DNA from: an uncultured Candidatus Binatia bacterium
GTDB taxonomy: Bacteria > Desulfobacterota > Binatia > UBA9968 > JAJDTQ01
Assembly (NCBI GenBank): GCA_965213675.1
Contig: OZ243916.1
Location: 1,920,001 to 1,984,000 of the forward strand
Reading direction: 5' to 3'
DNA: 64,000 nt
Shown here: positions 1 to 64,000 of the stretch, one piece after another
Layout of the letters: each line of letters opens with the position of its first letter
How positions within the stretch are numbered: position 1 is the stretch's first letter
Translations under genes and position numbers: made by a program
Notes under the pieces: model-generated
Databases searched by the model: none
What the model was told of the DNA's origin: nothing
The model's input: only the letters and a program-made list of their open reading frames with translations

Positions 1-341
1 GCGCAGGCCGTACGAATGGCGGTGATGTAAACGCCATCCATCAACACTTCGATGTTGCCGGTCTCGGCGCTGTAAAGCGAGATGCTGGCCAGGATCGGCG
101 GCAGTCCCTGTTTCGGGTTGTCGCGGAAGTAGGAGATGATCTTGATCCCCAGCGCCCTCGCCTCGCTCATGTACGCCGGCATGCTCGTGATGCGTCCCTG
201 AATCTCGGGCAACGGCACCACCAAGCGCACGGGCATCACCACCCGGCCCGCCGAGAACTGAACGTGCGCCTGTTCCAGCGCGCCGATCAACTCGTCAAGG
301 TCGAGCAACTCCTCTACCTGCTTCTTCGAAATCACCAGCAT
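1..341 (-). CDS. Ornithine cyclodeaminase/mu-crystallin family protein (5' part; runs off window start)
   Basis: Manual translation (not in ORF track): MLVISKKQVEELLDLDELIGALEQAH...MPAYMSEARALGIKIISYFRDNPKQGLP...LMDGVYITAIRTA, typical OCD N-terminus. Confidence 0.85.
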   Translation of the reverse strand, partial: MLVISKKQVEELLDLDELIGALEQAHVQFSAGRVVMPVRLVVPLPEIQGRITSMPAYMSEARALGIKIISYFRDNPKQGLPPILASISLYSAETGNIEVLMDGVYITAIRTAC

Positions 342-377
342 GATGTTGTCCTGTGTCAACGATGCCCGCGTCAACGA

Positions 378-432
378 CAGGGTGATCCCACGCTGACCGA
401 GCGTCCGCGTCGAGGGCCGGATGGGGTTCGTT
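378..432 (+). repeat. Dispersed ~55-bp repeat, copy 1 (second copy inverted at 19476-19529)
   Basis: CAGGGTGATCCCACGCTGACCGAGCGTCCGCGTCGAGGGCCGGATGGGGTTCGTT aligns to the reverse complement of 19476-19529. Confidence 0.75.
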
Positions 433-521
433 CCTGTACCAGGAGCTTGCGCCGCAATTTTGCGCCGCAATTACCGGGACCGAACGACTGTGACCGAATG
501 ATTGTGACTGAACGATCTCCC

Positions 522-549
522 GTAGCGGCGACCGGCCGGTCGCCGCTAC
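522..549. repeat. GTAG-type REP-like palindrome
   Basis: Perfect 28-bp palindrome GTAGCGGCGACCGG|CCGGTCGCCGCTAC; relatives at 8365, 20658, 49626, degenerate at 12723. Confidence 0.8.
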
Positions 550-735
550 CCTGGATCGGATCCGACAGGCTCCTGGAAATGGACATAACCGGCCGTGCCG
601 TCGAATGCAACAATGCGCCGATGTCGTCCAGTGCCGGGGGAGATCGAGAGACTCCCGGAAAGACGGCGAGCGTTTCCCTTGTGCCGCCGCTGGTGTATTC
701 TGACGCCGTGCCCAGTCCGACCTCGAGGAGACGAC

Positions 736-1764
736 ATGAAACAGGAACGGATCACCGATTCCATCGACCAGCTCAACCGGGACATGGCCGGGAAGAGTCT
801 CGAAGGCCATTGGAGCCTGGGATTGGAGGACCTGCCGCCCTACCCCGTCACTCAGGTGCAGCCATACCTTTGGCGCTGGGAGGACGTGCACGAAAGCATG
901 ATTCGGGCCGGGGACGTGGTGAACCTGGACGACGCGGAGCGCCGCACCATCAGGCTCCTCAACCCGGGCATCCCCGGCGGCCATGGGACCACCCACACCA
1001 TTCACTTTTCGTTCCAGTACGTGAAACACGGCGAGTACGCACGCACGCACCGTCACACCGCCGCAGCCTTCCGCTTCGTGCTGCAAGGCCGGGACGCCTA
1101 CACCACGGTCAACGGCCAGAAGTGCGTGATGGAAGAAGGCGACCTGATCCTGACGCCCCAACTCACGTGGCATGACCACGTCAACGACTCCGGCGCGCCC
1201 ATCATCTGGCTCGATGGACTCGACATTCCGCTCACGCAGGCGCTGCACCAACTCTATTTCGAGCCCTACCATCAGGAACAACAGAGCGCCGAGGCCACCA
1301 GCGAGGAAACCGCGGGTTTCTACGGCCACGCGCGCCCCGCCATGAAGCCGCCACGGCAGTTCTTCCATTACAAGTGGGCCGACACCGCCCGCAGCCTCGA
1401 ACGGCTCCGGCACAACAAGGCCGGCCGGGACCCCTACGACGGCTACCTGCTGGAGTTCCTGAACCCCGTCACCGGCGGCCCCACCATGCCCACGGTCCAG
1501 TGCGCCGTTCAACTCCTGGAACCCGGTCATGAAACCCTGCCCCACCGCCATACGAGCACCGTGATCTACCACGCCTACCGCGGCCAGGGCACGACCATCA
1601 TTGGCGGCCAGGTCTTCGAATGGCGCCAAGGCGATTCCTTCGTCGTGCCGTTATGGAACCAGCACGCCCACGCCAACACGTCCGCCGACAGCGACGCCAT
1701 CCTGCTGTCCATGAGCGACGCCCCGGTGGTGAAGGCCCTGGACTTGTACCAGGAGGCGAACTGA
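736..1764 (+). CDS. Gentisate 1,2-dioxygenase-family bicupin
   Basis: GAGGAG RBS before ATG 736; motifs ERRTIRLLNPG, HRHTAAAFRF, WHDH, WLDGLDIP, second cupin HRHTS. Confidence 0.85.
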   Translation: MKQERITDSIDQLNRDMAGKSLEGHWSLGLEDLPPYPVTQVQPYLWRWEDVHESMIRAGDVVNLDDAERRTIRLLNPGIPGGHGTTHTIHFSFQYVKHGEYARTHRHTAAAFRFVLQGRDAYTTVNGQKCVMEEGDLILTPQLTWHDHVNDSGAPIIWLDGLDIPLTQALHQLYFEPYHQEQQSAEATSEETAGFYGHARPAMKPPRQFFHYKWADTARSLERLRHNKAGRDPYDGYLLEFLNPVTGGPTMPTVQCAVQLLEPGHETLPHRHTSTVIYHAYRGQGTTIIGGQVFEWRQGDSFVVPLWNQHAHANTSADSDAILLSMSDAPVVKALDLYQEAN

Positions 1765-1859
1765 AACGTCCGGGGGCCGCTCTTTCATCGAAACGTACGC
1801 GACGGAGCGGCTCCCAGATCTGCCGGACTTCCGCCCAATCCCTCGCAGGATGTGCACCG

Positions 1860-1961
1860 AATCATCGGTTTATAATACGCCAAATCCCCGGTTGTAATTC
1901 CGCCAAACCACCGGTTGATAATACGCCAAATCACCGGTTATACTTCCGCTGAATCACCGGT
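1860..1961. repeat. 23-bp tandem repeat array (4.5 units, degenerate units back to ~1814)
   Basis: Units AATCATCGGTTTATAATACGCCA / AATCCCCGGTTGTAATTCCGCCA / AACCACCGGTTGATAATACGCCA / AATCACCGGTTATACTTCCGCTG / AATCACCGGT. Confidence 0.9.
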
Positions 1962-2026
1962 CACGCGACTCGCGGCAGACACGGGCAAGGTGTTCCCGTG
2001 AACCGTCCACTGGCCGGGCTCGAACC

Positions 2027-3283
2027 ATGGCCTACATCCCGCGTATCGTTGACGCCGAACTGGCGGAACTGTTGAACGCCACCGGGGCCGTCCTGGTGGA
2101 GGGTCCCAAGGCTTCAGGCAAGACCGCCACCGCCATGCAGGCGTCGCAGAGCCAGGTATTGCTGGACATCGACATCAACGCGCGGCGCATGGCCGGCGCC
2201 GACCCCACGGCCCTCCTGGATGGCGCGGCGCCGCGACTGATCGATGAATGGCAACTGGAACCCGCCATCTGGAACCATGTCCGCAGGGAAGTGGACCGGC
2301 GCGCCGCACCCGGCCAGTTCATCCTCACGGGCTCCGCCGTTCCCGCCGACGACATCACCCGCCACACCGGCGCCGGCCGCTTCACCCGGCTGCGCATGCG
2401 CCCGCTGTCGTTGTACGAGATGGGACGTTCCACCGGGAACATCTCGCTTGAAGCTCTTATGGGCGGCAATCCGCAACGAGCGCCCCAAACCGGTTTGCCG
2501 GTCCGAGGCGTCGCCGAGTTGCTGTGCGCCGGGGGCTGGCCGGGCAACATCGGCAAGACGCTGCCGCAGACGATGCGCGCAAACCGCGGCTACCTCGACG
2601 AAGTCCGGCGCACCGACATATCGAGAGTCACCGGCAAGGCCCGCGACCCCGACAAGGTCGGCCGTCTTCTGCGTTCGCTCGCGCGCAACGTCGCCACGCC
2701 CGTGGCCATGTCGAGGCTGGCCGCGGACGTGGGCGACGACGGCCGGCCCCTGCGCGCCGACACGGTCGCCGAGTATCTCGACGCCCTCCACCGGCTCATG
2801 ATCCTGGAGAACCTACCGGCGTGGTCACCGCGCCTTCGCTCGCGCACGACGCTCCGGGGCACGCCGATCAGACACTTTGTGGATCCGTCTCTGGCCGTCG
2901 CGGCCTTGCGGGCCACGCCAGCGCGTCTGATGGCCGACCTTGAGTTTCTCGGTCTCCTTTTCGAGTCCATGGTCATCCGCGACCTCCGCGTATACGCGCA
3001 GGCGGTGGACGCACGGGTGTCCCACTACCGGGAGAAGGAAGGTCTGGAGGTGGACGCGGTGGTGGAGACGGCGGACGGACGGTGGGCGGCGTTCGAGGTC
3101 AAGCTGGGCGAACGATGGGTCGAAGACGGCGCCAGGAACCTCCGCAAACTCGCCCAGCGCATGGAGCACAGCGACCATGACAGGCCGTCGGCGCTCGCGG
3201 TCATCGTACCGAACGGATACGGGTACGCGGGTTACGACGGCCACGATGTAGGGGTGATCCCCATCGGCGCACTCGGGCCGTGA
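2027..3283 (+). CDS. AAA-family ATPase with DUF4143 C-terminal domain
   Basis: YIPRIVD start, Walker A GPKASGKT, Walker B LIDEWQ, FILTGS, GRF..LRMRPLSL, C-terminal EVDAVVE...FEVK nuclease-like motif. Confidence 0.85.
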   Translation: MAYIPRIVDAELAELLNATGAVLVEGPKASGKTATAMQASQSQVLLDIDINARRMAGADPTALLDGAAPRLIDEWQLEPAIWNHVRREVDRRAAPGQFILTGSAVPADDITRHTGAGRFTRLRMRPLSLYEMGRSTGNISLEALMGGNPQRAPQTGLPVRGVAELLCAGGWPGNIGKTLPQTMRANRGYLDEVRRTDISRVTGKARDPDKVGRLLRSLARNVATPVAMSRLAADVGDDGRPLRADTVAEYLDALHRLMILENLPAWSPRLRSRTTLRGTPIRHFVDPSLAVAALRATPARLMADLEFLGLLFESMVIRDLRVYAQAVDARVSHYREKEGLEVDAVVETADGRWAAFEVKLGERWVEDGARNLRKLAQRMEHSDHDRPSALAVIVPNGYGYAGYDGHDVGVIPIGALGP

Positions 3284-3398
3284 GCCGCCCGCGCGGTCTC
3301 GAAGCCTTGGCGCTTGGCTCAGCGCCGGATTGAAACGAATTTGACGATACACACATGTTCCCGCTATGTTCGCGGAACTCTGAAAAGGGGGCATTCGA

Positions 3399-4571
3399 AT
3401 GCGCAAGACAATCAGAATGATCGTAACGTCGCTCACTGCGGCGCTCTTGATCGGCATACCGGCCACGCTGGCGGCCCAGGTAAAGATCGGCATGATCACC
3501 ACGCTGTCCGGCGGCGGAAGCGCCCTCGGCGTGGACGTACGCGACGGTTTCAAGCTGGCCGTGGACCAAGGAGGCGGCAAGCTCGGCGGCACGGCGGTGG
3601 AGCTGCTGGTGGAGGACGACGCGCGCAAGTCGGGCAAGGCGCTGCAGGTGGCCAACCGCTTCATGAAGCGCGACAAGGTCGACGTCATGACCGGTATCAT
3701 CTGGTCCAACCTCGCCATCGCGGTGGTGCCCAAGGTGGTGGAGGCCGGAATCTTCTACATCAGCCCCAACGCCGGGCCGTCGCTTCTGGCGGGCGAGAAA
3801 TGCCATCCCAACTACTTCAACGTGGCATGGCAGAACGATAACCTGCACGAGGCCATGGGCCAATACGTGGCACGGAAAGGCTTCAAGAACGCCTACATCC
3901 TGGCGCCCAACTACCCCGCGGGTAAGGACGCCCTGCGCGGCTTCAAGCGCTTCTACAAGGGCAAGCTGGCCGGCGAGGTCTACACCAAGCTGGGTCAGAC
4001 GGACTACGCCGCGGAGATTGCGGCGTTGCGTGCGGCCAACCCGGACGCGGTGTTCTTCTTCCTGCCCGGCGGCATGGGCATCAGCTTCATCAAGCAATAC
4101 CATCAGGCGGGGCTGACCGGGAAGACTCCGCTGTTCGGTCCGGCGTTCTCCTTCGATCAGACCATCCTCGGGGCGGTGGGCGACGCCGCGCTGGGCGTGA
4201 TCAACTCGTCCCAGTGGAACAAGGATATCGACAACGCCGCCAACAGGGCCTTCGTGGCCGGTTTCCAAAAAGCCCACAACCGGCTCCCGTCGCTGTACGC
4301 CAGCCAGGGCTATGACGCGGCGCAACTGATCGGCGCGGCGCTCGAGAGCACCGGCGGCAAGGTCGACGACAAGGACGCCTTTCGCGCGGCCCTGCGCACG
4401 GCCGACTTTCAGTCGGTGCGCGGAAATTTCCGGTTCGGGCCCAATCACCATCCGGTGCAGGACATCCACGTCCGCGAGGTGGTGCGCGAAGGGGGGGTGC
4501 TGACCAACAAGACCGTCGGCAAGGCTTTCTCGGACCACGCGGACGCCTACGCCGGCCAGTGCAAGATGTAG
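3399..4571 (+). CDS. LIV/HAAT-type ABC transporter substrate-binding protein (possibly aromatic acids)
   Basis: Signal peptide, VKIGMITTLSG, VEDD, ISPNAGPS, PNYPAGKD. Confidence 0.88.
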   Translation: MRKTIRMIVTSLTAALLIGIPATLAAQVKIGMITTLSGGGSALGVDVRDGFKLAVDQGGGKLGGTAVELLVEDDARKSGKALQVANRFMKRDKVDVMTGIIWSNLAIAVVPKVVEAGIFYISPNAGPSLLAGEKCHPNYFNVAWQNDNLHEAMGQYVARKGFKNAYILAPNYPAGKDALRGFKRFYKGKLAGEVYTKLGQTDYAAEIAALRAANPDAVFFFLPGGMGISFIKQYHQAGLTGKTPLFGPAFSFDQTILGAVGDAALGVINSSQWNKDIDNAANRAFVAGFQKAHNRLPSLYASQGYDAAQLIGAALESTGGKVDDKDAFRAALRTADFQSVRGNFRFGPNHHPVQDIHVREVVREGGVLTNKTVGKAFSDHADAYAGQCKM

Positions 4572-4722
4572 CGGCCCGCCATCGGCCCGGTGTCCCAGCT
4601 CCGACTGCCAGCCGGGACACCGGCAGTCCATACACCGCCCCCGCCTGTGGTTCCGGGCTTGAATCGGAACTTTCCGGGTCAAGCCCGGAATCCCGGCGGG
4701 AGGCCAGCCAGTCTCGCGACCC

Positions 4723-5652
4723 ATGCCCATCCTTCTCGTCCTCGAGCAGGTGCTGAACGGCCTCCAGTTCGGGGTCATGCTCTTCCTCATGGCCTCCGGG
4801 CTGACCCTGGTGTTCGGCATCATGGGGATGATCAACCTGGCCCACGGTTCGCTATACATGGTTGGCGCGTACGTGTGCGCCACCGTGTACCAACTCACCG
4901 GGTCCTTTCTGCTGGCCCTGATGGTCACGTTGTGCGCCTCGGCGGCGGTGGGCATGGCGGTGGAGCGGGTGGCGCTGCGTACACTCTACAGACGCGACCA
5001 CCTGGACCAAGTCCTCGCCACCTTTGGACTGATCCTCTTCTTCAACGAGTTGACCAAGATCATCTGGGGCCCGCGCGCGCTGTTTCTTGACGTTCCCGCG
5101 GCACTCTCGGGGTCGGTGCAGATCATTCCCGGCGTGGACTACCCACTGTACCGGCTGGCCATCATCGTCGTGGGGGGACTGGTGGCCTTCTCGCTGTACT
5201 GGCTCATCGTGCGCACGCGCATGGGCATGATGATCCGCGCCAGCGCCAGCAACCAGGAGATCATTGGCGCGCTGGGCGTCAACGTGCCCCTCCTGTACAC
5301 GCTGGTGTTCGGGCTCGGCGCGCTCCTGGCCGGACTCGCCGGGGCCATGGCCGGCCCGGTATGGGCCGTGGAGGTCGGCATGGGCGAGAACATCCTCATC
5401 CTGACCTTCGTCGTGATTGTCATCGGCGGCATCGGCTCCGTGCGCGGCGCGCTCGTCGGTTCCATTCTGGTGGGGTTCATCGACATCATGGGCCGGGCCT
5501 TCCTGCCGGCCTCCCTGCGGCTCGTTTTCGATCCCGCCACCGCCAACGGCGTCGGCGCGTCCCTGTCCTCCATGTCCATCTACATCTTCATGGCCGCCAT
5601 CCTGGTATGGCGGCCCCGCGGCCTGCTGCCGGTGTATGGCGGTTACCGGTGA
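4723..5652 (+). CDS. LivH-type ABC permease
   Basis: QVLNGLQFG, GLTLVFGIMGMINLAHG, VIGGIGSVRGA. Confidence 0.9.
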   Translation: MPILLVLEQVLNGLQFGVMLFLMASGLTLVFGIMGMINLAHGSLYMVGAYVCATVYQLTGSFLLALMVTLCASAAVGMAVERVALRTLYRRDHLDQVLATFGLILFFNELTKIIWGPRALFLDVPAALSGSVQIIPGVDYPLYRLAIIVVGGLVAFSLYWLIVRTRMGMMIRASASNQEIIGALGVNVPLLYTLVFGLGALLAGLAGAMAGPVWAVEVGMGENILILTFVVIVIGGIGSVRGALVGSILVGFIDIMGRAFLPASLRLVFDPATANGVGASLSSMSIYIFMAAILVWRPRGLLPVYGGYR

Positions 5653-5773
5653 TGCGCGGCGCGCACATCGCTTCAGGACTCCCTTCACTTGGGAAGCCAA
5701 GCCAAGGATGCCCGCGGTTCGGCGGCCACCGCGAAGACTTCCGAACCCCGGCTTGGGAGCGCCGGCCTTTCTC

Positions 5774-6823
5774 ATGCAGGATTCACTCGAAACGGCCACG
5801 CATTCCCGTTCGGTAGCCGCGGGTGGAACTGGCGGCTACCGGCGTTGGACGAAAGCCGCGCTCGCCAGCCTCATCGCCGCCGCGCTGCTCGTACTGCCGC
5901 CCGTGGCGGAGTCGCTGGACGAGTCCTTCCTCATCGGATTGGTGACCCGCATCCTGATCTTTGCCCTGGCGGCGGCAAGCCTGGACCTTATCCTGGGTTT
6001 CGGCGGCATGGTCAGCTTCGGCCACTCCGCCTACTTCGGCGCCGGCGCCTACGTGGTCGCCATCCTGTCCTTCCATGGAACCGGCGGCGCGGGCCCGGCG
6101 TGGCCATTTACCCTCCCGTGGTTCGAGAACACCCTGGTGGTCTGGCCGTTGGCTACAGCGACCGCCGCGCTGCTGGCCCTTTTCATCGGCGCCGTCAGTC
6201 TGCGCACCAGCGGAATGTACTTCATCATGATCACGTTGGCGTTCGCGCAGATGCTCTACTACTTTTTCGTGTCGTTGGAGGTCTACGGCGGCGACGACGG
6301 ACTGAGCATCGCCCAGCGGAACCGACTTCCGGGCCTCGCTCTGGAAAACGAGCCCGCGTTCTACTACGTGTGCCTGCTCATCCTGGCCGCCTTCCTGTTC
6401 CTGGGCCGGCGGCTGGTGCGCTCCCGTTTCGGCATGGTGCTGCAAGGGTGCAAGGAGAACGAGGAGCGGATGTATGCCCTCGGCTTCCCCGTCTACCGCT
6501 ACAAGCTCACGGCCTTCGTCCTGGCCGGCGCCGCGGCGGGTCTCGCAGGCGCGCTCATGGCCAACTACATGGGGTTCGTGGACCCCGCGCTGATGCACTG
6601 GACCGTCTCGGGCGAGATCATGGTGATGGTCATCCTCGGCGGCATGGGCACGTTGGCCGGACCGGTCATCGGCGCCGCGGCGCTGCTCCTCATGGAGGAG
6701 GTGCTGTCGGCGTACATGGAACATTGGATGATCATTTTGGGGCCGGTGCTGGTCCTGGTGGTGCTTTTCGCCCGCCGCGGCATCTGGGGCTGGTTCGAGG
6801 AAGAGAAAAACGGCCATGACTGA
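5774..6823 (+). CDS. LivM-type ABC permease (start uncertain)
   Basis: LDLILGFGGMVSFGHSAYFG, YFIMITLAFAQM, GGDDG, ILGGMGTLAGP. Confidence 0.88.
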   Translation: MQDSLETATHSRSVAAGGTGGYRRWTKAALASLIAAALLVLPPVAESLDESFLIGLVTRILIFALAAASLDLILGFGGMVSFGHSAYFGAGAYVVAILSFHGTGGAGPAWPFTLPWFENTLVVWPLATATAALLALFIGAVSLRTSGMYFIMITLAFAQMLYYFFVSLEVYGGDDGLSIAQRNRLPGLALENEPAFYYVCLLILAAFLFLGRRLVRSRFGMVLQGCKENEERMYALGFPVYRYKLTAFVLAGAAAGLAGALMANYMGFVDPALMHWTVSGEIMVMVILGGMGTLAGPVIGAAALLLMEEVLSAYMEHWMIILGPVLVLVVLFARRGIWGWFEEEKNGHD

Positions 6824-7565
6824 ACCGCTGCTCTCCGCCCGCGCCCTCACCAAGACCTACGGGGCCATCAAGGCCACGGACTCCCTGTCCCTGGACGTGG
6901 TCCACGGCGAGATCCACGCGCTCATCGGCCCAAACGGGGCGGGCAAGACCACGGCCATCAAGCAGCTTTCCGGGGAGGTGGCGCCGGACCAGGGCGCCAT
7001 CCGCCTCGACGGACGCGACATTACCCGAAGGTCCATGCACGAGCGCGCGCGGCTGGGACTGGCGCGGTCGTTCCAGATCACGTCGGTATTCGGCGGATTC
7101 ACTGCCGAAGACAATGTCGCCATGGCGGTGCAGGCCCACGACGGCCACTCCTTCCGCTTCTGGCGTCCTGCGCGGTCGGACCCGTCATTGCGGGCTCCCG
7201 CCCGCCACGCCCTGGAGCAGGTGGGCCTGGACCCACGCGGCGGGATCCTCGCGCGCAACCTCGCTCACGGCGAGCAGCGGCAACTGGAGATCGCCATGGC
7301 GCTGGCCACCCGCCCCACGCTGCTCCTGCTGGACGAACCCATGGCCGGAATGGGTCCGGACGAAGCCCGGCGCATGGTGGAGCTGCTGAGCGAACTCAAG
7401 GGACACGTGGCCATGCTGTTGGTGGAGCACGACATGGACGCGGTGTTCACCCTGGCGGATCGTGTCACCGTGCTGGTAAGCGGATGCGAAGTAGCCACCG
7501 GCTCTCCGAACGCCATCCGCGCCAACCGGGTAGTGCGGGAGGCGTACCTGGGGGAGGACGCCTAG
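6816..7565 (+). CDS. LivG-type ABC ATPase
   Basis: GPNGAGKTT, LARSFQ, LAHGEQRQLE, LLLDEP. Confidence 0.9.
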   Translation: MTEPLLSARALTKTYGAIKATDSLSLDVVHGEIHALIGPNGAGKTTAIKQLSGEVAPDQGAIRLDGRDITRRSMHERARLGLARSFQITSVFGGFTAEDNVAMAVQAHDGHSFRFWRPARSDPSLRAPARHALEQVGLDPRGGILARNLAHGEQRQLEIAMALATRPTLLLLDEPMAGMGPDEARRMVELLSELKGHVAMLLVEHDMDAVFTLADRVTVLVSGCEVATGSPNAIRANRVVREAYLGEDA

Positions 7566-7606
7566 GACCTTGCGCCAGGAGCACGCGCGATTCCAGGAAT
7601 AACCCG

Positions 7607-8320
7607 ATGCTGGAACTCGAAGGCATCCAGACATTCTACGGCGCGAGCCAGATCCTGTTCGACGTGAGCCTGCGGGTGGACGCCGGCGAGATAGTAACCC
7701 TGATGGGCCGCAACGGCATGGGCAAGACCACCACCGTGCGCTCCATCATGGGACTGACGCCGCCGCGGGCAGGAAGGATCCGTTTTCAGGACGTCGAAAT
7801 CCAGAACAAGCCGAGCTACATGGCGGCCCGGGCCGGCATCGGTCTGGTGCCAGAGGGGCGGCAGGTCTTCCCCAACCTGACCGTGCGCGAGAACCTGGTG
7901 GTGGCGGGCGGATACGGCGCCGCTTCCCAAGGTCCCGGCGCGGACCCCTGGACCGTGGAACGCATCTACGAGATGTTCCCCGCGCTGGAGGCGCGCGGGA
8001 ACCTGTACGGCCGCGCCTTGTCGGGCGGCGAGCAGCAGATGCTCGCCATCGGCCGCGCGCTCATGACCAACGCGCGTTTGATCCTTCTGGACGAGGCCAC
8101 CGAGGGGCTGGCCCCGCTCGTTTGCGCCGACATCTGGCGCTGCCTGGACCGGCTCAAGGCCGTGGGGCAGGCCATCCTCCTCATCGACAGCAACCACGGA
8201 GCCCTGATGCGAATCGCGGACCGCCACTACATCATGGAAAAGGGGCGGATCGTCTGGACCGGCGGCTCCGCCGAACTGGCCAGCGCCGAGGACGTGCGGC
8301 ACCGCTATCTCGGGGTGTAG
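7607..8320 (+). CDS. LivF-type ABC ATPase
   Basis: GRNGMGKTT, VPEGRQVF, LSGGEQQMLAIGRAL. Confidence 0.9.
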   Translation: MLELEGIQTFYGASQILFDVSLRVDAGEIVTLMGRNGMGKTTTVRSIMGLTPPRAGRIRFQDVEIQNKPSYMAARAGIGLVPEGRQVFPNLTVRENLVVAGGYGAASQGPGADPWTVERIYEMFPALEARGNLYGRALSGGEQQMLAIGRALMTNARLILLDEATEGLAPLVCADIWRCLDRLKAVGQAILLIDSNHGALMRIADRHYIMEKGRIVWTGGSAELASAEDVRHRYLGV

Positions 8321-8364
8321 GGCAACCAACCCCAGCCCAGGAGCTTGCGCCACAGGACGTTCCC

Positions 8365-8388
8365 GTAGGGGCGACCGGCGGTCGCCCC
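8365..8388 (+). repeat. GTAG-type REP-like hairpin
   Basis: GTAGGGGCGACCGGCGGTCGCCCC, preceded by CAGGAGCTTGCGCC at 8338-8351. Confidence 0.75.
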
Positions 8389-8470
8389 CGGTTTGCGGTC
8401 ATAGGGCGCGGCCTGCTTGCGCTGGCCGCCCGGGGCCGAAACGAGGGTTGCCGTGGGCTGGGAATCTCCC

Positions 8471-8499
8471 TTGTCACCCCGATGCCGTTATAGTAGTTT
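8471..8499 (+). promoter_or_regulatory. Putative sigma70 promoter, probably leaderless transcript
   Basis: TTGTCA-17 nt-TAGTTT ending 7 nt before ATG 8507; no SD sequence. Confidence 0.55.
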
Positions 8500-8506
8500 C
8501 GGGCCA

Positions 8507-9283
8507 ATGGAACCCTACATCCGCTCCACCGGCATCACGCTGACCTTCACGCCCAAGAACCGCAATCCGGTGACGGCACTCAAGGATTTCCACATCGAGC
8601 TGAGCAGCGGCGAGTTCGTCTCCATCGTAGGGCCGTCGGGCTGCGGCAAGAGCACGTTCCTGAACGTGCTCCTGGGGCTGCTCAAGCCCGACGCCGGCGA
8701 AATGGAGATCGGCGGCAAGAAGATTACCGGGCCGGGGGTGGAGCGGGCGATGGTCTTTCAGGAGTTCGGCCTGCTGCCGTGGCGCACGGTCATGGCCAAC
8801 GTGGAGTTGGGACCGGAACTCAAGGGAGAATCGGTGGCCTCGCGCCGGCCGCGCGCCCAGGAACTCATCAACCTAGTGGGCCTCACGGGATTCGAAGGAC
8901 ACTTTCCGCACGAGCTGTCGGGCGGCATGAAACAGCGGGTGGGGCTTGCCCGGGCGCTGGCCACGGATCCCGAAGTGCTGCTCATGGACGAGCCCTTCGC
9001 CGCGCTGGACGCGCAGACCCGGGACCTCATGCAGGCGGAGTTGCTGCAGATCTGGGACAAGCACAAGAAGACCGTGCTGTTCGTCACCCACAGCATCGAG
9101 GAAGCGGCCTACCTCTCGGACCGCGTCATCGTGATGACCGCGCGGCCGGGCCGGACCAAACGGATCATCAAGATCCACCTGCCGCGGCCGCGGGACTACG
9201 AGATGCGCCTGACACCCGAGTTCAACGACATCAAGCTCGACATCTGGAACACCCTCAAGGACGAGCTGAACCCGAGGGAGTAG
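8507..9283 (+). CDS. NitT/TauT-family ABC ATPase
   Basis: GPSGCGKST, MVFQEFGLLPWRTV, PHELSGGMKQR, DEPFAALD, VTHSIEEA. Confidence 0.92.
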   Translation: MEPYIRSTGITLTFTPKNRNPVTALKDFHIELSSGEFVSIVGPSGCGKSTFLNVLLGLLKPDAGEMEIGGKKITGPGVERAMVFQEFGLLPWRTVMANVELGPELKGESVASRRPRAQELINLVGLTGFEGHFPHELSGGMKQRVGLARALATDPEVLLMDEPFAALDAQTRDLMQAELLQIWDKHKKTVLFVTHSIEEAAYLSDRVIVMTARPGRTKRIIKIHLPRPRDYEMRLTPEFNDIKLDIWNTLKDELNPRE

Positions 9284-9284
9284 C

Positions 9285-10070
9285 ATGGGGATCAAGGGAC
9301 TTTCGGAAGGCACCGTGCGCTTCCTGTTGGGGGCGGGGGCGGTGGCGGGCTTCTTCCTTGTGTGGGAGTTCCTGCTCACCTACGTCTTCGTCTTCAACCC
9401 ATTCTTCATCACCAAGCCGTCGCTGATGTGGGCGGCCACGGGCGACCTGATCCTGAGCGGCGAGTTGTGGAAGGACCTTTACGTCAGTGGCAGGCCCTTC
9501 GTGTACGGATTCGCCGGCGCGGTGGTGGTCGGCATTCCGCTGGGGGTGGTGATGGGATGGCGCCGCCGCGTGGCGTTCGCGCTGGACCCGTTCCTCACCG
9601 CCATGTACGCGAGCCCGCTGGTGGCGCTGGCGCCGCTGCTCATCGTGATGTTCGGCGTGGGTGTCAAGGGCAAGGCCATCCTGATCTTCCTGCTGGCGGT
9701 GTTCCCCTTCATCTTCAACGCCTTCGCTGGCGTCCGCTCCGTGGACACGCTGCTCATCAACGTGGTCCGGTCCCTGGGCGGCAAGGAGCGCGATCTCTAT
9801 CTCAAGGTCATCCTGCCGAGCACCCTCCCCTACATCGTGGCGGGCGCGCGCATCGCCATCGGCCGGGGCATCGTCGGCATCATCGTAGGCGAGTTCTACG
9901 CCGCCTCCGAAGGCATCGGCCACGCGCTCATCTGGTACGGCGACATGTACCAGCTGGCGCAGATGTTCGTATGCATCCTCGTGCTGATGATCATTGCCGT
10001 GATCTTCACCCAAGGCCTGCGCAGGGCCGAACTCGCCATCGCGCCCTGGCGCACCCGGGAGAACCGATGA
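9285..10070 (+). CDS. NitT/TauT-family ABC permease
   Basis: Hydrophobic; GVRSVD...VILPSTLPYIVAGARIA...VGEFYAASEGIG. Confidence 0.88.
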   Translation: MGIKGLSEGTVRFLLGAGAVAGFFLVWEFLLTYVFVFNPFFITKPSLMWAATGDLILSGELWKDLYVSGRPFVYGFAGAVVVGIPLGVVMGWRRRVAFALDPFLTAMYASPLVALAPLLIVMFGVGVKGKAILIFLLAVFPFIFNAFAGVRSVDTLLINVVRSLGGKERDLYLKVILPSTLPYIVAGARIAIGRGIVGIIVGEFYAASEGIGHALIWYGDMYQLAQMFVCILVLMIIAVIFTQGLRRAELAIAPWRTRENR

Positions 10071-10867
10071 ACCGCTTGCTGTCGCAGTACCGGGAGAAAG
10101 AAGAACCCATTCTGGGATGGGGCTTCATCGTGCTGTTCCTGCTGGCGTGGGAGATCCTGCCCTCGGTGGTGACGCTGCCCAAGGGACTGGCGCTGTTCTT
10201 CACCACCCCGTACCACATCGCCCTCAAGCTGTTCGAGATGACCACCTCCGGGCAGGTGGCGTTCCACTTCTACGTCAGCGCCACCGAGTTCATCGTCGGA
10301 CTCGGGCTCTCCATCGTCGTTGCGCTGCCGATGGGACTGGTCATGGGACGTTTCAACACGCTCAACGCCATGTTCGACCCCTTCGTCTCCGCCTTCAACG
10401 CCACCCCGCGCCTGGTCTTCCTGCCGCTGATCGTGCTGTGGTTCGGCTTCGGCATCTGGTCCACGGTGGTCATCGTCTTCATCGGCGCGCTGTTCCCGCT
10501 CCTCATCAACACCTACGAAGGCGTCAAGAACGTCGACCGCGTGCTCGTCAACGTCGTCCGCTCCTTCGGCGCCAACGAGTGGCAGCTCATGAAGATCGTG
10601 GTGCTGCCCAACTCCATGCCCTACATCATCGCCGGCCTCCGGCTGGCCATCGGCCGCGCCATCCTGGGCGTCGTGGTGGGAGAGTTCTTCGGCTCCGACC
10701 AAGGCGTCGGCTTCCTCATGGCCGAGGCCGCCGGCAACTACATCGTCGACGTCGTCTTCGCCGGCCTCATCCTGTTCATGAGCATCTCCCTTGTGATGAC
10801 CATGGCCGTCAAGAAGCTCGAAGAGCGGCTGAGCAAGTGGCGGCCGGAGCAGGTGAAGACGTTCTGA
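10067..10867 (+). CDS. NitT/TauT-family ABC permease (second)
   Basis: ATGA overlap with previous gene; GVKNVD...VVLPNSMPYIIAGLRLA...VVGEFFGSDQGVG. Confidence 0.88.
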   Translation: MNRLLSQYREKEEPILGWGFIVLFLLAWEILPSVVTLPKGLALFFTTPYHIALKLFEMTTSGQVAFHFYVSATEFIVGLGLSIVVALPMGLVMGRFNTLNAMFDPFVSAFNATPRLVFLPLIVLWFGFGIWSTVVIVFIGALFPLLINTYEGVKNVDRVLVNVVRSFGANEWQLMKIVVLPNSMPYIIAGLRLAIGRAILGVVVGEFFGSDQGVGFLMAEAAGNYIVDVVFAGLILFMSISLVMTMAVKKLEERLSKWRPEQVKTF

Positions 10868-10983
10868 GGGCTGGCGGTTCCGCCAGCAGAAACTTTCCGC
10901 GTTGGTGACACCCCCGGCCCATGGAACGTCCGTGACAGGATCGAGCTTGCCGCGCCGGGTGTGATCCATGGCGTTCCGAACCA

Positions 10984-11141
10984 GTGTCGGGTCCCGTAAA
11001 TTACTGCGACAAGTTGCGCAGAAATTTTTATTGTCGGCAAGGCGCGATGACGAGCAGTGGCGGTTACCACGCGAGGAAGAGCCACGCAGCCGGAGGCGAA
11101 AAGAACCGCAAATTATCGCAGGAATTTACGGGACACGACAC
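10984..11141. mobile_element. MITE-like non-coding element with ~35-bp terminal inverted repeats, copy 1
   Basis: Left end GTGTCGGGTCCCGTAAATTACTGCGACAAGTTGCG vs right end (rc) GTGTCGTGTCCCGTAAATTCCTGCGATAATTTGCG; about 90% identical by eye to inverted copy at 59060-59218. Confidence 0.8.
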
Positions 11142-11159
11142 CAGGTTCCAATGACACAA

Positions 11160-11528
11160 CTAAATGAACTTCTCCGGTGATACCTTGAACAGCGTTGCCA
11201 GCTTCCGAGCCGTCTTCAGGCTGATCGACCTCACCGCCCGTTCCATGTTTGAGACGTGCTGGCGGGGAACGTCGCCCAGCAACCTGCCCAACTGCGCCTG
11301 CGTCAACCCGTGGTTTTCCCTGTAGATTCTCAGATTTTCGCCTGGAGTCATTCGGGACTTGACTTCTCGGTACCAGTCGGTATCGAACACATCTACATAC
11401 TCATCGTCGTGCTCTTCCGAGACAACAACTTGATCGCCAAACTCTGCTTCCAAAGCGGACATCAGCCGATCCGGGATATTTCCCTTGATGCTGATCTCAA
11501 TATGGGGCGTTTTCACGACTGCCAGCAT
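11160..11528 (-). CDS. XRE/HTH antitoxin (HigA-like)
   Basis: MLAVVKTPHIEISIKG...LRIYRENHGLTQAQLGRLLG...VSNMERAVRSISLKTARKLA; overlaps toxin 3' end. Confidence 0.85.
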   Translation of the reverse strand: MLAVVKTPHIEISIKGNIPDRLMSALEAEFGDQVVVSEEHDDEYVDVFDTDWYREVKSRMTPGENLRIYRENHGLTQAQLGRLLGDVPRQHVSNMERAVRSISLKTARKLATLFKVSPEKFI

Positions 11529-11763
11529 AGTAGACCTCAATCGTCTCGGAAGCACGATTGTGACAGTACCAGCAAGCCACCCAACCGCGGTAAAGGTGGC
11601 AGTGATATGTGTCCCTTCCCAGTTTGCTGAAGTTCGGCCAATCTCCTCTGGTCGGTCCCTTGTCCCGCAAATCCTCCACAAGATTAGCGAACCGTCGTTG
11701 AACAGGTTCAGGCAGCCTTCCAATGTGCCTCAAGACCTTCCGCTTGATGACGACGTCATACAT
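11497..11763 (-). CDS. RelE/HigB-like type II toxin
   Basis: 88 aa, basic; LPEPVQ, WPNFSKLG..YHCHL...WVACW, YAGSRENAPY; toxin-first arrangement with HTH gene. Confidence 0.8.
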   Translation of the reverse strand: MYDVVIKRKVLRHIGRLPEPVQRRFANLVEDLRDKGPTRGDWPNFSKLGRDTYHCHLYRGWVACWYCHNRASETIEVYYAGSRENAPY

Positions 11764-11769
11764 GCATAA

Positions 11770-11788
11770 GTAACCTGTTTTTAGTTAC
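11770..11788. promoter_or_regulatory. Putative TA operator palindrome
   Basis: GTAAC-N9-GTTAC immediately upstream of toxin ATG. Confidence 0.5.
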
Positions 11789-11808
11789 ACTTCAAAGGCT
11801 CGGCGCTC

Positions 11809-11951
11809 TCACCCCGCGGCCTTGAAAACGTTGTCGTTCAGCCGCGCGACGACATCCTCGAGACCCTGTTTCCAACTCCCCACGGGCAAGACCTCGCCTT
11901 CCTGGGGTGACCGAAGAGTTCCGATTCCACCAGTTCGGAGGGTATGGCGGC
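11809..11951 (-). pseudogene. Remnant of sigma54-dependent activator (bEBP) AAA domain with internal deletion
   Basis: AAIPSELVESELFGH (11951-11907), then after a frameshift QEGEVLPVGS (11904-11875); the intervening GAFTGA and Walker B regions are missing. Confidence 0.7.
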
Positions 11952-12692
11952 TCAGTTCATCACCACGCCGCCGTTGACGTTCAGCGTGTAGCCGGTGATG
12001 TAGGTGTTCTGGGGGCTGACGAGGAAGTAGAAACCTTCGGCGATGTCCTCGGGCTGGCCGGTGCGGCCCATGGGGATGAGCGGTTTCCAGGCGTCGCGGG
12101 AGCCGGGGGCGGCCTTGGCGAGGACGCGCGGGGTATCGGTGGGGCCGGGGGCGACGGCGTTGACGAGGACGCCGTAGGGGGCGAGTTCCTGGGCCAGGGA
12201 TTTGGTGAAGCCGAGGACGCCGGCCTTGGCGGCCGAGTAGGGGGTGCGCAGGGCGCAGCCGGTGAGGCCGTAGTTGGATGCGGTGTTGACGATGCGGCCG
12301 CGCCGTTGCTCCATCATGCCGGGGGCCACCTCACGGCAGAAGAGGAACGTGCCCTTGAGGTTCACGTCCAGCACTTCGCGCCATTCGGCCCAGGACAGGT
12401 CCTCCACGGCTTTGGTGTGGATGGTGCCGCCGGCGAGGTTGCAGAGGATGTCGATGGGTCCGAGATCCTCGCGCACCCGCGTCACCACTTCCTGGATCTC
12501 CGCGGCTCGGGTTACATCGACGCCGTAGGCGCGCGCACGCGCGCCCGCGGCGGCCAGCTCGTCCACGACCCCTGCCGCGCTCTCGCGGTCGGCGTCGGCA
12601 ATGGCCACGGCGATGCCTTCACGGGCGAACCGCAATGCGACGCAACGGCCAATGCCGTTGGCGCCGCCGGTGATGATGGCTACTTCGCTCAA
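11952..12692 (-). CDS. SDR-family oxidoreductase (FabG-like)
   Basis: TTG start after AAAGGA; TGGANGIG, YSAAK, VNAVAPG, YITGYTLNVNGG. Confidence 0.88.
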   Translation of the reverse strand: MSEVAIITGGANGIGRCVALRFAREGIAVAIADADRESAAGVVDELAAAGARARAYGVDVTRAAEIQEVVTRVREDLGPIDILCNLAGGTIHTKAVEDLSWAEWREVLDVNLKGTFLFCREVAPGMMEQRRGRIVNTASNYGLTGCALRTPYSAAKAGVLGFTKSLAQELAPYGVLVNAVAPGPTDTPRVLAKAAPGSRDAWKPLIPMGRTGQPEDIAEGFYFLVSPQNTYITGYTLNVNGGVVMN

Positions 12693-12794
12693 TTTCGGGT
12701 TCCTTTGCCTGAGGTGGACGCCGCAGGGGCGGCCGCCGGTCGCCCTTGGTCGATCGATTCCGAAGTGACGTTGCAGCAAACGTGCTGCTGCCAG

Positions 12795-14186
12795 TCATCT
12801 GGCCTGAAGGAAATCCTCCAGGCGCACCTGACCGGCGCCCATGGGCTGCAGGCGTTCGAACTCGAAGCGCCGCGCCGGGTCGCACTCGGGCGGCTTGGTG
12901 GCGTCGATCATCACCTTGCCGCCCACCCGGTGCCAGCCGGGCGCGCCGGGCTTGCCCACCTCCTGGCACGAGGGGTCCATGGCGTGGACCTTGGCGCCCG
13001 GGATGGTGATGATGTCCTCGGCCGGGTTGACGCGCGTGGAGATGGCCCACAGCACGTCGGCGTAGTTGAAGATGTCCACATCCTCGTCCACGGCGATGGC
13101 CACCTTGGGGTGCTGGTACTCGCTGGACAGGGCGGCCATGAGCACGTTGCGCGCTTCGCCGTAGTAGCGGGCGTTCATCTGCACGACGATGCCGAAGATG
13201 CCCGGCAGCGCCAGCACGTTCTTTACTTGGGCGCCACCGCCCACGCCGCGGATGCGCCGCAGGATCTGCGCGGACATGGGCACCTTGTGGTACACGCAGC
13301 CTTCCACCTCAGCGCCGTTCTGAATGTTCTTGAAGATGGCGTCGCCGCGCATGGTGACGGCATTGACCTGGAACACCGGGTTCTGTCCCGCGCCGGCCAG
13401 GTAGTAGTCCTGGAATTCGCTGAAGGGTCCTTCCTCCTCGCGCACGTGGGGCAGAATCTCCCCTTCCAGCACCACCTCGGCCTGGGCCGGTACCTCCATG
13501 TCGAGGGTCTCGCACTTCACCATTTCCACTTCTTCCTGGAGAAGCGCCGAGGCGATGGTGAGTTCGTCCCGCCCGTAGTCCGTGGAGGTGGCGGCGGCGA
13601 AGTAGTACATGGGATGGTGGCCGATCATGAACGCCACGGGCATGCCCTCGCCCCTGGTTTCGTGTTTCTGGTAGTTGGTCCAGCCGTGGCGCGGGTAGAG
13701 CAGGATGCCCGTCTTGCGCGGGCCCTTCATCTGCAGGCGGTGGAAGCTCAGGTTGCGGTTGCCGGTGTCCGGGTCCTTGGAGATCATGAGCCCGGCGGAG
13801 ATGAAGGGGCCGCCGTCGCGGATGCCGCACTGGTGGATCGGCAGCTTCGTGATGTCCACCGCGTCGCCCTTGAGGATGCGTTCCTTGACTGGTCCCGACG
13901 GCACCAACCGGGTGGCGCCGGGCTCCTGGGTGCGCCGGACGAACTCGGGCACCATGTCATTGCGGTCGCAGCCGAAGGCCAATGGGGCGAGGCGCACGTC
14001 CCCTGGCGCCTGGCCGAGACAGCGCCAGCCCGGATACCCCGCGAGATTCTCGAACAGCAGCGCGCGTTCGCGCGACTGCCACAGAAGCGCGCCCATCTGG
14101 GTGCGCGGATCCACCGGTTTGGAGATGGTGTCGAGCACACCGGCGCCGCGCAACTGGTCGATCCAGGTGCGAATGTCTTTTTTCAT
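12795..14186 (-). CDS. UbiD-family prFMN-dependent (de)carboxylase
   Basis: RNLSFHRLQ, EVPAQAEVVLEG, EEGPFSEF, VDEDVDI, VLWAISTR, KVMIDATKP. Confidence 0.92.
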   Translation of the reverse strand: MKKDIRTWIDQLRGAGVLDTISKPVDPRTQMGALLWQSRERALLFENLAGYPGWRCLGQAPGDVRLAPLAFGCDRNDMVPEFVRRTQEPGATRLVPSGPVKERILKGDAVDITKLPIHQCGIRDGGPFISAGLMISKDPDTGNRNLSFHRLQMKGPRKTGILLYPRHGWTNYQKHETRGEGMPVAFMIGHHPMYYFAAATSTDYGRDELTIASALLQEEVEMVKCETLDMEVPAQAEVVLEGEILPHVREEEGPFSEFQDYYLAGAGQNPVFQVNAVTMRGDAIFKNIQNGAEVEGCVYHKVPMSAQILRRIRGVGGGAQVKNVLALPGIFGIVVQMNARYYGEARNVLMAALSSEYQHPKVAIAVDEDVDIFNYADVLWAISTRVNPAEDIITIPGAKVHAMDPSCQEVGKPGAPGWHRVGGKVMIDATKPPECDPARRFEFERLQPMGAGQVRLEDFLQAR

Positions 14187-14266
14187 GAACTGTCCGGTGT
14201 CGTGTCCGTTGAAGAGTCATGCCGCCCGGCGCGTGGAGCGCGCCGGACGGCAATCGAACTGGCACA

Positions 14267-15367
14267 CTATTTCTTGCGAGCCAACAGCGCGGGAATGTAC
14301 TCGTTCTTGAGGTAGTCCCATCCCGGCGAGGGCTTGAGCAGGTCGTTGGTGATCTTGTCCGCGTCCGGACCCTTGATGTAGTCCAGCTTGAGCCCGAAGA
14401 TCTTCTCCCACTCCTTCACATAGGCAGGATCGGAGTACATCTTGTCGAAGGCGGCCCGGATGATCGCCACGCGATCCGCGGGTGTCCCTGGCGGCACCAC
14501 CAGCGTACGGTTCAGAGTCCGCAGAGTGGGACCGGTCAGCTTGTACGCTTCCCATGCCGGGCCCGAGGGCGCCTCGCCCTTCACGTTCTTGTAGACCTCC
14601 TCGAAGGTCTGGATGTCGGTACCCGGAGAGCGGATGACCTTCCCGTCGGGAGTCAATACGCCACCTTGCCAGATGACGACGGCGACCCCGTCCTTGATGG
14701 ACGAGTAATACCGGCCGCCGCTGCCGAGCACGTGATGGAGCCCGGTGCCGCCGACGTAGGAAACTTCTCCGGACAGGAACGCAAGCGCCATCTGGGCGGT
14801 TCCGGGATAACCCACCGCGAACTTGTAGCCCTTGATGCCCAGCAGATCGAGCCCGATTGCGTCGTTCAGAAAGGACGACCCGGTCAGGGAACGCCCGGAA
14901 ACCGCGATCTTCGAAGGATCGATCTTGGTCAGCTCGACCCCGGTCTTGACCTTGAGAAAGTCACGGACGATGGCGGCGGAAGCGCCGCTGGTAGAATAGA
15001 TCGCCGGCATCTTCGTCAGGTCGAAGTTGGGCTTGGGCTCCCTCAGAACCGAACTGCTCAGGTGCGTCGTGCCCATGATGGACCAGGTGAGCCCGTCCTT
15101 CTTGGCCTTGTGGTGCACGTAGGCGCCGTGGATCAGACCGGAGGCGCCGGGCATGTTGATCTTCACCACCTTCGTAGGCATGCCTGGAAGATACTTGCCG
15201 ATCCGGCGGGCGATGAGCCGGCCCTCGGTGTCGTGGCCGCCGCCAGGGGAATAGCCGGAAAGGATCTGGATTCTCTTGCCCTCAGTGAAGGCCTGCGCGG
15301 AGCCATGGACAAGAGTCCCCAGCACCGCACAGGTCACGAATAACAACGACAATCTGCGTAGGGTCAT
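14267..15367 (-). CDS. TctC/Bug-like tripartite tricarboxylate transporter binding protein
   Basis: Signal peptide; GYSPGGGHDTEGR, NMPGASG, GYPGT, PPGTP. Confidence 0.85.
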   Translation of the reverse strand: MTLRRLSLLFVTCAVLGTLVHGSAQAFTEGKRIQILSGYSPGGGHDTEGRLIARRIGKYLPGMPTKVVKINMPGASGLIHGAYVHHKAKKDGLTWSIMGTTHLSSSVLREPKPNFDLTKMPAIYSTSGASAAIVRDFLKVKTGVELTKIDPSKIAVSGRSLTGSSFLNDAIGLDLLGIKGYKFAVGYPGTAQMALAFLSGEVSYVGGTGLHHVLGSGGRYYSSIKDGVAVVIWQGGVLTPDGKVIRSPGTDIQTFEEVYKNVKGEAPSGPAWEAYKLTGPTLRTLNRTLVVPPGTPADRVAIIRAAFDKMYSDPAYVKEWEKIFGLKLDYIKGPDADKITNDLLKPSPGWDYLKNEYIPALLARKK

Positions 15368-15418
15368 GGATTTCTCCCTTCTTGCTCGGGATGCGTCGCC
15401 CCTCCCCTCAACCAACAC

Positions 15419-16504
15419 CTACTTGGCGGCGACGAACTTGCGGAGATGGTCCTGCCACTCGGCAGGCGCCATGGTTTCGTCGCGGATCCTGCTCGCATCC
15501 TCAGGCGTCACGAGCACGGGCCCAAGCTCCTGGCCGAAGACCCGCTCCCAGTCCTTGACGAACCCCGGGTCCTTGGACATCTTGCCGACCGCCTCGCGCA
15601 ACTCCTGGACCCTGGATGCGGCAATGCCCGGAGGCAGCACCAGGGTACGGGTCAGATTCGAGATGCCGAGACCGATGGCGCGCCACGCTTCCCAATCCGG
15701 GCCCGAGGGCTCCTTCTTGTGGTGCGCCTTGTACACCTCATACAGCGTGGGGACATCCCCCTTTACCGTAGCGGACCGTGCGATGGTGCCATCGCCCTTG
15801 AGGATACCGCTCTGGTACATGGGGAATACGAGTTTGCGTTGATGCAGATCCACAAAGGCGCCGCCGCCCACCAGGTGCGCGTCGCTGGCCACGAAGTAGC
15901 TCGCCTCACCCCGTTCCATGGCGGCCCTGATGGGTGAGGTTCCCCCGTACGCGCACACCGCCGTGTACTCATCGACTCCCAGAAGGCGCAGGGCCAACTG
16001 GCCGCGCAGGCATGAGGAACCCTGCTTGGAGCGGCCCGCCACCACTATCTTCGAGCGGTCGACCTTGGTCAACAGATCGTTGGCGTTTCTGGCTCCGAGA
16101 AACTCCCGCGTCAAATGAACCTGGATGCCAGCTACGGACCAGATGATCGGCATCTTCAAGAGATCGTACTTGACCATCTCGGGCGGCGCGAGCACGGCCT
16201 GGAGTCCGTGGCTGCTGCCGAAAAGGCCGATTGTGGTGCCGTCGGGCTTGGCCCGGTTGTACACATAGGAGGACATGATCATGCCGCCGGCCCCGGGCAT
16301 GTTCTGGACGATGATCTTGGGGTTTCCATCCAGGTACTTCCCCAAGTACCGCGCCATGACCCGTGCCTCGATGTCGTGACCGCCCCCGGGCGGATAACCG
16401 ATGAGGATGTTAATCGTCTTGGCCTGCGCCGTGGTCGCCAACAACCCGGCGAAGAGCAACAAAAAGAACAAGGTGGACCAACTCGCCGCTTTCGATCTCG
16501 TCAT
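15419..16504 (-). CDS. TctC/Bug-like binding protein (second paralogue)
   Basis: Signal peptide; GYPPGGGHDIEAR, VQNMPGAGG, AKPDGTT. Confidence 0.85.
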   Translation of the reverse strand: MTRSKAASWSTLFFLLLFAGLLATTAQAKTINILIGYPPGGGHDIEARVMARYLGKYLDGNPKIIVQNMPGAGGMIMSSYVYNRAKPDGTTIGLFGSSHGLQAVLAPPEMVKYDLLKMPIIWSVAGIQVHLTREFLGARNANDLLTKVDRSKIVVAGRSKQGSSCLRGQLALRLLGVDEYTAVCAYGGTSPIRAAMERGEASYFVASDAHLVGGGAFVDLHQRKLVFPMYQSGILKGDGTIARSATVKGDVPTLYEVYKAHHKKEPSGPDWEAWRAIGLGISNLTRTLVLPPGIAASRVQELREAVGKMSKDPGFVKDWERVFGQELGPVLVTPEDASRIRDETMAPAEWQDHLRKFVAAK

Positions 16505-16597
16505 AATTCGTTCACCTCTCGACTCATGGAGCCATTCATTCGGGCACGCCCGCCCGCCGCATTCCGCGTTGCGTGGAAACCCGGCAACAAACGCAAA

Positions 16598-16636
16598 CGG
16601 GCTGAGGACTCCCGTACAACCGAGTTCCTCAGCCCG
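16598..16636 (-). terminator. Putative intrinsic terminator after the 133-aa gene
   Basis: Minus strand CGGGCTGAGGAACTC...GAGTCCTCAGCCCG followed by TTTGCGTTTGTT. Confidence 0.5.
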
Positions 16637-16724
16637 TCTGTCCTTGACGGCCGTCCCTGCCGGAACCGACCTGCATCAGGAGTGTCCCGGCGCGAAAACC
16701 GGGGGCGCTCCGTCCGCACCAAAC

Positions 16725-17126
16725 CTATTTCTTCTTTGGAGCTGGAATCGTCAGCTTCGCGCTGGCCAGGGTTTTCCCGTCACCGTCCACCAGCATGACC
16801 TCGTGATCGCCCGGCTTCAGCAGGCGCTTGATGGTCCGGCCCCGGATGCCCCAAGTCGTGGCGACCATGCCCTTGTCGTCGGCCTTCTCAACGGCGGGCT
16901 TTACCAGAAAGCTCACATCCGAAAGGACGCCGCCCATCATCGTCCGGATCCCCACCTCTTGGCCCGCCTTCAAGCCTTCAGCGGAGATCTTGACCTGCAG
17001 CCGGCCCTTCTTCGTATCGCCCACGTCCACCATCAGCTTGGGGCCCATTGCCATGGCGACGGTGGACAACAGGAACAACGCTCCCAAGACCGTGGCCAAA
17101 CCAACTAACCTTTTCTTCGCAACCAT
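16725..17126 (-). CDS. Hypothetical exported protein, 133 aa
   Basis: GGAGGT RBS, signal peptide ending AMA, host-like codon usage, beta-rich Lys/Met-rich mature part. Confidence 0.75.
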   Translation of the reverse strand: MVAKKRLVGLATVLGALFLLSTVAMAMGPKLMVDVGDTKKGRLQVKISAEGLKAGQEVGIRTMMGGVLSDVSFLVKPAVEKADDKGMVATTWGIRGRTIKRLLKPGDHEVMLVDGDGKTLASAKLTIPAPKKK

Positions 17127-17172
17127 ATGCTACCTCCCTTTGGTTATTTCTTCCGCTGATCCAGACGGCCTG

Positions 17173-17202
17173 TTTATACGTAAACCGCGCGGCAAATGTC
17201 AA
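17173..17202 (-). promoter_or_regulatory. Putative sigma70 promoter of the 133-aa gene
   Basis: TTGACA-18 nt-TATAAA; imperfect palindrome GTTTATACGTAAAC overlaps the -10. Confidence 0.55.
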
Positions 17203-17235
17203 GAGTCCCCGCAACCGAACTTTGACGGTCCTCTA

Positions 17236-17775
17236 TCATATCGGCACCAGGCTCGACAAGTGACGCTCCACCAGTCCGAGGATGAACGCCTGCGGGCCGT
17301 CGATCAAGCCCGGCGGCCAGGGGATGTGCAGCACCATCTCGAACACCCCGACCATGAACGCCATCATCACCACCATGTAGCTGACCGCCACCTTCCAGGA
17401 CTCGCCCGCCTGCAGCCTCAGGTAGAGGAGCAGGAAGAGCGGCACGCTCAGGATGAAGCCGATGATCCAGATGCAGGCATAGAGGCCGAAGATCCACGCG
17501 AAGATGTTCACCGCGCGCTTGATCACCACCGCCACCGGCACGCTGCGGTCCACCGGCAGGTCCATCACCCCGGCGAGATCCTCGTCCTCATTCCTGTTGC
17601 GGAAGAGGTCCAGGCCCAGTTGCAGGAAACACAGGATCATGGTGGGGATGCCGATGCTCCAGGGGAACAGCCGCGCCTGAAACTGCCACTGCTTGGCGGT
17701 CAACACCAGCCCCACCATCAGAGTGAGGATGAAGACGGTGAACAGCGCCCCGGGATTGACCAGCTTAAACTTCAT
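17236..17775 (-). CDS. TctB-family small membrane subunit
   Basis: 4-5 TM segments, ARLFP, IIGF, LHIPWPPG; directly downstream of tctA. Confidence 0.8.
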   Translation of the reverse strand: MKFKLVNPGALFTVFILTLMVGLVLTAKQWQFQARLFPWSIGIPTMILCFLQLGLDLFRNRNEDEDLAGVMDLPVDRSVPVAVVIKRAVNIFAWIFGLYACIWIIGFILSVPLFLLLYLRLQAGESWKVAVSYMVVMMAFMVGVFEMVLHIPWPPGLIDGPQAFILGLVERHLSSLVPI

Positions 17776-19297
17776 CGGTGTCCCCGCTTCTCTCGTGATC
17801 CACCTGCGTGTCCCGTTTCTGCTGCAGCTCGCGTTGCTTGCGGGCGTTGCGCACGCCGTAATACAGGCTGACGGCAATGAGCACCGCCACGATCAACACG
17901 ATGGGGCGGCCCATCCACGCGGCGCCGTAACGGCTGACGGAAATGAAGAGGTAGTTCTCGATGATGCCGCTCAGGACAAGCCCGAGGATCAGCGGCGGCC
18001 GCGGCCAGCCGAACCGTTTCATGAGCCAGCCCAGCAGCGAGAAGAACAGGAGCGACCACAGATCGCCGTAGTGCCGCGTGGCCTGAAACGACGCCAGGAA
18101 GACGATCACCACCACCAGCGGGGTCAGCAGGTTGATGCGCACCATGGCGATCTTTGCCAGGGTGTTGGTCAACAGCATGCACAGCACCGTGCCGAAGATG
18201 TTGGCGACGGCCAGACTCCAGATCATCGTGTAGGTGACCGCCAGGTCCTTGGTGAGCATGGCCGAGCCGGGGGTCAGTCCCTGGATGGTCATGGCGCCGA
18301 GCAGCAGCGCCATGGACGCGCTGCCGGGCACGCCGAAGGCGATGGTGGGGATCAGCGCCCCGCCCTCCTTGGCGTTGTTGGCGGCCTCCGGCGCCAGCAC
18401 GCCACGCACGTCGCCGGTGCCGAAGGTCTCGTTGGCGCCCTTTTCCGTCTGGATGGCGTGGCCGTAGGCGAACCAGTCCACCACCGACGCGCCCAGCCCG
18501 GGAATGGCCCCCACGAACACTCCCACCACACCGCAGCGCACCACCAGGAACCAGTTGCGGAACGTGTCACGGATTCCCGACATGACCCCGACGAGCCGTT
18601 CCTTGGGCACGTCGGCAATGCGTGTCCCGCGAATGGTGAGGTCGACGATCTCGGGGATGGCGAAGATTCCCAGAGCCACCGGGACCAGCGGCACGCCGTC
18701 CCACAGATAGAGCTGGCCGAAGACCCAGCGCAGCACGCCGGTCTGCGGGTCCATTCCCACCATGCCCACGCACAGGCCCAGGGCGCCGGCGATGAGCCCC
18801 TTCACGGGGGCGTTGCCGCTGAGCACCGCCACCATGGAGATGCCCAGGAAACCCAGCATGAAGAACTCCGGGGAACCGAACGCGAGCACGATGGGGCGCA
18901 GCACCGGGATGGACAGCGCCAGCACCAGCGAGCCGAAGACGCCGCCGATGAGCGACGCCATGTAAGCGGCGCCGAAGGCGCGCCCGGCTTCGCCCTTCTT
19001 GGCCATGGGATGGCCGTCGAGGATGGTGGCCTGGGACGCGGAGGTGCCGGGAACGCCGAAGAGAACCGAGGGGATGGTGTCCGAGGTGCTCGTCACCGAG
19101 ATCAGGCCGATCATGATGGCGAACGCCTCGAAGGAGTCCATGTCGAACGTGAAGGGCAGCAGGATGGCAAGGCCTACGAGACCGCCGAGGCCGGGGATCG
19201 CCCCCAGGGCCAGCCCCATGAACACCCCGACGAACAGATACCCCAACCGGGTCGGAACCAGGAGGTTCTCAAATGCCACGGTGGCGGCTTCCCACAT
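17765..19297 (-). CDS. TctA-family large membrane subunit
   Basis: GAIPGLGG, GVPGT, DGHPMAKKGEAGRA, PEAANNA, IPTIAFGVPGS. Confidence 0.92.
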   Translation of the reverse strand: MWEAATVAFENLLVPTRLGYLFVGVFMGLALGAIPGLGGLVGLAILLPFTFDMDSFEAFAIMIGLISVTSTSDTIPSVLFGVPGTSASQATILDGHPMAKKGEAGRAFGAAYMASLIGGVFGSLVLALSIPVLRPIVLAFGSPEFFMLGFLGISMVAVLSGNAPVKGLIAGALGLCVGMVGMDPQTGVLRWVFGQLYLWDGVPLVPVALGIFAIPEIVDLTIRGTRIADVPKERLVGVMSGIRDTFRNWFLVVRCGVVGVFVGAIPGLGASVVDWFAYGHAIQTEKGANETFGTGDVRGVLAPEAANNAKEGGALIPTIAFGVPGSASMALLLGAMTIQGLTPGSAMLTKDLAVTYTMIWSLAVANIFGTVLCMLLTNTLAKIAMVRINLLTPLVVVIVFLASFQATRHYGDLWSLLFFSLLGWLMKRFGWPRPPLILGLVLSGIIENYLFISVSRYGAAWMGRPIVLIVAVLIAVSLYYGVRNARKQRELQQKRDTQVDHERSGDTDEV

Positions 19298-19331
19298 AGG
19301 AACTCCCTTCTGCCCCTACGAAATCCACAGG

Positions 19332-19360
19332 GGTATATCCATGTCCGGGAGGGCTGTCAA
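19332..19360 (-). promoter_or_regulatory. Putative sigma70 promoter of tctAB
   Basis: TTGACA-17 nt-TATACC. Confidence 0.55.
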
Positions 19361-19475
19361 GGCTGTGGCGTCCGACGACGGAATGGATGACGGGACAAAC
19401 CCACCCTGCCGATTCGTACAGAACCCGGAGGCTCGGACGGCGCCCTTCCGGCGAAGCGAGGCCTCGAAGGGATAA

Positions 19476-19529
19476 AACGAACCCCATCCGGCCTCGATGC
19501 CGATGCCCGGCCAGCGTGAAATCGTCCTG
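19476..19529 (-). repeat. Dispersed ~55-bp repeat, copy 2
   Basis: Reverse complement CAGGACGATTTCACGCTGGCCGGGCATCGGCATCGAGGCCGGATGGGGTTCGTT matches 378-432. Confidence 0.75.
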
Positions 19530-19719
19530 GAGTGGATCGTCGCGCCCGTTGCGGGATCACGGGAAACCGACTAATCTCCCGTAGCTGCAACTCGACGGTC
19601 TCACGACACGGCGCCGCTTGTCAACAGGTCGAAGCCCGGGGGGCGCACCGTGCCGGCGAGCCCGCGGATTCGGAAACGTGTGTCCACACTGAAAACCACA
19701 CCCTGAAAGGATCGTTACC

Positions 19720-20628
19720 ATGGGAAACATCGGCATGTGCTTTGTCAACCCGGCTCCGCAGATCGACCCCGGCTTCGTCACCGCCATGGCGCGGAAATGC
19801 GATGAGGGCGGCCTGCATTCGTTCTGGACCATCGACCGCATTGCCTACGACAATCTGGAAGCCCTGACCGTGCTCGCCGCCGCCGCGGGGGCTACCCAGC
19901 GCGTCCGGCTGGGAACCTCGGTGCTGCTGTCGGCGCTGCGCCATCCCGCGCTCCTGGCCAAGACCGTGGCCACCCTCGATTTCCTGTCCAACGGCCGCGT
20001 GACCCTGGGCATCGGCTTCGGCAGCCGCGAGAACGACTTCACCTCGGTGGAGGTGCCGTGGGAGCACCGCGGCAGCCGGGCGGAGGAATCCCTCAAACTC
20101 ATGAAACGCCTGTGGACCGAGGAAGCGGTGGAGCACCATGGCCGCTACTTCGACCTCCACAGCACACGCTTCGGTCCGAAGACGGTTCAGTCACCGCACC
20201 CGCCCATCTGGATGGGGGGCGGCGCCGAGTCCGTTCTGAAACGCGTGGGCCGGCACGCCGACGGCTACATCTGCGGCAGCAGCGCGGTGCACAACTTCGA
20301 CGCGGTGTGGGAGAAGATCAGCGGCCACGCCCGCGCCGCCGGCCGGAGCCCCGACGACATCGAGAAGGCCGGCCTTACCTTCATCGCTCTCGACGACGAC
20401 AAGAGCAAGGCGGTGGAGGCGTGCAGCAACTACCTGATCCGCTACTACGGCAGCGTGCGCATGGACGTGGAGAAGTACATGCTGGTGGGCAGCGCCAACG
20501 CGTGCGCCGACGGCATCAACCGCATCTTCGCCCGCGGCTTGCAGACCCTCATCATCGGCCTCGCCATCTCCGACCTGAAGCAACTGGATACGTTCGTCGA
20601 GAAGGTGATGCCGCAGGTGGAAGGCTAG
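19720..20628 (+). CDS. LLM-class (luciferase-like) flavin-dependent oxidoreductase
   Basis: LAAAAGATQRVRLGTSV, RHPALLAKTVATLDFLSNGR, PPIWMGG. Confidence 0.88.
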   Translation: MGNIGMCFVNPAPQIDPGFVTAMARKCDEGGLHSFWTIDRIAYDNLEALTVLAAAAGATQRVRLGTSVLLSALRHPALLAKTVATLDFLSNGRVTLGIGFGSRENDFTSVEVPWEHRGSRAEESLKLMKRLWTEEAVEHHGRYFDLHSTRFGPKTVQSPHPPIWMGGGAESVLKRVGRHADGYICGSSAVHNFDAVWEKISGHARAAGRSPDDIEKAGLTFIALDDDKSKAVEACSNYLIRYYGSVRMDVEKYMLVGSANACADGINRIFARGLQTLIIGLAISDLKQLDTFVEKVMPQVEG

Positions 20629-20657
20629 CCGCCTCGGACACTCAGCCGCCTCGGACG

Positions 20658-20682
20658 GGGGCGACCGGCCGGTCGCCCCTAC
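20658..20682 (-). repeat. GTAG-type REP-like hairpin between convergent genes
   Basis: Reverse complement GTAGGGGCGACCGGCCGGTCGCCCC. Confidence 0.75.
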
Positions 20683-20718
20683 GGGACCCTGCCTGGACGG
20701 AATGAAGCAACCACGACG

Positions 20719-21339
20719 TCACAGCGGCGCCGGTGTCTCGAAATCACTGATGTAGGGGAGCTTGCCGGCGGTCTGCGCGACCTCGTCCAGGTTGTTGAGC
20801 AACAGCGTGGTCGAGTCCCATGTCCCCGTGGTGAGGGCGTTGCGATGGCCGTCGCTGATGTCCAGGTCGATGTCGCTGCCATCGGGCATGCGCACCTTGC
20901 GGGCTTCCAGATCCACCGTGAGTTCCGCCGTGGGGTCGCTCTCCACCAGCGCCATGAGCTTGCCGGCGTCCTCGGACGACACCATCACCGTGGGCATGCC
21001 CAGCAACACGCTGCTGCCGGCGAATATCGGGCCGAAGGATTCGCCGATGATGACGCGGATGCCCCAGCGGTACAGCGCCTGGGGCGCGTGCTCGCGCGAC
21101 GACCCGCAGCCGAAGTTGCGGTTCACCACCAGGACCTCGGCGCCCTGGAAGCGCGCCTCGTTGAATGGGTGGTCGACCGTTCCGCCGCCGGCGTCGTAGC
21201 GCTCGTCGAAGAACGGGTACTCGCCCATCCTGTTGAAGGTAATTTCCTTGAGGTAGCGGGCCGGGACGATGCGGTCGGTGTCGATGTCGTGGCCCCGCAC
21301 CACCACGGCTCTGCCGCTTACCTGCTTGATCTCGTTCAT
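20719..21339 (-). CDS. leuD: 3-isopropylmalate dehydratase small subunit
   Basis: DIDTDRIVPA, NFGCGSSREHA. Confidence 0.95.
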   Translation of the reverse strand: MNEIKQVSGRAVVVRGHDIDTDRIVPARYLKEITFNRMGEYPFFDERYDAGGGTVDHPFNEARFQGAEVLVVNRNFGCGSSREHAPQALYRWGIRVIIGESFGPIFAGSSVLLGMPTVMVSSEDAGKLMALVESDPTAELTVDLEARKVRMPDGSDIDLDISDGHRNALTTGTWDSTTLLLNNLDEVAQTAGKLPYISDFETPAPL

Positions 21340-21358
21340 GACAACCTCGGTCCGTTGA

Positions 21359-22756
21359 TCAGTTGTAGTGGCGTACGTCCACGACCTTGCCGTTCAGGGC
21401 GGCGGCGGCCACCATGGCGGGACTCATCAGCAGGGTGCGCCCTTCCGGGCTCCCCTGGCGGCCGATGAAGTTGCGGTTGGACGAGGAGGCGCACACCTCC
21501 CGGCCGTTGAGCTTGTCCGGGTTCATGGCCAGGCACATGGAGCATCCGGCCTCGCGCCACTGAAAGCCCGCTTCGGTGAACACACGGTCGAGACCCGCGG
21601 CCTCGGCCTGCTTCTTGACGTCCACGGAGCCGGGCACCACCAGCGCCTTGACCCCGTCGGCCACGCGCCCTCCCTTGGCGACCCGCGCCGCGGCCATCAG
21701 GTCCGAGAGCCGCGAATTGGTGCATGAACCGATGAACGCCACGTCGATGGGAGTTCCGAGAATCGGCGCGCCCGGCTCCCAGCCCATGTGCGCGTACGCC
21801 CTCTCCACGCTCTTGGGGTCGGTCAACTCCTCCGGGCGCGGCAGGTTCTCCAGCACCCCCACCGCCTGGCCGGGATTGATGCCCCAGGTGACCGTAGGCT
21901 CGATGGCGGAGCCGTCGATGTCCACGACATCGTCATAGGTTGCGTCGGGATCCGACGCCATGGAGCGCCAGTAGGCCACCGCGCGGTTGAAGGCCTCGCC
22001 CTTGGGCGCGAACGGCCGACCGGCGACGTAGTCGCAAGTGGTCTGATCGGGATTGACGTAACCCACGAGCGCGCCGCCCTCGATGCTCATGTTGCACACG
22101 GTCATGCGCTCTTCCATATTCATCCGGTCGAGCACCTCCCCACCGTATTCGTAGGCGTAGCCCTTGCCGCCGCCGACCCCGAGTTGCCGGATGATGGTGA
22201 GGATCACGTCCTTGGCATGAACGCCCACCGGGAGCTGGCCGTTGACGTTGATGCGCCGCACCTTGAGCCGGTCCATGGCCAGTGTCTGCGTGGCGAGCAC
22301 GTCCCGCACCTGGCTGGTGCCGATGCCGAACGCCAAAGTGCCGAAAGCCCCGTGGGTGCTCGTATGGCTGTCGCCGCACGCCAGCGTCATCCCCGGCTGG
22401 GTCAAACCCAACTGCGGGCCGATGACATGGACGATGCCCTGACGGTCGCTGTCCAGGCCGTAGAACTCGATGCCGAAATCCCGGACGTTCCTTTCCAGCG
22501 CGGCGGTCATGGCCTCGGCCTGCTCGTCGGCAAACGGCCGCACCTGCATGTCCGTCGGAACGACATGATCGACGGTGGAAAAGGTGCGCTCGGGATAGGC
22601 GATGGGAAGCCCGCGCTCCCGCAACATGTCGAAAGCCTGCGGGGTGGTGACCTCGTGGACCAGATGCAGACCGATGAAGAGCTGCGTCTGTCCGGTCGGA
22701 AGCGTGGTCACCGCATGGGACTCCCAGACCTTGTCATAGAGTGTGCGTTCGGACAT
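21359..22756 (-). CDS. leuC: 3-isopropylmalate dehydratase large subunit
   Basis: [43 protein letters not shown]. Confidence 0.97.
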
Positions 22757-22882
22757 GGCTGCATGTTCTCCTTTGGCGGCAATTTATAGCCAGCGACCCG
22801 GGCGAATTCAAGCAAGGGACCTTGCCGCCATCCCACGGCGATGGTCCCGAAGACCAACCCGGTCGCAAGGGGTGCGGGTGCG

Positions 22883-24850
22883 TTACACCCGGCCAGGCGC
22901 CAAGGCCCGCAGGCCCCACGCGGCGGCCAACAGGACCACGCCTGCCACCTTCAGCCACCAGATCAGCGGCAACAGGAAACACACGGCCGCGGCCAGGAAC
23001 ACCGCCTTGCGCCACGGTTCCACGCTCCCCGCCAGGTAGTCGACCCCCTGAATGGCGACGGCGAGCGCCGCGTAGCCCAACAGGTAGCTGACTGCGGCCG
23101 CGGTGATTTCCAGTGCCGTGCCGTGCAGCAGCAGTTCCGGAACATAGACGAAACTGAACGGGATCAGCATCAGGGTCGTGCCGAACTTCAAGGCCGCGAA
23201 ACCGGTCTTCATCGGATCCGCACCCGCGATGGCCGCACCCGCGAAGGCAGAGACGCAGACCGGTGGCGTGATATTGGACAGGCACGCCGCGTAGAACACC
23301 ACCAGATGGGCCGGCACCTCGGGCACGCCGAGTTGCACCAGGGCTGGGGCCGCGACCACGGCAAGGATGATGTAGGAGCCCGTCGTGCTGCTGCCCATGC
23401 CGATGATCACGGATATGACCGTAACCAGGGCCACCGTCAAAAGAAGATTGCCGCCCGCGAATTCCACCAGCACGGCGGAAAACTTGAGCCCCAGACCAGC
23501 CAGGATAATACCGCCGATGATCACACCCAGGCTGCCGATGGCCGCGCCCGCGGACGTGTTGGAATGGGCCCCGGAGACCATGCCCCGGAAAATATCGCGC
23601 GGCTTCATTGCCGTATCCTTGCGCAGCCACGACAGGCCCATCGTCGAGATAATGCCCCAGAACGCCCCCAGGTCCGGGGAAAACCCTTTAAACAGCAGCG
23701 TCACCACCACCACCAGGGGAATGAAGAAATGCCAGCCCCGGCGCACCACCTCCCGGATCCTCGGCACTTCATCCGCCGGCATTCCCTTGATGCCCGTGCG
23801 GACCGCCTCCAGATCGACCATCAGCAGGACAAAGAAAAAGAACAGGACCGCCGGAATCACGTTCATGACCGCAATTTCGAGGTAGCCGGTCTGAGTCAGG
23901 GTCGCCAGAATGAACACACCCGCACCCATGATGGGCGGCATGATCTGACCGCCGGTGGATGCAATGGCCTCGATGGCCCCCGCGTGGTGGGGTCTGAAAC
24001 CGATCTTTTTCATCATCGGGATAGTGAACGCGCCGGACGCCACTACGTTGGCCACCGATGAGCCCGAAATGGAACCGAACAACGCCGAACTGACCGTGGC
24101 GATCTTGGCGGGGCCGCCGCGCCACTTGCCCGTAAGCGCCGTGGCCAGATCCATGAAAAAGGTCCCGGCGCCGCTGCGCTCCAGGAATGCGCCGAAGATC
24201 ATGAACGGAAAAACGAACGTGGCGAAGGTCGCCGTGACGACCCCGAACATGGCCTCCTGGGTGGAGAACGTGAATTCGACGATGCGATCCACCGGCAGGC
24301 CGGAATGGCTGAGTTTCCCGGGGAGGTGGGGCCCGTAGTAGAGCTGCAGAAGAAAGATCAGGGCGATGATCGGAATGGCAGGTCCCAGCACGCGCCGGCT
24401 GGTTTCCAGCACCACCACGATGGCGGCGATCCCCATGATGAAGTCCCACCGGCTGGGATCGCTCACGCGGAACATCGCGTAAGGCACGTACTGGTCCATC
24501 CAATAGCCGATGGACGCCACCGCCATGATTATCAGGACGCCATCGATGACGCTGGGCCGGTGCCCCGGCGCGCGCGCATGGGCCGGGAAGCGGATGAATA
24601 CGAGCACCGCCGTGAACAGGAGATAGAGCCCGCGGTTGGTCTCTGTCGAGACCAGGCCGAACCCCGACGTATACAGATACCAAAGGGAAAACAGGGCCGC
24701 GATCAAGTCGTAGGCAATGGCAAACGGCCCGGAAACCGTGCGGTGCCTACCCTGGATCGGGGCAAACCAAGACTCCCGGGCTGCCACCCTGTTTGTTCTC
24801 CTCCGCCTGATCGGGCTTGGTATGAAGAAGGAGCGGGCAGCCGCGGTCAT
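22883..24850 (-). CDS. TRAP transporter fused 4TM/12TM permease (start uncertain)
   Basis: GGPAK, ISGSSVANV, TIPMMKK, EAIASTGGQIMPPIMGA, ITPPV. Confidence 0.9.
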   Translation of the reverse strand: MTAAARSFFIPSPIRRRRTNRVAARESWFAPIQGRHRTVSGPFAIAYDLIAALFSLWYLYTSGFGLVSTETNRGLYLLFTAVLVFIRFPAHARAPGHRPSVIDGVLIIMAVASIGYWMDQYVPYAMFRVSDPSRWDFIMGIAAIVVVLETSRRVLGPAIPIIALIFLLQLYYGPHLPGKLSHSGLPVDRIVEFTFSTQEAMFGVVTATFATFVFPFMIFGAFLERSGAGTFFMDLATALTGKWRGGPAKIATVSSALFGSISGSSVANVVASGAFTIPMMKKIGFRPHHAGAIEAIASTGGQIMPPIMGAGVFILATLTQTGYLEIAVMNVIPAVLFFFFVLLMVDLEAVRTGIKGMPADEVPRIREVVRRGWHFFIPLVVVVTLLFKGFSPDLGAFWGIISTMGLSWLRKDTAMKPRDIFRGMVSGAHSNTSAGAAIGSLGVIIGGIILAGLGLKFSAVLVEFAGGNLLLTVALVTVISVIIGMGSSTTGSYIILAVVAAPALVQLGVPEVPAHLVVFYAACLSNITPPVCVSAFAGAAIAGADPMKTGFAALKFGTTLMLIPFSFVYVPELLLHGTALEITAAAVSYLLGYAALAVAIQGVDYLAGSVEPWRKAVFLAAAVCFLLPLIWWLKVAGVVLLAAAWGLRALAPGRV

Positions 24851-24883
24851 CCCACGCGGCCGCCCGCCGGTATTGCCGGAAGG

Positions 24884-25840
24884 TTATTTGTCAAGCCCCT
24901 GGGACTTGTAGTAGGCCATGGCGCCGGGGTGCATGGGCACGCCCAAGGCCTCGAAGTTCTTGATGTCGGGCTCCATCTGCTTCCACGCCTTGTGGCCGGC
25001 GGCGAGCCGCTCGCGGATGTCGGCTTGATAGACCAGGTTCAATATGTCCTCGACGGCTTTCGCAGGAACCCGCTCGTGGGCCACCCAATAGACCGTCAGG
25101 AAGGGAAGGTCGAGCGCGGGGACGCCCTTGTAGGTGGTCGCCGGCATGGTGGACGGAACATAGAAGGGATACGTGGAAGTAATGGCCTTCATTTCCGACG
25201 CCGTGTAAGGCAACACCACCGCGCCTTTGGTCTCCGCCAATTCCTTTACCGCCGCAGCGGGCGCCGACGACTGGCAGAGCGCGTCGATCTGCCCATTGGC
25301 AAGCGCCCGACCTGCGTCCGCGAAGGTCATCATGCTGGGCTTCAGGCTGCTGAGAATGCCTGTCGCCCGCGCGATGTTGGAGCAGTTGAACACCGTCCCC
25401 GAGCCCGGCGGGCCGAGGGCCACTTTCTTGCCCTTCAAATCGGCGACGCTCTCGATCCCCGAACCTGGAAGGGTGACAAAGTAGGTCGGACCCTTGTAGG
25501 CCTTGGCGATGCCCCGGAACATCGTACCCTTGGCCCCGTCCTTGAACGGACCTTCGGGCTTCTGCGACATGAAAACGTGCGCACCATAGACGATGCCCAT
25601 GTCGAGTTCACCCTTGATGACGCGTTTGGCGTTCTCCGTGGAGCCGCCGGTGGTCACCTGAGTAATGTTGTATTGCGGCAACTTTTCCGAGATGATGGTG
25701 CCCGCAGCGCCGACCATGTAGTACATCACACCGCCCGGATTCGACCCGCCCCATGCGATGTTCTGCTTGCTTTGGGCGGCGGCAGGTGCTGCCCCGGCCA
25801 AAAGCAATGCGCCAACCCACAGTATTGCCAGTGCCTTCAT
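24884..25840 (-). CDS. TAXI-family TRAP solute-binding protein
   Basis: GGAGGT RBS; signal peptide; GGVMYY, TGGSTEN, DLKGKKVALGPPGSGT, PMHPGA. Confidence 0.9.
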   Translation of the reverse strand: MKALAILWVGALLLAGAAPAAAQSKQNIAWGGSNPGGVMYYMVGAAGTIISEKLPQYNITQVTTGGSTENAKRVIKGELDMGIVYGAHVFMSQKPEGPFKDGAKGTMFRGIAKAYKGPTYFVTLPGSGIESVADLKGKKVALGPPGSGTVFNCSNIARATGILSSLKPSMMTFADAGRALANGQIDALCQSSAPAAAVKELAETKGAVVLPYTASEMKAITSTYPFYVPSTMPATTYKGVPALDLPFLTVYWVAHERVPAKAVEDILNLVYQADIRERLAAGHKAWKQMEPDIKNFEALGVPMHPGAMAYYKSQGLDK

Positions 25841-25913
25841 GTGCGTACCTCCTGTTCTCCGGTCAGGTGGCCCTTTGGCCACAGTCGATCCATTCACGAT
25901 TGCAGTTGCTTAC

Positions 25914-26684
25914 TCATACCCAGCCGGCATTGCAAGGCGTCCCGCGGGGTTGGACGTAGCACACTTCCACCAGAAACAGTCCACGCGCCGGAGCGGTGGC
26001 GCCGGCCCGTCCGCGGTCGCGGCTCCGGAGCAACGCCGCGACACTGCCCGCCTCCCTCTCGCCGAGCCCCACCTCCACCAGCGTGCCGGCGATATTGCGC
26101 ACCATATGGCGCAGAAAGCCCGTGGCCTCGATACGGTAGACCCAATGATCCTCCCACTGGAACAAGGCGTTGCGGTAGACGCGCCGCACCGGCGTGACCG
26201 CGCCGCAGCCGGCGGCCCGGAACGCTGAGAAGTCGTGCTCCCCTTCCAGCGCGGGCAGCGCCGCGCGCATGGCATCCGTATCCAGGGGCCGTGTCACGTG
26301 CCACGCGTAGCGGTCATGGAACACCGACCGCCAGGGTTGGTTCCACAGCCGGTACTCGTAGACGCGCCGGCGCGCGTCCCGGCGGGCATCGAAGGAGGGG
26401 GCCGCTTTCGCAACCTCCTTCACCGCGATGTCGTCCGGGGTGAGGGCGTCGAGGCTTCGCCGAAGCCGCCACAGGTCCCTGTCGTCGGGGCAGGAGAAGT
26501 TCGCAACCTGGCCCAGCGCGTGCACGCCGGCATCGGTGCGTCCGGAACCATGAACGCGCACCGGCTCCTTGAGCAGCACTGCCAGCGCATCCTCCAGGAC
26601 GCCCTGGATCGTCGGCCCCTCGGGCTGAAGCTGCCACCCCCGGTAACGGGTGCCGTCGTATTGGAGGGTCAGTCGGACGTTCAT
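25914..26684 (-). CDS. truA: tRNA pseudouridine(38-40) synthase
   Basis: YDGTRYRGWQ, GRTDAGVHA, GEHDFSAF, FLRHMVR. Confidence 0.95.
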   Translation of the reverse strand: MNVRLTLQYDGTRYRGWQLQPEGPTIQGVLEDALAVLLKEPVRVHGSGRTDAGVHALGQVANFSCPDDRDLWRLRRSLDALTPDDIAVKEVAKAAPSFDARRDARRRVYEYRLWNQPWRSVFHDRYAWHVTRPLDTDAMRAALPALEGEHDFSAFRAAGCGAVTPVRRVYRNALFQWEDHWVYRIEATGFLRHMVRNIAGTLVEVGLGEREAGSVAALLRSRDRGRAGATAPARGLFLVEVCYVQPRGTPCNAGWV

Positions 26685-26709
26685 GGAGCAGACGACCACC
26701 CACCGACCC

Positions 26710-26761
26710 CTGGACTCCCGCCCCCGATCAGGGTCGAGGGCAAGCTTTCGCGGGAATGACG
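26710..26761. repeat. GTCATTCCCGC-type REP-like palindrome
   Basis: CTGGACTCCCGC...GCGGGAATGACG; relative at 33226-33254. Confidence 0.65.
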
Positions 26762-26871
26762 AATTCGGGGGTCCTTGTCATTCCGTATCCGCGGGACGAT
26801 CTTGCACGATCGGTTCCGCGGAAGTGACGTACTTCAAAGGTATCCGCCTCATGCGCATCGAGACGGCGCGG

Positions 26872-27906
26872 TCAGTGATAGTCGCGGATCAGGATCTCGG
26901 CGATCTGCACGGCGTTGAGGGCGGCGCCCTTGCGCAGGTTGTCGGCAACGACCCAGAGATTGATGCCGTTGTCCACGGAGTCGTCTTCGCGAATGCGCCC
27001 CACGCAGGTGGCGTCCTTGCCAGCCGCCTCCGTGGCCAGCGGGTATTCGTTGGCTTGGGGGTCGTCCTGAAGCAGCACCCCGGGCGCCTCGCGGAGGAGC
27101 GCGCGCACGTCGCTGGCGGTCAGTTTCGTGCGGGTCTCGACGTTGATGGATTCGGAGTGGCTGCAGAAGACGGGCACGCGCACCGCGGTGGCGCTGATGC
27201 GGATATCCGGGTCGTCCAGGATCTTGCGCGTCTCCTGGATCATCTTCAACTCTTCCCGGGTATGGCCGCCCGGAACGAACGTATCGATGTGCGGAATGCA
27301 GTTGAACGCGATCTGATGCGGGAACGTCTCACACTCCACGTCGTTGCTGTTGAACAACGCCGCGGTCTGCTTCCCGAGTTCTTCCATGGCCTGGCGTCCG
27401 GCGCCCGACACCGACTGGTAAGTGGACACGACGATGCGGCTGATGCCGGCCGCGTCGTACAGCGGCTTCAGCGCCACCACCATCTGGATGGTGGAGCAGT
27501 TGGGGTTGGCGATGATGCCGCGCTGGACGTGCTCGCCGATCCTTTCGGGGTTGACCTCGGGCACCACCAGCGGGATGTCCTCCTCCATGCGGAAGCAACT
27601 GGTGTTGTCGATGACCACGGCGCCGCCGTCCACCGCCGCCGGCGCGTAGCGCGCGCTCACGGACCCACCGGCGGAAAACAGCGCGATGTCGATGTCCTCG
27701 AAGGAGTCGTCGTCCAGAACCTCCACCGGCACCTGGCGCCCGCGAAACCCGAGGCGTTGACCCGCGGAACGCTCGGATGCCAGCAGGCGCAGCGTCTCCA
27801 CCGGGAACTGCCGCTCCTCGAGGATCTTGCGCAGTTCCTCGCCCACCGCGCCGGTGGCCCCCACCACCGCCACGTTGTAAGCATCCTTGTCCTTGAAAGC
27901 GCCCAT
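26872..27906 (-). CDS. asd: Aspartate-semialdehyde dehydrogenase
   Basis: VGATGAVG, ANPNCST, STYQSVSGAG, DNLRKGAA. Confidence 0.97.
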   Translation of the reverse strand: MGAFKDKDAYNVAVVGATGAVGEELRKILEERQFPVETLRLLASERSAGQRLGFRGRQVPVEVLDDDSFEDIDIALFSAGGSVSARYAPAAVDGGAVVIDNTSCFRMEEDIPLVVPEVNPERIGEHVQRGIIANPNCSTIQMVVALKPLYDAAGISRIVVSTYQSVSGAGRQAMEELGKQTAALFNSNDVECETFPHQIAFNCIPHIDTFVPGGHTREELKMIQETRKILDDPDIRISATAVRVPVFCSHSESINVETRTKLTASDVRALLREAPGVLLQDDPQANEYPLATEAAGKDATCVGRIREDDSVDNGINLWVVADNLRKGAALNAVQIAEILIRDYH

Positions 27907-27924
27907 GTCTCTCCCGCGCCCGGT

Positions 27925-29019
27925 TCACACCGTCCGGCTCGCCGCGATCTCCTGGCGCACGCGCGCGCCCATCTCCCGGCAGCCCACCACCGCGGCCTCG
28001 CCCTCGGCGATGTCGAGCGTGCGGCAACCGGTATCCAGCACCCGCTCCACCGCCTGCTCGATGCAGTCGGCGGCGGCGCCCTGATCGAAGGAATGGCGCA
28101 GCATCAGCGCCACGGTCAGGATGGTGGCCAGCGGGTTGGCCTTGTCCTGGCCGGCGATGTCCGGGGCGCTGCCGTGCACCGGCTCGTACATGCCCACCTT
28201 GCCGCCGAGGCTCGCCGACGGCAGCATGCCGATGGAACCGGTGAGCATGGCGGCCTCGTCGCTCAGGATGTCGCCGAACATGTTCGTGGTGACGATGACG
28301 TCGAACTGCCTGGGATCGCGGATGAGCTGCATGGCGCAGTTGTCCACGAGTACGTGCTCAAGCTCCACGTCGCCGTAGCCTTCCTCGTCGCGCACCCGGG
28401 TCACCACCTTGCGCCACAGTTCCGTGGACTCCAGCACGTTGGCCTTGTCCACCGAGGTCACCCGGCAACGGCGCCGGCGGGCCGCGTCGAAGGCCACCCG
28501 CGCGATGCGCTCGATCTCGGGCGTGGTGTAGACCAGGGTGTTGACGCCACGTTCGGTGCCGTCGGGCTCCTGGGTGACGCCCTTGGGCTGGCCGAAATAG
28601 ATGCCGCCGGTCAGTTCCCGCACCACCACGAGGTCCGTGCCTTCCACCACCTCGGGCTTGAGCGTCGAGGCCCGCGCCAGCGGCGCGAACAGCTTCACCG
28701 GCCGCAGGTTGGCGAACAGCCCCAGCTCCCGGCGCAACGCCAGGAGCGCCCGCTCCGGCCGGATGGCGTAGTCGAGGCCGTCCCACTTGGGTCCGCCCAT
28801 GGCGCCCAGCACCACGGCGTCGGCTGCCTGGGCCAAGGCCAGCACCTCGTCGGTGAGAGGCTTGCCGTGGGCGTCGATGGACGCGCCGCCCACCAGACCC
28901 TCCTCCACCTCCACGGTGAAACCGAACAGGTCGCCGGCCTGGCGCAGCACGGCCATGGCCTCGGCGACCACTTCCGGACCGATGCCGTCGCCCGGAAGCA
29001 CCGTTACCTTGTGACTCAT
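27925..29019 (-). CDS. leuB: 3-isopropylmalate dehydrogenase
   Basis: [39 protein letters not shown]; ATGA overlap with leuA. Confidence 0.97.
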
Positions 29020-30572
29020 GGACCCCCCTTGACCTTGGCCTGGCGATGCCGCTTGCGGTATTCGAGCCGGTTCAGCGCATTCACGTACGCCAGCGCGCTC
29101 GCCATGATGATATCCGTGTGGGAACCTTTGCCGGAGATGTGGATGTCCTTCTCCTGGAGCATGCACGACACCTCGCCCTGGGCGTCCGTGCCGCCGGTGA
29201 CGCTGGCCACCGCGTAGCGCTGCAGCTGGGCGCGGCTCCCGGAGAGCTTGGCGATGGCTTTATAGCACGCATCCACCACCCCGTCACCCGTGTCGTGGGC
29301 CATCTTCTCCTCGCCGTCCACGCGCATGCGCACGGTGGCCGACGGCACCGCGGAAGAGCTGGACGCGATGTTCAGGTACATGAGCTCGTAGCGGTCCGGC
29401 TGGCTGGGAATGCGCAGCACCTCGTCCGCCACCAGCGCCTCGATATCCTCGTCGAAGACCTGCTTCTTCTTGTCCGCCAACGCCTTGAAGCGCTCGAAGG
29501 CACGGTTCACATCGTCCTTGTCGAGGGAGAACCCGAGCTGCTGCAGCCTTTCGCCGAAGGCGTGGCGCCCGGAATGCTTGCCCATCACCAGCCGGTTGCC
29601 GGTAATGCCCACGGTCTCGGGCTTCATGATCTCGTAGGTGAGCTTCTGCTTGAGCACGCCGTCCTGATGGATGCCGGCCTCGTGGGCAAAGGCGTTGTCC
29701 CCCACGATGGGCTTGTTGAGCGGCACCGTGATGCCGGTGACCTGGGAGAGCAGGCGCGAGGTCGGGTAGATCTGCTCCGTTTGGATGCGCGTGTCCAGGC
29801 CGAACACCGGCTGACGCGTCTTGAGCGCCATCACCACCTCTTCCAGCGATGTGTTGCCGGCGCGCTCGCCGATGCCGTTCACCGTGCATTCCACCTGCCG
29901 CGCGCCGTTGGCCACCGCGGCCAGGGAATTGGCCACGGCCAGGCCCAGGTCGTTGTGGCAGTGGGCGCTCCAGGTGACCGTTTCCGCGCCTTCGGTGTGC
30001 TCGATGAGGTAGCGCACCAGCTCGCCGAATTCCGACGGGATCGCGTAACCTGTGGTGTCGGGGATGTTGAGGGTCTTCGCTCCCGCGCGAATGGCCTCGC
30101 CGAAGACCTCCACCAGGAACTCCCGGTCGCTGCGCGAGGCATCCTCGGCCGAGAACTCGACGTAATCGAGGTAGCGGCGGGCGTGGGCCACCGCCGTGCC
30201 CACGGACTCCATCACCTCGTCGCGGGACATGCGCAGCTTGTGCTTCATGTGGATGTCCGAGGTGGCGATGAAGGTATGGAGGCCGGGCCTGTGCGCCCCG
30301 TCCACCGCCTTGGCCGCCTTGCGAATGTCGCCGAGCTGCGCCCGCGCCAGACTCAGCACGATGGGCCGCTCCACCGCCTTGCACACCTGTACCACCGACT
30401 CGAAGTCCCCGGGCGACGACGCCGCGAATCCCGCCTCGATGACGTCGACTCCCAGCTTGTCGAGTTGACGCGCGATGAGGACCTTCTCCTCGATGTTCAT
30501 GCTCGCCCCGGGAGACTGCTCGCCGTCCCTCAACGTGGTATCGAAAATGTTTACAATGTTGCTGGCGCCCAT
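29016..30572 (-). CDS. leuA: 2-isopropylmalate synthase
   Basis: [36 protein letters not shown]; GAGGAGG RBS. Confidence 0.97.
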
Positions 30573-30588
30573 GGTCTTCCTCCTCAAC

Positions 30589-30618
30589 AAAAAAAACTCC
30601 CGCGAAGGGCGGGAGTTT
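30589..30618 (-). terminator. Intrinsic terminator (probable attenuator) immediately upstream of leuA
   Basis: Minus strand AAACTCCCGC-CCTTC-GCGGGAG followed by T8, ending 16 nt before the leuA ATG. Confidence 0.85.
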
Positions 30619-30647
30619 CGGTGGTGCAAGCTGGGATTTGCTCAGGC

Positions 30648-31496
30648 TCAGGCTTGTACGGGTGCCTGCGCCTCCCTCCGTCGCGTCCGCACGGCGAGTA
30701 ACCATAGTAACGGGCCCGATAAGGTGTACAGCAACAACGCTGAGAAGAGCATGATCTGCCACATCGCAATGGTGAGTATAACGATTGCCATGGCGGAAAG
30801 CAATAACCAAATGGTGCTGCGCTTCTTGAAGTGGTGCTGCTTCAGACTCAGGTAGCGGAAGTTGCTGACCATCAGGGCCGCGAGCAAGCAAGTGACCCCG
30901 GTGAAGACCACGGGCCGGCTGGCCAGGCCGTCGAGCCCCAGCATCAGGAAGATGAACAGGGTGGCGGCGATCATGGCGGCCGCCGCCGGAATCGGCAGGC
31001 CCGTGAAGTAGCTCTTCTCCGCGGTCAGGGTCTGCACGTTGAAGCGCGCCAGCCGCAACGCCCCGCACACGGCGAAAAGTGCCGGTCCCAAGCCGCCCCA
31101 GGGACCCCAGGGCTCCAGGGCGAACACATACACCAGCACGGCGGGAGCCACGCCGAAGGAAACCACGTCCGCCAGCGAATCGAACTCGACGCCGAACTGG
31201 CTGGTGGTGTGGGTGAGGCGCGCCACCGCGCCATCGATCCCGTCCAGCAAATGCGCCGCCAGGATCCACAAGGCCGCCTGAGGGTACTCCCCCCGGATAG
31301 CGAAAAAGATGGCAAACACGCCGCAGACGAGGTTGCCCGCGGTGATCAGGCTTGGCAACAGGAACATCCCCTGCCGCAGCCGGGTGGACGGCCCGCGGCG
31401 TTTCAGACGGCGGCGGCGCACTTTTCCGCGTGGGATCAGCCGAACCCTCCGCGGCGGCGTTTCGGCATTCTCGGCGGTGTATTCGGAACTCTTCAT
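30648..31496 (-). CDS. pssA: CDP-diacylglycerol--serine O-phosphatidyltransferase
   Basis: LPSLITAGN, DGIDGAVAR...FGVEFDSLADVVSFGVAP, RLARFN, FTGLPIP. Confidence 0.93.
   Translation of the reverse strand: MKSSEYTAENAETPPRRVRLIPRGKVRRRRLKRRGPSTRLRQGMFLLPSLITAGNLVCGVFAIFFAIRGEYPQAALWILAAHLLDGIDGAVARLTHTTSQFGVEFDSLADVVSFGVAPAVLVYVFALEPWGPWGGLGPALFAVCGALRLARFNVQTLTAEKSYFTGLPIPAAAAMIAATLFIFLMLGLDGLASRPVVFTGVTCLLAALMVSNFRYLSLKQHHFKKRSTIWLLLSAMAIVILTIAMWQIMLFSALLLYTLSGPLLWLLAVRTRRREAQAPVQA
30775..30803 (-). promoter_or_regulatory. Putative sigma70 promoter for leuA nested inside pssA
   Basis: TTGCTT-17 nt-TATACT on the minus strand, spelled by pssA codons TTG CTT ... GTT ATA CTC. Confidence 0.6.
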
Positions 31497-31500
31497 ACGG

Positions 31501-32136
31501 TCAGAGCCGCGCCACGATGGTCTCGCCCCCGCGAACGCGCTCGCCCGGCCGCACCGCCACCGCGGCGTCCGCGGGCAGGTGCAGATCCACGCGTGAGCCG
31601 AACATGATCATGCCAAAACGCTCGCCCCGCTTCAACGTATCGCCGCGCCCCACGTCGCAAACGATGCGGCGCGCGAGAAAGCCGGCGATCTGCACCACAC
31701 GGACGGTCCTGCCCGAGGCGTCCGTGAGCGCCACCGCGTTGCGCTCGTTCTCCTCCGATGCCTTGCCTTTGTAGGCGGCCAGGAAACGGCCTGCCTGGTG
31801 GCGGACGTCCGCTACCCGCGCGTCCAGGGGCGCGCGATTGATGTGCACGTCCAGAGGTGAAAGGAAGATGCTGACCCTGGGGCCGCCGGGATGCGTGCCG
31901 TCGTCCTCGACTTCCACCACCTTGCCATCGGCGGGAGATACCACGAGGCCATCGCCGGCGGGGGTCACCCGCGCGGGGTCGCGAAAGAACCCCGCCAGCG
32001 CTGCCGCCAGCGCCAGCAACGCCAGGGCCGCCGCCATCCAGCCTATGGCGAAGGCCGCCGCCGCCAGACCCAGAGCCGGAAAAACGAACCGGTAGCCTTC
32101 TCGTGCGATTCCGATGGGACGGTCCCCGCGCGGCAC
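31501..32136 (-). CDS. psd: Phosphatidylserine decarboxylase proenzyme (start uncertain)
   Basis: FFRDP, SPADGKV, IFLSPLDVHINRAP, QIAG, FGSRVD cleavage motif. Confidence 0.92.
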   Translation of the reverse strand: MPRGDRPIGIAREGYRFVFPALGLAAAAFAIGWMAAALALLALAAALAGFFRDPARVTPAGDGLVVSPADGKVVEVEDDGTHPGGPRVSIFLSPLDVHINRAPLDARVADVRHQAGRFLAAYKGKASEENERNAVALTDASGRTVRVVQIAGFLARRIVCDVGRGDTLKRGERFGMIMFGSRVDLHLPADAAVAVRPGERVRGGETIVARL

Positions 32137-32150
32137 TCGGGAACGCCGGA

Positions 32151-33167
32151 TCAGTTCCGGCTCTTGTCCACCAGCCGGTTCTCCGCCAGCCAGGGCATCA
32201 TGGAACGGAGCTGTTCGCCCACCTTCTCGATGGGATGGGTCCGGGTGGCCTGGCGCAGTTCGTTGAAGTTGGGCGACCCGGCGCGGTGCTCGTTCATCCA
32301 CTCGTCGGCAAACTTGCCGGACTGGATGTCCGCCAGGATCTCCTTCATGACCTTGCGCGTGTCGTCGTTGACGATGCGCCTCCCGCGCGTGAGATCGCCG
32401 TATTCGGCGGTGTTGCTGACCGAGTAACGCATATTGGCCAGCCCGCCTTCGTAGATCAGGTCGACGATGAGCTTGACCTCGTGGCAGCACTCGAAATAGG
32501 CCATCTCGGGCGGATAGCCCGCCTCCACCAGGGTCTCGTAGCCTGCCTGTATGAGCGACGTGAGGCCACCGCACAGGACCGTCTGTTCGCCGAAGAGATC
32601 GGTCTCCGTCTCGTCCTTGAAGGTGGTCTCGATGACCGCGGCGCGGGCGCCGCCGATGGCCGCGGCGTAGGCCAGGCCCACGTCGCGGGTGTCGCCGGAC
32701 GGGTCCTGTTGAAGCGCCAGCAGACACGGCACCCCGCGGCCGCGCTCGAACTCGCTGCGCACCAGGTGGCCGGGACCCTTGGGCGCCACCATGAAGACGT
32801 TCACGTCCGCGGGCGGCACCACGCGCTTGAAGTGGATGTTGAAACCGTGTCCGAATGCCAGGTAGTTTCCGGGCTTGAGATTGGGCTGAATGACTTCCTG
32901 ATAGACGCCCCCCTGGAGCTCGTCCGGCAACAGGATCATCACCACGTCCCCGGCCGCCGTCGCTTCCGCCGTCTCCATCACCGCAAGCCCCGCGTCCGCC
33001 GCCTTGGCCCAGGAAGCGCTGTCGCGCCGCAGTCCCACCACCACGTCCACCCCGGAGTCGCGCAGGTTCGTGGCGTGGGCGTGTCCCTGGCTGCCGTAAC
33101 CCAGCACGGTGACCTTGCGGTCGCGGATCCGGCTCAGATCCGCGTCCTGATCATAATACACTTGCAT
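32151..33167 (-). CDS. ilvC: Ketol-acid reductoisomerase
   Basis: [31 protein letters not shown]. Confidence 0.97.
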
Positions 33168-33225
33168 GACAAACCTCCCTGGTTCGGGCGGGTCGGGGCA
33201 AGGCGCCCTCGCTGCCCCGCTACGC

Positions 33226-33254
33226 CTGGATTCCCGCCATGGCGGGAATGACGG
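33226..33254. repeat. GTCATTCCCGC-type REP-like palindrome
   Basis: CTGGATTCCCGCCATGGCGGGAATGACGG. Confidence 0.65.
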
Positions 33255-33314
33255 TCACAGGCGCCGACACTGTTTTCGTCTCGATGATACGGAGGACCGC
33301 ACGATCCCGACCCG

Positions 33315-33797
33315 TTACAGGGCGTCGCGCGCGATGGCGATCCGTCCCGTGCGGACGATCTCCTTGATGCCCATGGGCTTCAGGCGATTGATGAGCGCCT
33401 CGATCTTGGCGGCGTCTCCCGACACCTCGAGGGTGTAGGTCTGCGGGGTCGAATCGACGATGTTGGCGCGGAAGATCTCCGCGATCCGGATGGCCTCGTC
33501 CCGCTGGGCTCCCTGCTTGGTGAGGATCTTGATGAGCGCGGTTTCCCGCTCGATGTGATCCTCTTCGGTCAGGTCGACGACCTTGAGAACCTCGATGACC
33601 TTGTTGAGCTGCTTCATGATCTGTTCGATGATGAACTCGTCCCCCGAGGTCACCACCGTGATCATGGATACCGTGGCGTCCGGCGTGGGCGCCACGGAGA
33701 GGCTTTCGATGTTGTAGCCGCGAGCGCTGAACAGTCCCGCCACGCGCGCGAGCACACCCGGATTGTTTTCAACCAGAACCGAAATGACATGTTCCAT
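33315..33797 (-). CDS. ilvN: Acetolactate synthase small subunit
   Basis: VLVENNPGVLARVAGLFSARGYNIESL, EIVRTG. Confidence 0.96.
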   Translation of the reverse strand: MEHVISVLVENNPGVLARVAGLFSARGYNIESLSVAPTPDATVSMITVVTSGDEFIIEQIMKQLNKVIEVLKVVDLTEEDHIERETALIKILTKQGAQRDEAIRIAEIFRANIVDSTPQTYTLEVSGDAAKIEALINRLKPMGIKEIVRTGRIAIARDAL

Positions 33798-33808
33798 GCA
33801 CGCAACCC

Positions 33809-35584
33809 TTACGCCGGCAGAACGGCGTCGGCATCCTCTTTCTTCTTCCGCGAAGGCTTGCGCGCGGTCTTCAGTTGCGGCGGGTCCTCCAGCATCATCT
33901 CATGCTGCGCGCCGCCGGCGGGAATCATCGGATAACAGTTCTCGAACCGGTCGATGACGAAGTCCATCATCACCGGGCCCTTGTGCTTCAAGCCCTCCTT
34001 CAGCACCGCCTCGACGTCCGCGGGACCCTCGGAGCGGAGCCCCAGGATGCCATAGGCGTCGGCGAGCTTGACGAAGTCGGGGACCGTGCCCAGTTGGCTG
34101 GAGGCGTAACGACCCTCGTAGAAGAGATCCTGCCATTGCCGCACCATCCCGTGGAATCCGTTGTTGAGCAGGATGATCTTCACCGGCAGTTCGTGGATGG
34201 CGGCCACGGCCAGCTCCTGAAGATTCATCTGGAAGCTGCCTTCGCTGGTGATGCACAGCACGGCCTTGTTGGGATAGGCCTTCTGCGCGCCCAGGGCGGC
34301 GGGGAAACCGAAGCCCATGGTGCCGAGCCCGCCCGATGTGAGGAACGTACGCTGGAGGCCGCTCTTGAAGTACTGCGCCGCCCACATCTGGTGCTGACCC
34401 ACGTCGGTGACCACAATGGCCTTGTGCTTCGTAAGCTCGTACGCCTTGTCGATGACATACTGCGGCTTGGTCTCCTTCTTGCCCTCCTGCTGGTACGCCA
34501 GCGGATGCTGCGCCGCCCAGGCGTTCACCTGCTTGAGCCAAGGTGCGCGCTGCGTCTTCACGCTCGCGGGATTGCCGTCCATGGAACTCAGCACCTGGAC
34601 CAGCTCCTTCAGCACCGCCTTGACGTCACCCACGATGGGGATGTGCGCGTGGACGTTCTTCTTGATGGACGTGGGATCGATATCGATGTGGATGACCCGC
34701 GCGCGTGGCGAGAATTCGGACAACTTGCCGGTCACGCGGTCGTCGAAGCGGGCGCCCACGGCGATGAGGAGGTCGGCTTCGTGCATGGCCATGTTGGCGC
34801 AATAGGTGCCGTGCATGCCCAGCATGCCCATGCACAGCGGATGCGTGCCGGGGAAGGAACCGAGCCCCATCACCGTCATGGTCACAGGAACCTGGGTCAG
34901 GTCCGCGAGCTCGCGCACCTCGTTGGACGCACCCGAGAACACCGCGCCGCCGCCCACGTAGATCACCGGCCGCTTGGCCTTGAGAATCTCGCCGGCCGCC
35001 TGCTTGATCTGGAAGCGGTTGCCGGAGACCGTCGGCCGGTAGCCCCGGAGCGAGACCTTGTCCGGGTAATGGAAGTCGGCGGATTCCGTGGTGACGTCCT
35101 TGGGGATATCCACCAGAACCGGGCCGGGGCGGCCGGTGTTGGCGATATAGAAGGCCTCCTTGATGACGGTGGCGAGATCCTTGACGTCCTTCACCAGCAC
35201 GTTGTGCTTGGTGCAGGGACGGCTGATGCCGATGTTGTCCGCCTCCTGGAAGGCATCGTTGCCGATGAGGCTGGTGGGAACCTGCCCGGTGAACGCCACC
35301 AGCGGCACCGAATCCATCATGGCATCCGCCAGGCCGGTGACGATGTTGGTCATGCCCGGTCCCGAGGTTACCAGCGCCACGCCCGCCTTGCCCGTGGCCT
35401 TGGCGTAGCCCTCGGCCATATGGATCGCGCCCTGCTCATGCCGGGTCAGGACAACCTCGACGTCGTTCTGCTGGTGCAGGACGTCAAACAACTTGAGGAC
35501 CACGCCGCCAGGGATGCCGAAAATGGTCTTCACTCCCTCGCGCTTGAGCGCTTCCACAAAGATTTCCGACCCGGTCAACTTCAT
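33809..35584 (-). CDS. ilvB: Acetolactate synthase large subunit
   Basis: RHEQGA, TSGPG, AFQEAD, RFDDRVTG, DVGQHQMW, SGGLGTMGFG. Confidence 0.96.
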   Translation of the reverse strand: MKLTGSEIFVEALKREGVKTIFGIPGGVVLKLFDVLHQQNDVEVVLTRHEQGAIHMAEGYAKATGKAGVALVTSGPGMTNIVTGLADAMMDSVPLVAFTGQVPTSLIGNDAFQEADNIGISRPCTKHNVLVKDVKDLATVIKEAFYIANTGRPGPVLVDIPKDVTTESADFHYPDKVSLRGYRPTVSGNRFQIKQAAGEILKAKRPVIYVGGGAVFSGASNEVRELADLTQVPVTMTVMGLGSFPGTHPLCMGMLGMHGTYCANMAMHEADLLIAVGARFDDRVTGKLSEFSPRARVIHIDIDPTSIKKNVHAHIPIVGDVKAVLKELVQVLSSMDGNPASVKTQRAPWLKQVNAWAAQHPLAYQQEGKKETKPQYVIDKAYELTKHKAIVVTDVGQHQMWAAQYFKSGLQRTFLTSGGLGTMGFGFPAALGAQKAYPNKAVLCITSEGSFQMNLQELAVAAIHELPVKIILLNNGFHGMVRQWQDLFYEGRYASSQLGTVPDFVKLADAYGILGLRSEGPADVEAVLKEGLKHKGPVMMDFVIDRFENCYPMIPAGGAQHEMMLEDPPQLKTARKPSRKKKEDADAVLPA

Positions 35585-35596
35585 CGTTTTCTCCCC

Positions 35597-35824
35597 TCAA
35601 TTCGCCGACTTGTACTTGCCAAGAATCTGCATGATCCTGTCCTTGCCGACGAGCTTCAGTTTCTGGATACGCTTCTTTTCCAACTCCTCTTCGGGCGACA
35701 GGTAACCCTTGTCATTGAGGTCGTCCAGCAGCCTTTCATACCCGAGGTGTTCTTCGTAATATTTTCGCAGTTCAGGGTCTTTGTCCAAGACAGAAGCAAT
35801 CATCTGCTCCTCTCTTTCCTCCAT
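35597..35824 (-). CDS. DUF465/YdcH-like small coiled-coil protein
   Basis: 75 aa; YLSPEEELEKKRIQKLKLVGKDRI; GGAGGT RBS. Confidence 0.75.
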   Translation of the reverse strand: MEEREEQMIASVLDKDPELRKYYEEHLGYERLLDDLNDKGYLSPEEELEKKRIQKLKLVGKDRIMQILGKYKSAN

Positions 35825-35863
35825 ATCGAGACCTCCTGATCGAGAGTTCCGGCCAAGTTATAA

Positions 35864-35892
35864 AAACTATCCAACGGTCGCATCTTTGTCAA
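35864..35892 (-). promoter_or_regulatory. Putative sigma70 promoter of the DUF465-ilvBNC operon
   Basis: TTGACA-17 nt-TAGTTT. Confidence 0.6.
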
Positions 35893-36007
35893 TGCGAACG
35901 GGTGCGCCAAGGGCCTGTGAGGACCACCGCTGGGAACCTGCGCCGCAGGCTCCCAGCGGCGGTTCATCGCGACCTGGTTGCTTGTCGCGCAGGAGCCGGC
36001 GCCGGAC

Positions 36008-36736
36008 TCATGTGCGGCGCGGGACATTCGCCACGGCGTCCGGTGGGCGGATGTAGTGAGGCGCCAGCGAGGCGGCGGGGGTCTCCGGCGTCGCGCGGTA
36101 CCGGGCCTCGGCGAGGCGGGCGACGGAGGCGGCGACGGAGTGAAACTCGCTGCCGTCGCTGACGCGGGCGCGCGCCGCGCCGCGCCGCGTGAGCGTTTCG
36201 GCGCAGGCTTGGGCGCCGCTTCCCAGGTACAGACACGGACCCGCGGCCGCGGCCTCCACGCGCCCGGCCATTTCCTCGGGCGCCACCAGGGTATCCTCGA
36301 TCAGGCGCTCGAAGGCCGAGGAGGTACGCCGGAAGAGTGCGGCGTAGACCTCCCCCTTGCGCGCATCCATCATGGGGCAGATGAGAGCCGACTCTTCCGC
36401 TGCCGGCACCCGGTGGGCCGAAGCCTCCAGTGTGCGCACTCCGACCACCGGGATGTCCGAGCCGTATACCAGCCCCTTGGCCGTGCTGATGCCGATGCGC
36501 AGCCCGGTAAAGGAGCCGGGACCCACGGCCACGCCCAGGAGCGAAAGCTCCGAAAACAACGTGCCGGCGCGTTGCAGCACGTCTTCGATGAGCGGCAGCA
36601 GACCTTCCGCGTGGTTCGACCGGCCCGCCCGCCGATCGCTCACGGATGCGCGCGCGCACTCGGCCAGCAACGCGCCGCCGTCCATCACGGCGGCGCTCAG
36701 GAGCGCCGTCGAGGTATCGAGTCCCAGCACTCTCAT
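36008..36736 (-). CDS. tsaB: tRNA threonylcarbamoyladenosine biosynthesis protein
   Basis: LGLDTST, GPGSFTGLRIG, DARKGEVY. Confidence 0.93.
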   Translation of the reverse strand: MRVLGLDTSTALLSAAVMDGGALLAECARASVSDRRAGRSNHAEGLLPLIEDVLQRAGTLFSELSLLGVAVGPGSFTGLRIGISTAKGLVYGSDIPVVGVRTLEASAHRVPAAEESALICPMMDARKGEVYAALFRRTSSAFERLIEDTLVAPEEMAGRVEAAAAGPCLYLGSGAQACAETLTRRGAARARVSDGSEFHSVAASVARLAEARYRATPETPAASLAPHYIRPPDAVANVPRRT

Positions 36737-36747
36737 GGCAGCCACAC

Positions 36748-37830
36748 TCAACCGAAAATCCGCGCCAGATCGTTGTAGAACGCGTAGATCATGACACCGA
36801 TCAGCAGCACCAGGCCGAATTGTTGCGCGCGTTCCCGTTGCTGCTGCCCCAGGGGTTTGCCGCGCACCGTTTCAATGAGGAAAAACAACAGGTGGCCGCC
36901 GTCCAGCATGGGAATGGGCAGCAGGTTGAGCACGCCGAGGTTGATGCTGAGGAGCGCCACCAGGAACAGGTAGTTGGCGAGTCCTCGCTGGGCTTGCTCG
37001 CCGGCCGCCTGCGCGATCATCAGGGGCCCGCCGATATTCGCGGAGTCCACCCGGCCCACGACCATCTTGGCCAGCACCTCCACCGTGAGCAGCGTCAACT
37101 CCACGGTGCGCGTCACGGCAAGCCATGCCGCGGTGAACGGGTTGAGCCGGTCCACCTCCACGCTGCCGGCGCCCTGGACGCCGATGAGCCACACGTCCTC
37201 CGTCTCGCCCAGGATGTTGGCCGTCTGTCCCCGGGTGGGACGCAGCGACACCACGAATTCCCGTCCGTCCCGCGCTACCCCCAACTCCAGTGCCCGGCCC
37301 TCGCTCTCCCGAACCGCACTGGACAATTCGTCCCAGGAACGGATGTCCTGGTCGCCGATCATGACGATACGGTCGCCGGCCTGGAGCCCGGCCCCGACCG
37401 CGGGCGAGTCCGGCTGAACCCTGCCGATCTCCGCCGTGCGGTAGGGGACGCCGAAGATGAGGAAGACCATCATGAAGACGACCACGGCCAGGACGAGGTT
37501 CGCCGCCGGGCCGGCCACCACAATGGCGCTGCGGGCCGCGAGGCTTTTCTCGGCAAACGACCGGTCCCGATCCGCGTCCAACACCTGTTCGCGCGGATCC
37601 TCGCCCATCATCTGCACGTACCCTCCCAGCGGGAAGGCGCTGATGCAGTACTCCGTTTCGCCGTATCGGCGCACCAGGATCTTGGGGCCGAAGCCGATGG
37701 AGAAAGTCAGCACGCCCACGCCGGCCTTCTTGGCCACGAGGAAGTGCCCCAGCTCGTGAAGGAACACAAGCACGCCGAAGGCCACCACGGCGGCGACGAT
37801 CATGTAAGCGACGTCGATCAATGCGCCCAC
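36748..37830 (-). CDS. rseP: RIP metalloprotease
   Basis: HELGH, FSIGFGP, PLGGYV, PDZ domain, NLLPIPMLDGG. Confidence 0.95.
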   Translation of the reverse strand: MGALIDVAYMIVAAVVAFGVLVFLHELGHFLVAKKAGVGVLTFSIGFGPKILVRRYGETEYCISAFPLGGYVQMMGEDPREQVLDADRDRSFAEKSLAARSAIVVAGPAANLVLAVVVFMMVFLIFGVPYRTAEIGRVQPDSPAVGAGLQAGDRIVMIGDQDIRSWDELSSAVRESEGRALELGVARDGREFVVSLRPTRGQTANILGETEDVWLIGVQGAGSVEVDRLNPFTAAWLAVTRTVELTLLTVEVLAKMVVGRVDSANIGGPLMIAQAAGEQAQRGLANYLFLVALLSINLGVLNLLPIPMLDGGHLLFFLIETVRGKPLGQQQRERAQQFGLVLLIGVMIYAFYNDLARIFG

Positions 37831-38984
37831 CCGTTGCGCTGCACGAGATCCTCGGCGAACGCCCGCGCCCAGCGATCGGCCTCGAGAACCTGCTCCAGGC
37901 CCCGCGGCTGGACCGGTTCGTGGGTTGCGACGGTCTCCCGGCTGATCTCGTGGATGCGGCGAAAATCGATGCGTCCGTCCAGGAAAGCCGACACCGCGAC
38001 CTCGTTGGCGGCGTTGAGGACGGGCGGCACGGTGCCGCCACGGGCGAGCGCGTCATACGCCATGTTCAGGGCGGGATAGCGCGGGCCTTCCACGTCCATG
38101 AACGTGAGCTGGCCGCCGCCGGTGAGGTCGAGGGGCGGCAGCCCGGTGTCGAGCCGTTCGGGATAGGAGAGTGCGTAAGCGATGGGAATGCGCATGTCGG
38201 GAATACCGAACTGCGCCATGACCGCTCCGTCGCGGTAGCGCACCATGGAGTGGACGATGCTCTGGGGATGGATCACCACCTCCACGCGCTCCGCGGGCAG
38301 GTCGAACAGCCAGCGCGCCTCGATGACCTCCAGCCCCTTGTTCATCATCGTGGCGGAATCGATGGTGATCTTGGGACCCATCTTCCACGTGGGATGTTCC
38401 AGCGCCTGGTCCACGGTGACATCCGGCAGTTGCGCGAGCGGGGTGCGCAGAAACGGCCCGCCCGAGGCGGTCAGGATAATCTTGTCCACGTCTTCTCGGC
38501 GGTTCCCTTGGAGGCACTGGAACACCGCGCTGTGCTCGCTGTCCACCGGCAGCAGGCGCACGCCGCGCCTGCGCGCCTCGCGCACGAAGAGTTCCCCGGA
38601 CATCACCAGGGCTTCCTTGTTGGCCAGGCCCACGTCCTTGCCCGCCTGCACCGCGGCGAAGGTGGGCACCAGCCCGGCGGCTCCCACGATGGCCGCGAGC
38701 ACGTAGTCCGAGGAGGGGTCGGTGGCCGCCGCCACCGACCCCTCCTCGCCGTGTACGAACTCCGTACGGCACCTCCCGACGAGCTTGCGCAATGCGTCCA
38801 CGTCCGCGCGTTCCCTGACGCTGACGACGCGCGGGGAAAACTCCGCCACCTGCTGCGCCAGCAACTCCAGGTTGCGTCCGGCCACGAGGCCGGTGACCTT
38901 GAAGCGGCGTTTGAACATACGGATCACGTCAAGGGCGTTGATCCCGATGGTTCCAGTGGAACCCAGGATGACGATGTGTTTCAT
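37818..38984 (-). CDS. dxr: 1-deoxy-D-xylulose-5-phosphate reductoisomerase
   Basis: LGSTGTIG, LANKE, LPVDSEH, HPTWKMGPKITIDSATMMNKGLE. Confidence 0.97.
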   Translation of the reverse strand: MKHIVILGSTGTIGINALDVIRMFKRRFKVTGLVAGRNLELLAQQVAEFSPRVVSVRERADVDALRKLVGRCRTEFVHGEEGSVAAATDPSSDYVLAAIVGAAGLVPTFAAVQAGKDVGLANKEALVMSGELFVREARRRGVRLLPVDSEHSAVFQCLQGNRREDVDKIILTASGGPFLRTPLAQLPDVTVDQALEHPTWKMGPKITIDSATMMNKGLEVIEARWLFDLPAERVEVVIHPQSIVHSMVRYRDGAVMAQFGIPDMRIPIAYALSYPERLDTGLPPLDLTGGGQLTFMDVEGPRYPALNMAYDALARGGTVPPVLNAANEVAVSAFLDGRIDFRRIHEISRETVATHEPVQPRGLEQVLEADRWARAFAEDLVQRNGWAH

Positions 38985-39757
38985 GCTGAACTCAATTGCA
39001 GACAATAGACCGCCACGACCCCCGGAAAGACCAGACTGTCCAGCCGGTCCATCAGGCCGCCGTGGCCTGGCAGGATGCCGCCCGAGTCCTTGGCGGCGAA
39101 GCCGCGCTTGATGATCGACTCGAACAGGTCGCCGATCTGAGCGATGATGGCGATCACCGGGGAAAACCACAGCAAGTGTGCCAGTGGAAGCGGCAGCAGC
39201 CATACACCCGACACCCATCCGGCCAGCGCTCCCCCCAGGGTGGAGGCGGCCGCACCCTCCACCGTCTTTCCCGGACTGACGGAAGGATACAACTTTCTCC
39301 GGCCCACGGCCACACCGGCGAAGTAGCCGGCGCTGTCACTGCAGAACACGACGATCAACACCCACAACACCCACTCGTAACCGCTCCGGTAGAGAACGAT
39401 GAAGTGTGGGAACAGGTAACCGAGGTACAAGGCGCCGGCGAGGGCCAGACCGAGTTGGCGGTGACGCCCCTCCACGGCGCCGCCGACGAAAACGAACGCG
39501 ACGCACAGGGCCGCCACGATCAGCGGCAACAGGCCTGACAGGCCAGGCGCCGCCAGGGTGAGGGAGAGCAGCATGCCGGCCGCCAGCCCGGTGAAGCGCG
39601 CTCCCCTGTGGGCCGGGAAGACCATGCGGCCATATTCATGAAGCGCGACGAGGACCAGGACTTCGACGAACAGCGTGAACAGCCAGACGCGGTCCGCGAC
39701 AACGATACCGACGAGGAGGGGGATTCCGACCAGTGCGGTCAGGACGCGGGCGCGCAT
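38981..39757 (-). CDS. cdsA: Phosphatidate cytidylyltransferase
   Basis: SPGKTVEG, GDLFESIIKR, KDSGGILPGHGGLMDRLDS. Confidence 0.95.
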   Translation of the reverse strand: MRARVLTALVGIPLLVGIVVADRVWLFTLFVEVLVLVALHEYGRMVFPAHRGARFTGLAAGMLLSLTLAAPGLSGLLPLIVAALCVAFVFVGGAVEGRHRQLGLALAGALYLGYLFPHFIVLYRSGYEWVLWVLIVVFCSDSAGYFAGVAVGRRKLYPSVSPGKTVEGAAASTLGGALAGWVSGVWLLPLPLAHLLWFSPVIAIIAQIGDLFESIIKRGFAAKDSGGILPGHGGLMDRLDSLVFPGVVAVYCLQLSSA

Positions 39758-39785
39758 ATGCGTAAACCGATGCGAGTGCCCCGGG

Positions 39786-40529
39786 TCAGCCCCGCAGGAT
39801 CTGCTCGTCGGTCTTGCCGAATCGGCGTTGGCGCCTTTGAAACTCCAGTAATGCCTCGATGTATTGCCGCTCGGAGAAATCGGGCCACAGCGTCGGGGTG
39901 ATGTAGAGCTCCGTGTAGGGTATCTGCCAAAGGAAGAAGTTGCTGATGCGCATCTCCCCGCTGGTGCGGATCAGGAGGTCCGGGTCGGGTAGGCGGCCGG
40001 TCTCCGTGTGGGCCGCCACCAGGTGTTCGTCGATCTCGGGCAGATCGCACTCCCCCTCCTTGACCTTGCGGGCGATGTCCCGGACGGTCCGGACGATGTC
40101 GTCACGACCGCTGTAACTCAGCGCCAGAATGACGGTGATGCCGGTGTTGTCGCGCGTGAGGTGTATGTTCCGGTCGAGCACCCGGCGCACGGATGCGGGA
40201 AGGCGCTGGCGGTCACCGATGGCCATGAGCCGGATGCCCTCGCGCATCATGCGCTCCCGCTCACACTCCAGGTAGCTCTCCAGCAACGCCATGAGCCCCT
40301 CTACCTCATCGTGCGGGCGGTTCCAGTTTTCCGAGGAGAACGCGTACAGGGAAAGGTATCGGATGCCCAGGTCGCGACTCAATTCCACCGTGGCGCGGAC
40401 CGCGGCCGTACCCTCCCGGTGGCCTTCCAGACGACTCTTGCCGCGCAGCCTGGCCCAGCGCCCATTGCCGTCCATGATGATTGCGACGTGAGTGGGCAGC
40501 CGGCTCTTTTCCAGCCCGTGGAGATTCAT
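39786..40529 (-). CDS. uppS: Isoprenyl transferase (undecaprenyl diphosphate synthase)
   Basis: HVAIIMDGNGRWA, YAFSSENW, DLLIRTSGEMRISNF. Confidence 0.96.
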   Translation of the reverse strand: MNLHGLEKSRLPTHVAIIMDGNGRWARLRGKSRLEGHREGTAAVRATVELSRDLGIRYLSLYAFSSENWNRPHDEVEGLMALLESYLECERERMMREGIRLMAIGDRQRLPASVRRVLDRNIHLTRDNTGITVILALSYSGRDDIVRTVRDIARKVKEGECDLPEIDEHLVAAHTETGRLPDPDLLIRTSGEMRISNFFLWQIPYTELYITPTLWPDFSERQYIEALLEFQRRQRRFGKTDEQILRG

Positions 40530-40571
40530 TCCGAAGACCCGAAAGCTGGCAGCGCGCGGGCTGCGCTGCGC

Positions 40572-40736
40572 CAGGAGCTTGCGCCGCAGGAGCTCACGGC
40601 TGCAAATCCGCTGTCATCCGTCCCTTCGGCCGCTCGATTTCGTCAAATATGACATGATACTCTCCTCAATCGACCAGCCGAAGGGACGGCGATAGCGTAT
40701 TTTCGCTTTCGCGAATTCCTGAGGCGCAAGCTCCTA
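40572..40736. repeat. Inverted pair of YAGGAGCTTGCGCC-family repeats
   Basis: CAGGAGCTTGCGCCGCAGGAGCTCACG (+, 40572) and TAGGAGCTTGCGCCTCAGGAATTCGCG (-, from 40736). Confidence 0.65.
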
Positions 40737-41291
40737 GACCTCCATGATCTCCTCTTCCTTGGCCTTGAGGAATCCGTCCACCTTGCCGACGAAGTCCGCG
40801 GTGATCTTCTGAACGCGTTCCTGGCCCTGCTTGACTTCGTCCTCGGTGATCTCCTTGTCCTTCTGCATCGACTTCAGCTCTTCGATGGCGGCGCGACGAT
40901 GGTTGCGTACGGAGATCCGGTACTCCTCCGCGGTCTTGCGCACCTGCTTCACCAGATCCTTGCGGCGCTCGCCGCTGAGTTCCGGAATGGGCACCCGAAC
41001 AAGCTTGCCGTCATTGGCCGGCATGAGGCCCAGATCCGCCTTCAGAATGGCCTTCTCGATGGCGGCGATGGCGTTCCTGTCATACGCCTGAATCGTCACC
41101 AGCCGAGGTTCGGGGACGGCGATGGTGGCGATCTGGTTCAAGGGTGCCTGGGTGCCGTAGTATTCCACCACCACCCCATCGAAGAGGGAGGCCGAAGCCC
41201 TGCCGGTGCGCACCCGGCCAAACTCCCGGCGCATGGCGACCATGGTCTTGTCCAGGTCGTCCTGAAAGGCTTGGAAGAAGATGTCGTCCAT
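40734..41291 (-). CDS. frr: Ribosome recycling factor
   Basis: VRTGRAS, YYGTQAPL, P.LSGERRK, RNHRR. Confidence 0.96.
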   Translation of the reverse strand: MDDIFFQAFQDDLDKTMVAMRREFGRVRTGRASASLFDGVVVEYYGTQAPLNQIATIAVPEPRLVTIQAYDRNAIAAIEKAILKADLGLMPANDGKLVRVPIPELSGERRKDLVKQVRKTAEEYRISVRNHRRAAIEELKSMQKDKEITEDEVKQGQERVQKITADFVGKVDGFLKAKEEEIMEV

Positions 41292-41297
41292 CTGTCG

Positions 41298-42038
41298 CTA
41301 CCTGCCGGCCTGGCCGGTCATGCTCACCAAGGTACCGATGGGTTGGCCGCTGACCACCCTGCGTATGTTGCCCGGCTCCATGACGTTGAAGACGATGATG
41401 GGAAGCCGGTTATCCATGCAAAGGGAAATGGCGGTGGAATCCATCACCTTGAGTTCCTTGCGGAGCACCTCCATGTGGGTCAACTCGCGGAACAGCTTTG
41501 CGTCGTGATTCTTGAGCGGATCGGTGTCGTACACGCCGCGCACCTTGGTGGCCTTCAGGATCACCTCGGCGCCCACTTCCATGGCGCGCAGGCTCGCGGT
41601 CGTATCCGTCGTGAAGAAGGGGTTGCCGGTGCCACCCGCCAGAATTACCACGCGGCCCTTCTCCAGGTGCCGCACGGCGCGCCGGCGAATGTACAGTTCG
41701 GCCACCTGCCGCATCTCGATGGCCGACATCACCCGAGTCGAGACGCCGATCTTTTCGAGCGCGTCCTGCAGCGCGATGCTGTTGATGACCGTGGCGAGCA
41801 TGCCCATGTAGTCGGCGCTCGCCCGGTCGATGCCGTGTTCGCTGGCCTCGGCGCCGCGCAGGATGTTGCCGCCGCCCATGACCAGTGCGATCTCGCAACC
41901 CAGTTCGTGGACCTCCCGAATCTCCTCCACGAACCGCGCGACCGTTGCTGGATCGATGCCGTACTGGCGCTCTCCTGTAAGAACCTCCCCCGTGATCTTC
42001 AGAATGACTCGGTGGTATTTCAACTCCGCGTCCGTCAT
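41298..42038 (-). CDS. pyrH: UMP kinase
   Basis: [33 protein letters not shown]. Confidence 0.97.
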
Positions 42039-42059
42039 TCGATGGCACCCTGGTGAGGA

Positions 42060-42665
42060 CTAGTCCTTCATGCCTTCGCCAACCGAGTAGCGGACGAAGC
42101 GCCGGACACGGATGTTTTCCCCCAAGCGCGCGATGGCGTCCTGAATCAGGTCCTTGACGCGACGGGCGGGCTCCTTGATGAACGCCTGCTCCATAAGACA
42201 GGCATCCTCGTAGAAGCGCTCCATTTTACCGGCGACGATCTTGTCCAACACCGCCGCCGGCTTGTTGAGCTCGGCCGCCTGCTGCCGGTAGATGGATTTC
42301 TCCCGCTCCAACTCTTCGTCGCCGACATCCTCGCGTTGGACGTAACGCGGGTTTGCCGCGGCGACCTGCATCGAGAGGTCCTTCACCAGGGCCTGAAACT
42401 CCTCGGTCCGGGCCACGAAATCGGTCTCGCAGTTGACCTCCAGCAAAACCCCGATCTTGCTGCCGCCGTGGATGTACGCGCCCACCAATCCTTCGCTGGC
42501 CTCGCGCTCGGACTTGCGCGCCGCCAAGGCGAGCCCTTTCGCCCTCAGGTGGTCGACAGATTTTTCGAAGTCACCCTCGCACTCCAGGAGGGCCTTCTTG
42601 CAGTCCATGAAACCCGCGCCGGTCTTGTCCCGCAACTGCTTGACTACATTCGCATCGATGGCCAT
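42060..42665 (-). CDS. tsf: Elongation factor Ts (short form)
   Basis: LRDKTGAGFMDCKKAL, EVNCETDFVA, GENIRVRRF. Confidence 0.97.
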   Translation of the reverse strand: MAIDANVVKQLRDKTGAGFMDCKKALLECEGDFEKSVDHLRAKGLALAARKSEREASEGLVGAYIHGGSKIGVLLEVNCETDFVARTEEFQALVKDLSMQVAAANPRYVQREDVGDEELEREKSIYRQQAAELNKPAAVLDKIVAGKMERFYEDACLMEQAFIKEPARRVKDLIQDAIARLGENIRVRRFVRYSVGEGMKD

Positions 42666-42671
42666 GCTCTC

Positions 42672-43640
42672 TCAACTCCCCGCCACGGCAGGCGCGTCCG
42701 TGGACTTCTCTGCGTCCGCATTCTCCTGAACTTTCTCGACGGGCGCTGCGGCGGGCGGTTCGGCAGTCTGGCCCGAACCCGGCGCCGATCCTGCCACGGG
42801 CGTCTGGGCTCCGGGAGACGCCGCCGGTTCCGGCGCACCTGGCGCCGCAGGCGCTTCCTCCCGTGGCGGTTCCGCGGCCGACTCGCCTTCGGCGGACTCG
42901 CCCCCCTCCGCTTCCTCGGCCCGCGCCGCCTCGGCCTCCATGCGCGCCTGGTCACCGAGAGCCTGGCCGTCCCTCACCGCTTCGGCCATGAGACTGCAGA
43001 ACAGCCGGATCGCGCGTATGGCGTCGTCGTTGCCGGGTATCCTGTAGTCCACCATGTCCGGATCGCAGTCGGTGTCGACAATGGCGATCACCTTGATGCC
43101 GAGCTTGCGCGCTTCGCGGACCGCAATGGCTTCGTGGCCCGGATCGATGATGAACACCGCGTCCGGCAGCTTCTTGATGTCCTTGATGCCGCCCAGCGCC
43201 CGCTCCAGTTTGGCGCGCTCGCGGCTGTGGGAAAGCATCTCCTTCTTGGTGAGGGCCTCGACGATCTTGGGGTCGTTGGCCATCTCCTCGAGTTTCTTGA
43301 GACGTTCGATGCTTTGCCGGACGGTCTGGAAGTTCGTCAACGTGCCTCCCAGCCAACGGTGATGAACGTAGGACATGCCGCATCGTTCGGCTTCTTCCCG
43401 CACCGAGTCCTGCGCCTGCTTCTTGGTGCCCACAAAAAGGACGTGGCCTCCAGACATAATCAGATCGCGAACGTGGGCACACACGTCCTTGACCATCTTC
43501 ACGGTCTGCTGGAGGTCGATGATGTGAATCCCGTTGCGCGCTCCGAAAATGTAGGGCTTCATCTTGGGATTCCAGCGACTGGTCTGGTGCCCGAAATGGA
43601 CCCCCGCCTCCAGAAGCTGCTTCATGGATATATCCATCAT
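42672..43640 (-). CDS. rpsB: 30S ribosomal protein S2 with long acidic/Ala-Pro C-terminal tail
   Basis: [30 protein letters not shown]. Confidence 0.97.
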
Positions 43641-43832
43641 GGCGCCGAAACCTCGAATGATGCGTATGTCAACATACTCGTCTCCCGTGTCTTCTCCCGC
43701 GCATGAATCAGTGGGTTGAGGTGACTGTCCCGGCGGCCACACCCGAACTGCCGGTATGAAGAGAAACTCGAAGGGCTATTAACAAGTTTGGTACGGCCAC
43801 GCAAGGGAAAGCAGGACGCCGCGGCGTCCGGC

Positions 43833-45197
43833 TCATGTGTTCATGGATACCAGGAACTCCTTGTTGTCCTTCGTCCCGTGAAGCTTGTCCACGAGAAACT
43901 CCATGGCCTCCACCACGTTGAGCTGGGACAGCACCTTGCGCAGAATCCAGATGCGATTGAGATCCTCCTTGGGGATCAGCAACTCTTCCTTGCGGGTGCC
44001 GGACTTGTTGATGTCCACGGCCGGGAACACGCGCTTGTCCATCAGCCTGCGGTCGAGGTTGATCTCCATGTTGCCGGTTCCCTTGAACTCCTCGAAGATG
44101 ACCTCGTCCATACGGCTTCCCGTATCGATCAGCGCGGTGGCGATGATGGTGAGGCTGCCGCCGTCCTCGATGTTGCGCGCCGCACCGAAGAACTTCTTCG
44201 GCTTGTGCAGCGCGTTGGAGTCGACGCCGCCGGAGAGGATCTTGCCGCTCGGCGGCACCACCGTGTTGTAGGCCCTGGCCAGGCGCGTGATGCTGTCAAG
44301 GAGGATGATGACGTCCTTGCCGTGCTCCACGAGCCGTTTGGCCTTTTCGATGACCATCTCCGCCACCTGCACGTGGCGCGTCGCGGGCTCGTCGAAGGTG
44401 GAGCTTACCACTTCTCCGACCACGGACCTTTGCATGTCCGTGACCTCCTCGGGACGTTCGTCGATGAGCAGGACGATGAGGACCGCGTCCGGATGGTTGT
44501 GGGCGATGGCCTTGGCGATATTCTGAAGCATCATGGTCTTGCCCGTGCGCGGGGCCGCCACCACCAGACCGCGCTGACCCATTCCGATGGGCGTCAGCAA
44601 GTCGATGAAACGTGTCGTGTACTCTTCCGAGTCGTGCTCCAGGTTGATACGATTTTCGGGATAGAGCGGGGTCAGGTTGTCGAACAGGATCTTGTCCCGC
44701 ACCTTGTCGGGTTCGCCGTTGTTGATGGATTCGACCTTCAACAGGGCGAAATAGCGTTCGCCGTCCTTCGGTGGACGAATCTGGCCGGAAATGATGTCGC
44801 CCGTGCGCAAGCCGAAACGGCGTATCTGGCTCGGCGAGACGTAAATGTCGTCGGGGCCGGGGAGGTAGTTGTAGTCCGGCGCGCGCAGGAAGCCGAAACC
44901 GTCGGGCAGAGTTTCCAGCACGCCCTCGCCGTATACGTAGCCGTTCTTGTCGGTCTGCGCCTGCAGGATTGCGAATATCAGATCCTGCCGCCGCATGTTC
45001 GCCGCGCTCTCGATGCTGAAGCCCTTGCCGATGTTGGCCAACTCGGCGATCTTCTTGGACTTGAGCGAACTCAGGTTCAAGCCGTTCTGCTGCACGGGCT
45101 CGGGCATGGGAGTCGGCCTGTTTCTGCGGTGAGTGGGCGCGGAGTCTGCCTTGGTGTCGCTCTCCGCCGTTGCGGAGCGCGTCCGAACGTTAGCCAT
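43833..45197 (-). CDS. rho: Transcription termination factor Rho
   Basis: [48 protein letters not shown]. Confidence 0.98.
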
Positions 45198-45390
45198 AGG
45201 ACTTCCTTTCAATTACGCTGCCGGACAATCCGCCACAGGGGACGGGCATCGCCGGCGGGCGGGCAAACCGACTCTTTACCGTTCAAAACGGGCTTGGGAT
45301 GAAAGCAAACGGTGATAAAACGGATTGGAACGGAAACGGGTCACTTCAGAATGGGAAAACGCCAGGAAAACGCCATTGCCAGACGCTGGG

Positions 45391-46362
45391 TTAGATACTA
45401 GGGGATGCGGCTGGCTTTGTCAAGCAGGGCACGACCGTGCAGTCGGGGCCGGCGCGGCCCAACACCCGGCGGGCCAGGACAACGTCGTCCTCGATCTGCC
45501 GGACCAGTTGGTCCACGGAAGGGAAGTCGCGCTCTTCCCTGAGTCTTTCCACGAAAAACACACGCAGCCTGCGCCCGTACAGATCGCCGTCGAAGCCCAG
45601 GATGTAGGATTCGATGGTTCGGGGTCCCGCACCGAATGTGGGGTTCACCCCCACGCTGGTGACGCTGGGCAACCGCTTTCCGCCCGTCTCGACCACGGTC
45701 GCATAGATCCCGTTGGCCGGCACGATCTCCGTTCTGCTGCGCACGTTGGCGGTGGGAAAGCCGATCTCCCGGCCCCGCTGATGCCCCCGCACCACCGTTC
45801 CCTCGATGAAATGGCTGCGCCCGAGCTGGCGGCGCGCCACCTCGACCCGGCCCTCTTCCAGCAATGCGCGTATCCGACTGCTGCTGATGGCTTGTTCCGA
45901 CTCCGCTACGGGTTCAATGACCTTCACCTCCATCCCCGCCGCCGGACCCCACTTCATGAGATCGCTGACGGTGCCGGCCCTGTCCTTGCCGAAACGAAAA
46001 TCCTCGCCGACCCATAGAACCTCGACTCCCAGCCCGGCCAGATAGTGATTGACGAATTCATGCGCCTGCACCGCGCAGAAACCCGGCGTGAAACGCTGGA
46101 TCACCACGCAATCGATGCCAACGCGCCGCAGCAGCGCCAGCTTGTCCCGGCGCGCCAGGATCAAACGCGGCGCAAACTTGGGGGCGAGGACCCTCAATGG
46201 ATGAGGCTCGAACGTCAGGACGACGGCGGACCCGCGCCGCGCCCGGGCGTCCGCCATCACCCGCCGGAGCAGATCCTGATGCCCGAGATGCACTCCGTCG
46301 AAGTTGCCGATGGTCATGACCGGACGGTGGAGGGGTCCCTTGGCGTGCCGCAGAATCTGCAT
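45391..46362 (-). CDS. ribF: Bifunctional riboflavin kinase/FAD synthetase
   Basis: IGNFDGVHLGH, TFEPHP, ISSSRIR, GFPTAN, LREERDF. Confidence 0.96.
   Translation of the reverse strand: MQILRHAKGPLHRPVMTIGNFDGVHLGHQDLLRRVMADARARRGSAVVLTFEPHPLRVLAPKFAPRLILARRDKLALLRRVGIDCVVIQRFTPGFCAVQAHEFVNHYLAGLGVEVLWVGEDFRFGKDRAGTVSDLMKWGPAAGMEVKVIEPVAESEQAISSSRIRALLEEGRVEVARRQLGRSHFIEGTVVRGHQRGREIGFPTANVRSRTEIVPANGIYATVVETGGKRLPSVTSVGVNPTFGAGPRTIESYILGFDGDLYGRRLRVFFVERLREERDFPSVDQLVRQIEDDVVLARRVLGRAGPDCTVVPCLTKPAASPSI
45395..45423 (-). promoter_or_regulatory. Putative rho promoter nested in the 3' end of ribF
   Basis: TTGACA-17 nt-TAGTAT. Confidence 0.6.
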
Positions 46363-46450
46363 CGTGCGTGGAGTTTGAATGGACGGCCGGACCCGCGCTG
46401 TACGGAGCCTGCGCGCACCCACAGCCGAAGGGGAATCCCGGCGGCGAGCT

Positions 46451-47347
46451 TCAAGCGCCCAGGGACCGGATCTTCTCTCGCGCCTTTCCCGCTTCCTCGG
46501 AATCGGGATACCGGTTGATGACTTCCTGGAGGATGAGTCTGGCGTCCACGCGATTTCCAAGCTCGGCAAAAGCATAGCCAATCTTGAGCCACGCCGCGGC
46601 CGCCTTGTCCCCATCGGCATACTTCTTGCGCACCACGTCAAACTCCAGGATGGCTTCGTCGAACTCCTGGAGCGCGTAATGGCTCTCACCGATCCAGTAT
46701 TGCGCGTTGTCGGTCAGGGAGCTGTCCGGATGTTTTTCGACGAACTTCTTGAACTGTTCGATGGCGCCGCGAAAGTCCCTTTCCCGCAGCCGTTTCCAGG
46801 CATTTTCGTAGTCCTGTTGAAGCGTGAGCGCGTCGGGGTCGGGGCTCGGAGCCGGGCGCCCCCTCTGCGGCGGCTCTCCGGCGCCCGCCGGCGCCGGAGA
46901 GGCTACCCCACTCGGCTCGGCGTCAGGAACGCGCTTCGGAGCGCCCTGGAGAAGCGCGTCGCGCAACAGCCGAAGCTCGTCTTCGCGCACCTTCAGGAGT
47001 TTCCGCTGCGCCCGCATTTCCGACTCGAGGGCCGCCAGTCTGCGGTCCGTTTCGGCGGCGTTCGCCGATCCCTCCCCGCCTCCGCCTCCATTACGCAGCT
47101 CCAGCAGACTGCCTTCCATCGCGTTCAAGCGGTTCTGCAGGGCGGCGACCTCCGCCCGGGTATCCGCCAGGAGGGTGCGTGTCTGCCCGAGTTCCGCCTT
47201 CAATCCGTTGATCACCGCCCACTCGCCCTCGGTCAATTGTGCCTGAACCGGAGGCGCGGGCGCCGCGTGATAATCGACGGTGCAACCCCAAGCCGACACA
47301 AGCGACAGGATCACCAAACATGTGCGGGCATGAATTCGCATGGGCAT
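46451..47347 (-). CDS. cpoB: Tol-Pal system protein YbgF/CpoB
   Basis: Coiled coil plus TPR (NAQYWIGESHY, LKIG, YPDSEEA); follows pal. Confidence 0.88.
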   Translation of the reverse strand: MPMRIHARTCLVILSLVSAWGCTVDYHAAPAPPVQAQLTEGEWAVINGLKAELGQTRTLLADTRAEVAALQNRLNAMEGSLLELRNGGGGGEGSANAAETDRRLAALESEMRAQRKLLKVREDELRLLRDALLQGAPKRVPDAEPSGVASPAPAGAGEPPQRGRPAPSPDPDALTLQQDYENAWKRLRERDFRGAIEQFKKFVEKHPDSSLTDNAQYWIGESHYALQEFDEAILEFDVVRKKYADGDKAAAAWLKIGYAFAELGNRVDARLILQEVINRYPDSEEAGKAREKIRSLGA

Positions 47348-47439
47348 TCAGTCTCTGGCAGGACAGGGTTCGCGAAAGATCCTCGTGTGCCGCGTGGCCA
47401 ACGGGCAGGCATCTTTCGTGACGCGGTGCGCGAGCAGGG

Positions 47440-48021
47440 TCAGGAAGAAGGCCTCTGCGTCCGAACGACGAAATGCGCACGCCGGTTCAACTTCCAACAG
47501 GTCTCCGAGTTCTCGCCGCATACGGGGAGTTCCTCGCCGTAGCTGATGGTCGAGAAACGATCCGCGGACACCCCGAGGGTGACCATGTAGTCCCTGACCG
47601 CCTGTGCGCGTCTGGAGCCCAAGGCAAGATTGTATTCGTTGGTTCCGCGGTTGTCCGCATGCCCTTCGATCTCGACCTGAACCCCCGGATTCCCCTGGAT
47701 CCAGTCGGCGTTGCGCTGCAGGGTCTCACGCGCTTCCGCAGCCAGTTCGGCGCGGTCATACTCGAAATAGACATCGGCAAGGACACCGGTTTGCGGCGTC
47801 GTGCCCTGCTTGAGGGCTTCGAGGCTGCCTTGGCCGGTCACCTCCAGACCCTGTTGCGCGAGACTGCCTTCCTTGATCGCGCCGGGGTCGCTTTGGGCAG
47901 GCGCGCCAGCAGCGGGCACGGGTGTCGCCGGCTCTTCCGTTTCGACGGTTGGCGCGGAGCAGGCGGCGAGAACCAGGAGAGTGATGGAGCAGAACAGCAC
48001 TGAGGTTGCTCTTCTAGTCAT
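47440..48021 (-). CDS. pal: Peptidoglycan-associated lipoprotein
   Basis: Lipobox LAAC; YFEYD, IEGHADNRGTNEYNLALG.RRA, SYGEE, NRR. Confidence 0.95.
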   Translation of the reverse strand: MTRRATSVLFCSITLLVLAACSAPTVETEEPATPVPAAGAPAQSDPGAIKEGSLAQQGLEVTGQGSLEALKQGTTPQTGVLADVYFEYDRAELAAEARETLQRNADWIQGNPGVQVEIEGHADNRGTNEYNLALGSRRAQAVRDYMVTLGVSADRFSTISYGEELPVCGENSETCWKLNRRAHFVVRTQRPSS

Positions 48022-48089
48022 CGGCTCGGTCTCTCTTGTCTTCCCCATGTCGGGGTTTGAACGGAATTGCGATTAGGTGCTGCACGGGA

Positions 48090-49457
48090 TCATTGCAGCC
48101 GGGGTGACCAGGACGGGTTTGTATCACCCGCGGCGGAGCCTGTCAATCTACGTTGGCTCTCTCCGTCCCGGCGCATGGTGTAGATGCGGCGGGACCCTGA
48201 CCGGTCGGATGTGAATGCCAGAAATCGTCCGTCCGGAGCCCACGAAGGGTCCTCGTCATTGGAACGGTTGGCGGTGAGCATCCGCAGGCCGCTGCCATCC
48301 GGCCGTATGGTGAAGATGTTCATGACGCCGTTCGTTCTTCCCGTGAACGCAATCAACTCGCCGGTGGGCGACCAGTCGGGCGACGTATTGTAAGATCCCT
48401 TGAACGTGATCCGTCGGATGGCGCCCGTAGCGACCTCCAGAACGTAGAGTTGCAGCGAACCTTGCCGATCCGACGAGAAGGCGATGCGGTCTCCCTTGGG
48501 GGACCACGTGGGCGACGTATCGATTCCAGGGTGATGGGTCAGCCGCTCCACGATGTGCCCCGAACGATTCAGCCGGTAGATGTCGTGGTTCCCGCTCCGC
48601 TCCAGCGGCGTGGCCAGATGCCGTCCATCTGGCGACCACTGGCCGCGGCCGTCACCCCGGGCGATGGCCTCTTCACGATTCTTCAGAAGATCGTAGCCGA
48701 AGACCTGCCACTTGCCGGTCTTGACCGAGAGGTAGACCAAACCCTCGCCGTTGCGTTCCCACCACGGGAACATGTTGATCGTCCGGTTGTAAGTCAGCTT
48801 CTTCTTCTCCGTGCCGTCCAGGTGCGAGACATGAATCTCCTTGAAGCGGTCTCTGCCGGTGGACACGTAGGCAATCCGGGTATCGAACACACCACGGGTC
48901 CCGGTCAGCTTCAGGATGATTTCGTCCACGAAACGGTGCGCCATGCGCCGCGCATCCCGGACTTCTCCGGTGTAGGCCTTGCCGACCATCTGACTCCGCC
49001 GGAACGTATCGTAAAGCCACAACTCGAACCGGATCTTTCCGTCGTCCAGGGTCTCGAAGCCGCCCTTGACGAGGACCTCCGCGCCAATGGTGGTCCAGTC
49101 ACGGAAATCGAAACCACCAAGCCGGATCCCGGTTTTCTGCGCATCTTCGATGTAGGCGGATCGGTCGACGACCTCGAACCAACCGGAGCGGTCGAGATCG
49201 TCCGCCATGACGTCCGCGATCCGTTCCGAGAACCCCTCGGCGTCGGGCCGGCTCCCCAGGTTCTTGAGCGGCGAGACCGCCAGCCGGAAACGCTCGGACC
49301 CCGGTCCGACGATCATGCCTGTCACCTGCGCCCGTGCCGCGCCGGCCGACAGCCCGCACAGTATCAGGCCCGCGACCATCCACCCCGTCACCCGGACCCA
49401 TGATCGGGCCCGGTTCGGGGTTCGTGGTCGTGACGGCGGTATGGTGGTGGCTGCCAT
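48090..49457 (-). CDS. tolB: Tol-Pal beta-propeller protein (start uncertain)
   Basis: G.RGVFDTRIAYV, repeated P.WSP..IAF.S motifs. Confidence 0.93.
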   Translation of the reverse strand: MAATTIPPSRPRTPNRARSWVRVTGWMVAGLILCGLSAGAARAQVTGMIVGPGSERFRLAVSPLKNLGSRPDAEGFSERIADVMADDLDRSGWFEVVDRSAYIEDAQKTGIRLGGFDFRDWTTIGAEVLVKGGFETLDDGKIRFELWLYDTFRRSQMVGKAYTGEVRDARRMAHRFVDEIILKLTGTRGVFDTRIAYVSTGRDRFKEIHVSHLDGTEKKKLTYNRTINMFPWWERNGEGLVYLSVKTGKWQVFGYDLLKNREEAIARGDGRGQWSPDGRHLATPLERSGNHDIYRLNRSGHIVERLTHHPGIDTSPTWSPKGDRIAFSSDRQGSLQLYVLEVATGAIRRITFKGSYNTSPDWSPTGELIAFTGRTNGVMNIFTIRPDGSGLRMLTANRSNDEDPSWAPDGRFLAFTSDRSGSRRIYTMRRDGESQRRLTGSAAGDTNPSWSPRLQ

Positions 49458-49625
49458 GGTCGGAGCGTCCTTTTTCCCTTGCATGAAATCAAACGGAACA
49501 GGAGTTTGTCGGATTTGGTTCAACGCCCTTCGACGCCGCCACGCTCCGGACCGGAGCCGGCGCCGCAAAAATTGAAGCCTGCGCCGGGAGCCCGCGCCAC
49601 AAGAACTGTGACCGGACGACATCCC

Positions 49626-49652
49626 GTAGGGACGACCGGCCGGTTACCCTAC
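49626..49652 (+). repeat. GTAG-type REP-like hairpin (degenerate) at the tolA stop codon
   Basis: GTAGGGACGACCGGCCGGTTACCCTAC. Confidence 0.65.
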
Positions 49653-50659
49653 CCTGGACCCAATCCGACAGGCCCCTGGCCATCAAGGTCGTCGGGACGG
49701 ACAGTGATCGTGACCTGCCTGAACTTCTGCACAAGATCCGGCGGCGGCGGCAACAAGCTGACCCGGCGCACCGCGCGAACCACCGATTCGTCAAAGGAAG
49801 CATCCCCCGATGTCTTGAGCAATTTGAGCCCGAAAATCTCTCCCTCGACGCTGACACCAAACCGAACCGTGACCTCGAGCTCGCCGTGCTTGCCGATCCA
49901 CGTCCATCGCTCCTTGATGCTTTCGAACAGTTGGCCACGGTAAGCCAGGAACTCCACGCTTCTGACGACCCCGCCGTTGCCCGACGCCTCGGTCCGGGGA
50001 GCCTCCGCGCCGCCGCCCTCCCGGCGCGCGGCCCGCTGCAAACGGCCACGCTCCGCCCTCTCCGCCACCACCTCTTCTATGCGCCGTTGCCGAAGCCGCT
50101 TGCTCAGCCGCGAGTCCCGAAGCGCGGCGCTCTTGGCCTCTGTCTTCTTCCTTGCGACCTTCGGCGTCTTCTTCGCGGGCCGTTTGGTGGTCACCTGCTT
50201 CCTGGTCACCTTCGTGGCAACGGACTTCTTGGGCGCAGGCTTTTTGCGCTTCACCACCTTGGGCTTGGGCTTCGGCGTCGGCTTCTCTTGCGGTTTGGCG
50301 ACCTTCCTGGTTGGCGCGGGCTTCTCGGGGGCCACGACCTTCTTCCTGGGCTTTTCCGGAGGCGCGGGAGCGGAAACCTTCGGCGCCGGCGTGTCCTCCC
50401 TTGGAGGCTCCGGCGCCGCCACGCCTGCTGCAGGAGGCGCCTTCGCCACCGGCGCCGGACCGGGCGCCACGAGATCCACCGTGTACACGGGCGGCAGCGC
50501 GGCGCGCCGGGCCGTGCTCGGCGGCACCCACAGCAGCAAGCCCAGCAGAACGAGATGGAGGACACCGGAGAAACAGACCCCCCACCACTTCAAACGGTGG
50601 GACTCCGGGCCGCCGCTCACCCGTCGGTTGTTGCGTCTACGGAACACGCCTTGCCCCAT
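49649..50659 (-). CDS. tolA: TolA/TonB-family energy transducer
   Basis: TM helix with SGVLH motif, Pro/Lys-rich linker, C-terminal SGDASFD..VRAV; between tolR and tolB. Confidence 0.82.
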   Translation of the reverse strand: MGQGVFRRRNNRRVSGGPESHRLKWWGVCFSGVLHLVLLGLLLWVPPSTARRAALPPVYTVDLVAPGPAPVAKAPPAAGVAAPEPPREDTPAPKVSAPAPPEKPRKKVVAPEKPAPTRKVAKPQEKPTPKPKPKVVKRKKPAPKKSVATKVTRKQVTTKRPAKKTPKVARKKTEAKSAALRDSRLSKRLRQRRIEEVVAERAERGRLQRAARREGGGAEAPRTEASGNGGVVRSVEFLAYRGQLFESIKERWTWIGKHGELEVTVRFGVSVEGEIFGLKLLKTSGDASFDESVVRAVRRVSLLPPPPDLVQKFRQVTITVRPDDLDGQGPVGLGPG

Positions 50660-50689
50660 CCTTCGCCGACCATCCTTCGGAATCGGCTG

Positions 50690-51109
50690 TCACGGGCCGT
50701 CCACGGGCGCCGCCATCATGCCGAGCGTTTCGATGCCGGCGCTCTTGATCTCGCCTATAGCAGCGATCACCGAGCCATAGCGCACGTCCCGGTCCGCCCT
50801 CAGGTAGACGGCCTTGGTGGCGTCCCGACTCCTGATCGCCTCCAGTTTCGTCCGCAACTCCAACGGGCTGACCTCGTTGTCGTTCAGATAGACGCGACCG
50901 TCCTGCGCAATGGTGACGATCAGAGGATCCTCCGGCCCCTCCACCGGAACGGCCTTGGCCTGGGGCAGATTCACCTCCACTCCCTGCTGGATGATCGGCG
51001 CCGTCACCATGAAGATCACCAGCAGCACCAACATGACGTCCACGAAGGGAGTCACGTTGATGTTGGACATCGGCATCTTGTCCCGCGCCTGGGTGACCTC
51101 GGCCGCCAT
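50690..51109 (-). CDS. tolR: TolR/ExbD protein
   Basis: INVTPFVDVMLVLLVIFMVTAP, LRAD. Confidence 0.92.
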   Translation of the reverse strand: MAAEVTQARDKMPMSNINVTPFVDVMLVLLVIFMVTAPIIQQGVEVNLPQAKAVPVEGPEDPLIVTIAQDGRVYLNDNEVSPLELRTKLEAIRSRDATKAVYLRADRDVRYGSVIAAIGEIKSAGIETLGMMAAPVDGP

Positions 51110-51150
51110 GGCTCAATCTTCCTTCATCATTCCTTCGTGAAATGCCGCGT

Positions 51151-51891
51151 CTACGCCTTCTTCGTGAAATGCCGCTCCGCGATGTTGAGGAACTCCTGCG
51201 TGAAGTTTTCCATGTCCGCCGTGAGCACCCGGATTTCCTGAACGAAGTGGTTGTAGGCCATGAGTGCGGGAATCGCCGCCAGGAGACCCGCGGCGGTGGC
51301 AATCAATGCTTCGGCGATGCCCGGGGCCACCGCCTGGATGGTGGACGACCGGCTCACGCTCAGGCCGCGGAACGCGTTCATGATGCCCCACACGGTGCCG
51401 AAGAGACCGATGAACGGCGTCGTGCCGGAGGTCGTCGCGAGAAAGGTCAGCGACTGCTCCAGCTTCGTCAACTCCACCGTAGTGGCGCGCTTCATGGCCC
51501 GAGCCACGTTGTCCACGCCACTCAGGTCGGTGGTCAGGTTTTCCGATTCCGCCGCGTTGCGGCGCGATACCCGAAGCAATTCCTCGTATCCGGCGATGAA
51601 CACCTGCGCCACCGGGCTGTCCGCCAAGTCCCGGCTCGCCTCGTGGATTGACGCCAGGTTGCGGCTTTCCCAGAAGATTTCGATGAAACTGGCCGACTGC
51701 CGTTTGGCGGCGCGTACGCGCCTGAATTTGTAGAGAATGATTCCCCAGCTCCCCACCGAGAAAAGAATCAGCAGGTAGAGAACCGCCTGAACCACCGGCC
51801 CGGACCCGGCCACCAGGTCGAGGATGCCCTGTTGCTGCATTCCCAGAGCGTGCGGCTGAACCGCAAGCTGGTAGATCGAGAGGTACGGCAT
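51151..51891 (-). CDS. tolQ: TolQ/ExbB proton channel (start uncertain)
   Basis: PFIGLFGTVWGIM, VAPGIAEALIATAAGL.AAIPA. Confidence 0.93.
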   Translation of the reverse strand: MPYLSIYQLAVQPHALGMQQQGILDLVAGSGPVVQAVLYLLILFSVGSWGIILYKFRRVRAAKRQSASFIEIFWESRNLASIHEASRDLADSPVAQVFIAGYEELLRVSRRNAAESENLTTDLSGVDNVARAMKRATTVELTKLEQSLTFLATTSGTTPFIGLFGTVWGIMNAFRGLSVSRSSTIQAVAPGIAEALIATAAGLLAAIPALMAYNHFVQEIRVLTADMENFTQEFLNIAERHFTKKA

Positions 51892-51996
51892 CAATACGGC
51901 ATCAGGCGCGGCAACAAGTACGGCATCAGGCGCGGCAACAGCATCCTATTGTCTTGAAAAGTTATTATAATCGCAGTACCTAGTCAAATTCTGCCC

Positions 51997-53184
51997 ATGC
52001 TCCGGAGCGTTTCACAACTGGATGTGGCCGGGAAGACGGTGTTTCTCCGTGCGGACTTCAATGTGCCCCTTGCGGGCGGGATCATCACCGAAACACATCG
52101 CATCGACGGCACGCTGCCCACCATCGAGCTCCTGCTGGAACGAGGCGCGCAGGTGCTGGTCGCGTCGCACCTGGGGCGTCCCGGTGGCGCCGCGGACCCC
52201 CGGTGGAGTCTTGCCCCGGTGGCGCGCTACCTGCAGGACAGACTCGGCCGTGCGGCGCCGCTCGCGCCCGACTGTGTGGGAGGCGCGGTGAAGCAGTCCT
52301 TGGCGGAACCGGGCGCGTCCGGGCTCGTGCTGCTGGAAAACCTCCGTTTTCACGCCGGCGAAGAGGCCAACGCCCCGGCCTTTGCCGCAGCCCTCGCCAG
52401 CTTGGCCGATGTCTATGTCAACGACGCCTTCGGCGCGGCGCACCGGGCGCACGCCTCCACTGCGGGGATGGCGGCATACTTCCGGGAAAAAGGGGCGGGA
52501 TTGCTCTTCGAGAGGGAGGTCGACTACCTGTCGCGGGTCCTGGAAGCGCCCGAGCGTCCGGTGGCGGCCATCCTCGGCGGGGCCAAGGTTTCCGACAAGA
52601 TCGGCATTCTCAAGAACCTGATCCCGCGGGTGGACATGATCCTGGTGGGCGGGGCCATGGCCTACACGTTCCTCGCCGCCCGCGGCATCGCGGTGGGACG
52701 TTCTCTGCTGGAGAAGGACTTCCTCCACGTCGCGCGGGAGATCCTGGACGCGGCCGCGGCCTCCGGCGTGCCGTTCCTCCTCCCCGTGGACCATGTGGTG
52801 GCCGAGGATGCCGCGGTGGAGGAGCCGGCCGTGACCGGCGACGAGCGCATTCCCGACGGGCGCATGGGGCTCGACATCGGACCGAGGACCGCGGCGCTCT
52901 TTGCCGGGCGCCTCAAGGACGCGGCCGTGACCCTGTGGAACGGCCCCCTCGGCCTCTTCGAACGGGAGCCGTACCGCCACGGGACCGTGGCCGTGGCACA
53001 GGCCCTGGCGGCCTCCGAAGCCACCACCGTCATCGCTGGCGGCGACACCGTGGCCGCGGTGGGGCTCGCCGGAACCGCCGGCGCCATGACCCACCTGTCC
53101 ACCGGAGGAGGCGCCGCACTGGAATTTCTCGAAGGGAGAATATTGCCCGGGGTCCAGGCACTGGAAGTCCCCGAGCCCGAGTGA
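51997..53184 (+). CDS. pgk: Phosphoglycerate kinase
   Basis: [39 protein letters not shown]. Confidence 0.97.
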
Positions 53185-53191
53185 TTCCGCA

Positions 53192-53980
53192 ATGCTCATG
53201 GCACAGTGCACGGTCATCGCCAACTGGAAGATGCACGGGACCCGGGACCAGGCCCGGGACCTCGCCCGCGCCGTCCGGCAACTCGTGGAAAACCGTTTTC
53301 GCGCGGTCGAAGTCGTCCTGGCGCCGCCCTTCACCTCCCTTGAGGCGGTGCAGAGATCCCTGGAGGGAAGCCGGTTGCGCCTGGCCGCCCAGAACCTCCA
53401 CTGGCAGCCGAGTGGGGCGTTCACCGGAGAAGTGTCCGCCGGCATGCTGCGGGACGCAGGCTGCAGCCACGTCCTTGTCGGCCACTCCGAAAGGCGCCGG
53501 TTGTTCGGCGAGACCAACCGTGAGGTCGGCCGCAAGCTCGCCGCGGCACTGGAGGCCTCTCTCAAACCGGTTCTCTGCATCGGCGAGACGCTGGCGGAGC
53601 GTCGCCGGGGCGACACGCACCGCACCCTCTCGGCTCAGCTCTCGGGCGCATTGAAGGATGTTCCGAAAAGTGTTATTGAACCGCTGACGATAGCGTATGA
53701 GCCGGTCTGGGCCATCGGCACCGGCCGGCACGCGACACCCACGCAGGTGGCCGAGGCCCAGGGCTGGATACGACGCGCCCTTGCGCGCCGCTTCGGGACG
53801 GCTCCGGCGCGAGCGATACCCATTCTCTACGGCGGTAGCGTCAACCCCGACAGCGCTGCGGCACTGGCCGGGGTTGCGGAAGTGGACGGCGCGCTGGTGG
53901 GTGGGGCGAGCCTGGACCATCAGAGCTTCGGCGCCATTGTCAAGATATTCTCGGCGGAGACGCGAAAGGCTCGGACATGA
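53192..53980 (+). CDS. tpiA: Triosephosphate isomerase
   Basis: NWKM, GAFTGE, GHSERR, AYEPVWAIGTG, YGGSV, LVGGASL. Confidence 0.97.
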   Translation: MLMAQCTVIANWKMHGTRDQARDLARAVRQLVENRFRAVEVVLAPPFTSLEAVQRSLEGSRLRLAAQNLHWQPSGAFTGEVSAGMLRDAGCSHVLVGHSERRRLFGETNREVGRKLAAALEASLKPVLCIGETLAERRRGDTHRTLSAQLSGALKDVPKSVIEPLTIAYEPVWAIGTGRHATPTQVAEAQGWIRRALARRFGTAPARAIPILYGGSVNPDSAAALAGVAEVDGALVGGASLDHQSFGAIVKIFSAETRKART

Positions 53981-54327
53981 CCATCCTGGTGACCACCGTT
54001 CATATTCTGGTTTGTCTGGGGCTCATCGTGGTGGTGCTGCTGCAGACCGGCAAGGGCACCGACATGGGCGCCGCCTTCGGCGGCGGCTCCAGCACGACTG
54101 TCTTTGGCAGCAGCGGCGCGGGCAACTTCCTCACGCGGATGACCACGGGCATGGCCGTGGTATTCATGGTCACATCCCTGACGCTGGGTTACTTCTCCCA
54201 ACCGGGCACCGGATCGAGCGTCTTCGACAGCGTCGCGCCGCAGCCCGCCCCCGCGGCGGCGCCAGCCGAGCCGACAACGGCCGAGCAGGGCACGGAAACG
54301 CCCGCCGAGGCGCCCGCCGCTCCCTGA
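53977..54327 (+). CDS. secG: Preprotein translocase subunit SecG
   Basis: VLLQTGKG..GAAFGGG, FLTRMT; canonical tpiA-secG-tRNA order. Confidence 0.95.
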   Translation: MTILVTTVHILVCLGLIVVVLLQTGKGTDMGAAFGGGSSTTVFGSSGAGNFLTRMTTGMAVVFMVTSLTLGYFSQPGTGSSVFDSVAPQPAPAAAPAEPTTAEQGTETPAEAPAAP

Positions 54328-54349
54328 GAAAACAGATTCACGCGAATAT

Positions 54350-54436
54350 GCGAGGATGGCGGAATAGGCAGACGCGCTAGCTTGAGGGGCTAGTGCCAGC
54401 AATGGCGTGGGGGTTCAAGTCCCCCTCCTCGCACCA
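54350..54436 (+). tRNA. tRNA-Leu(GAG)
   Basis: Acceptor GCGAGGA/TCCTCGC-ACCA, anticodon arm CTAGC-TTGAGGG-GCTAG, long variable arm, GGGGG-TTCAAGT-CCCCC. Confidence 0.97.
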
Positions 54437-54566
54437 CCTTCCCCATCTTCCTGGCGTTCGCCAGGGAATATCTGCGGCGCGCAGACCCGGATTGCCATAC
54501 GGGAACTACACCCTGCGCAGGTGTATTTCTCTCCCGCCCGGAGCCATGACACAACCGGCGGTTGGT

Positions 54567-55133
54567 TTAATTGACAGCGACCTTGGTCGTTGGGACGCCT
54601 ACGTGGCTCCTTACGGTCTGGTTGCCGAGCAGAGGCGGCGAGTGCAGTTCATTAAATTCGGCGTCGGACTGCAATTCCAGCCACACTTCACCAACATAGC
54701 GATCCTGTCTGGCTCCGACCTGATACGTCGGGGTGAAGTCCTCGTTGTGTGAGCAGTCATTGTCGGATGCCGTACAGTCCCACTCCATAGAGATCTCATA
54801 CACCGTACTGCTGACCTTCTTGATTTCTTCAGTAACTGTTCCCAGGCCGTACCTGCGGTTGGTGTAGCCTGGGACCAGGTTGGTCGTATCGTCTGTCATA
54901 AAGTCGTGCCAACTGACTCCGCCCACCGGTTCGGAGAAAGTCACCTGCCACGTCACTTTCTGCGTGTTCCCGCCTGCCGGTTGGTTCACGCCGCAGATGT
55001 AAGGCTCAAACAATGTCCGATCCGCTGCAGCCAGAGGGCAACTACCTTGAGCTCTTGCTTCACCGGCAAGGCCAAGTAGGGCTACCCCCGCCCAGAAGAC
55101 GGCAATCGTCAGGTATCGTATAATGTTGTTCAT
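54567..55133 (-). CDS. Hypothetical exported protein with Ig-like character
   Basis: Signal peptide ending ARA; VTWQVTFSEPVGGV..DF resembles bacterial Ig-like repeats; 4 Cys; lower GC than flanks. Confidence 0.65.
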   Translation of the reverse strand: MNNIIRYLTIAVFWAGVALLGLAGEARAQGSCPLAAADRTLFEPYICGVNQPAGGNTQKVTWQVTFSEPVGGVSWHDFMTDDTTNLVPGYTNRRYGLGTVTEEIKKVSSTVYEISMEWDCTASDNDCSHNEDFTPTYQVGARQDRYVGEVWLELQSDAEFNELHSPPLLGNQTVRSHVGVPTTKVAVN

Positions 55134-55496
55134 GATCTCGCTCCCACTCCCGGTGTGTTAACTGTCCCGAGTATAGCGTAACCAAAAGGTAACTACCCAA
55201 GTAGAGGGCCTCGGCGATTTCGGCGTCGCGCTCGGAAGTCACGCCTTTGTCAAGCTCCATGGCGAATTCCGTCAGCATCTGGCCCGGAAATTCCTTGGAA
55301 CCAATTGTCTCATACCACGGCGGCAAGTCCAGGAACAATTCCGGCTCGCGCTGAGGGCTTGTGATGAGTGAGGTGAGGTGGCCTTGCTACAGGTGGTTTC
55401 GCGGGTCCCCAAATCCACCGTCCGGCGGCTGCATCATGGACCGTCGAGGCGGATCAAACGTTCGCCACTCCTCAGTATCCGCGCCACTCCCGCCCC

Positions 55497-55796
55497 CTAC
55501 TGCATGGCTCGGGCGATGTCGTAAAGGGACTGCACAAGAAAGGCGCGCAGGAACCACAGGATCAACAAGGCCGCCACTGGCGACATGTCGATGCCGCCGA
55601 ACGCCAACGGAAGGGTTTGTCTCAGCCGGTTCAGGACCGGATCGGTGAGATTGCAGAGCATGCGCACGATGGGATTGTAAGGATCCGCGTTGACCCAGGA
55701 GATCACCGCGCGACCGATGATCACCCACACGTAAAGGGTGATCACCATGTTCAAGAGACCCGCCAAGGCCTCGATAAAGTTACTCGCGACGAACAT
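55497..55796 (-). CDS. yggT: YggT-family membrane protein
   Basis: ISWVNADPYNPIV..L..LTDPVL, GGIDMSP. Confidence 0.92.
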   Translation of the reverse strand: MFVASNFIEALAGLLNMVITLYVWVIIGRAVISWVNADPYNPIVRMLCNLTDPVLNRLRQTLPLAFGGIDMSPVAALLILWFLRAFLVQSLYDIARAMQ

Positions 55797-55834
55797 CTTC
55801 CTCCAGCCTTGATCGTTGTTGCCGGCTCAGTCGC

Positions 55835-56530
55835 TCAGGGCCGGTTCCGAGGTCCGAACAGCGCAGTCCCTACCCGTACCAGCGTCGACCCTTCCGCCAC
55901 CGCCACTTCGTAGTCGTGGGTCATCCCCATGGAAAGCTCGTCCAGCATCACATGGGGCAGGCCCAGATCCATAACCGTGTCGCGCAGCTCCCGCAGCCGC
56001 CGAAAATACCGCCGGCTCGCCTCCGGATTCTCCGCCAGAGGCGGCACCGTCATCAGTCCCTTGACGCGAACGCGATCAAGACACGACACCTCGCGGAGCA
56101 AGGGAACCAGGCCATCCTGGGAAACCCCCGACTTGGTGGCCTCCGAGGCAAGATTCACCTCCACCATCACGCCGATGTCCCGGTCCTGTGCGCGCCCCTC
56201 CCGATCAACCGCGTGCGCGAGCCGAACGTTGTCCAGCGTTTGAATCACCGCGAACAACCCCACGGCCACGCGCGCCTTGTTGCGCTGAAGATGTCCGATC
56301 AGGTGCCACTCGGCGGCGTCGCCAAGCATCGCCTTCTTGGCTTGGGCTTCCTGCACATAGTTCTCTCCCACCAAGTGCACGCCCGCGTCCAACGCGGTGC
56401 GCACCGCGGCTGCACTCTGGGTCTTGGTGGCCGCCAGGAGCCGGACTCCGCGGGGGTCCCGGCCGCTTCGTTCCGCCGCGGCCGCGATGCCATCCATGAC
56501 CCGCTTGCAGTTGCCGGCGATGTCCACCAT
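55835..56530 (-). CDS. yggS: PLP homeostasis protein YggS
   Basis: LLAATK, GENYVQE, WHLIGHLQRNK, KSG, LSMGMTHD, VRVGTALFG. Confidence 0.95.
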   Translation of the reverse strand: MVDIAGNCKRVMDGIAAAAERSGRDPRGVRLLAATKTQSAAAVRTALDAGVHLVGENYVQEAQAKKAMLGDAAEWHLIGHLQRNKARVAVGLFAVIQTLDNVRLAHAVDREGRAQDRDIGVMVEVNLASEATKSGVSQDGLVPLLREVSCLDRVRVKGLMTVPPLAENPEASRRYFRRLRELRDTVMDLGLPHVMLDELSMGMTHDYEVAVAEGSTLVRVGTALFGPRNRP

Positions 56531-56721
56531 GTGCCCGAAGCGCGCTCCTCGGCGCCGTTCCCGAAGAAACAACTGTCTTTTGGCCATCTGTCTACTGGCC
56601 CGCGTTTCGCTGGAGTATACCACAGTGCCGACCCGAGTGAATCGACGCTCGCCGGGTCTGTGCCGCACCGCGCGCTTACGCGAGCGCGCCGGTATTGCTA
56701 CAATTCGCGAATCGTTTCGCC

Positions 56722-58809
56722 ATGAAGAGGAAAATGCGTACCCGCGCCGCCGGCTGGTTCCTGCTGTTAAGCCTGTGGGCTTCCCTTGCGCACGCCCGGG
56801 CCGGAGCCGAAGCGGAGTTCGCCCGTGCCTATGGGCACTTCTCGGCCGGTGAGCACGCCGTGGCGGAGCCGCTTTTCCGGCAAGCGTTGTCCGACGGCGC
56901 GTTCGTGCTGAAGGACTACTCCCTTTACTACCTCGGCCGCATTGCCGGCGCCGCGAACCGGCACGACGAGGCCCGCGGCCACTTCACCCGTTTGCGGCGG
57001 GCGTTTCCCCGCAGCGTCTGGGCGGCCGAAGCGTCTTTCGAGTTGGTCGAGCTCGACCTGGCCCAGGGACGGCACCAGGCAGCCGCGCGCCGCGCCGCCG
57101 AGATCAGGAAGACCACGCGCGGGAAGGAGAGTCGGGCCAGGGCCGCGTACCTGCTCGGTCGGGCGCGCGAGGGCGCGGGCAAGGACCGGGCGGCCTATTC
57201 CCTTTACCAGGAGGCGCGCCGGCGCGCCCCGCGTTCCACATGGAGCAGCCGCGCCCGGCAAAAGGTGCGGGAACTTCGGCGGAAACACCCCGGACAACTC
57301 GGACTCCGCAACGGCCAGGAGATGCTCCGGGAAGCCCGGCAGCTTCGGCGGGAGCGCGACTATCGCGCGGCGGCCGACCTCTACCAACGCATTCTGCGCG
57401 AAACCAACTTCCGGCGACTATCCCTGGAGGGACTCGCCGCAGTGTACCGGAAGATGCGGCTTCGGGACGAGGAGGAAGCGGTCCTGCGCCGCTACGTCCG
57501 GCACTATCCAAAACGCGCCCGCGCCGGCGACGCATTGACCCGCATCGCCACCATCCAGTGGAATCGCGACGACAACGCCGCGGCGCTGGAGACCCTGCGT
57601 GAGTTCAGGAAGAAGTATCCCGGCCATCGCCGCCGGCGCTACGCCATCTACGTCATCGGCCGCATCCACGAATCCATGGGCCGGTGGCAGACGGCGACCC
57701 GGACCTACCGCCAGCTCTTCGCGAAAGAGCACCGGTACAGTCCATTCCGCCACGAGGCGGCATGGCGCCTGGCGTGGATTCACTACCTCAAGTCCGACTA
57801 CCCGAAGGCCCGGGGAGTCTTCCGCGACATCGCCAGCCGGCCCGGCAACTTCAGGCTGGCCGCGGTCTTCTGGGAGGCGCGCATCGCGGAGAGGCTCGAG
57901 GACTCCCCCACCGCCAAGCGGTTATACCGGCGCGTGATACGGAAGGACCCCGAATCCTACTACGCGATCCTGGCCTCACGGCGGCTCGCGGGGCTAGGCG
58001 TCACCCTGCCGGAGCCTTCGTCGCCCAAGCGCGCTGTTCCAACGGCGCGCGCCCCGCGCCTGGGCGAACGGGCAAGGTTTCACCTCACGCGCGCCCGCGC
58101 GCTGGGCGGGCTCGGCCTGGACCGGCTCGCGCATACCGAACTCGACCGGGTCCGCCGGCATTCGAAGCGCACGAAGGGCCTCCGGCTTCTGCTCATGCGT
58201 GAGTACGCGCGTACCCACGCTCATCATCGCAGCCTCTCGCTGGCGGTGCAGTCGCCGTCGTCCCCCGAGGTGCTGCGGCTCCGGTACCCGCTGGCGCACT
58301 GGGACGCGGTGCGGCGGCATGCGGCCGAGAACGGTCTCGACCCTTACCTGATATTGTCGCTGATGCGGCAGGAGAGCCTATTCAAGGCGCGGGCCTTGTC
58401 CCCCGCCAACGCGTTGGGGCTCATGCAGATGCTTCACGAAACCGCGCGCGCCGAGGCGTCGAAGATGGGGCTTGCGGAACCCGACGCCCGCGACCTTTTC
58501 GATCCGGAACTGAACATCCGGCTCGGCGCCCATCACCTCAAGGGGTTGCTGGCAGACTACGACCAGAGCCACGCCAAGGCGCTGGCGGCCTACAACGCCG
58601 GCCAGGAGGCGGTGGAACGCTGGACCCGCGACCTGGGGTCCGCCGACGACCTGGAGTTCACCGAGCGGATCTCGTACCGGGAAACGCGCCGCTACGTAAA
58701 GGCCGTGCTGCGCAACTACCACGCCTACCAAACCCTCTACGGCGCCGTTGCGCGGGAACAACCTCTCGACCCCGCGAGTTGCCGGCCGTGCGACGAAGCG
58801 AGTCCGTAG
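56722..58809 (+). CDS. TPR-repeat soluble lytic transglycosylase (Slt-like)
   Basis: Signal peptide, helical TPR repeats, RQES, ALGLMQ, AAYNAG, ETRRYV. Confidence 0.9.
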   Translation: MKRKMRTRAAGWFLLLSLWASLAHARAGAEAEFARAYGHFSAGEHAVAEPLFRQALSDGAFVLKDYSLYYLGRIAGAANRHDEARGHFTRLRRAFPRSVWAAEASFELVELDLAQGRHQAAARRAAEIRKTTRGKESRARAAYLLGRAREGAGKDRAAYSLYQEARRRAPRSTWSSRARQKVRELRRKHPGQLGLRNGQEMLREARQLRRERDYRAAADLYQRILRETNFRRLSLEGLAAVYRKMRLRDEEEAVLRRYVRHYPKRARAGDALTRIATIQWNRDDNAAALETLREFRKKYPGHRRRRYAIYVIGRIHESMGRWQTATRTYRQLFAKEHRYSPFRHEAAWRLAWIHYLKSDYPKARGVFRDIASRPGNFRLAAVFWEARIAERLEDSPTAKRLYRRVIRKDPESYYAILASRRLAGLGVTLPEPSSPKRAVPTARAPRLGERARFHLTRARALGGLGLDRLAHTELDRVRRHSKRTKGLRLLLMREYARTHAHHRSLSLAVQSPSSPEVLRLRYPLAHWDAVRRHAAENGLDPYLILSLMRQESLFKARALSPANALGLMQMLHETARAEASKMGLAEPDARDLFDPELNIRLGAHHLKGLLADYDQSHAKALAAYNAGQEAVERWTRDLGSADDLEFTERISYRETRRYVKAVLRNYHAYQTLYGAVAREQPLDPASCRPCDEASP

Positions 58810-58914
58810 ACCCTCCCTGTGCTGTCACCCAGGATCACCTCTTGCGGAGCTGGTCGCTGTTGCAAGACTGCGTCATGACTTGCCTGAGTTCCCTGCCTTG
58901 TCCACACCGGACAT

Positions 58915-59019
58915 TGCCTGATCGCCGCCGTCGCCATCCGCGCCGACACGCCCTTACTTCACCAGGATGTCGACTTCGACGTCCTGGCTCGTCACACGGA
59001 CCTGCAAACCGAAGCATGA
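58915..59019 (+). pseudogene. 3' fragment of PIN-domain (VapC) toxin
   Basis: CLIAAVAIRADTPLLHQDVDFDVLARHTDLQTEA*; in-frame stop at 58885 and no N-terminal half or antitoxin. Confidence 0.75.
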
Positions 59020-59059
59020 GGAGAGAGGGTTCAGGACCCATCCGGGTGTTCTGAGCCTG

Positions 59060-59218
59060 GCGTCGTGTCCCGCAAATTCCTGCGATAATTCGCGGGTCTT
59101 TCTCGCCGCCGGCTGCGTGGCTCTTGCTCGCGTGGCAACCGCCACTGCTCGTCATCGCGCTTTGCCGACAACAAGAAATCCTGCGCAACTTGTCGCAGGA
59201 ATTTGCGGGACACGACAC
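59060..59218. mobile_element. MITE-like element, copy 2 (inverted relative to copy 1)
   Basis: TIRs GCGTCGTGTCCCGCAAATTCCTGCGA...TCGCAGGAATTTGCGGGACACGACAC; aligns end to end with 10984-11141. Confidence 0.8.
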
Positions 59219-59331
59219 CAGGACCAGGCTCAGGACAGACGAAGCGAAGTCGACGGGCGTCGTCACATTGGAGCGGAGGCCCCCAAATGCGCTTCGTTGG
59301 ACAATTGCCCGCGGTTCTCTATAGTGACCCG

Positions 59332-60378
59332 ATGAGCCACGGACACAAGGAGATCATCTCGGCCGGGGACCGCACCACCTGGGCCGTCACCGCGCCAGCG
59401 ATCCTGACGCCGCGGGAGCGCGGGTCGGACCACGCCGCCGCCAGCATGGTGCGCACCCTGTTCGACCGCCCCCGCTGGCTGGAACCCTGCCACCTGTACG
59501 ACGAACGGGGTTCGCTGCTGTTCGAGGACATCTGCGAGTTGCCGGAGTACTACCCCACCCGCACCGAAGCGGCGATCCTGGAACGCGAGGCCGGCGCGCT
59601 CATGAGCCTGGCGCCGGTGGAGTGCATCGTGGAGCTTGGCGCCGGCTTCTCGAAGAAGACCGTCCATCTGCTGAAGGCGCTCACCCATGCGCGTGGCGGC
59701 GGCGCCTTCGCCGCGGTGGACGTGAGCAACACCGCGCTCATGGCGTCCAGGCGCATGGCCGAGGAGCTTTTCCCCGAGCTGGCCTTCACCGGGCTCGAAG
59801 CCCGCTTCGAGGACGCCATCACCAGCATCACCCGGGAGATCCCCAAGCTCGTGGTGTTCCTGGGCAGCACCATCGGCAACTTCTCTCCCACCGACATGCT
59901 GCACTTTTTCAGCCACCTGACCGAGAACATGGGGCCTGAGGACTACCTTCTGCTGGGGGTGGACCGGATCAAGGACCCGGCCATTATCGAACCGGCCTAC
60001 GACGACTCCCGCGGCGCCACCGCCGCCTTCATCCTCAATGGTTTCCGCAACGTCAACCGCGTCACCGGCGCCAGCTTCCAGCCGGACAAGATCGCCTACC
60101 GGAGCGGCTACAACCGCGAGCGCGCCCAGGTGGAGATGCGCGGCGTCGCCCGGGAGACCCACCGGGTGGAGTTCCCGCGCCAGTCCGCGTCATTCCTGTG
60201 GGAGCAGGACGAGCCGATCCTGGTGGAGACCAGCCGCAAGTTCGACCCCGACGACCTGCAGGTGCAACTCCGCTGCTTCGGACTCGAGACCCTGGGCCAC
60301 TGGACCGACCCGGAACAATGGTTCTCGCTGCTCCTGTTTCGCCGGAGCAAGCCCTCACACTCATCGGAGCCGCAATGA
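59332..60378 (+). CDS. EgtD-family (histidine N-alpha) methyltransferase
   Basis: YDERGSLLFEDICELPEYYPTRTE, VELGAG, FLGSTIGNF, AYDDSRG.TAAF, ETSRKF. Confidence 0.85.
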   Translation: MSHGHKEIISAGDRTTWAVTAPAILTPRERGSDHAAASMVRTLFDRPRWLEPCHLYDERGSLLFEDICELPEYYPTRTEAAILEREAGALMSLAPVECIVELGAGFSKKTVHLLKALTHARGGGAFAAVDVSNTALMASRRMAEELFPELAFTGLEARFEDAITSITREIPKLVVFLGSTIGNFSPTDMLHFFSHLTENMGPEDYLLLGVDRIKDPAIIEPAYDDSRGATAAFILNGFRNVNRVTGASFQPDKIAYRSGYNRERAQVEMRGVARETHRVEFPRQSASFLWEQDEPILVETSRKFDPDDLQVQLRCFGLETLGHWTDPEQWFSLLLFRRSKPSHSSEPQ

Positions 60379-61685
60379 AGAAAGTCCCGGACAAGACACC
60401 CGCCTACGATCTCACCGACGCCCGCTTCTGGGACGAGCAGGACCTGCGCTCGGAGGTGGAGCGGGTCTTCCACCTGTGCGCCGAGTGCCGCCTGTGCGTG
60501 AAGTTCTGCGGCAGCTTCCCCAAGCTCTTCGACGCCATCGACTCCTATTGCACCGAGGAAGAGTTCGCGGAGGTGGACTCCACCAAGCTCAAGGCCGACG
60601 ACGTGGACGAGGTGGTGGATCTGTGCTTCCAGTGCAAGCTGTGCAACATCAACTGCCCCTACACCCCAAGCGACCACGACTGGGCCATCGACTTCCCGCG
60701 GCTCATGGCCCGGGCCAAGGCCCAGCACGTGAAGAAGCATGGGGTTCCCTTCACGGACCGCATGCTGGCGAAGCCGGACCTTGTGGGCAAACTGGGCTCC
60801 GCCACCGCGCCCATGGCCAACTGGGCCAACGAGAACCGCGTGCACCGGCTGTTCATGCAGGGCGCCCTGGGCGTGCACAAGGACAAGAAACTGCCCTCGT
60901 TCGCATGGAAGACCTTCGCCTCCCGATACCGCGACGCGTACCAGGCCCCCGCGGGGGAGCCCGTGGCCAAGGCAGCCTATTTCTCCACCTGCTTCGTCAA
61001 CTACAACGAACCCGGCATCGGCACAGACCTGCTGGAGGTCATGGCGCGGAACGGCGTGGACGTGGTGCTGGCCTATCGGGAATGCTGCGGCATGCCGTCG
61101 TGGCACAACGGCGATATGGAAACGGCCAAGGCCCAGGCCCAGCGGAACGTTGAGATGCTGGCGCCCTACGTGGCCGAGGGACGGACCATCATCGCCACCA
61201 ACCCCACCTGTTCGCTCACCATAAGCGACGAGTACCCGCGCATGCTGGACACTCAGGCGGCGCGGGACGTGGCCGCGCACACCACCGACCCCACGGCGTT
61301 TCTGGCCTCGCTCCACGCCGACGGCAAGCTCAACCGCGACTTCAAGACCGGCCCGGGCAAGGTCGCCTACCACATGCCCTGCCACCTGCGGGCGCAACGG
61401 CTGGGGAACCGGACGAGCACCGTGCTGTCCCTGCTGCCCGACACCGAGGTCCAGACCGTGCAGGCCTGCTCGGGACACGACGGCACCTGGGCGATGAAGC
61501 GGGAGAACTTCGAAGCCTCCATGCGCTGGGGGCGGCAGGCATTTCGCGGCATCGAGGGCGCGGGCGCCCCGGTGGCGTGCTCCGACTGTCCCTTGGCCGC
61601 CATCCAGATCGAGCAGGCCACCGGCAAGCAGCCGCTCAACCCCATACAGATCCTGGCCAAGAGTTATCGCGGGGAGGACTTCTGA
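60375..61685 (+). CDS. Fe-S oxidoreductase (GlpC/HdrD-like, 4Fe-4S dicluster plus CCG domains)
   Basis: CAECRLCVKFC, CFQCKLCNINCPY, CCGMP, YHMPCH, CSGHDG, SDCPLA; ATGA overlap with upstream gene. Confidence 0.88.
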   Translation: MKKVPDKTPAYDLTDARFWDEQDLRSEVERVFHLCAECRLCVKFCGSFPKLFDAIDSYCTEEEFAEVDSTKLKADDVDEVVDLCFQCKLCNINCPYTPSDHDWAIDFPRLMARAKAQHVKKHGVPFTDRMLAKPDLVGKLGSATAPMANWANENRVHRLFMQGALGVHKDKKLPSFAWKTFASRYRDAYQAPAGEPVAKAAYFSTCFVNYNEPGIGTDLLEVMARNGVDVVLAYRECCGMPSWHNGDMETAKAQAQRNVEMLAPYVAEGRTIIATNPTCSLTISDEYPRMLDTQAARDVAAHTTDPTAFLASLHADGKLNRDFKTGPGKVAYHMPCHLRAQRLGNRTSTVLSLLPDTEVQTVQACSGHDGTWAMKRENFEASMRWGRQAFRGIEGAGAPVACSDCPLAAIQIEQATGKQPLNPIQILAKSYRGEDF

Positions 61686-61778
61686 AACCCCGGAGAGCCG
61701 GCCCTCGGTCCCTTGACAGTTCTCCCGAATGTGTACTACTCGCAGACTTCCGTTGGACGGACCAAGAAAGGAACTGAC

Positions 61779-62819
61779 ATGACGCGCACACGGATCCTAT
61801 GCACCATGGCGGCCCTGTGTCTCACGATGGCCGGCGGCCACGCCATGGCCGCCGACTCGGCCGAGCTCAAGGCGCTCCACGAGGCGGCCAAGAAGGAAGG
61901 CAAGGTATTGATGGCGGCGGGCATGCCGCCCAAGGCGCTGAAGGCCCTGCAAAAGGCCTTCAACAAGCGCTTTCCGGGGGTGAAGGCCAAGGTCATCGCC
62001 TCCACCGGTTCCAACGCGGCGAGCCGCATTCTCACTGAATCCAAGGTCGGCAATGCCACCATCGAGGTGGCGCAGACCACCACCGCTTCCGGTCAGCCGC
62101 TGCTCGACGCGGGGCTGGTGCAGCAGGTGGACTACGCCAAGACCTTTGGCGTGCCCGGTAAGGGCATCCTGTTCGACAACCGTTTCGTGCCCTGGTTCGA
62201 CCTGGTGTACGTCATGGCCTACAACTCCAAGAAGGTCTCCCGCGAGGAGGTCCCCACCACTTGGGAGGGGATGCTGGCGCCCAAGTGGAAGGGACGGAAG
62301 CTGGTGCTGATCTCCCGTGGCCACCCGTTCCAGTATCTGCCCAAGGTGTGGGGTGAGGAGAAGGTCCTGGATATGGCGAAGAAGCTGAAGGCCCAGGATC
62401 CCGTCATGACGCCGCGCGGCGGCGCTCAGGTCATTGAGGCCATCGTGTCGGGCCAGGCGTTGATGGGTCCCATCCATCTGAACCGCGTACTGACCGCCAA
62501 GGTGCTGAAGAAGGCGCCCATCGACTACGTGTGGCTGAACGTCACCCCGGTGCTCAACTTCTACTCCTACGCGGTCGCCAAGGTGGCCAACCCCAACGCG
62601 GCCAAGCTCATGGCGGGCTGGCTGGCCACGCCGGAAGCGGGCAAGATCATGGAGAAACACTCGTTCCGGGCGCTCACCACCCTGGAGTCCCAGAGCGAGA
62701 CCGGCAAGCTCCTGGCGGCCTCCAATACGAAGACCGTGGCCACCGCCGTCACCGTGAAGATGGCCCGGCAAGAGAAGGTGTGGCAGAACAAGATCCGCGA
62801 CATCTTCGTGGGCAAGTAG
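61779..62819 (+). CDS. Fe3+/thiamine-type ABC substrate-binding protein
   Basis: Signal peptide, AAKKEGKV, FNKRFPGV, AYNSKKV, P.TWE.ML.PKWKG, NPNAAKL. Confidence 0.85.
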   Translation: MTRTRILCTMAALCLTMAGGHAMAADSAELKALHEAAKKEGKVLMAAGMPPKALKALQKAFNKRFPGVKAKVIASTGSNAASRILTESKVGNATIEVAQTTTASGQPLLDAGLVQQVDYAKTFGVPGKGILFDNRFVPWFDLVYVMAYNSKKVSREEVPTTWEGMLAPKWKGRKLVLISRGHPFQYLPKVWGEEKVLDMAKKLKAQDPVMTPRGGAQVIEAIVSGQALMGPIHLNRVLTAKVLKKAPIDYVWLNVTPVLNFYSYAVAKVANPNAAKLMAGWLATPEAGKIMEKHSFRALTTLESQSETGKLLAASNTKTVATAVTVKMARQEKVWQNKIRDIFVGK

Positions 62820-62899
62820 AACACGGGAACGGCCCGCGCGAGCCGCATGCTCGCGCGGGGTCGCACCCACGGGCAACCGCGCGCGGCGTCCCTGCCTGA

Positions 62900-64000
62900 A
62901 TGAAGCGCCCGTCCGCCATGCACACCGACAAAGCCATCGATGCCACGCCGTGGTCGTGGGAGACCATCGCGCCGCGCTTCAACGAGCGCTCGATCCTGTC
63001 CTGGACCACCCTGATCGTGGTCATGTGGCTGGTGCTGGCGCCGTTGGTGATGGTGGCGGTGACTTCCTTCCAGGTCGAGCCCCTGGCCCACGTCGCCACG
63101 TACACCCTCGACAACTACCTGGAAGTCTACCTCGACTCCCACACCTACGAGCTTCTCTCCAACACGCTGCTGTTCGGCGCCGGCGCCATCGCCGTGGGGT
63201 TCTTCTTCGCGTTTCCGCTGGCGTGGCTGGTGGAGCGCACCAACACGCCCGGGCGGAACCTCACGTATGGCTTGATCCTGATTCCCATGGCGATTCCGCC
63301 CATGATCTCCGCGCTGGGCTGGGAACGACTGCTGGACCCCAAGATCGGTCTCATCAACATCGTGCTGCGAAGCCTTTTGGGCATGGAAGGCGAGGACGGA
63401 CCCCTCAACATCTTCACGCTGTTCGGCATGTCCTTCGTCATGGGCCTTTCCATGGTGCCCACCGTGTTCCTGATCCTCGCCCCCTCCATCCGTAACCTCG
63501 ACCCGTCCTTCGAGGACGCCAGCCTCGTATCCGGCGCCACCTGGTACACCACGTTCCGCCGAGTGACGCTGCCGCTGGTCTACCCGGCCTTCTTCGCGGC
63601 GCTGATCTGGTTCTTCATCATCGCCATCGAGGCCTTCGAGATACCCGGTGTCATCGGGCTCCAGGCCGGCATCCTGGTGTTCAGCACCAAGATATTCTGG
63701 GCCGTCCATCCACCCACCGGCGATCTGCCCGACTACGGCATGGCCAGCGCGCTGGCCGCGCTCGTACTGGTGCTGAGCGGCATCCTCGTCTACTTCTACC
63801 TCAAGGTGCTGGGCAGCGGGGAGAAGTACACCACCATCACGGGCCGGGGCTACCGCCCGTCCATCGTCGATCTGGGGATCTGGCGCTGGGCCGGTACGGC
63901 GTTCTTCAGCGGATACATGATCCTTGCCATCGTGCTGCCTGTCATCGTGCTCGCCTGGGGCAGCCTGCTGCACTACTACCAGCCGCCTTCCTGGGATCTG
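62900..64000 (+). CDS. FbpB/ThiP-type ABC permease (runs off window end)
   Basis: Manual translation: TLDNY, NTLLFG, LAWLVERTNTPGR, LDPSFEDASLVSGA, VTLPL. Confidence 0.85.
   Translation, partial: MKRPSAMHTDKAIDATPWSWETIAPRFNERSILSWTTLIVVMWLVLAPLVMVAVTSFQVEPLAHVATYTLDNYLEVYLDSHTYELLSNTLLFGAGAIAVGFFFAFPLAWLVERTNTPGRNLTYGLILIPMAIPPMISALGWERLLDPKIGLINIVLRSLLGMEGEDGPLNIFTLFGMSFVMGLSMVPTVFLILAPSIRNLDPSFEDASLVSGATWYTTFRRVTLPLVYPAFFAALIWFFIIAIEAFEIPGVIGLQAGILVFSTKIFWAVHPPTGDLPDYGMASALAALVLVLSGILVYFYLKVLGSGEKYTTITGRGYRPSIVDLGIWRWAGTAFFSGYMILAIVLPVIVLAWGSLLHYYQPPSWDL

Follow-up and report, generated by a model that had tools for sequence, protein, structure and literature searches.

A probable leucine attenuator with its sensor in the in-frame 3′ end of pssA in Binatia

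Results

An intrinsic terminator lies between pssA and leuA

The window, by which we mean the whole stretch of 64,000 nucleotides that was analysed, carries on its minus strand an operon with the gene order ilvB-ilvN-ilvC-psd-pssA-leuA-leuB-asd. In a profile search, the pssA product scored 138.9 bits against TIGR00473 (cut-off 107), and LeuA scored 765 bits against NF002086. The features of the pssA-leuA junction are listed below in the direction of transcription.

30648–31496, minus strand: pssA, encoding CDP-diacylglycerol--serine O-phosphatidyltransferase (282 aa), with the candidate regulatory features in its last ~50 codons
30775–30803, minus strand: promoter-like site within pssA, with a −35 box TTGCTT (30803–30798), a 17-nt spacer and a −10 box TATACT (30780–30775)
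30764–30762 and 30752–30750, minus strand: two ATG codons, candidate in-frame starts of a nested leader peptide
30696–30737, minus strand: putative Leu control-codon cluster, TTG TTG CTG tac acc TTA tcg ggc ccg TTA CTA tgg TTA CTC, encoding LLLYTLSGPLLWLL
30674–30698, minus strand: hairpin 1:2, pairing region 1 (CUCGCCGUGC, overlapping the final Leu codon) with region 2 (GCGACGGAGGG)
30672–30683, minus strand: region 2, the candidate antiterminator 5′ strand, CGA CGG AGG GAG (Arg-Arg-Arg-Glu), complementary to the terminator 5′ arm
30626–30669, minus strand: candidate inner helices around the pssA stop codon, either GCAGGC (30669–30664) with GCUUGC (30631–30626) or CAGGC with GCCUG (30653–30649)
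30648–30650, minus strand: pssA stop codon, TGA
30589–30618, minus strand: intrinsic terminator, consisting of AAACTCCCGC (region 3), the loop CCTTC, GCGGGAGTTT (region 4) and T8 (30596–30589)
30585–30579, minus strand: leuA Shine-Dalgarno sequence, GAGGAGG
29016–30585, minus strand: leuA with its Shine-Dalgarno sequence, encoding 2-isopropylmalate synthase, the first gene under the proposed control and followed by leuB and asd

A first-pass annotation of this DNA had placed a hairpin and T8 inside the operon, in a 75-nt gap free of any leader ORF, and we found all of these where it had put them. The gap between the pssA stop codon and leuA, whose ATG is at 30572, is 75 nt long and contains no leader ORF. 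A terminator scan returned the hairpin at 30619–30593, made up of 11 pairs, of which 6 are G-C, around a loop of 5, and a T-run after it. Since the T8 ends 16 nt before the leuA ATG, all leuA transcripts have to pass through the terminator. The hairpin sequence occurs only once in the 4.5-Mb genome. Upstream of ilvB there is no leader-peptide attenuator; that region instead has a promoter-like site as well as a small ORF.

Both the gene order and the terminator are conserved. Adjacency of pssA and leuA holds at 30/30 and 60/60 loci of the order to which the window belongs, so that 90/90 keep the junction, with a gap of 71–123 nt in most. The terminator is likewise kept at 90/90 loci; its loop varies and its closing pair covaries (A-U in 39, G-U in 15 and G-C in 7). 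One locus with a premature TAG in pssA (L140) was retained for this hairpin-presence count only and was left out of the alignments and all other counts. In the window, the stop codon lies 32 nt 5′ of the CTCCCG core of the terminator 5′ arm and 29 nt from the basal AAA of the stem; over 89 loci, the distance from stop to CTCCCG is 23–37 nt (median 30).

Rare Leu codons are concentrated at the end of pssA

The last 60 codons of pssA include 13 Leu codons (4 TTA, 3 TTG, 1 CTT, 3 CTC, 1 CTA and 1 CTG), and Leu is enriched over roughly the final 30 sense codons. About 7 of these fall within the 14 codons of the cluster at 30737–30696, where 4 are TTA or CTA. All five TTA/CTA codons of the gene are within its last 53 codons, and neither codon occurs in the remainder of pssA or in ilvB, ilvN, ilvC, leuA or asd, which bears out both the Leu counts of the earlier annotation and its remark that TTA and CTA are absent from earlier parts of the gene. 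The genome is 65% G+C and has a single copy each of tRNALeu(UAA) and tRNALeu(UAG). Among the 92,855 Leu codons of its 3145 putative ORFs, TTA accounts for 186 (~0.2%) and CTA for 865 (~0.9%). As TTA is this rare genome-wide, 4 TTA among the 13 Leu codons of the tail is far above chance.

The same bias is present throughout the genus. At 25 genus loci, TTA (69) and CTA (44) make up 113 of the 374 Leu codons (30%) in the last 60 codons of pssA, compared with 15 of 1528 (1%; TTA 1, CTA 14) in a background formed by the body of pssA and leuA. The bias is specific to Leu: in an 18-codon window around the SGP residues, TTA and CTA are 54% of Leu codons, whereas A/T-ending codons are 10% of non-Leu codons. 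TTA and CTA replace one another at fixed positions, and Leu259 is encoded by one or the other at 25/25 loci. The two Leu positions nearest to region 1 have the common codons CTG CTC in most genus members.

The residues themselves are also constrained. The Leu-rich motif YTLSGP is present at 87 of the 89 loci tabulated in the order, and Y-x-x-SGP is a PssA motif of the whole phylum. Because archaetidylserine synthase profiles, which cover PssA residues 44–263, extend to about residue 263, the Y-x-x-SGP region is part of canonical PssA.

Leu enrichment follows the architecture of the junction

Rare codons, high Leu content and the terminator are kept together throughout the order, where an 18-residue window of the PssA tail (n = 89) contains on average 6.5 Leu, 3.1 of them encoded by TTA or CTA. 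At loci with a gap of more than 20 nt that holds a separate leader ORF, a T-box or something else (n = 33), the means are 2.7 and 0.18, and where leuA is not downstream (n = 23) they are 3.1 and 0.35. A comparison of junctions among relatives had been proposed to reveal whether the rare codons are confined to lineages of one architecture, and the Leu signal in the PssA tail is indeed largely missing where there is a separate leader ORF, a T-box, a gene overlap or another downstream gene.

To sample the class, 40 stretches were fetched and 31 analysed; the others (L149, L150, L165, L169, L176 and L179–L182) were dropped because tblastn returned no pssA 3′ end, which was probably missed owing to offsets. 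Elsewhere in the class, 23 loci (4 + 19) from other orders have a Leu-rich short ORF in a pssA-leuA gap of 181–351 nt (L048–L051, L157–L163, L166–L167, L171–L175, L177–L178, L183 and L186–L187). These separate leaders are ~16–50 codons long (25–50 in most), and their Leu codons, as read, are mostly the common CTC, CTG and CTT. A terminator hairpin with a T-run was read in the four that were examined for it (L048–L051). In two other genomes of the phylum (L067 and L071), the junction contains a T-box (RF00230; 104–108 bits). The presence of leader ORFs and T-boxes at the same junction indicates that it is a recurrent site of Leu control. In two unrelated lineages (L062 and L075), Leu runs in the PssA tail are followed by terminators. 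Betaproteobacteria likewise have pssA adjacent to leuA.

Searches against Rfam gave no match to a known element in the window. Nothing in 26000–37000 came up to the gathering threshold of any family (the best overlapping match was Hrs13, at 20.3 bits against a threshold of 52), with no match to either Leu_leader (RF00512) or the T-box (RF00230), and 13 related loci gave no match save the T-boxes of L067 and L071.

Candidate alternative RNA structures at the pssA 3′ end

The first-pass annotation had proposed that segments near the end of pssA pair with the terminator 5′ arm as an antiterminator. The segments CGACGGAGGGAG (30683–30672), GCAGGC and GCTTGC are present and able to pair as it described; what it overlooked is the conserved 1:2 hairpin at 30698–30674. 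In an RNAalifold consensus of 28 genus sequences, this hairpin has 9 pairs (columns 70–94) and is nearly invariant, synonymous sites included. The codons CGA CGG AGG of region 2 are invariant at 24–25 of 25 genus loci, and constraint on synonymous sites extends over the codons of regions 1 and 2 and those of the promoter-like site.

In the window's genus, the candidate antiterminator is weak. Region 2 and the terminator 5′ arm would pair through CGGAGGGAG with CTCCCGCC, a short helix in the genus (5 bp, a mismatch and 2–3 bp). In the window, the 2:3 duplex is predicted at −13.1 kcal/mol versus −15.8 kcal/mol for the terminator; the genus value for the duplex is −15.6 kcal/mol. The 2:3 helix appears in 14 of 28 genus MFE folds (mean z −0.48), and in 36% of trials the upstream sequence paired equally well after shuffling. 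The fold of 30730–30560 alone is unremarkable (z −1.47). Over the 28 sequences, 92% of the cells of the antiterminator as first drawn are paired, with a compensatory A-U to G-C change that is one event, too little variation to judge covariation. The inner helix GCAGGC:GCUUGC has 95% of cells paired, and two related sequences share a single compensatory change there, from A-U to G-C; alifold gives the local hairpin CAGGC:GCCUG as the alternative. The stop codon is ~21 nt beyond region 2.

When ribosome positions were simulated by masking in equilibrium partition-function folds, the terminator formed with probability ~1.0 in 28/28 genus sequences at every ribosome position. Since masked equilibrium folding does not discriminate, it was replaced by folds of the transcript ending before region 4. 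As equilibrium always favours the terminator, the proposed switch has to be kinetic, as in classical attenuators.

In the sister families, the candidate antiterminator is strong, fixed in position and covarying. Among 61 loci of two such families (f2 and f3), the region 2 homologue is CGGGAG, and in 58 of the MFE folds of the pre-terminator transcript, the CUCCCG of the terminator arm pairs upstream, at the same position in 51 (mean z −2.25). The default fold of the ribosome-free transcript in these families is the antiterminator, with a mean probability of 0.82 that CUCCCG is paired upstream. The duplex averages −21.8 kcal/mol, compared with −18.8 kcal/mol for the terminator. The 2:3 helix covaries among A-U, G-U and G-C, and none of 500 shuffles matched the observed score. 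The covariation that had been suggested as a check on the terminator and antiterminator is thus seen in the terminator closing pair and in the sister-family 2:3 helix, and within the genus comes down to the single event described above. In two further families (f83 and f80), the terminator core is retained and another complementary region 2 is used, pairing GCCAGCGGG with CCCGCUGGC. Conserved blocks vary by family, while Leu codons and complementarity are retained.

A conserved promoter-like site and candidate in-frame starts within pssA

The first-pass annotation had also noted a near-consensus promoter, TTGCTT-17-TATACT, within pssA. The boxes are present and, synonymous sites included, invariant at 28/28 genus loci. 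The −35 box matches the consensus at only 3/6 positions, which is why our consensus promoter scan did not list the pssA-internal site; we retained it on conservation alone. Synonymous entropy in the gene is lowest at this site (0.195, versus a pssA mean of 0.39). In the two sister families, TTGSTT-17-TAnnnT occurs at the same offset at 37/61 loci and is absent from about 22/61. Only 16 sites genome-wide, counting both strands, match TTGNNN-17-TATANT, and some of these directly precede ORF starts. At least one other (C1:576946) looks intragenic, so we rely on the motif's rarity alone and do not treat all 16 sites as promoters. An internal promoter in the pssA tail is likely.

Downstream of this site, in-frame ATG codons are present at 30764 and 30752, as had been reported. 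The first is kept at 28/28 genus loci; at the second position, the genus has ATG at 2, GTG at 25 and GTC at 1 of 28 loci, and the sister families have ATG at 57/61. A Shine-Dalgarno-like motif precedes the internal starts at 0/28 genus loci and 15/61 sister-family loci. Given this lack of Shine-Dalgarno sequences, independent translation of a nested leader is conjectural.

A search of sequencing runs returned one metatranscriptome containing 5% of the words, four runs of unspecified kind containing the stretch and one run guessed to be RNA. Two of these runs were aligned to the window; one gave no alignment, and the other gave only Logan contigs of relatives at <95% identity. Among them, a 175-nt contig from an RNA library spans 30514–30644, across the terminator; DNA carry-over is possible for this contig, and its ends are uninformative.

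Discussion

We propose that leuA-leuB-asd is probably controlled by a ribosome-mediated, leucine-sensing transcription attenuator that uses the 3′ end of pssA, read in frame, as its sensor. The central idea of the earlier annotation, that this end of the gene acts both as a Leu sensor and as part of an alternative RNA structure, came through the comparison with relatives well. The dependence of the switch on leucine is an inference throughout.

How might such a switch operate? When charged tRNALeu is scarce, a ribosome would stall on the Leu codons at 30710–30696 and cover region 1, leaving region 2 (30683–30672) free to pair with region 3 (30615–30608), aided by the inner helix at the stop codon; with 2:3 paired, the terminator would not form and RNA polymerase would enter leuA. 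When leucine is plentiful, the ribosome would cross region 2 and reach the stop codon at 30650, melting or occupying the inner helix. Behind it, 1:2 would re-form, so that the 3:4 terminator could fold and end transcription. The ribosome could be one translating full-length pssA on the operon transcript, or one that had initiated internally (at ATG 30764 or 30752) on transcripts from the promoter-like site at 30803–30775. In the latter case, the internal promoter would yield a separate regulated leuA-leuB-asd transcript.

Could the terminator act without sensing leucine? A constitutive partial terminator, possibly together with an internal promoter, would set the ratio of ilv-psd-pssA to leuA-leuB-asd expression, and the rare Leu codons would slow translation for some other purpose, for instance to let the last PssA helix fold or enter the membrane. 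This is compatible with the formation of the terminator at any ribosome position at equilibrium, with the weakness of the antiterminator in the genus and with the phylum-wide Y-x-x-SGP motif, which would place the region under protein constraint regardless. We nevertheless consider it unlikely: codon rarity is confined to Leu, an increase in Leu residues and in rare codons is seen only where a lineage lacks a separate leader, Leu-leader attenuators occupy the same junction in sister orders, and it would leave unexplained why the RRRE codons are constrained at synonymous sites and can pair with the terminator arm.

Quite unlikely, in our estimation, is a terminator that reads the closeness of ribosome and polymerase, and through it the general rate of translation and transcription or the supply of nucleotides, with neither an internal promoter nor a nested leader. 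The stop codon, 23–37 nt before CTCCCG, is too distant for direct blocking of the hairpin by a ribosome that terminates there, and the Leu-specific rare codons, together with the identity of the regulated genes leuA and leuB, suggest leucine. In its favour are the internal starts without Shine-Dalgarno sequences, the antiterminator as the ribosome-free default in the sister families (0.82) and the precedent of rph-pyrE, in which, according to PMC2784333, citing Bonekamp et al. (1984), the leader is a full-length functional gene.

Very unlikely is a trans-acting antitermination factor (an RNA-binding protein, uncharged tRNA or small RNA) recognizing the RNA at 30700–30590, with the Leu codons incidental. 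In its favour, CTCGCCGTGCGGAAGCGACGGAGGGA and CAGCTTGC are extremely conserved within the genus and covary little, and T-boxes occupy the same junction elsewhere in the phylum. Against it, the window gave no T-box or other Rfam match, no candidate factor was identified, and the conserved blocks differ among families while the Leu codons and complementarity stay.

A broader and more speculative possibility, which we advance only tentatively, is that ~230 nt are read in four overlapping ways, conserved across an entire order of Binatia: as the last membrane helix and tail of PssA, an essential lipid enzyme, as a sigma-70-type promoter, as a self-translated nested leader on a near-leaderless transcript, and as the region 1/2 RNA of the attenuator. 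Free-standing leaders may have been absorbed into pssA on several occasions to give such an arrangement, a repeated origin suggested by the different region 2 of the f83 and f80 families and by the Leu-run tails with terminators of L062 and L075.

Leader-peptide attenuation is textbook knowledge, and to our knowledge its sensor has always been described as a tiny dedicated ORF in the 5′ leader. Here, the putative sensor codons and candidate antiterminator strand, and probably the promoter too, belong to the coding sequence of a functional enzyme inside an operon. A full-text search of the main texts of freely accessible articles returned no description of such an embedded attenuator. An attenuator of this kind would bear on the degree to which regulatory RNA and protein coding can overlap and would account for the odd, invariant PssA tail LLYTLSGPLLW...RRRE. 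Because this one junction holds a free-standing leader, an apparently embedded one or a T-box, depending on the lineage, there is a natural series in one class in which the birth, movement and fusion of attenuators could be followed. It also carries a warning for annotation, since searches limited to intergenic regions can miss attenuators.

In textbook leaders, the terminating ribosome masks region 2, and the leuL leader of E. coli and Salmonella uses rare CUA codons. The pssA-leuA junction resembles attenuators of the leuL, trpL and hisL type in that a terminator lies just 5′ of the first biosynthetic gene, a translated stretch with rare cognate codons lies upstream of it, a segment in or after the ORF resembles the terminator 3′ arm and can pair with the 5′ arm and, in the window's genus, a 1:2 hairpin overlaps the control codons. 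It differs in having no dedicated leader gene of 14–30 codons, as the control codons and regions 1 and 2 all lie within the coding sequence of a 282-aa enzyme, and in the position of the stop codon, which falls past region 2, in the inner helix, and not between regions 1 and 2. Classical attenuators of amino acid operons are the subject of Elf and Ehrenberg (2005; PMC1183508).

A second relative is the intercistronic attenuator of E. coli rph-pyrE (Bonekamp et al., 1984, as cited in PMC2784333). It too is placed between cistrons of one operon, has as its leader the last part of a complete, functional upstream gene and depends on where the stop codon of that gene falls relative to the hairpin. 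However, pyrE is described there as sensing UTP through polymerase pausing, with a ribosome beside the hairpin blocking it sterically, a direct block that depends on a stop codon near the hairpin. At the pssA-leuA junction, the stop is 23–37 nt from the hairpin core (32 nt from CTCCCG in the window), and there are rare cognate codons, a candidate antiterminator helix and a likely internal promoter.

The T-boxes of L067 and L071 also control leuA 3′ of pssA, whereas the gap in the window is much too short for a T-box. A further comparison is with the separate leaders found in the class, which occupy the same junction and likewise have a Leu run followed by S/C-P (LLLTSPS and LLLRCPSG, compared with LLYTLSGP here). 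Those leaders are free-standing, in gaps of 181–351 nt; here, the putative sensor is within pssA itself.

Rare leucine codons at the end of pssA

The pssA-leuA junction holds a real, conserved feature that is probably best explained as a leucine attenuator with its sensor embedded in pssA. It lies within an operon whose genes were assigned with NCBIfam models above their cut-offs:

35584-33809, minus: ilvB
between ilvB and pssA, minus: ilvN, ilvC, psd
31496-30648, minus: pssA
30572-29016, minus: leuA
after leuA, minus: leuB, asd

The genome is GC-rich (65.3% G+C), and TTA and CTA make up 186 and 865 of its 92,855 Leu codons (3145 putative ORFs). As the first-pass annotation noted, within pssA these codons are confined to its end, where four TTA and one CTA all fall within the last 53 codons; there are none in ilvB, ilvN, ilvC, leuA or asd of the window. 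Genome-wide, three or more TTA/CTA fall within a single 20-codon window in 32 ORFs, and four do so in 4 of these; three TTA within one such window occur in pssA alone. The tRNA genes reading TTA and CTA are each single-copy.

The same bias is found across the genus (25 loci): TTA and CTA account for 69 and 44 of 374 Leu codons in the last 60 codons of pssA, versus 1 and 14 of 1528 in the pssA body plus leuA. PssA Leu259 is encoded by TTA in 7 loci and CTA in 18, and Leu254 by TTA in 16, CTA in 4 and TTG in 4; such exchange at fixed Leu positions is as expected if selection acts on codon rarity and not on the identity of a nucleotide. Within the 18 codons around SGP, part of a Leu-rich motif near the C terminus, TTA/CTA make up 54% of Leu codons, whereas A or T is the third base of just 10% of the non-Leu codons (28 loci). 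The full motif, YTLSGP, is retained in 87 of 89 loci of the order despite PssA identity as low as 52–60%. The 17 relatives found by sequence are all metagenome-assembled genomes.

Comparison by gene context, which the annotation had suggested, bears out the link to leuA, with a mean of 3.1 TTA/CTA across the order versus 0.35 where leuA does not follow.

PssA tails by junction type (mean counts per 18-residue window around SGP; f83 and f80 are further families of the class)
Junction type; n; Leu; TTA/CTA
Window's order; 89; 6.5; 3.1
f83/f80 short-gap loci; 5; 4.0; 1.2
pssA-leuA gap >20 nt (separate leader ORF, T-box or other); 33; 2.7; 0.18
Overlapping genes or gap ≤20 nt; 6; 3.0; 0.67
leuA not following pssA; 23; 3.1; 0.35

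Three loci in the >20-nt group are exceptions: L062 and L075, both from other classes of this phylum, and L078 have tails with Leu runs or CTA codons (such as RLLLLLGLLK, and SLLLLTGLLKK with three CTA). In L062 and L075, a strong terminator follows pssA, and tail codons are complementary to its 5′ arm. These look like independent Leu sensors fused to pssA.

The terminator and its alternative pairings

The proposed terminator 16 nt 5′ of the leuA ATG was recovered as a hairpin at 30619-30593 (11 pairs) followed by a T-run, with T8 ending at 30589. Its sequence is unique in the genome, and the 75-nt pssA-leuA gap indeed lacks a separate leader ORF. In the first draw of relatives, all 30 loci have pssA, then leuA, with a CTCCCG...CGGGAG hairpin and T-run. 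The junction and hairpin also occur in all of 60 additional junctions from the two other families of the order (f2/f3), from which L140, with a premature TAG in pssA, was set aside.

Two variations were observed around this terminator. In f3 loci (L098, L099, L144 and similar), a conserved GCCAACGG lies 10–35 nt 3′ of the T-run and is the complement of CCGUUGGC in the terminator 5′ arm and loop; in transcripts extending past the terminator, it could take the place of the hairpin and influence how leuA is translated or how stable the RNA is. In L030, L126, L127 and L135, insertions of ~150–290 nt with internal inverted repeats lie between the terminator and the ribosome-binding site of leuA; they resemble small mobile elements or repeats.

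We designate the last Leu codon region as region 1, the Arg-Arg-Arg-Glu codons as region 2, and the terminator 5′ and 3′ arms as regions 3 and 4. RNAalifold (28 genus sequences) predicts the terminator plus a 1:2 hairpin at 30698-30674, in which the last Leu codon opens CUCGCCGUGC, the partner of GCGACGGAGGG. Codons of regions 1 and 2 are fixed at synonymous sites in the genus (CGA 24/24, CGG 25/25, AGG 25/25). The proposed 2:3 antiterminator can form between CGGAGGGAG (30680-30672) and CUCCCGCC (30615-30608), but it is weak in the genus: it appears in 14 of 28 MFE folds (mean z −0.48), and covariation amounts to one compensatory event. Duplex energies for 2:3 and the terminator are −13.1 and −15.8 kcal/mol in the window, and average −15.6 and −17.9 kcal/mol in the genus.

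In f2/f3, the Arg-Arg-Glu codons contain the homologous (G/A)CGGGAG, a copy of the terminator 3′ arm, and mean energies are −21.8 (2:3) versus −18.8 kcal/mol (terminator). When the transcript ends before region 4, CUCCCG pairs upstream in 58 of 61 folds (mean z −2.25), 51 of them at one place, 33 nt before the stop. This helix is 89.7% paired, versus 39–56% with the partner slid. One pair occurs as A-U, G-U and G-C, and the covariation score was reached by none of 500 shuffles, a comparison that kinship alone can beat. A purine run after region 2 pairs, in example folds, with a pyrimidine run just past the stop codon, and of the 13 bases that start with this codon a mean of 9.0 are paired; a terminating ribosome would thus melt or cover the inner helix. 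The f83/f80 families have a different region 2, GCCAGCGGG, matching their own terminator arm CCCGCUGGC.

In folds with ribosome-masked windows, another suggested check, the terminator always wins at equilibrium; truncated transcripts shift in the predicted direction, with modest differences between simulated states. In classical attenuators the terminator likewise wins at equilibrium.

Mean probability that CUCCCG is paired to bases upstream of it in truncated transcripts
Ribosome state; genus; f2/f3
No ribosome; 0.33; 0.82
Stalled on Leu codons; 0.62–0.70; 0.93–0.95
At stop codon; 0.45; 0.74

A promoter-like site within pssA

The TTGCTT-17-TATACT reported at 30803-30775 is present, although it is absent from the list of our consensus promoter scan. 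TTGNNN-17-TATANT occurs just 16 times in the genome. The site coincides with the minimum of synonymous variation in pssA (codons 224–240, 0.195 versus a gene mean of 0.39) and is identical in 28/28 genus loci. At the equal offset in f2/f3, TTG(C/G)TT-17-TAnnnT occurs in 37 of 61 loci while the encoded residue varies (Ile/Lys/Thr); of the other 24, 2 have 16-nt spacing, 3 match at another offset and 19 have none. An in-frame ATG follows the −10 box by 10 nt in the genus (28/28) and by 22 nt in f2/f3 (57/61), and an SD-like motif precedes it in 0/28 and 15/61 loci, respectively. Given the conserved boxes and ATG and the mostly absent SD, we consider an internal promoter likely and the nested leader start only a candidate. 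Ribosomes completing full-length PssA could by themselves run the switch.

Elsewhere, at window position 59297 (C1:1979297 of the window's genome), TTGGAC-17-TATAGT is followed 6 nt later by an ATG opening a frame with GC3 0.94, likely a leaderless mRNA, which suggests that this organism uses leaderless starts. An identical copy on contig C16 (position 4008) may be a repeat or assembly duplicate. In L140 (G260:C29:15852-16632; genome contamination 9%), the in-frame TAG lies ~63 codons before the normal pssA end, and the downstream internal ATG, LLYTLSGPLLW and terminator are all intact. Either the TAG is a sequencing error, or the sensor may naturally be translated apart from PssA here.

The operon itself seems to begin with a promoter-like TTGACA-17-TAGTTT (near 35891-35863, minus), 3′ of a GC-rich palindrome (~35965-35921) that looks like the upstream gene's terminator. 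A small ORF (roughly 35823-35600, minus; beginning MEEREEQMIASVLDKDPELRKYYEEHL) immediately precedes ilvB. The region before ilvB (35600-35900, minus) contains neither a Val/Ile/Leu leader peptide nor a terminator.

Leucine control at the junction in sister lineages

In four genomes from other orders of the class, the gaps are 201–315 nt, and in each a terminator is accompanied by a free-standing Leu-rich ORF (such as MSRAFLLLDAALLGELLLTSPSVADVVV and MTSRNDITTLASLLLRCPSGASAVV). Among 31 further class junctions, 19 contain an ORF of this kind within a 181–351-nt gap, 5 (f83, f80) share the terminator core and lack a leader ORF in their 79–110-nt gap, and in 7 leuA does not follow pssA within the fetched DNA. 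Two genomes elsewhere in the phylum carry T-boxes (RF00230, 104–108 bits) between pssA and leuA (L067:592-867 and L071:555-819), making three different kinds of leucine control at this junction within the phylum. The separate leaders and T-boxes mark the junction as a recurrent leucine-control site, at which the window's order stands out by lacking the separate leader.

The candidate leader of L051 (genome G116) starts TTG TTG CTT TCG GCC (LLLSA), nearly the same as the stretch that forms the −35 region in most genus members (TTG TTG CTT TCC GCG; TTA TTG CTT TCC GCC at 30813-30799 in the window). This likeness could be fortuitous or could reflect shared ancestry.

Comparison with known systems

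The central proposal of the first-pass annotation, that the in-frame 3′ end of pssA is the Leu sensor, is thus backed by the order-wide rare Leu codons and terminator and by the separate leaders elsewhere. Weak points of this reading are the antiterminator, which is weak in the window's genus, and the nested start, which is only a candidate. No Rfam family matches the window locus, and searches of the main text of openly accessible papers turned up no pssA-embedded or enzyme-embedded amino-acid attenuator.

The window locus resembles leader-peptide attenuation in its terminator, cognate rare codons and candidate 2:3 versus 3:4 competition, but does not have the dedicated short leader gene that defines that class. 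The closest precedent for a full-length upstream gene as leader is rph-pyrE (Bonekamp et al., 1984, as cited in PMC2784333). In that system the signal is UTP, and the hairpin is obstructed directly by the ribosome. At the junction studied here, the pssA stop codon lies 23–37 nt from the hairpin core and the codon signal would be for leucine.
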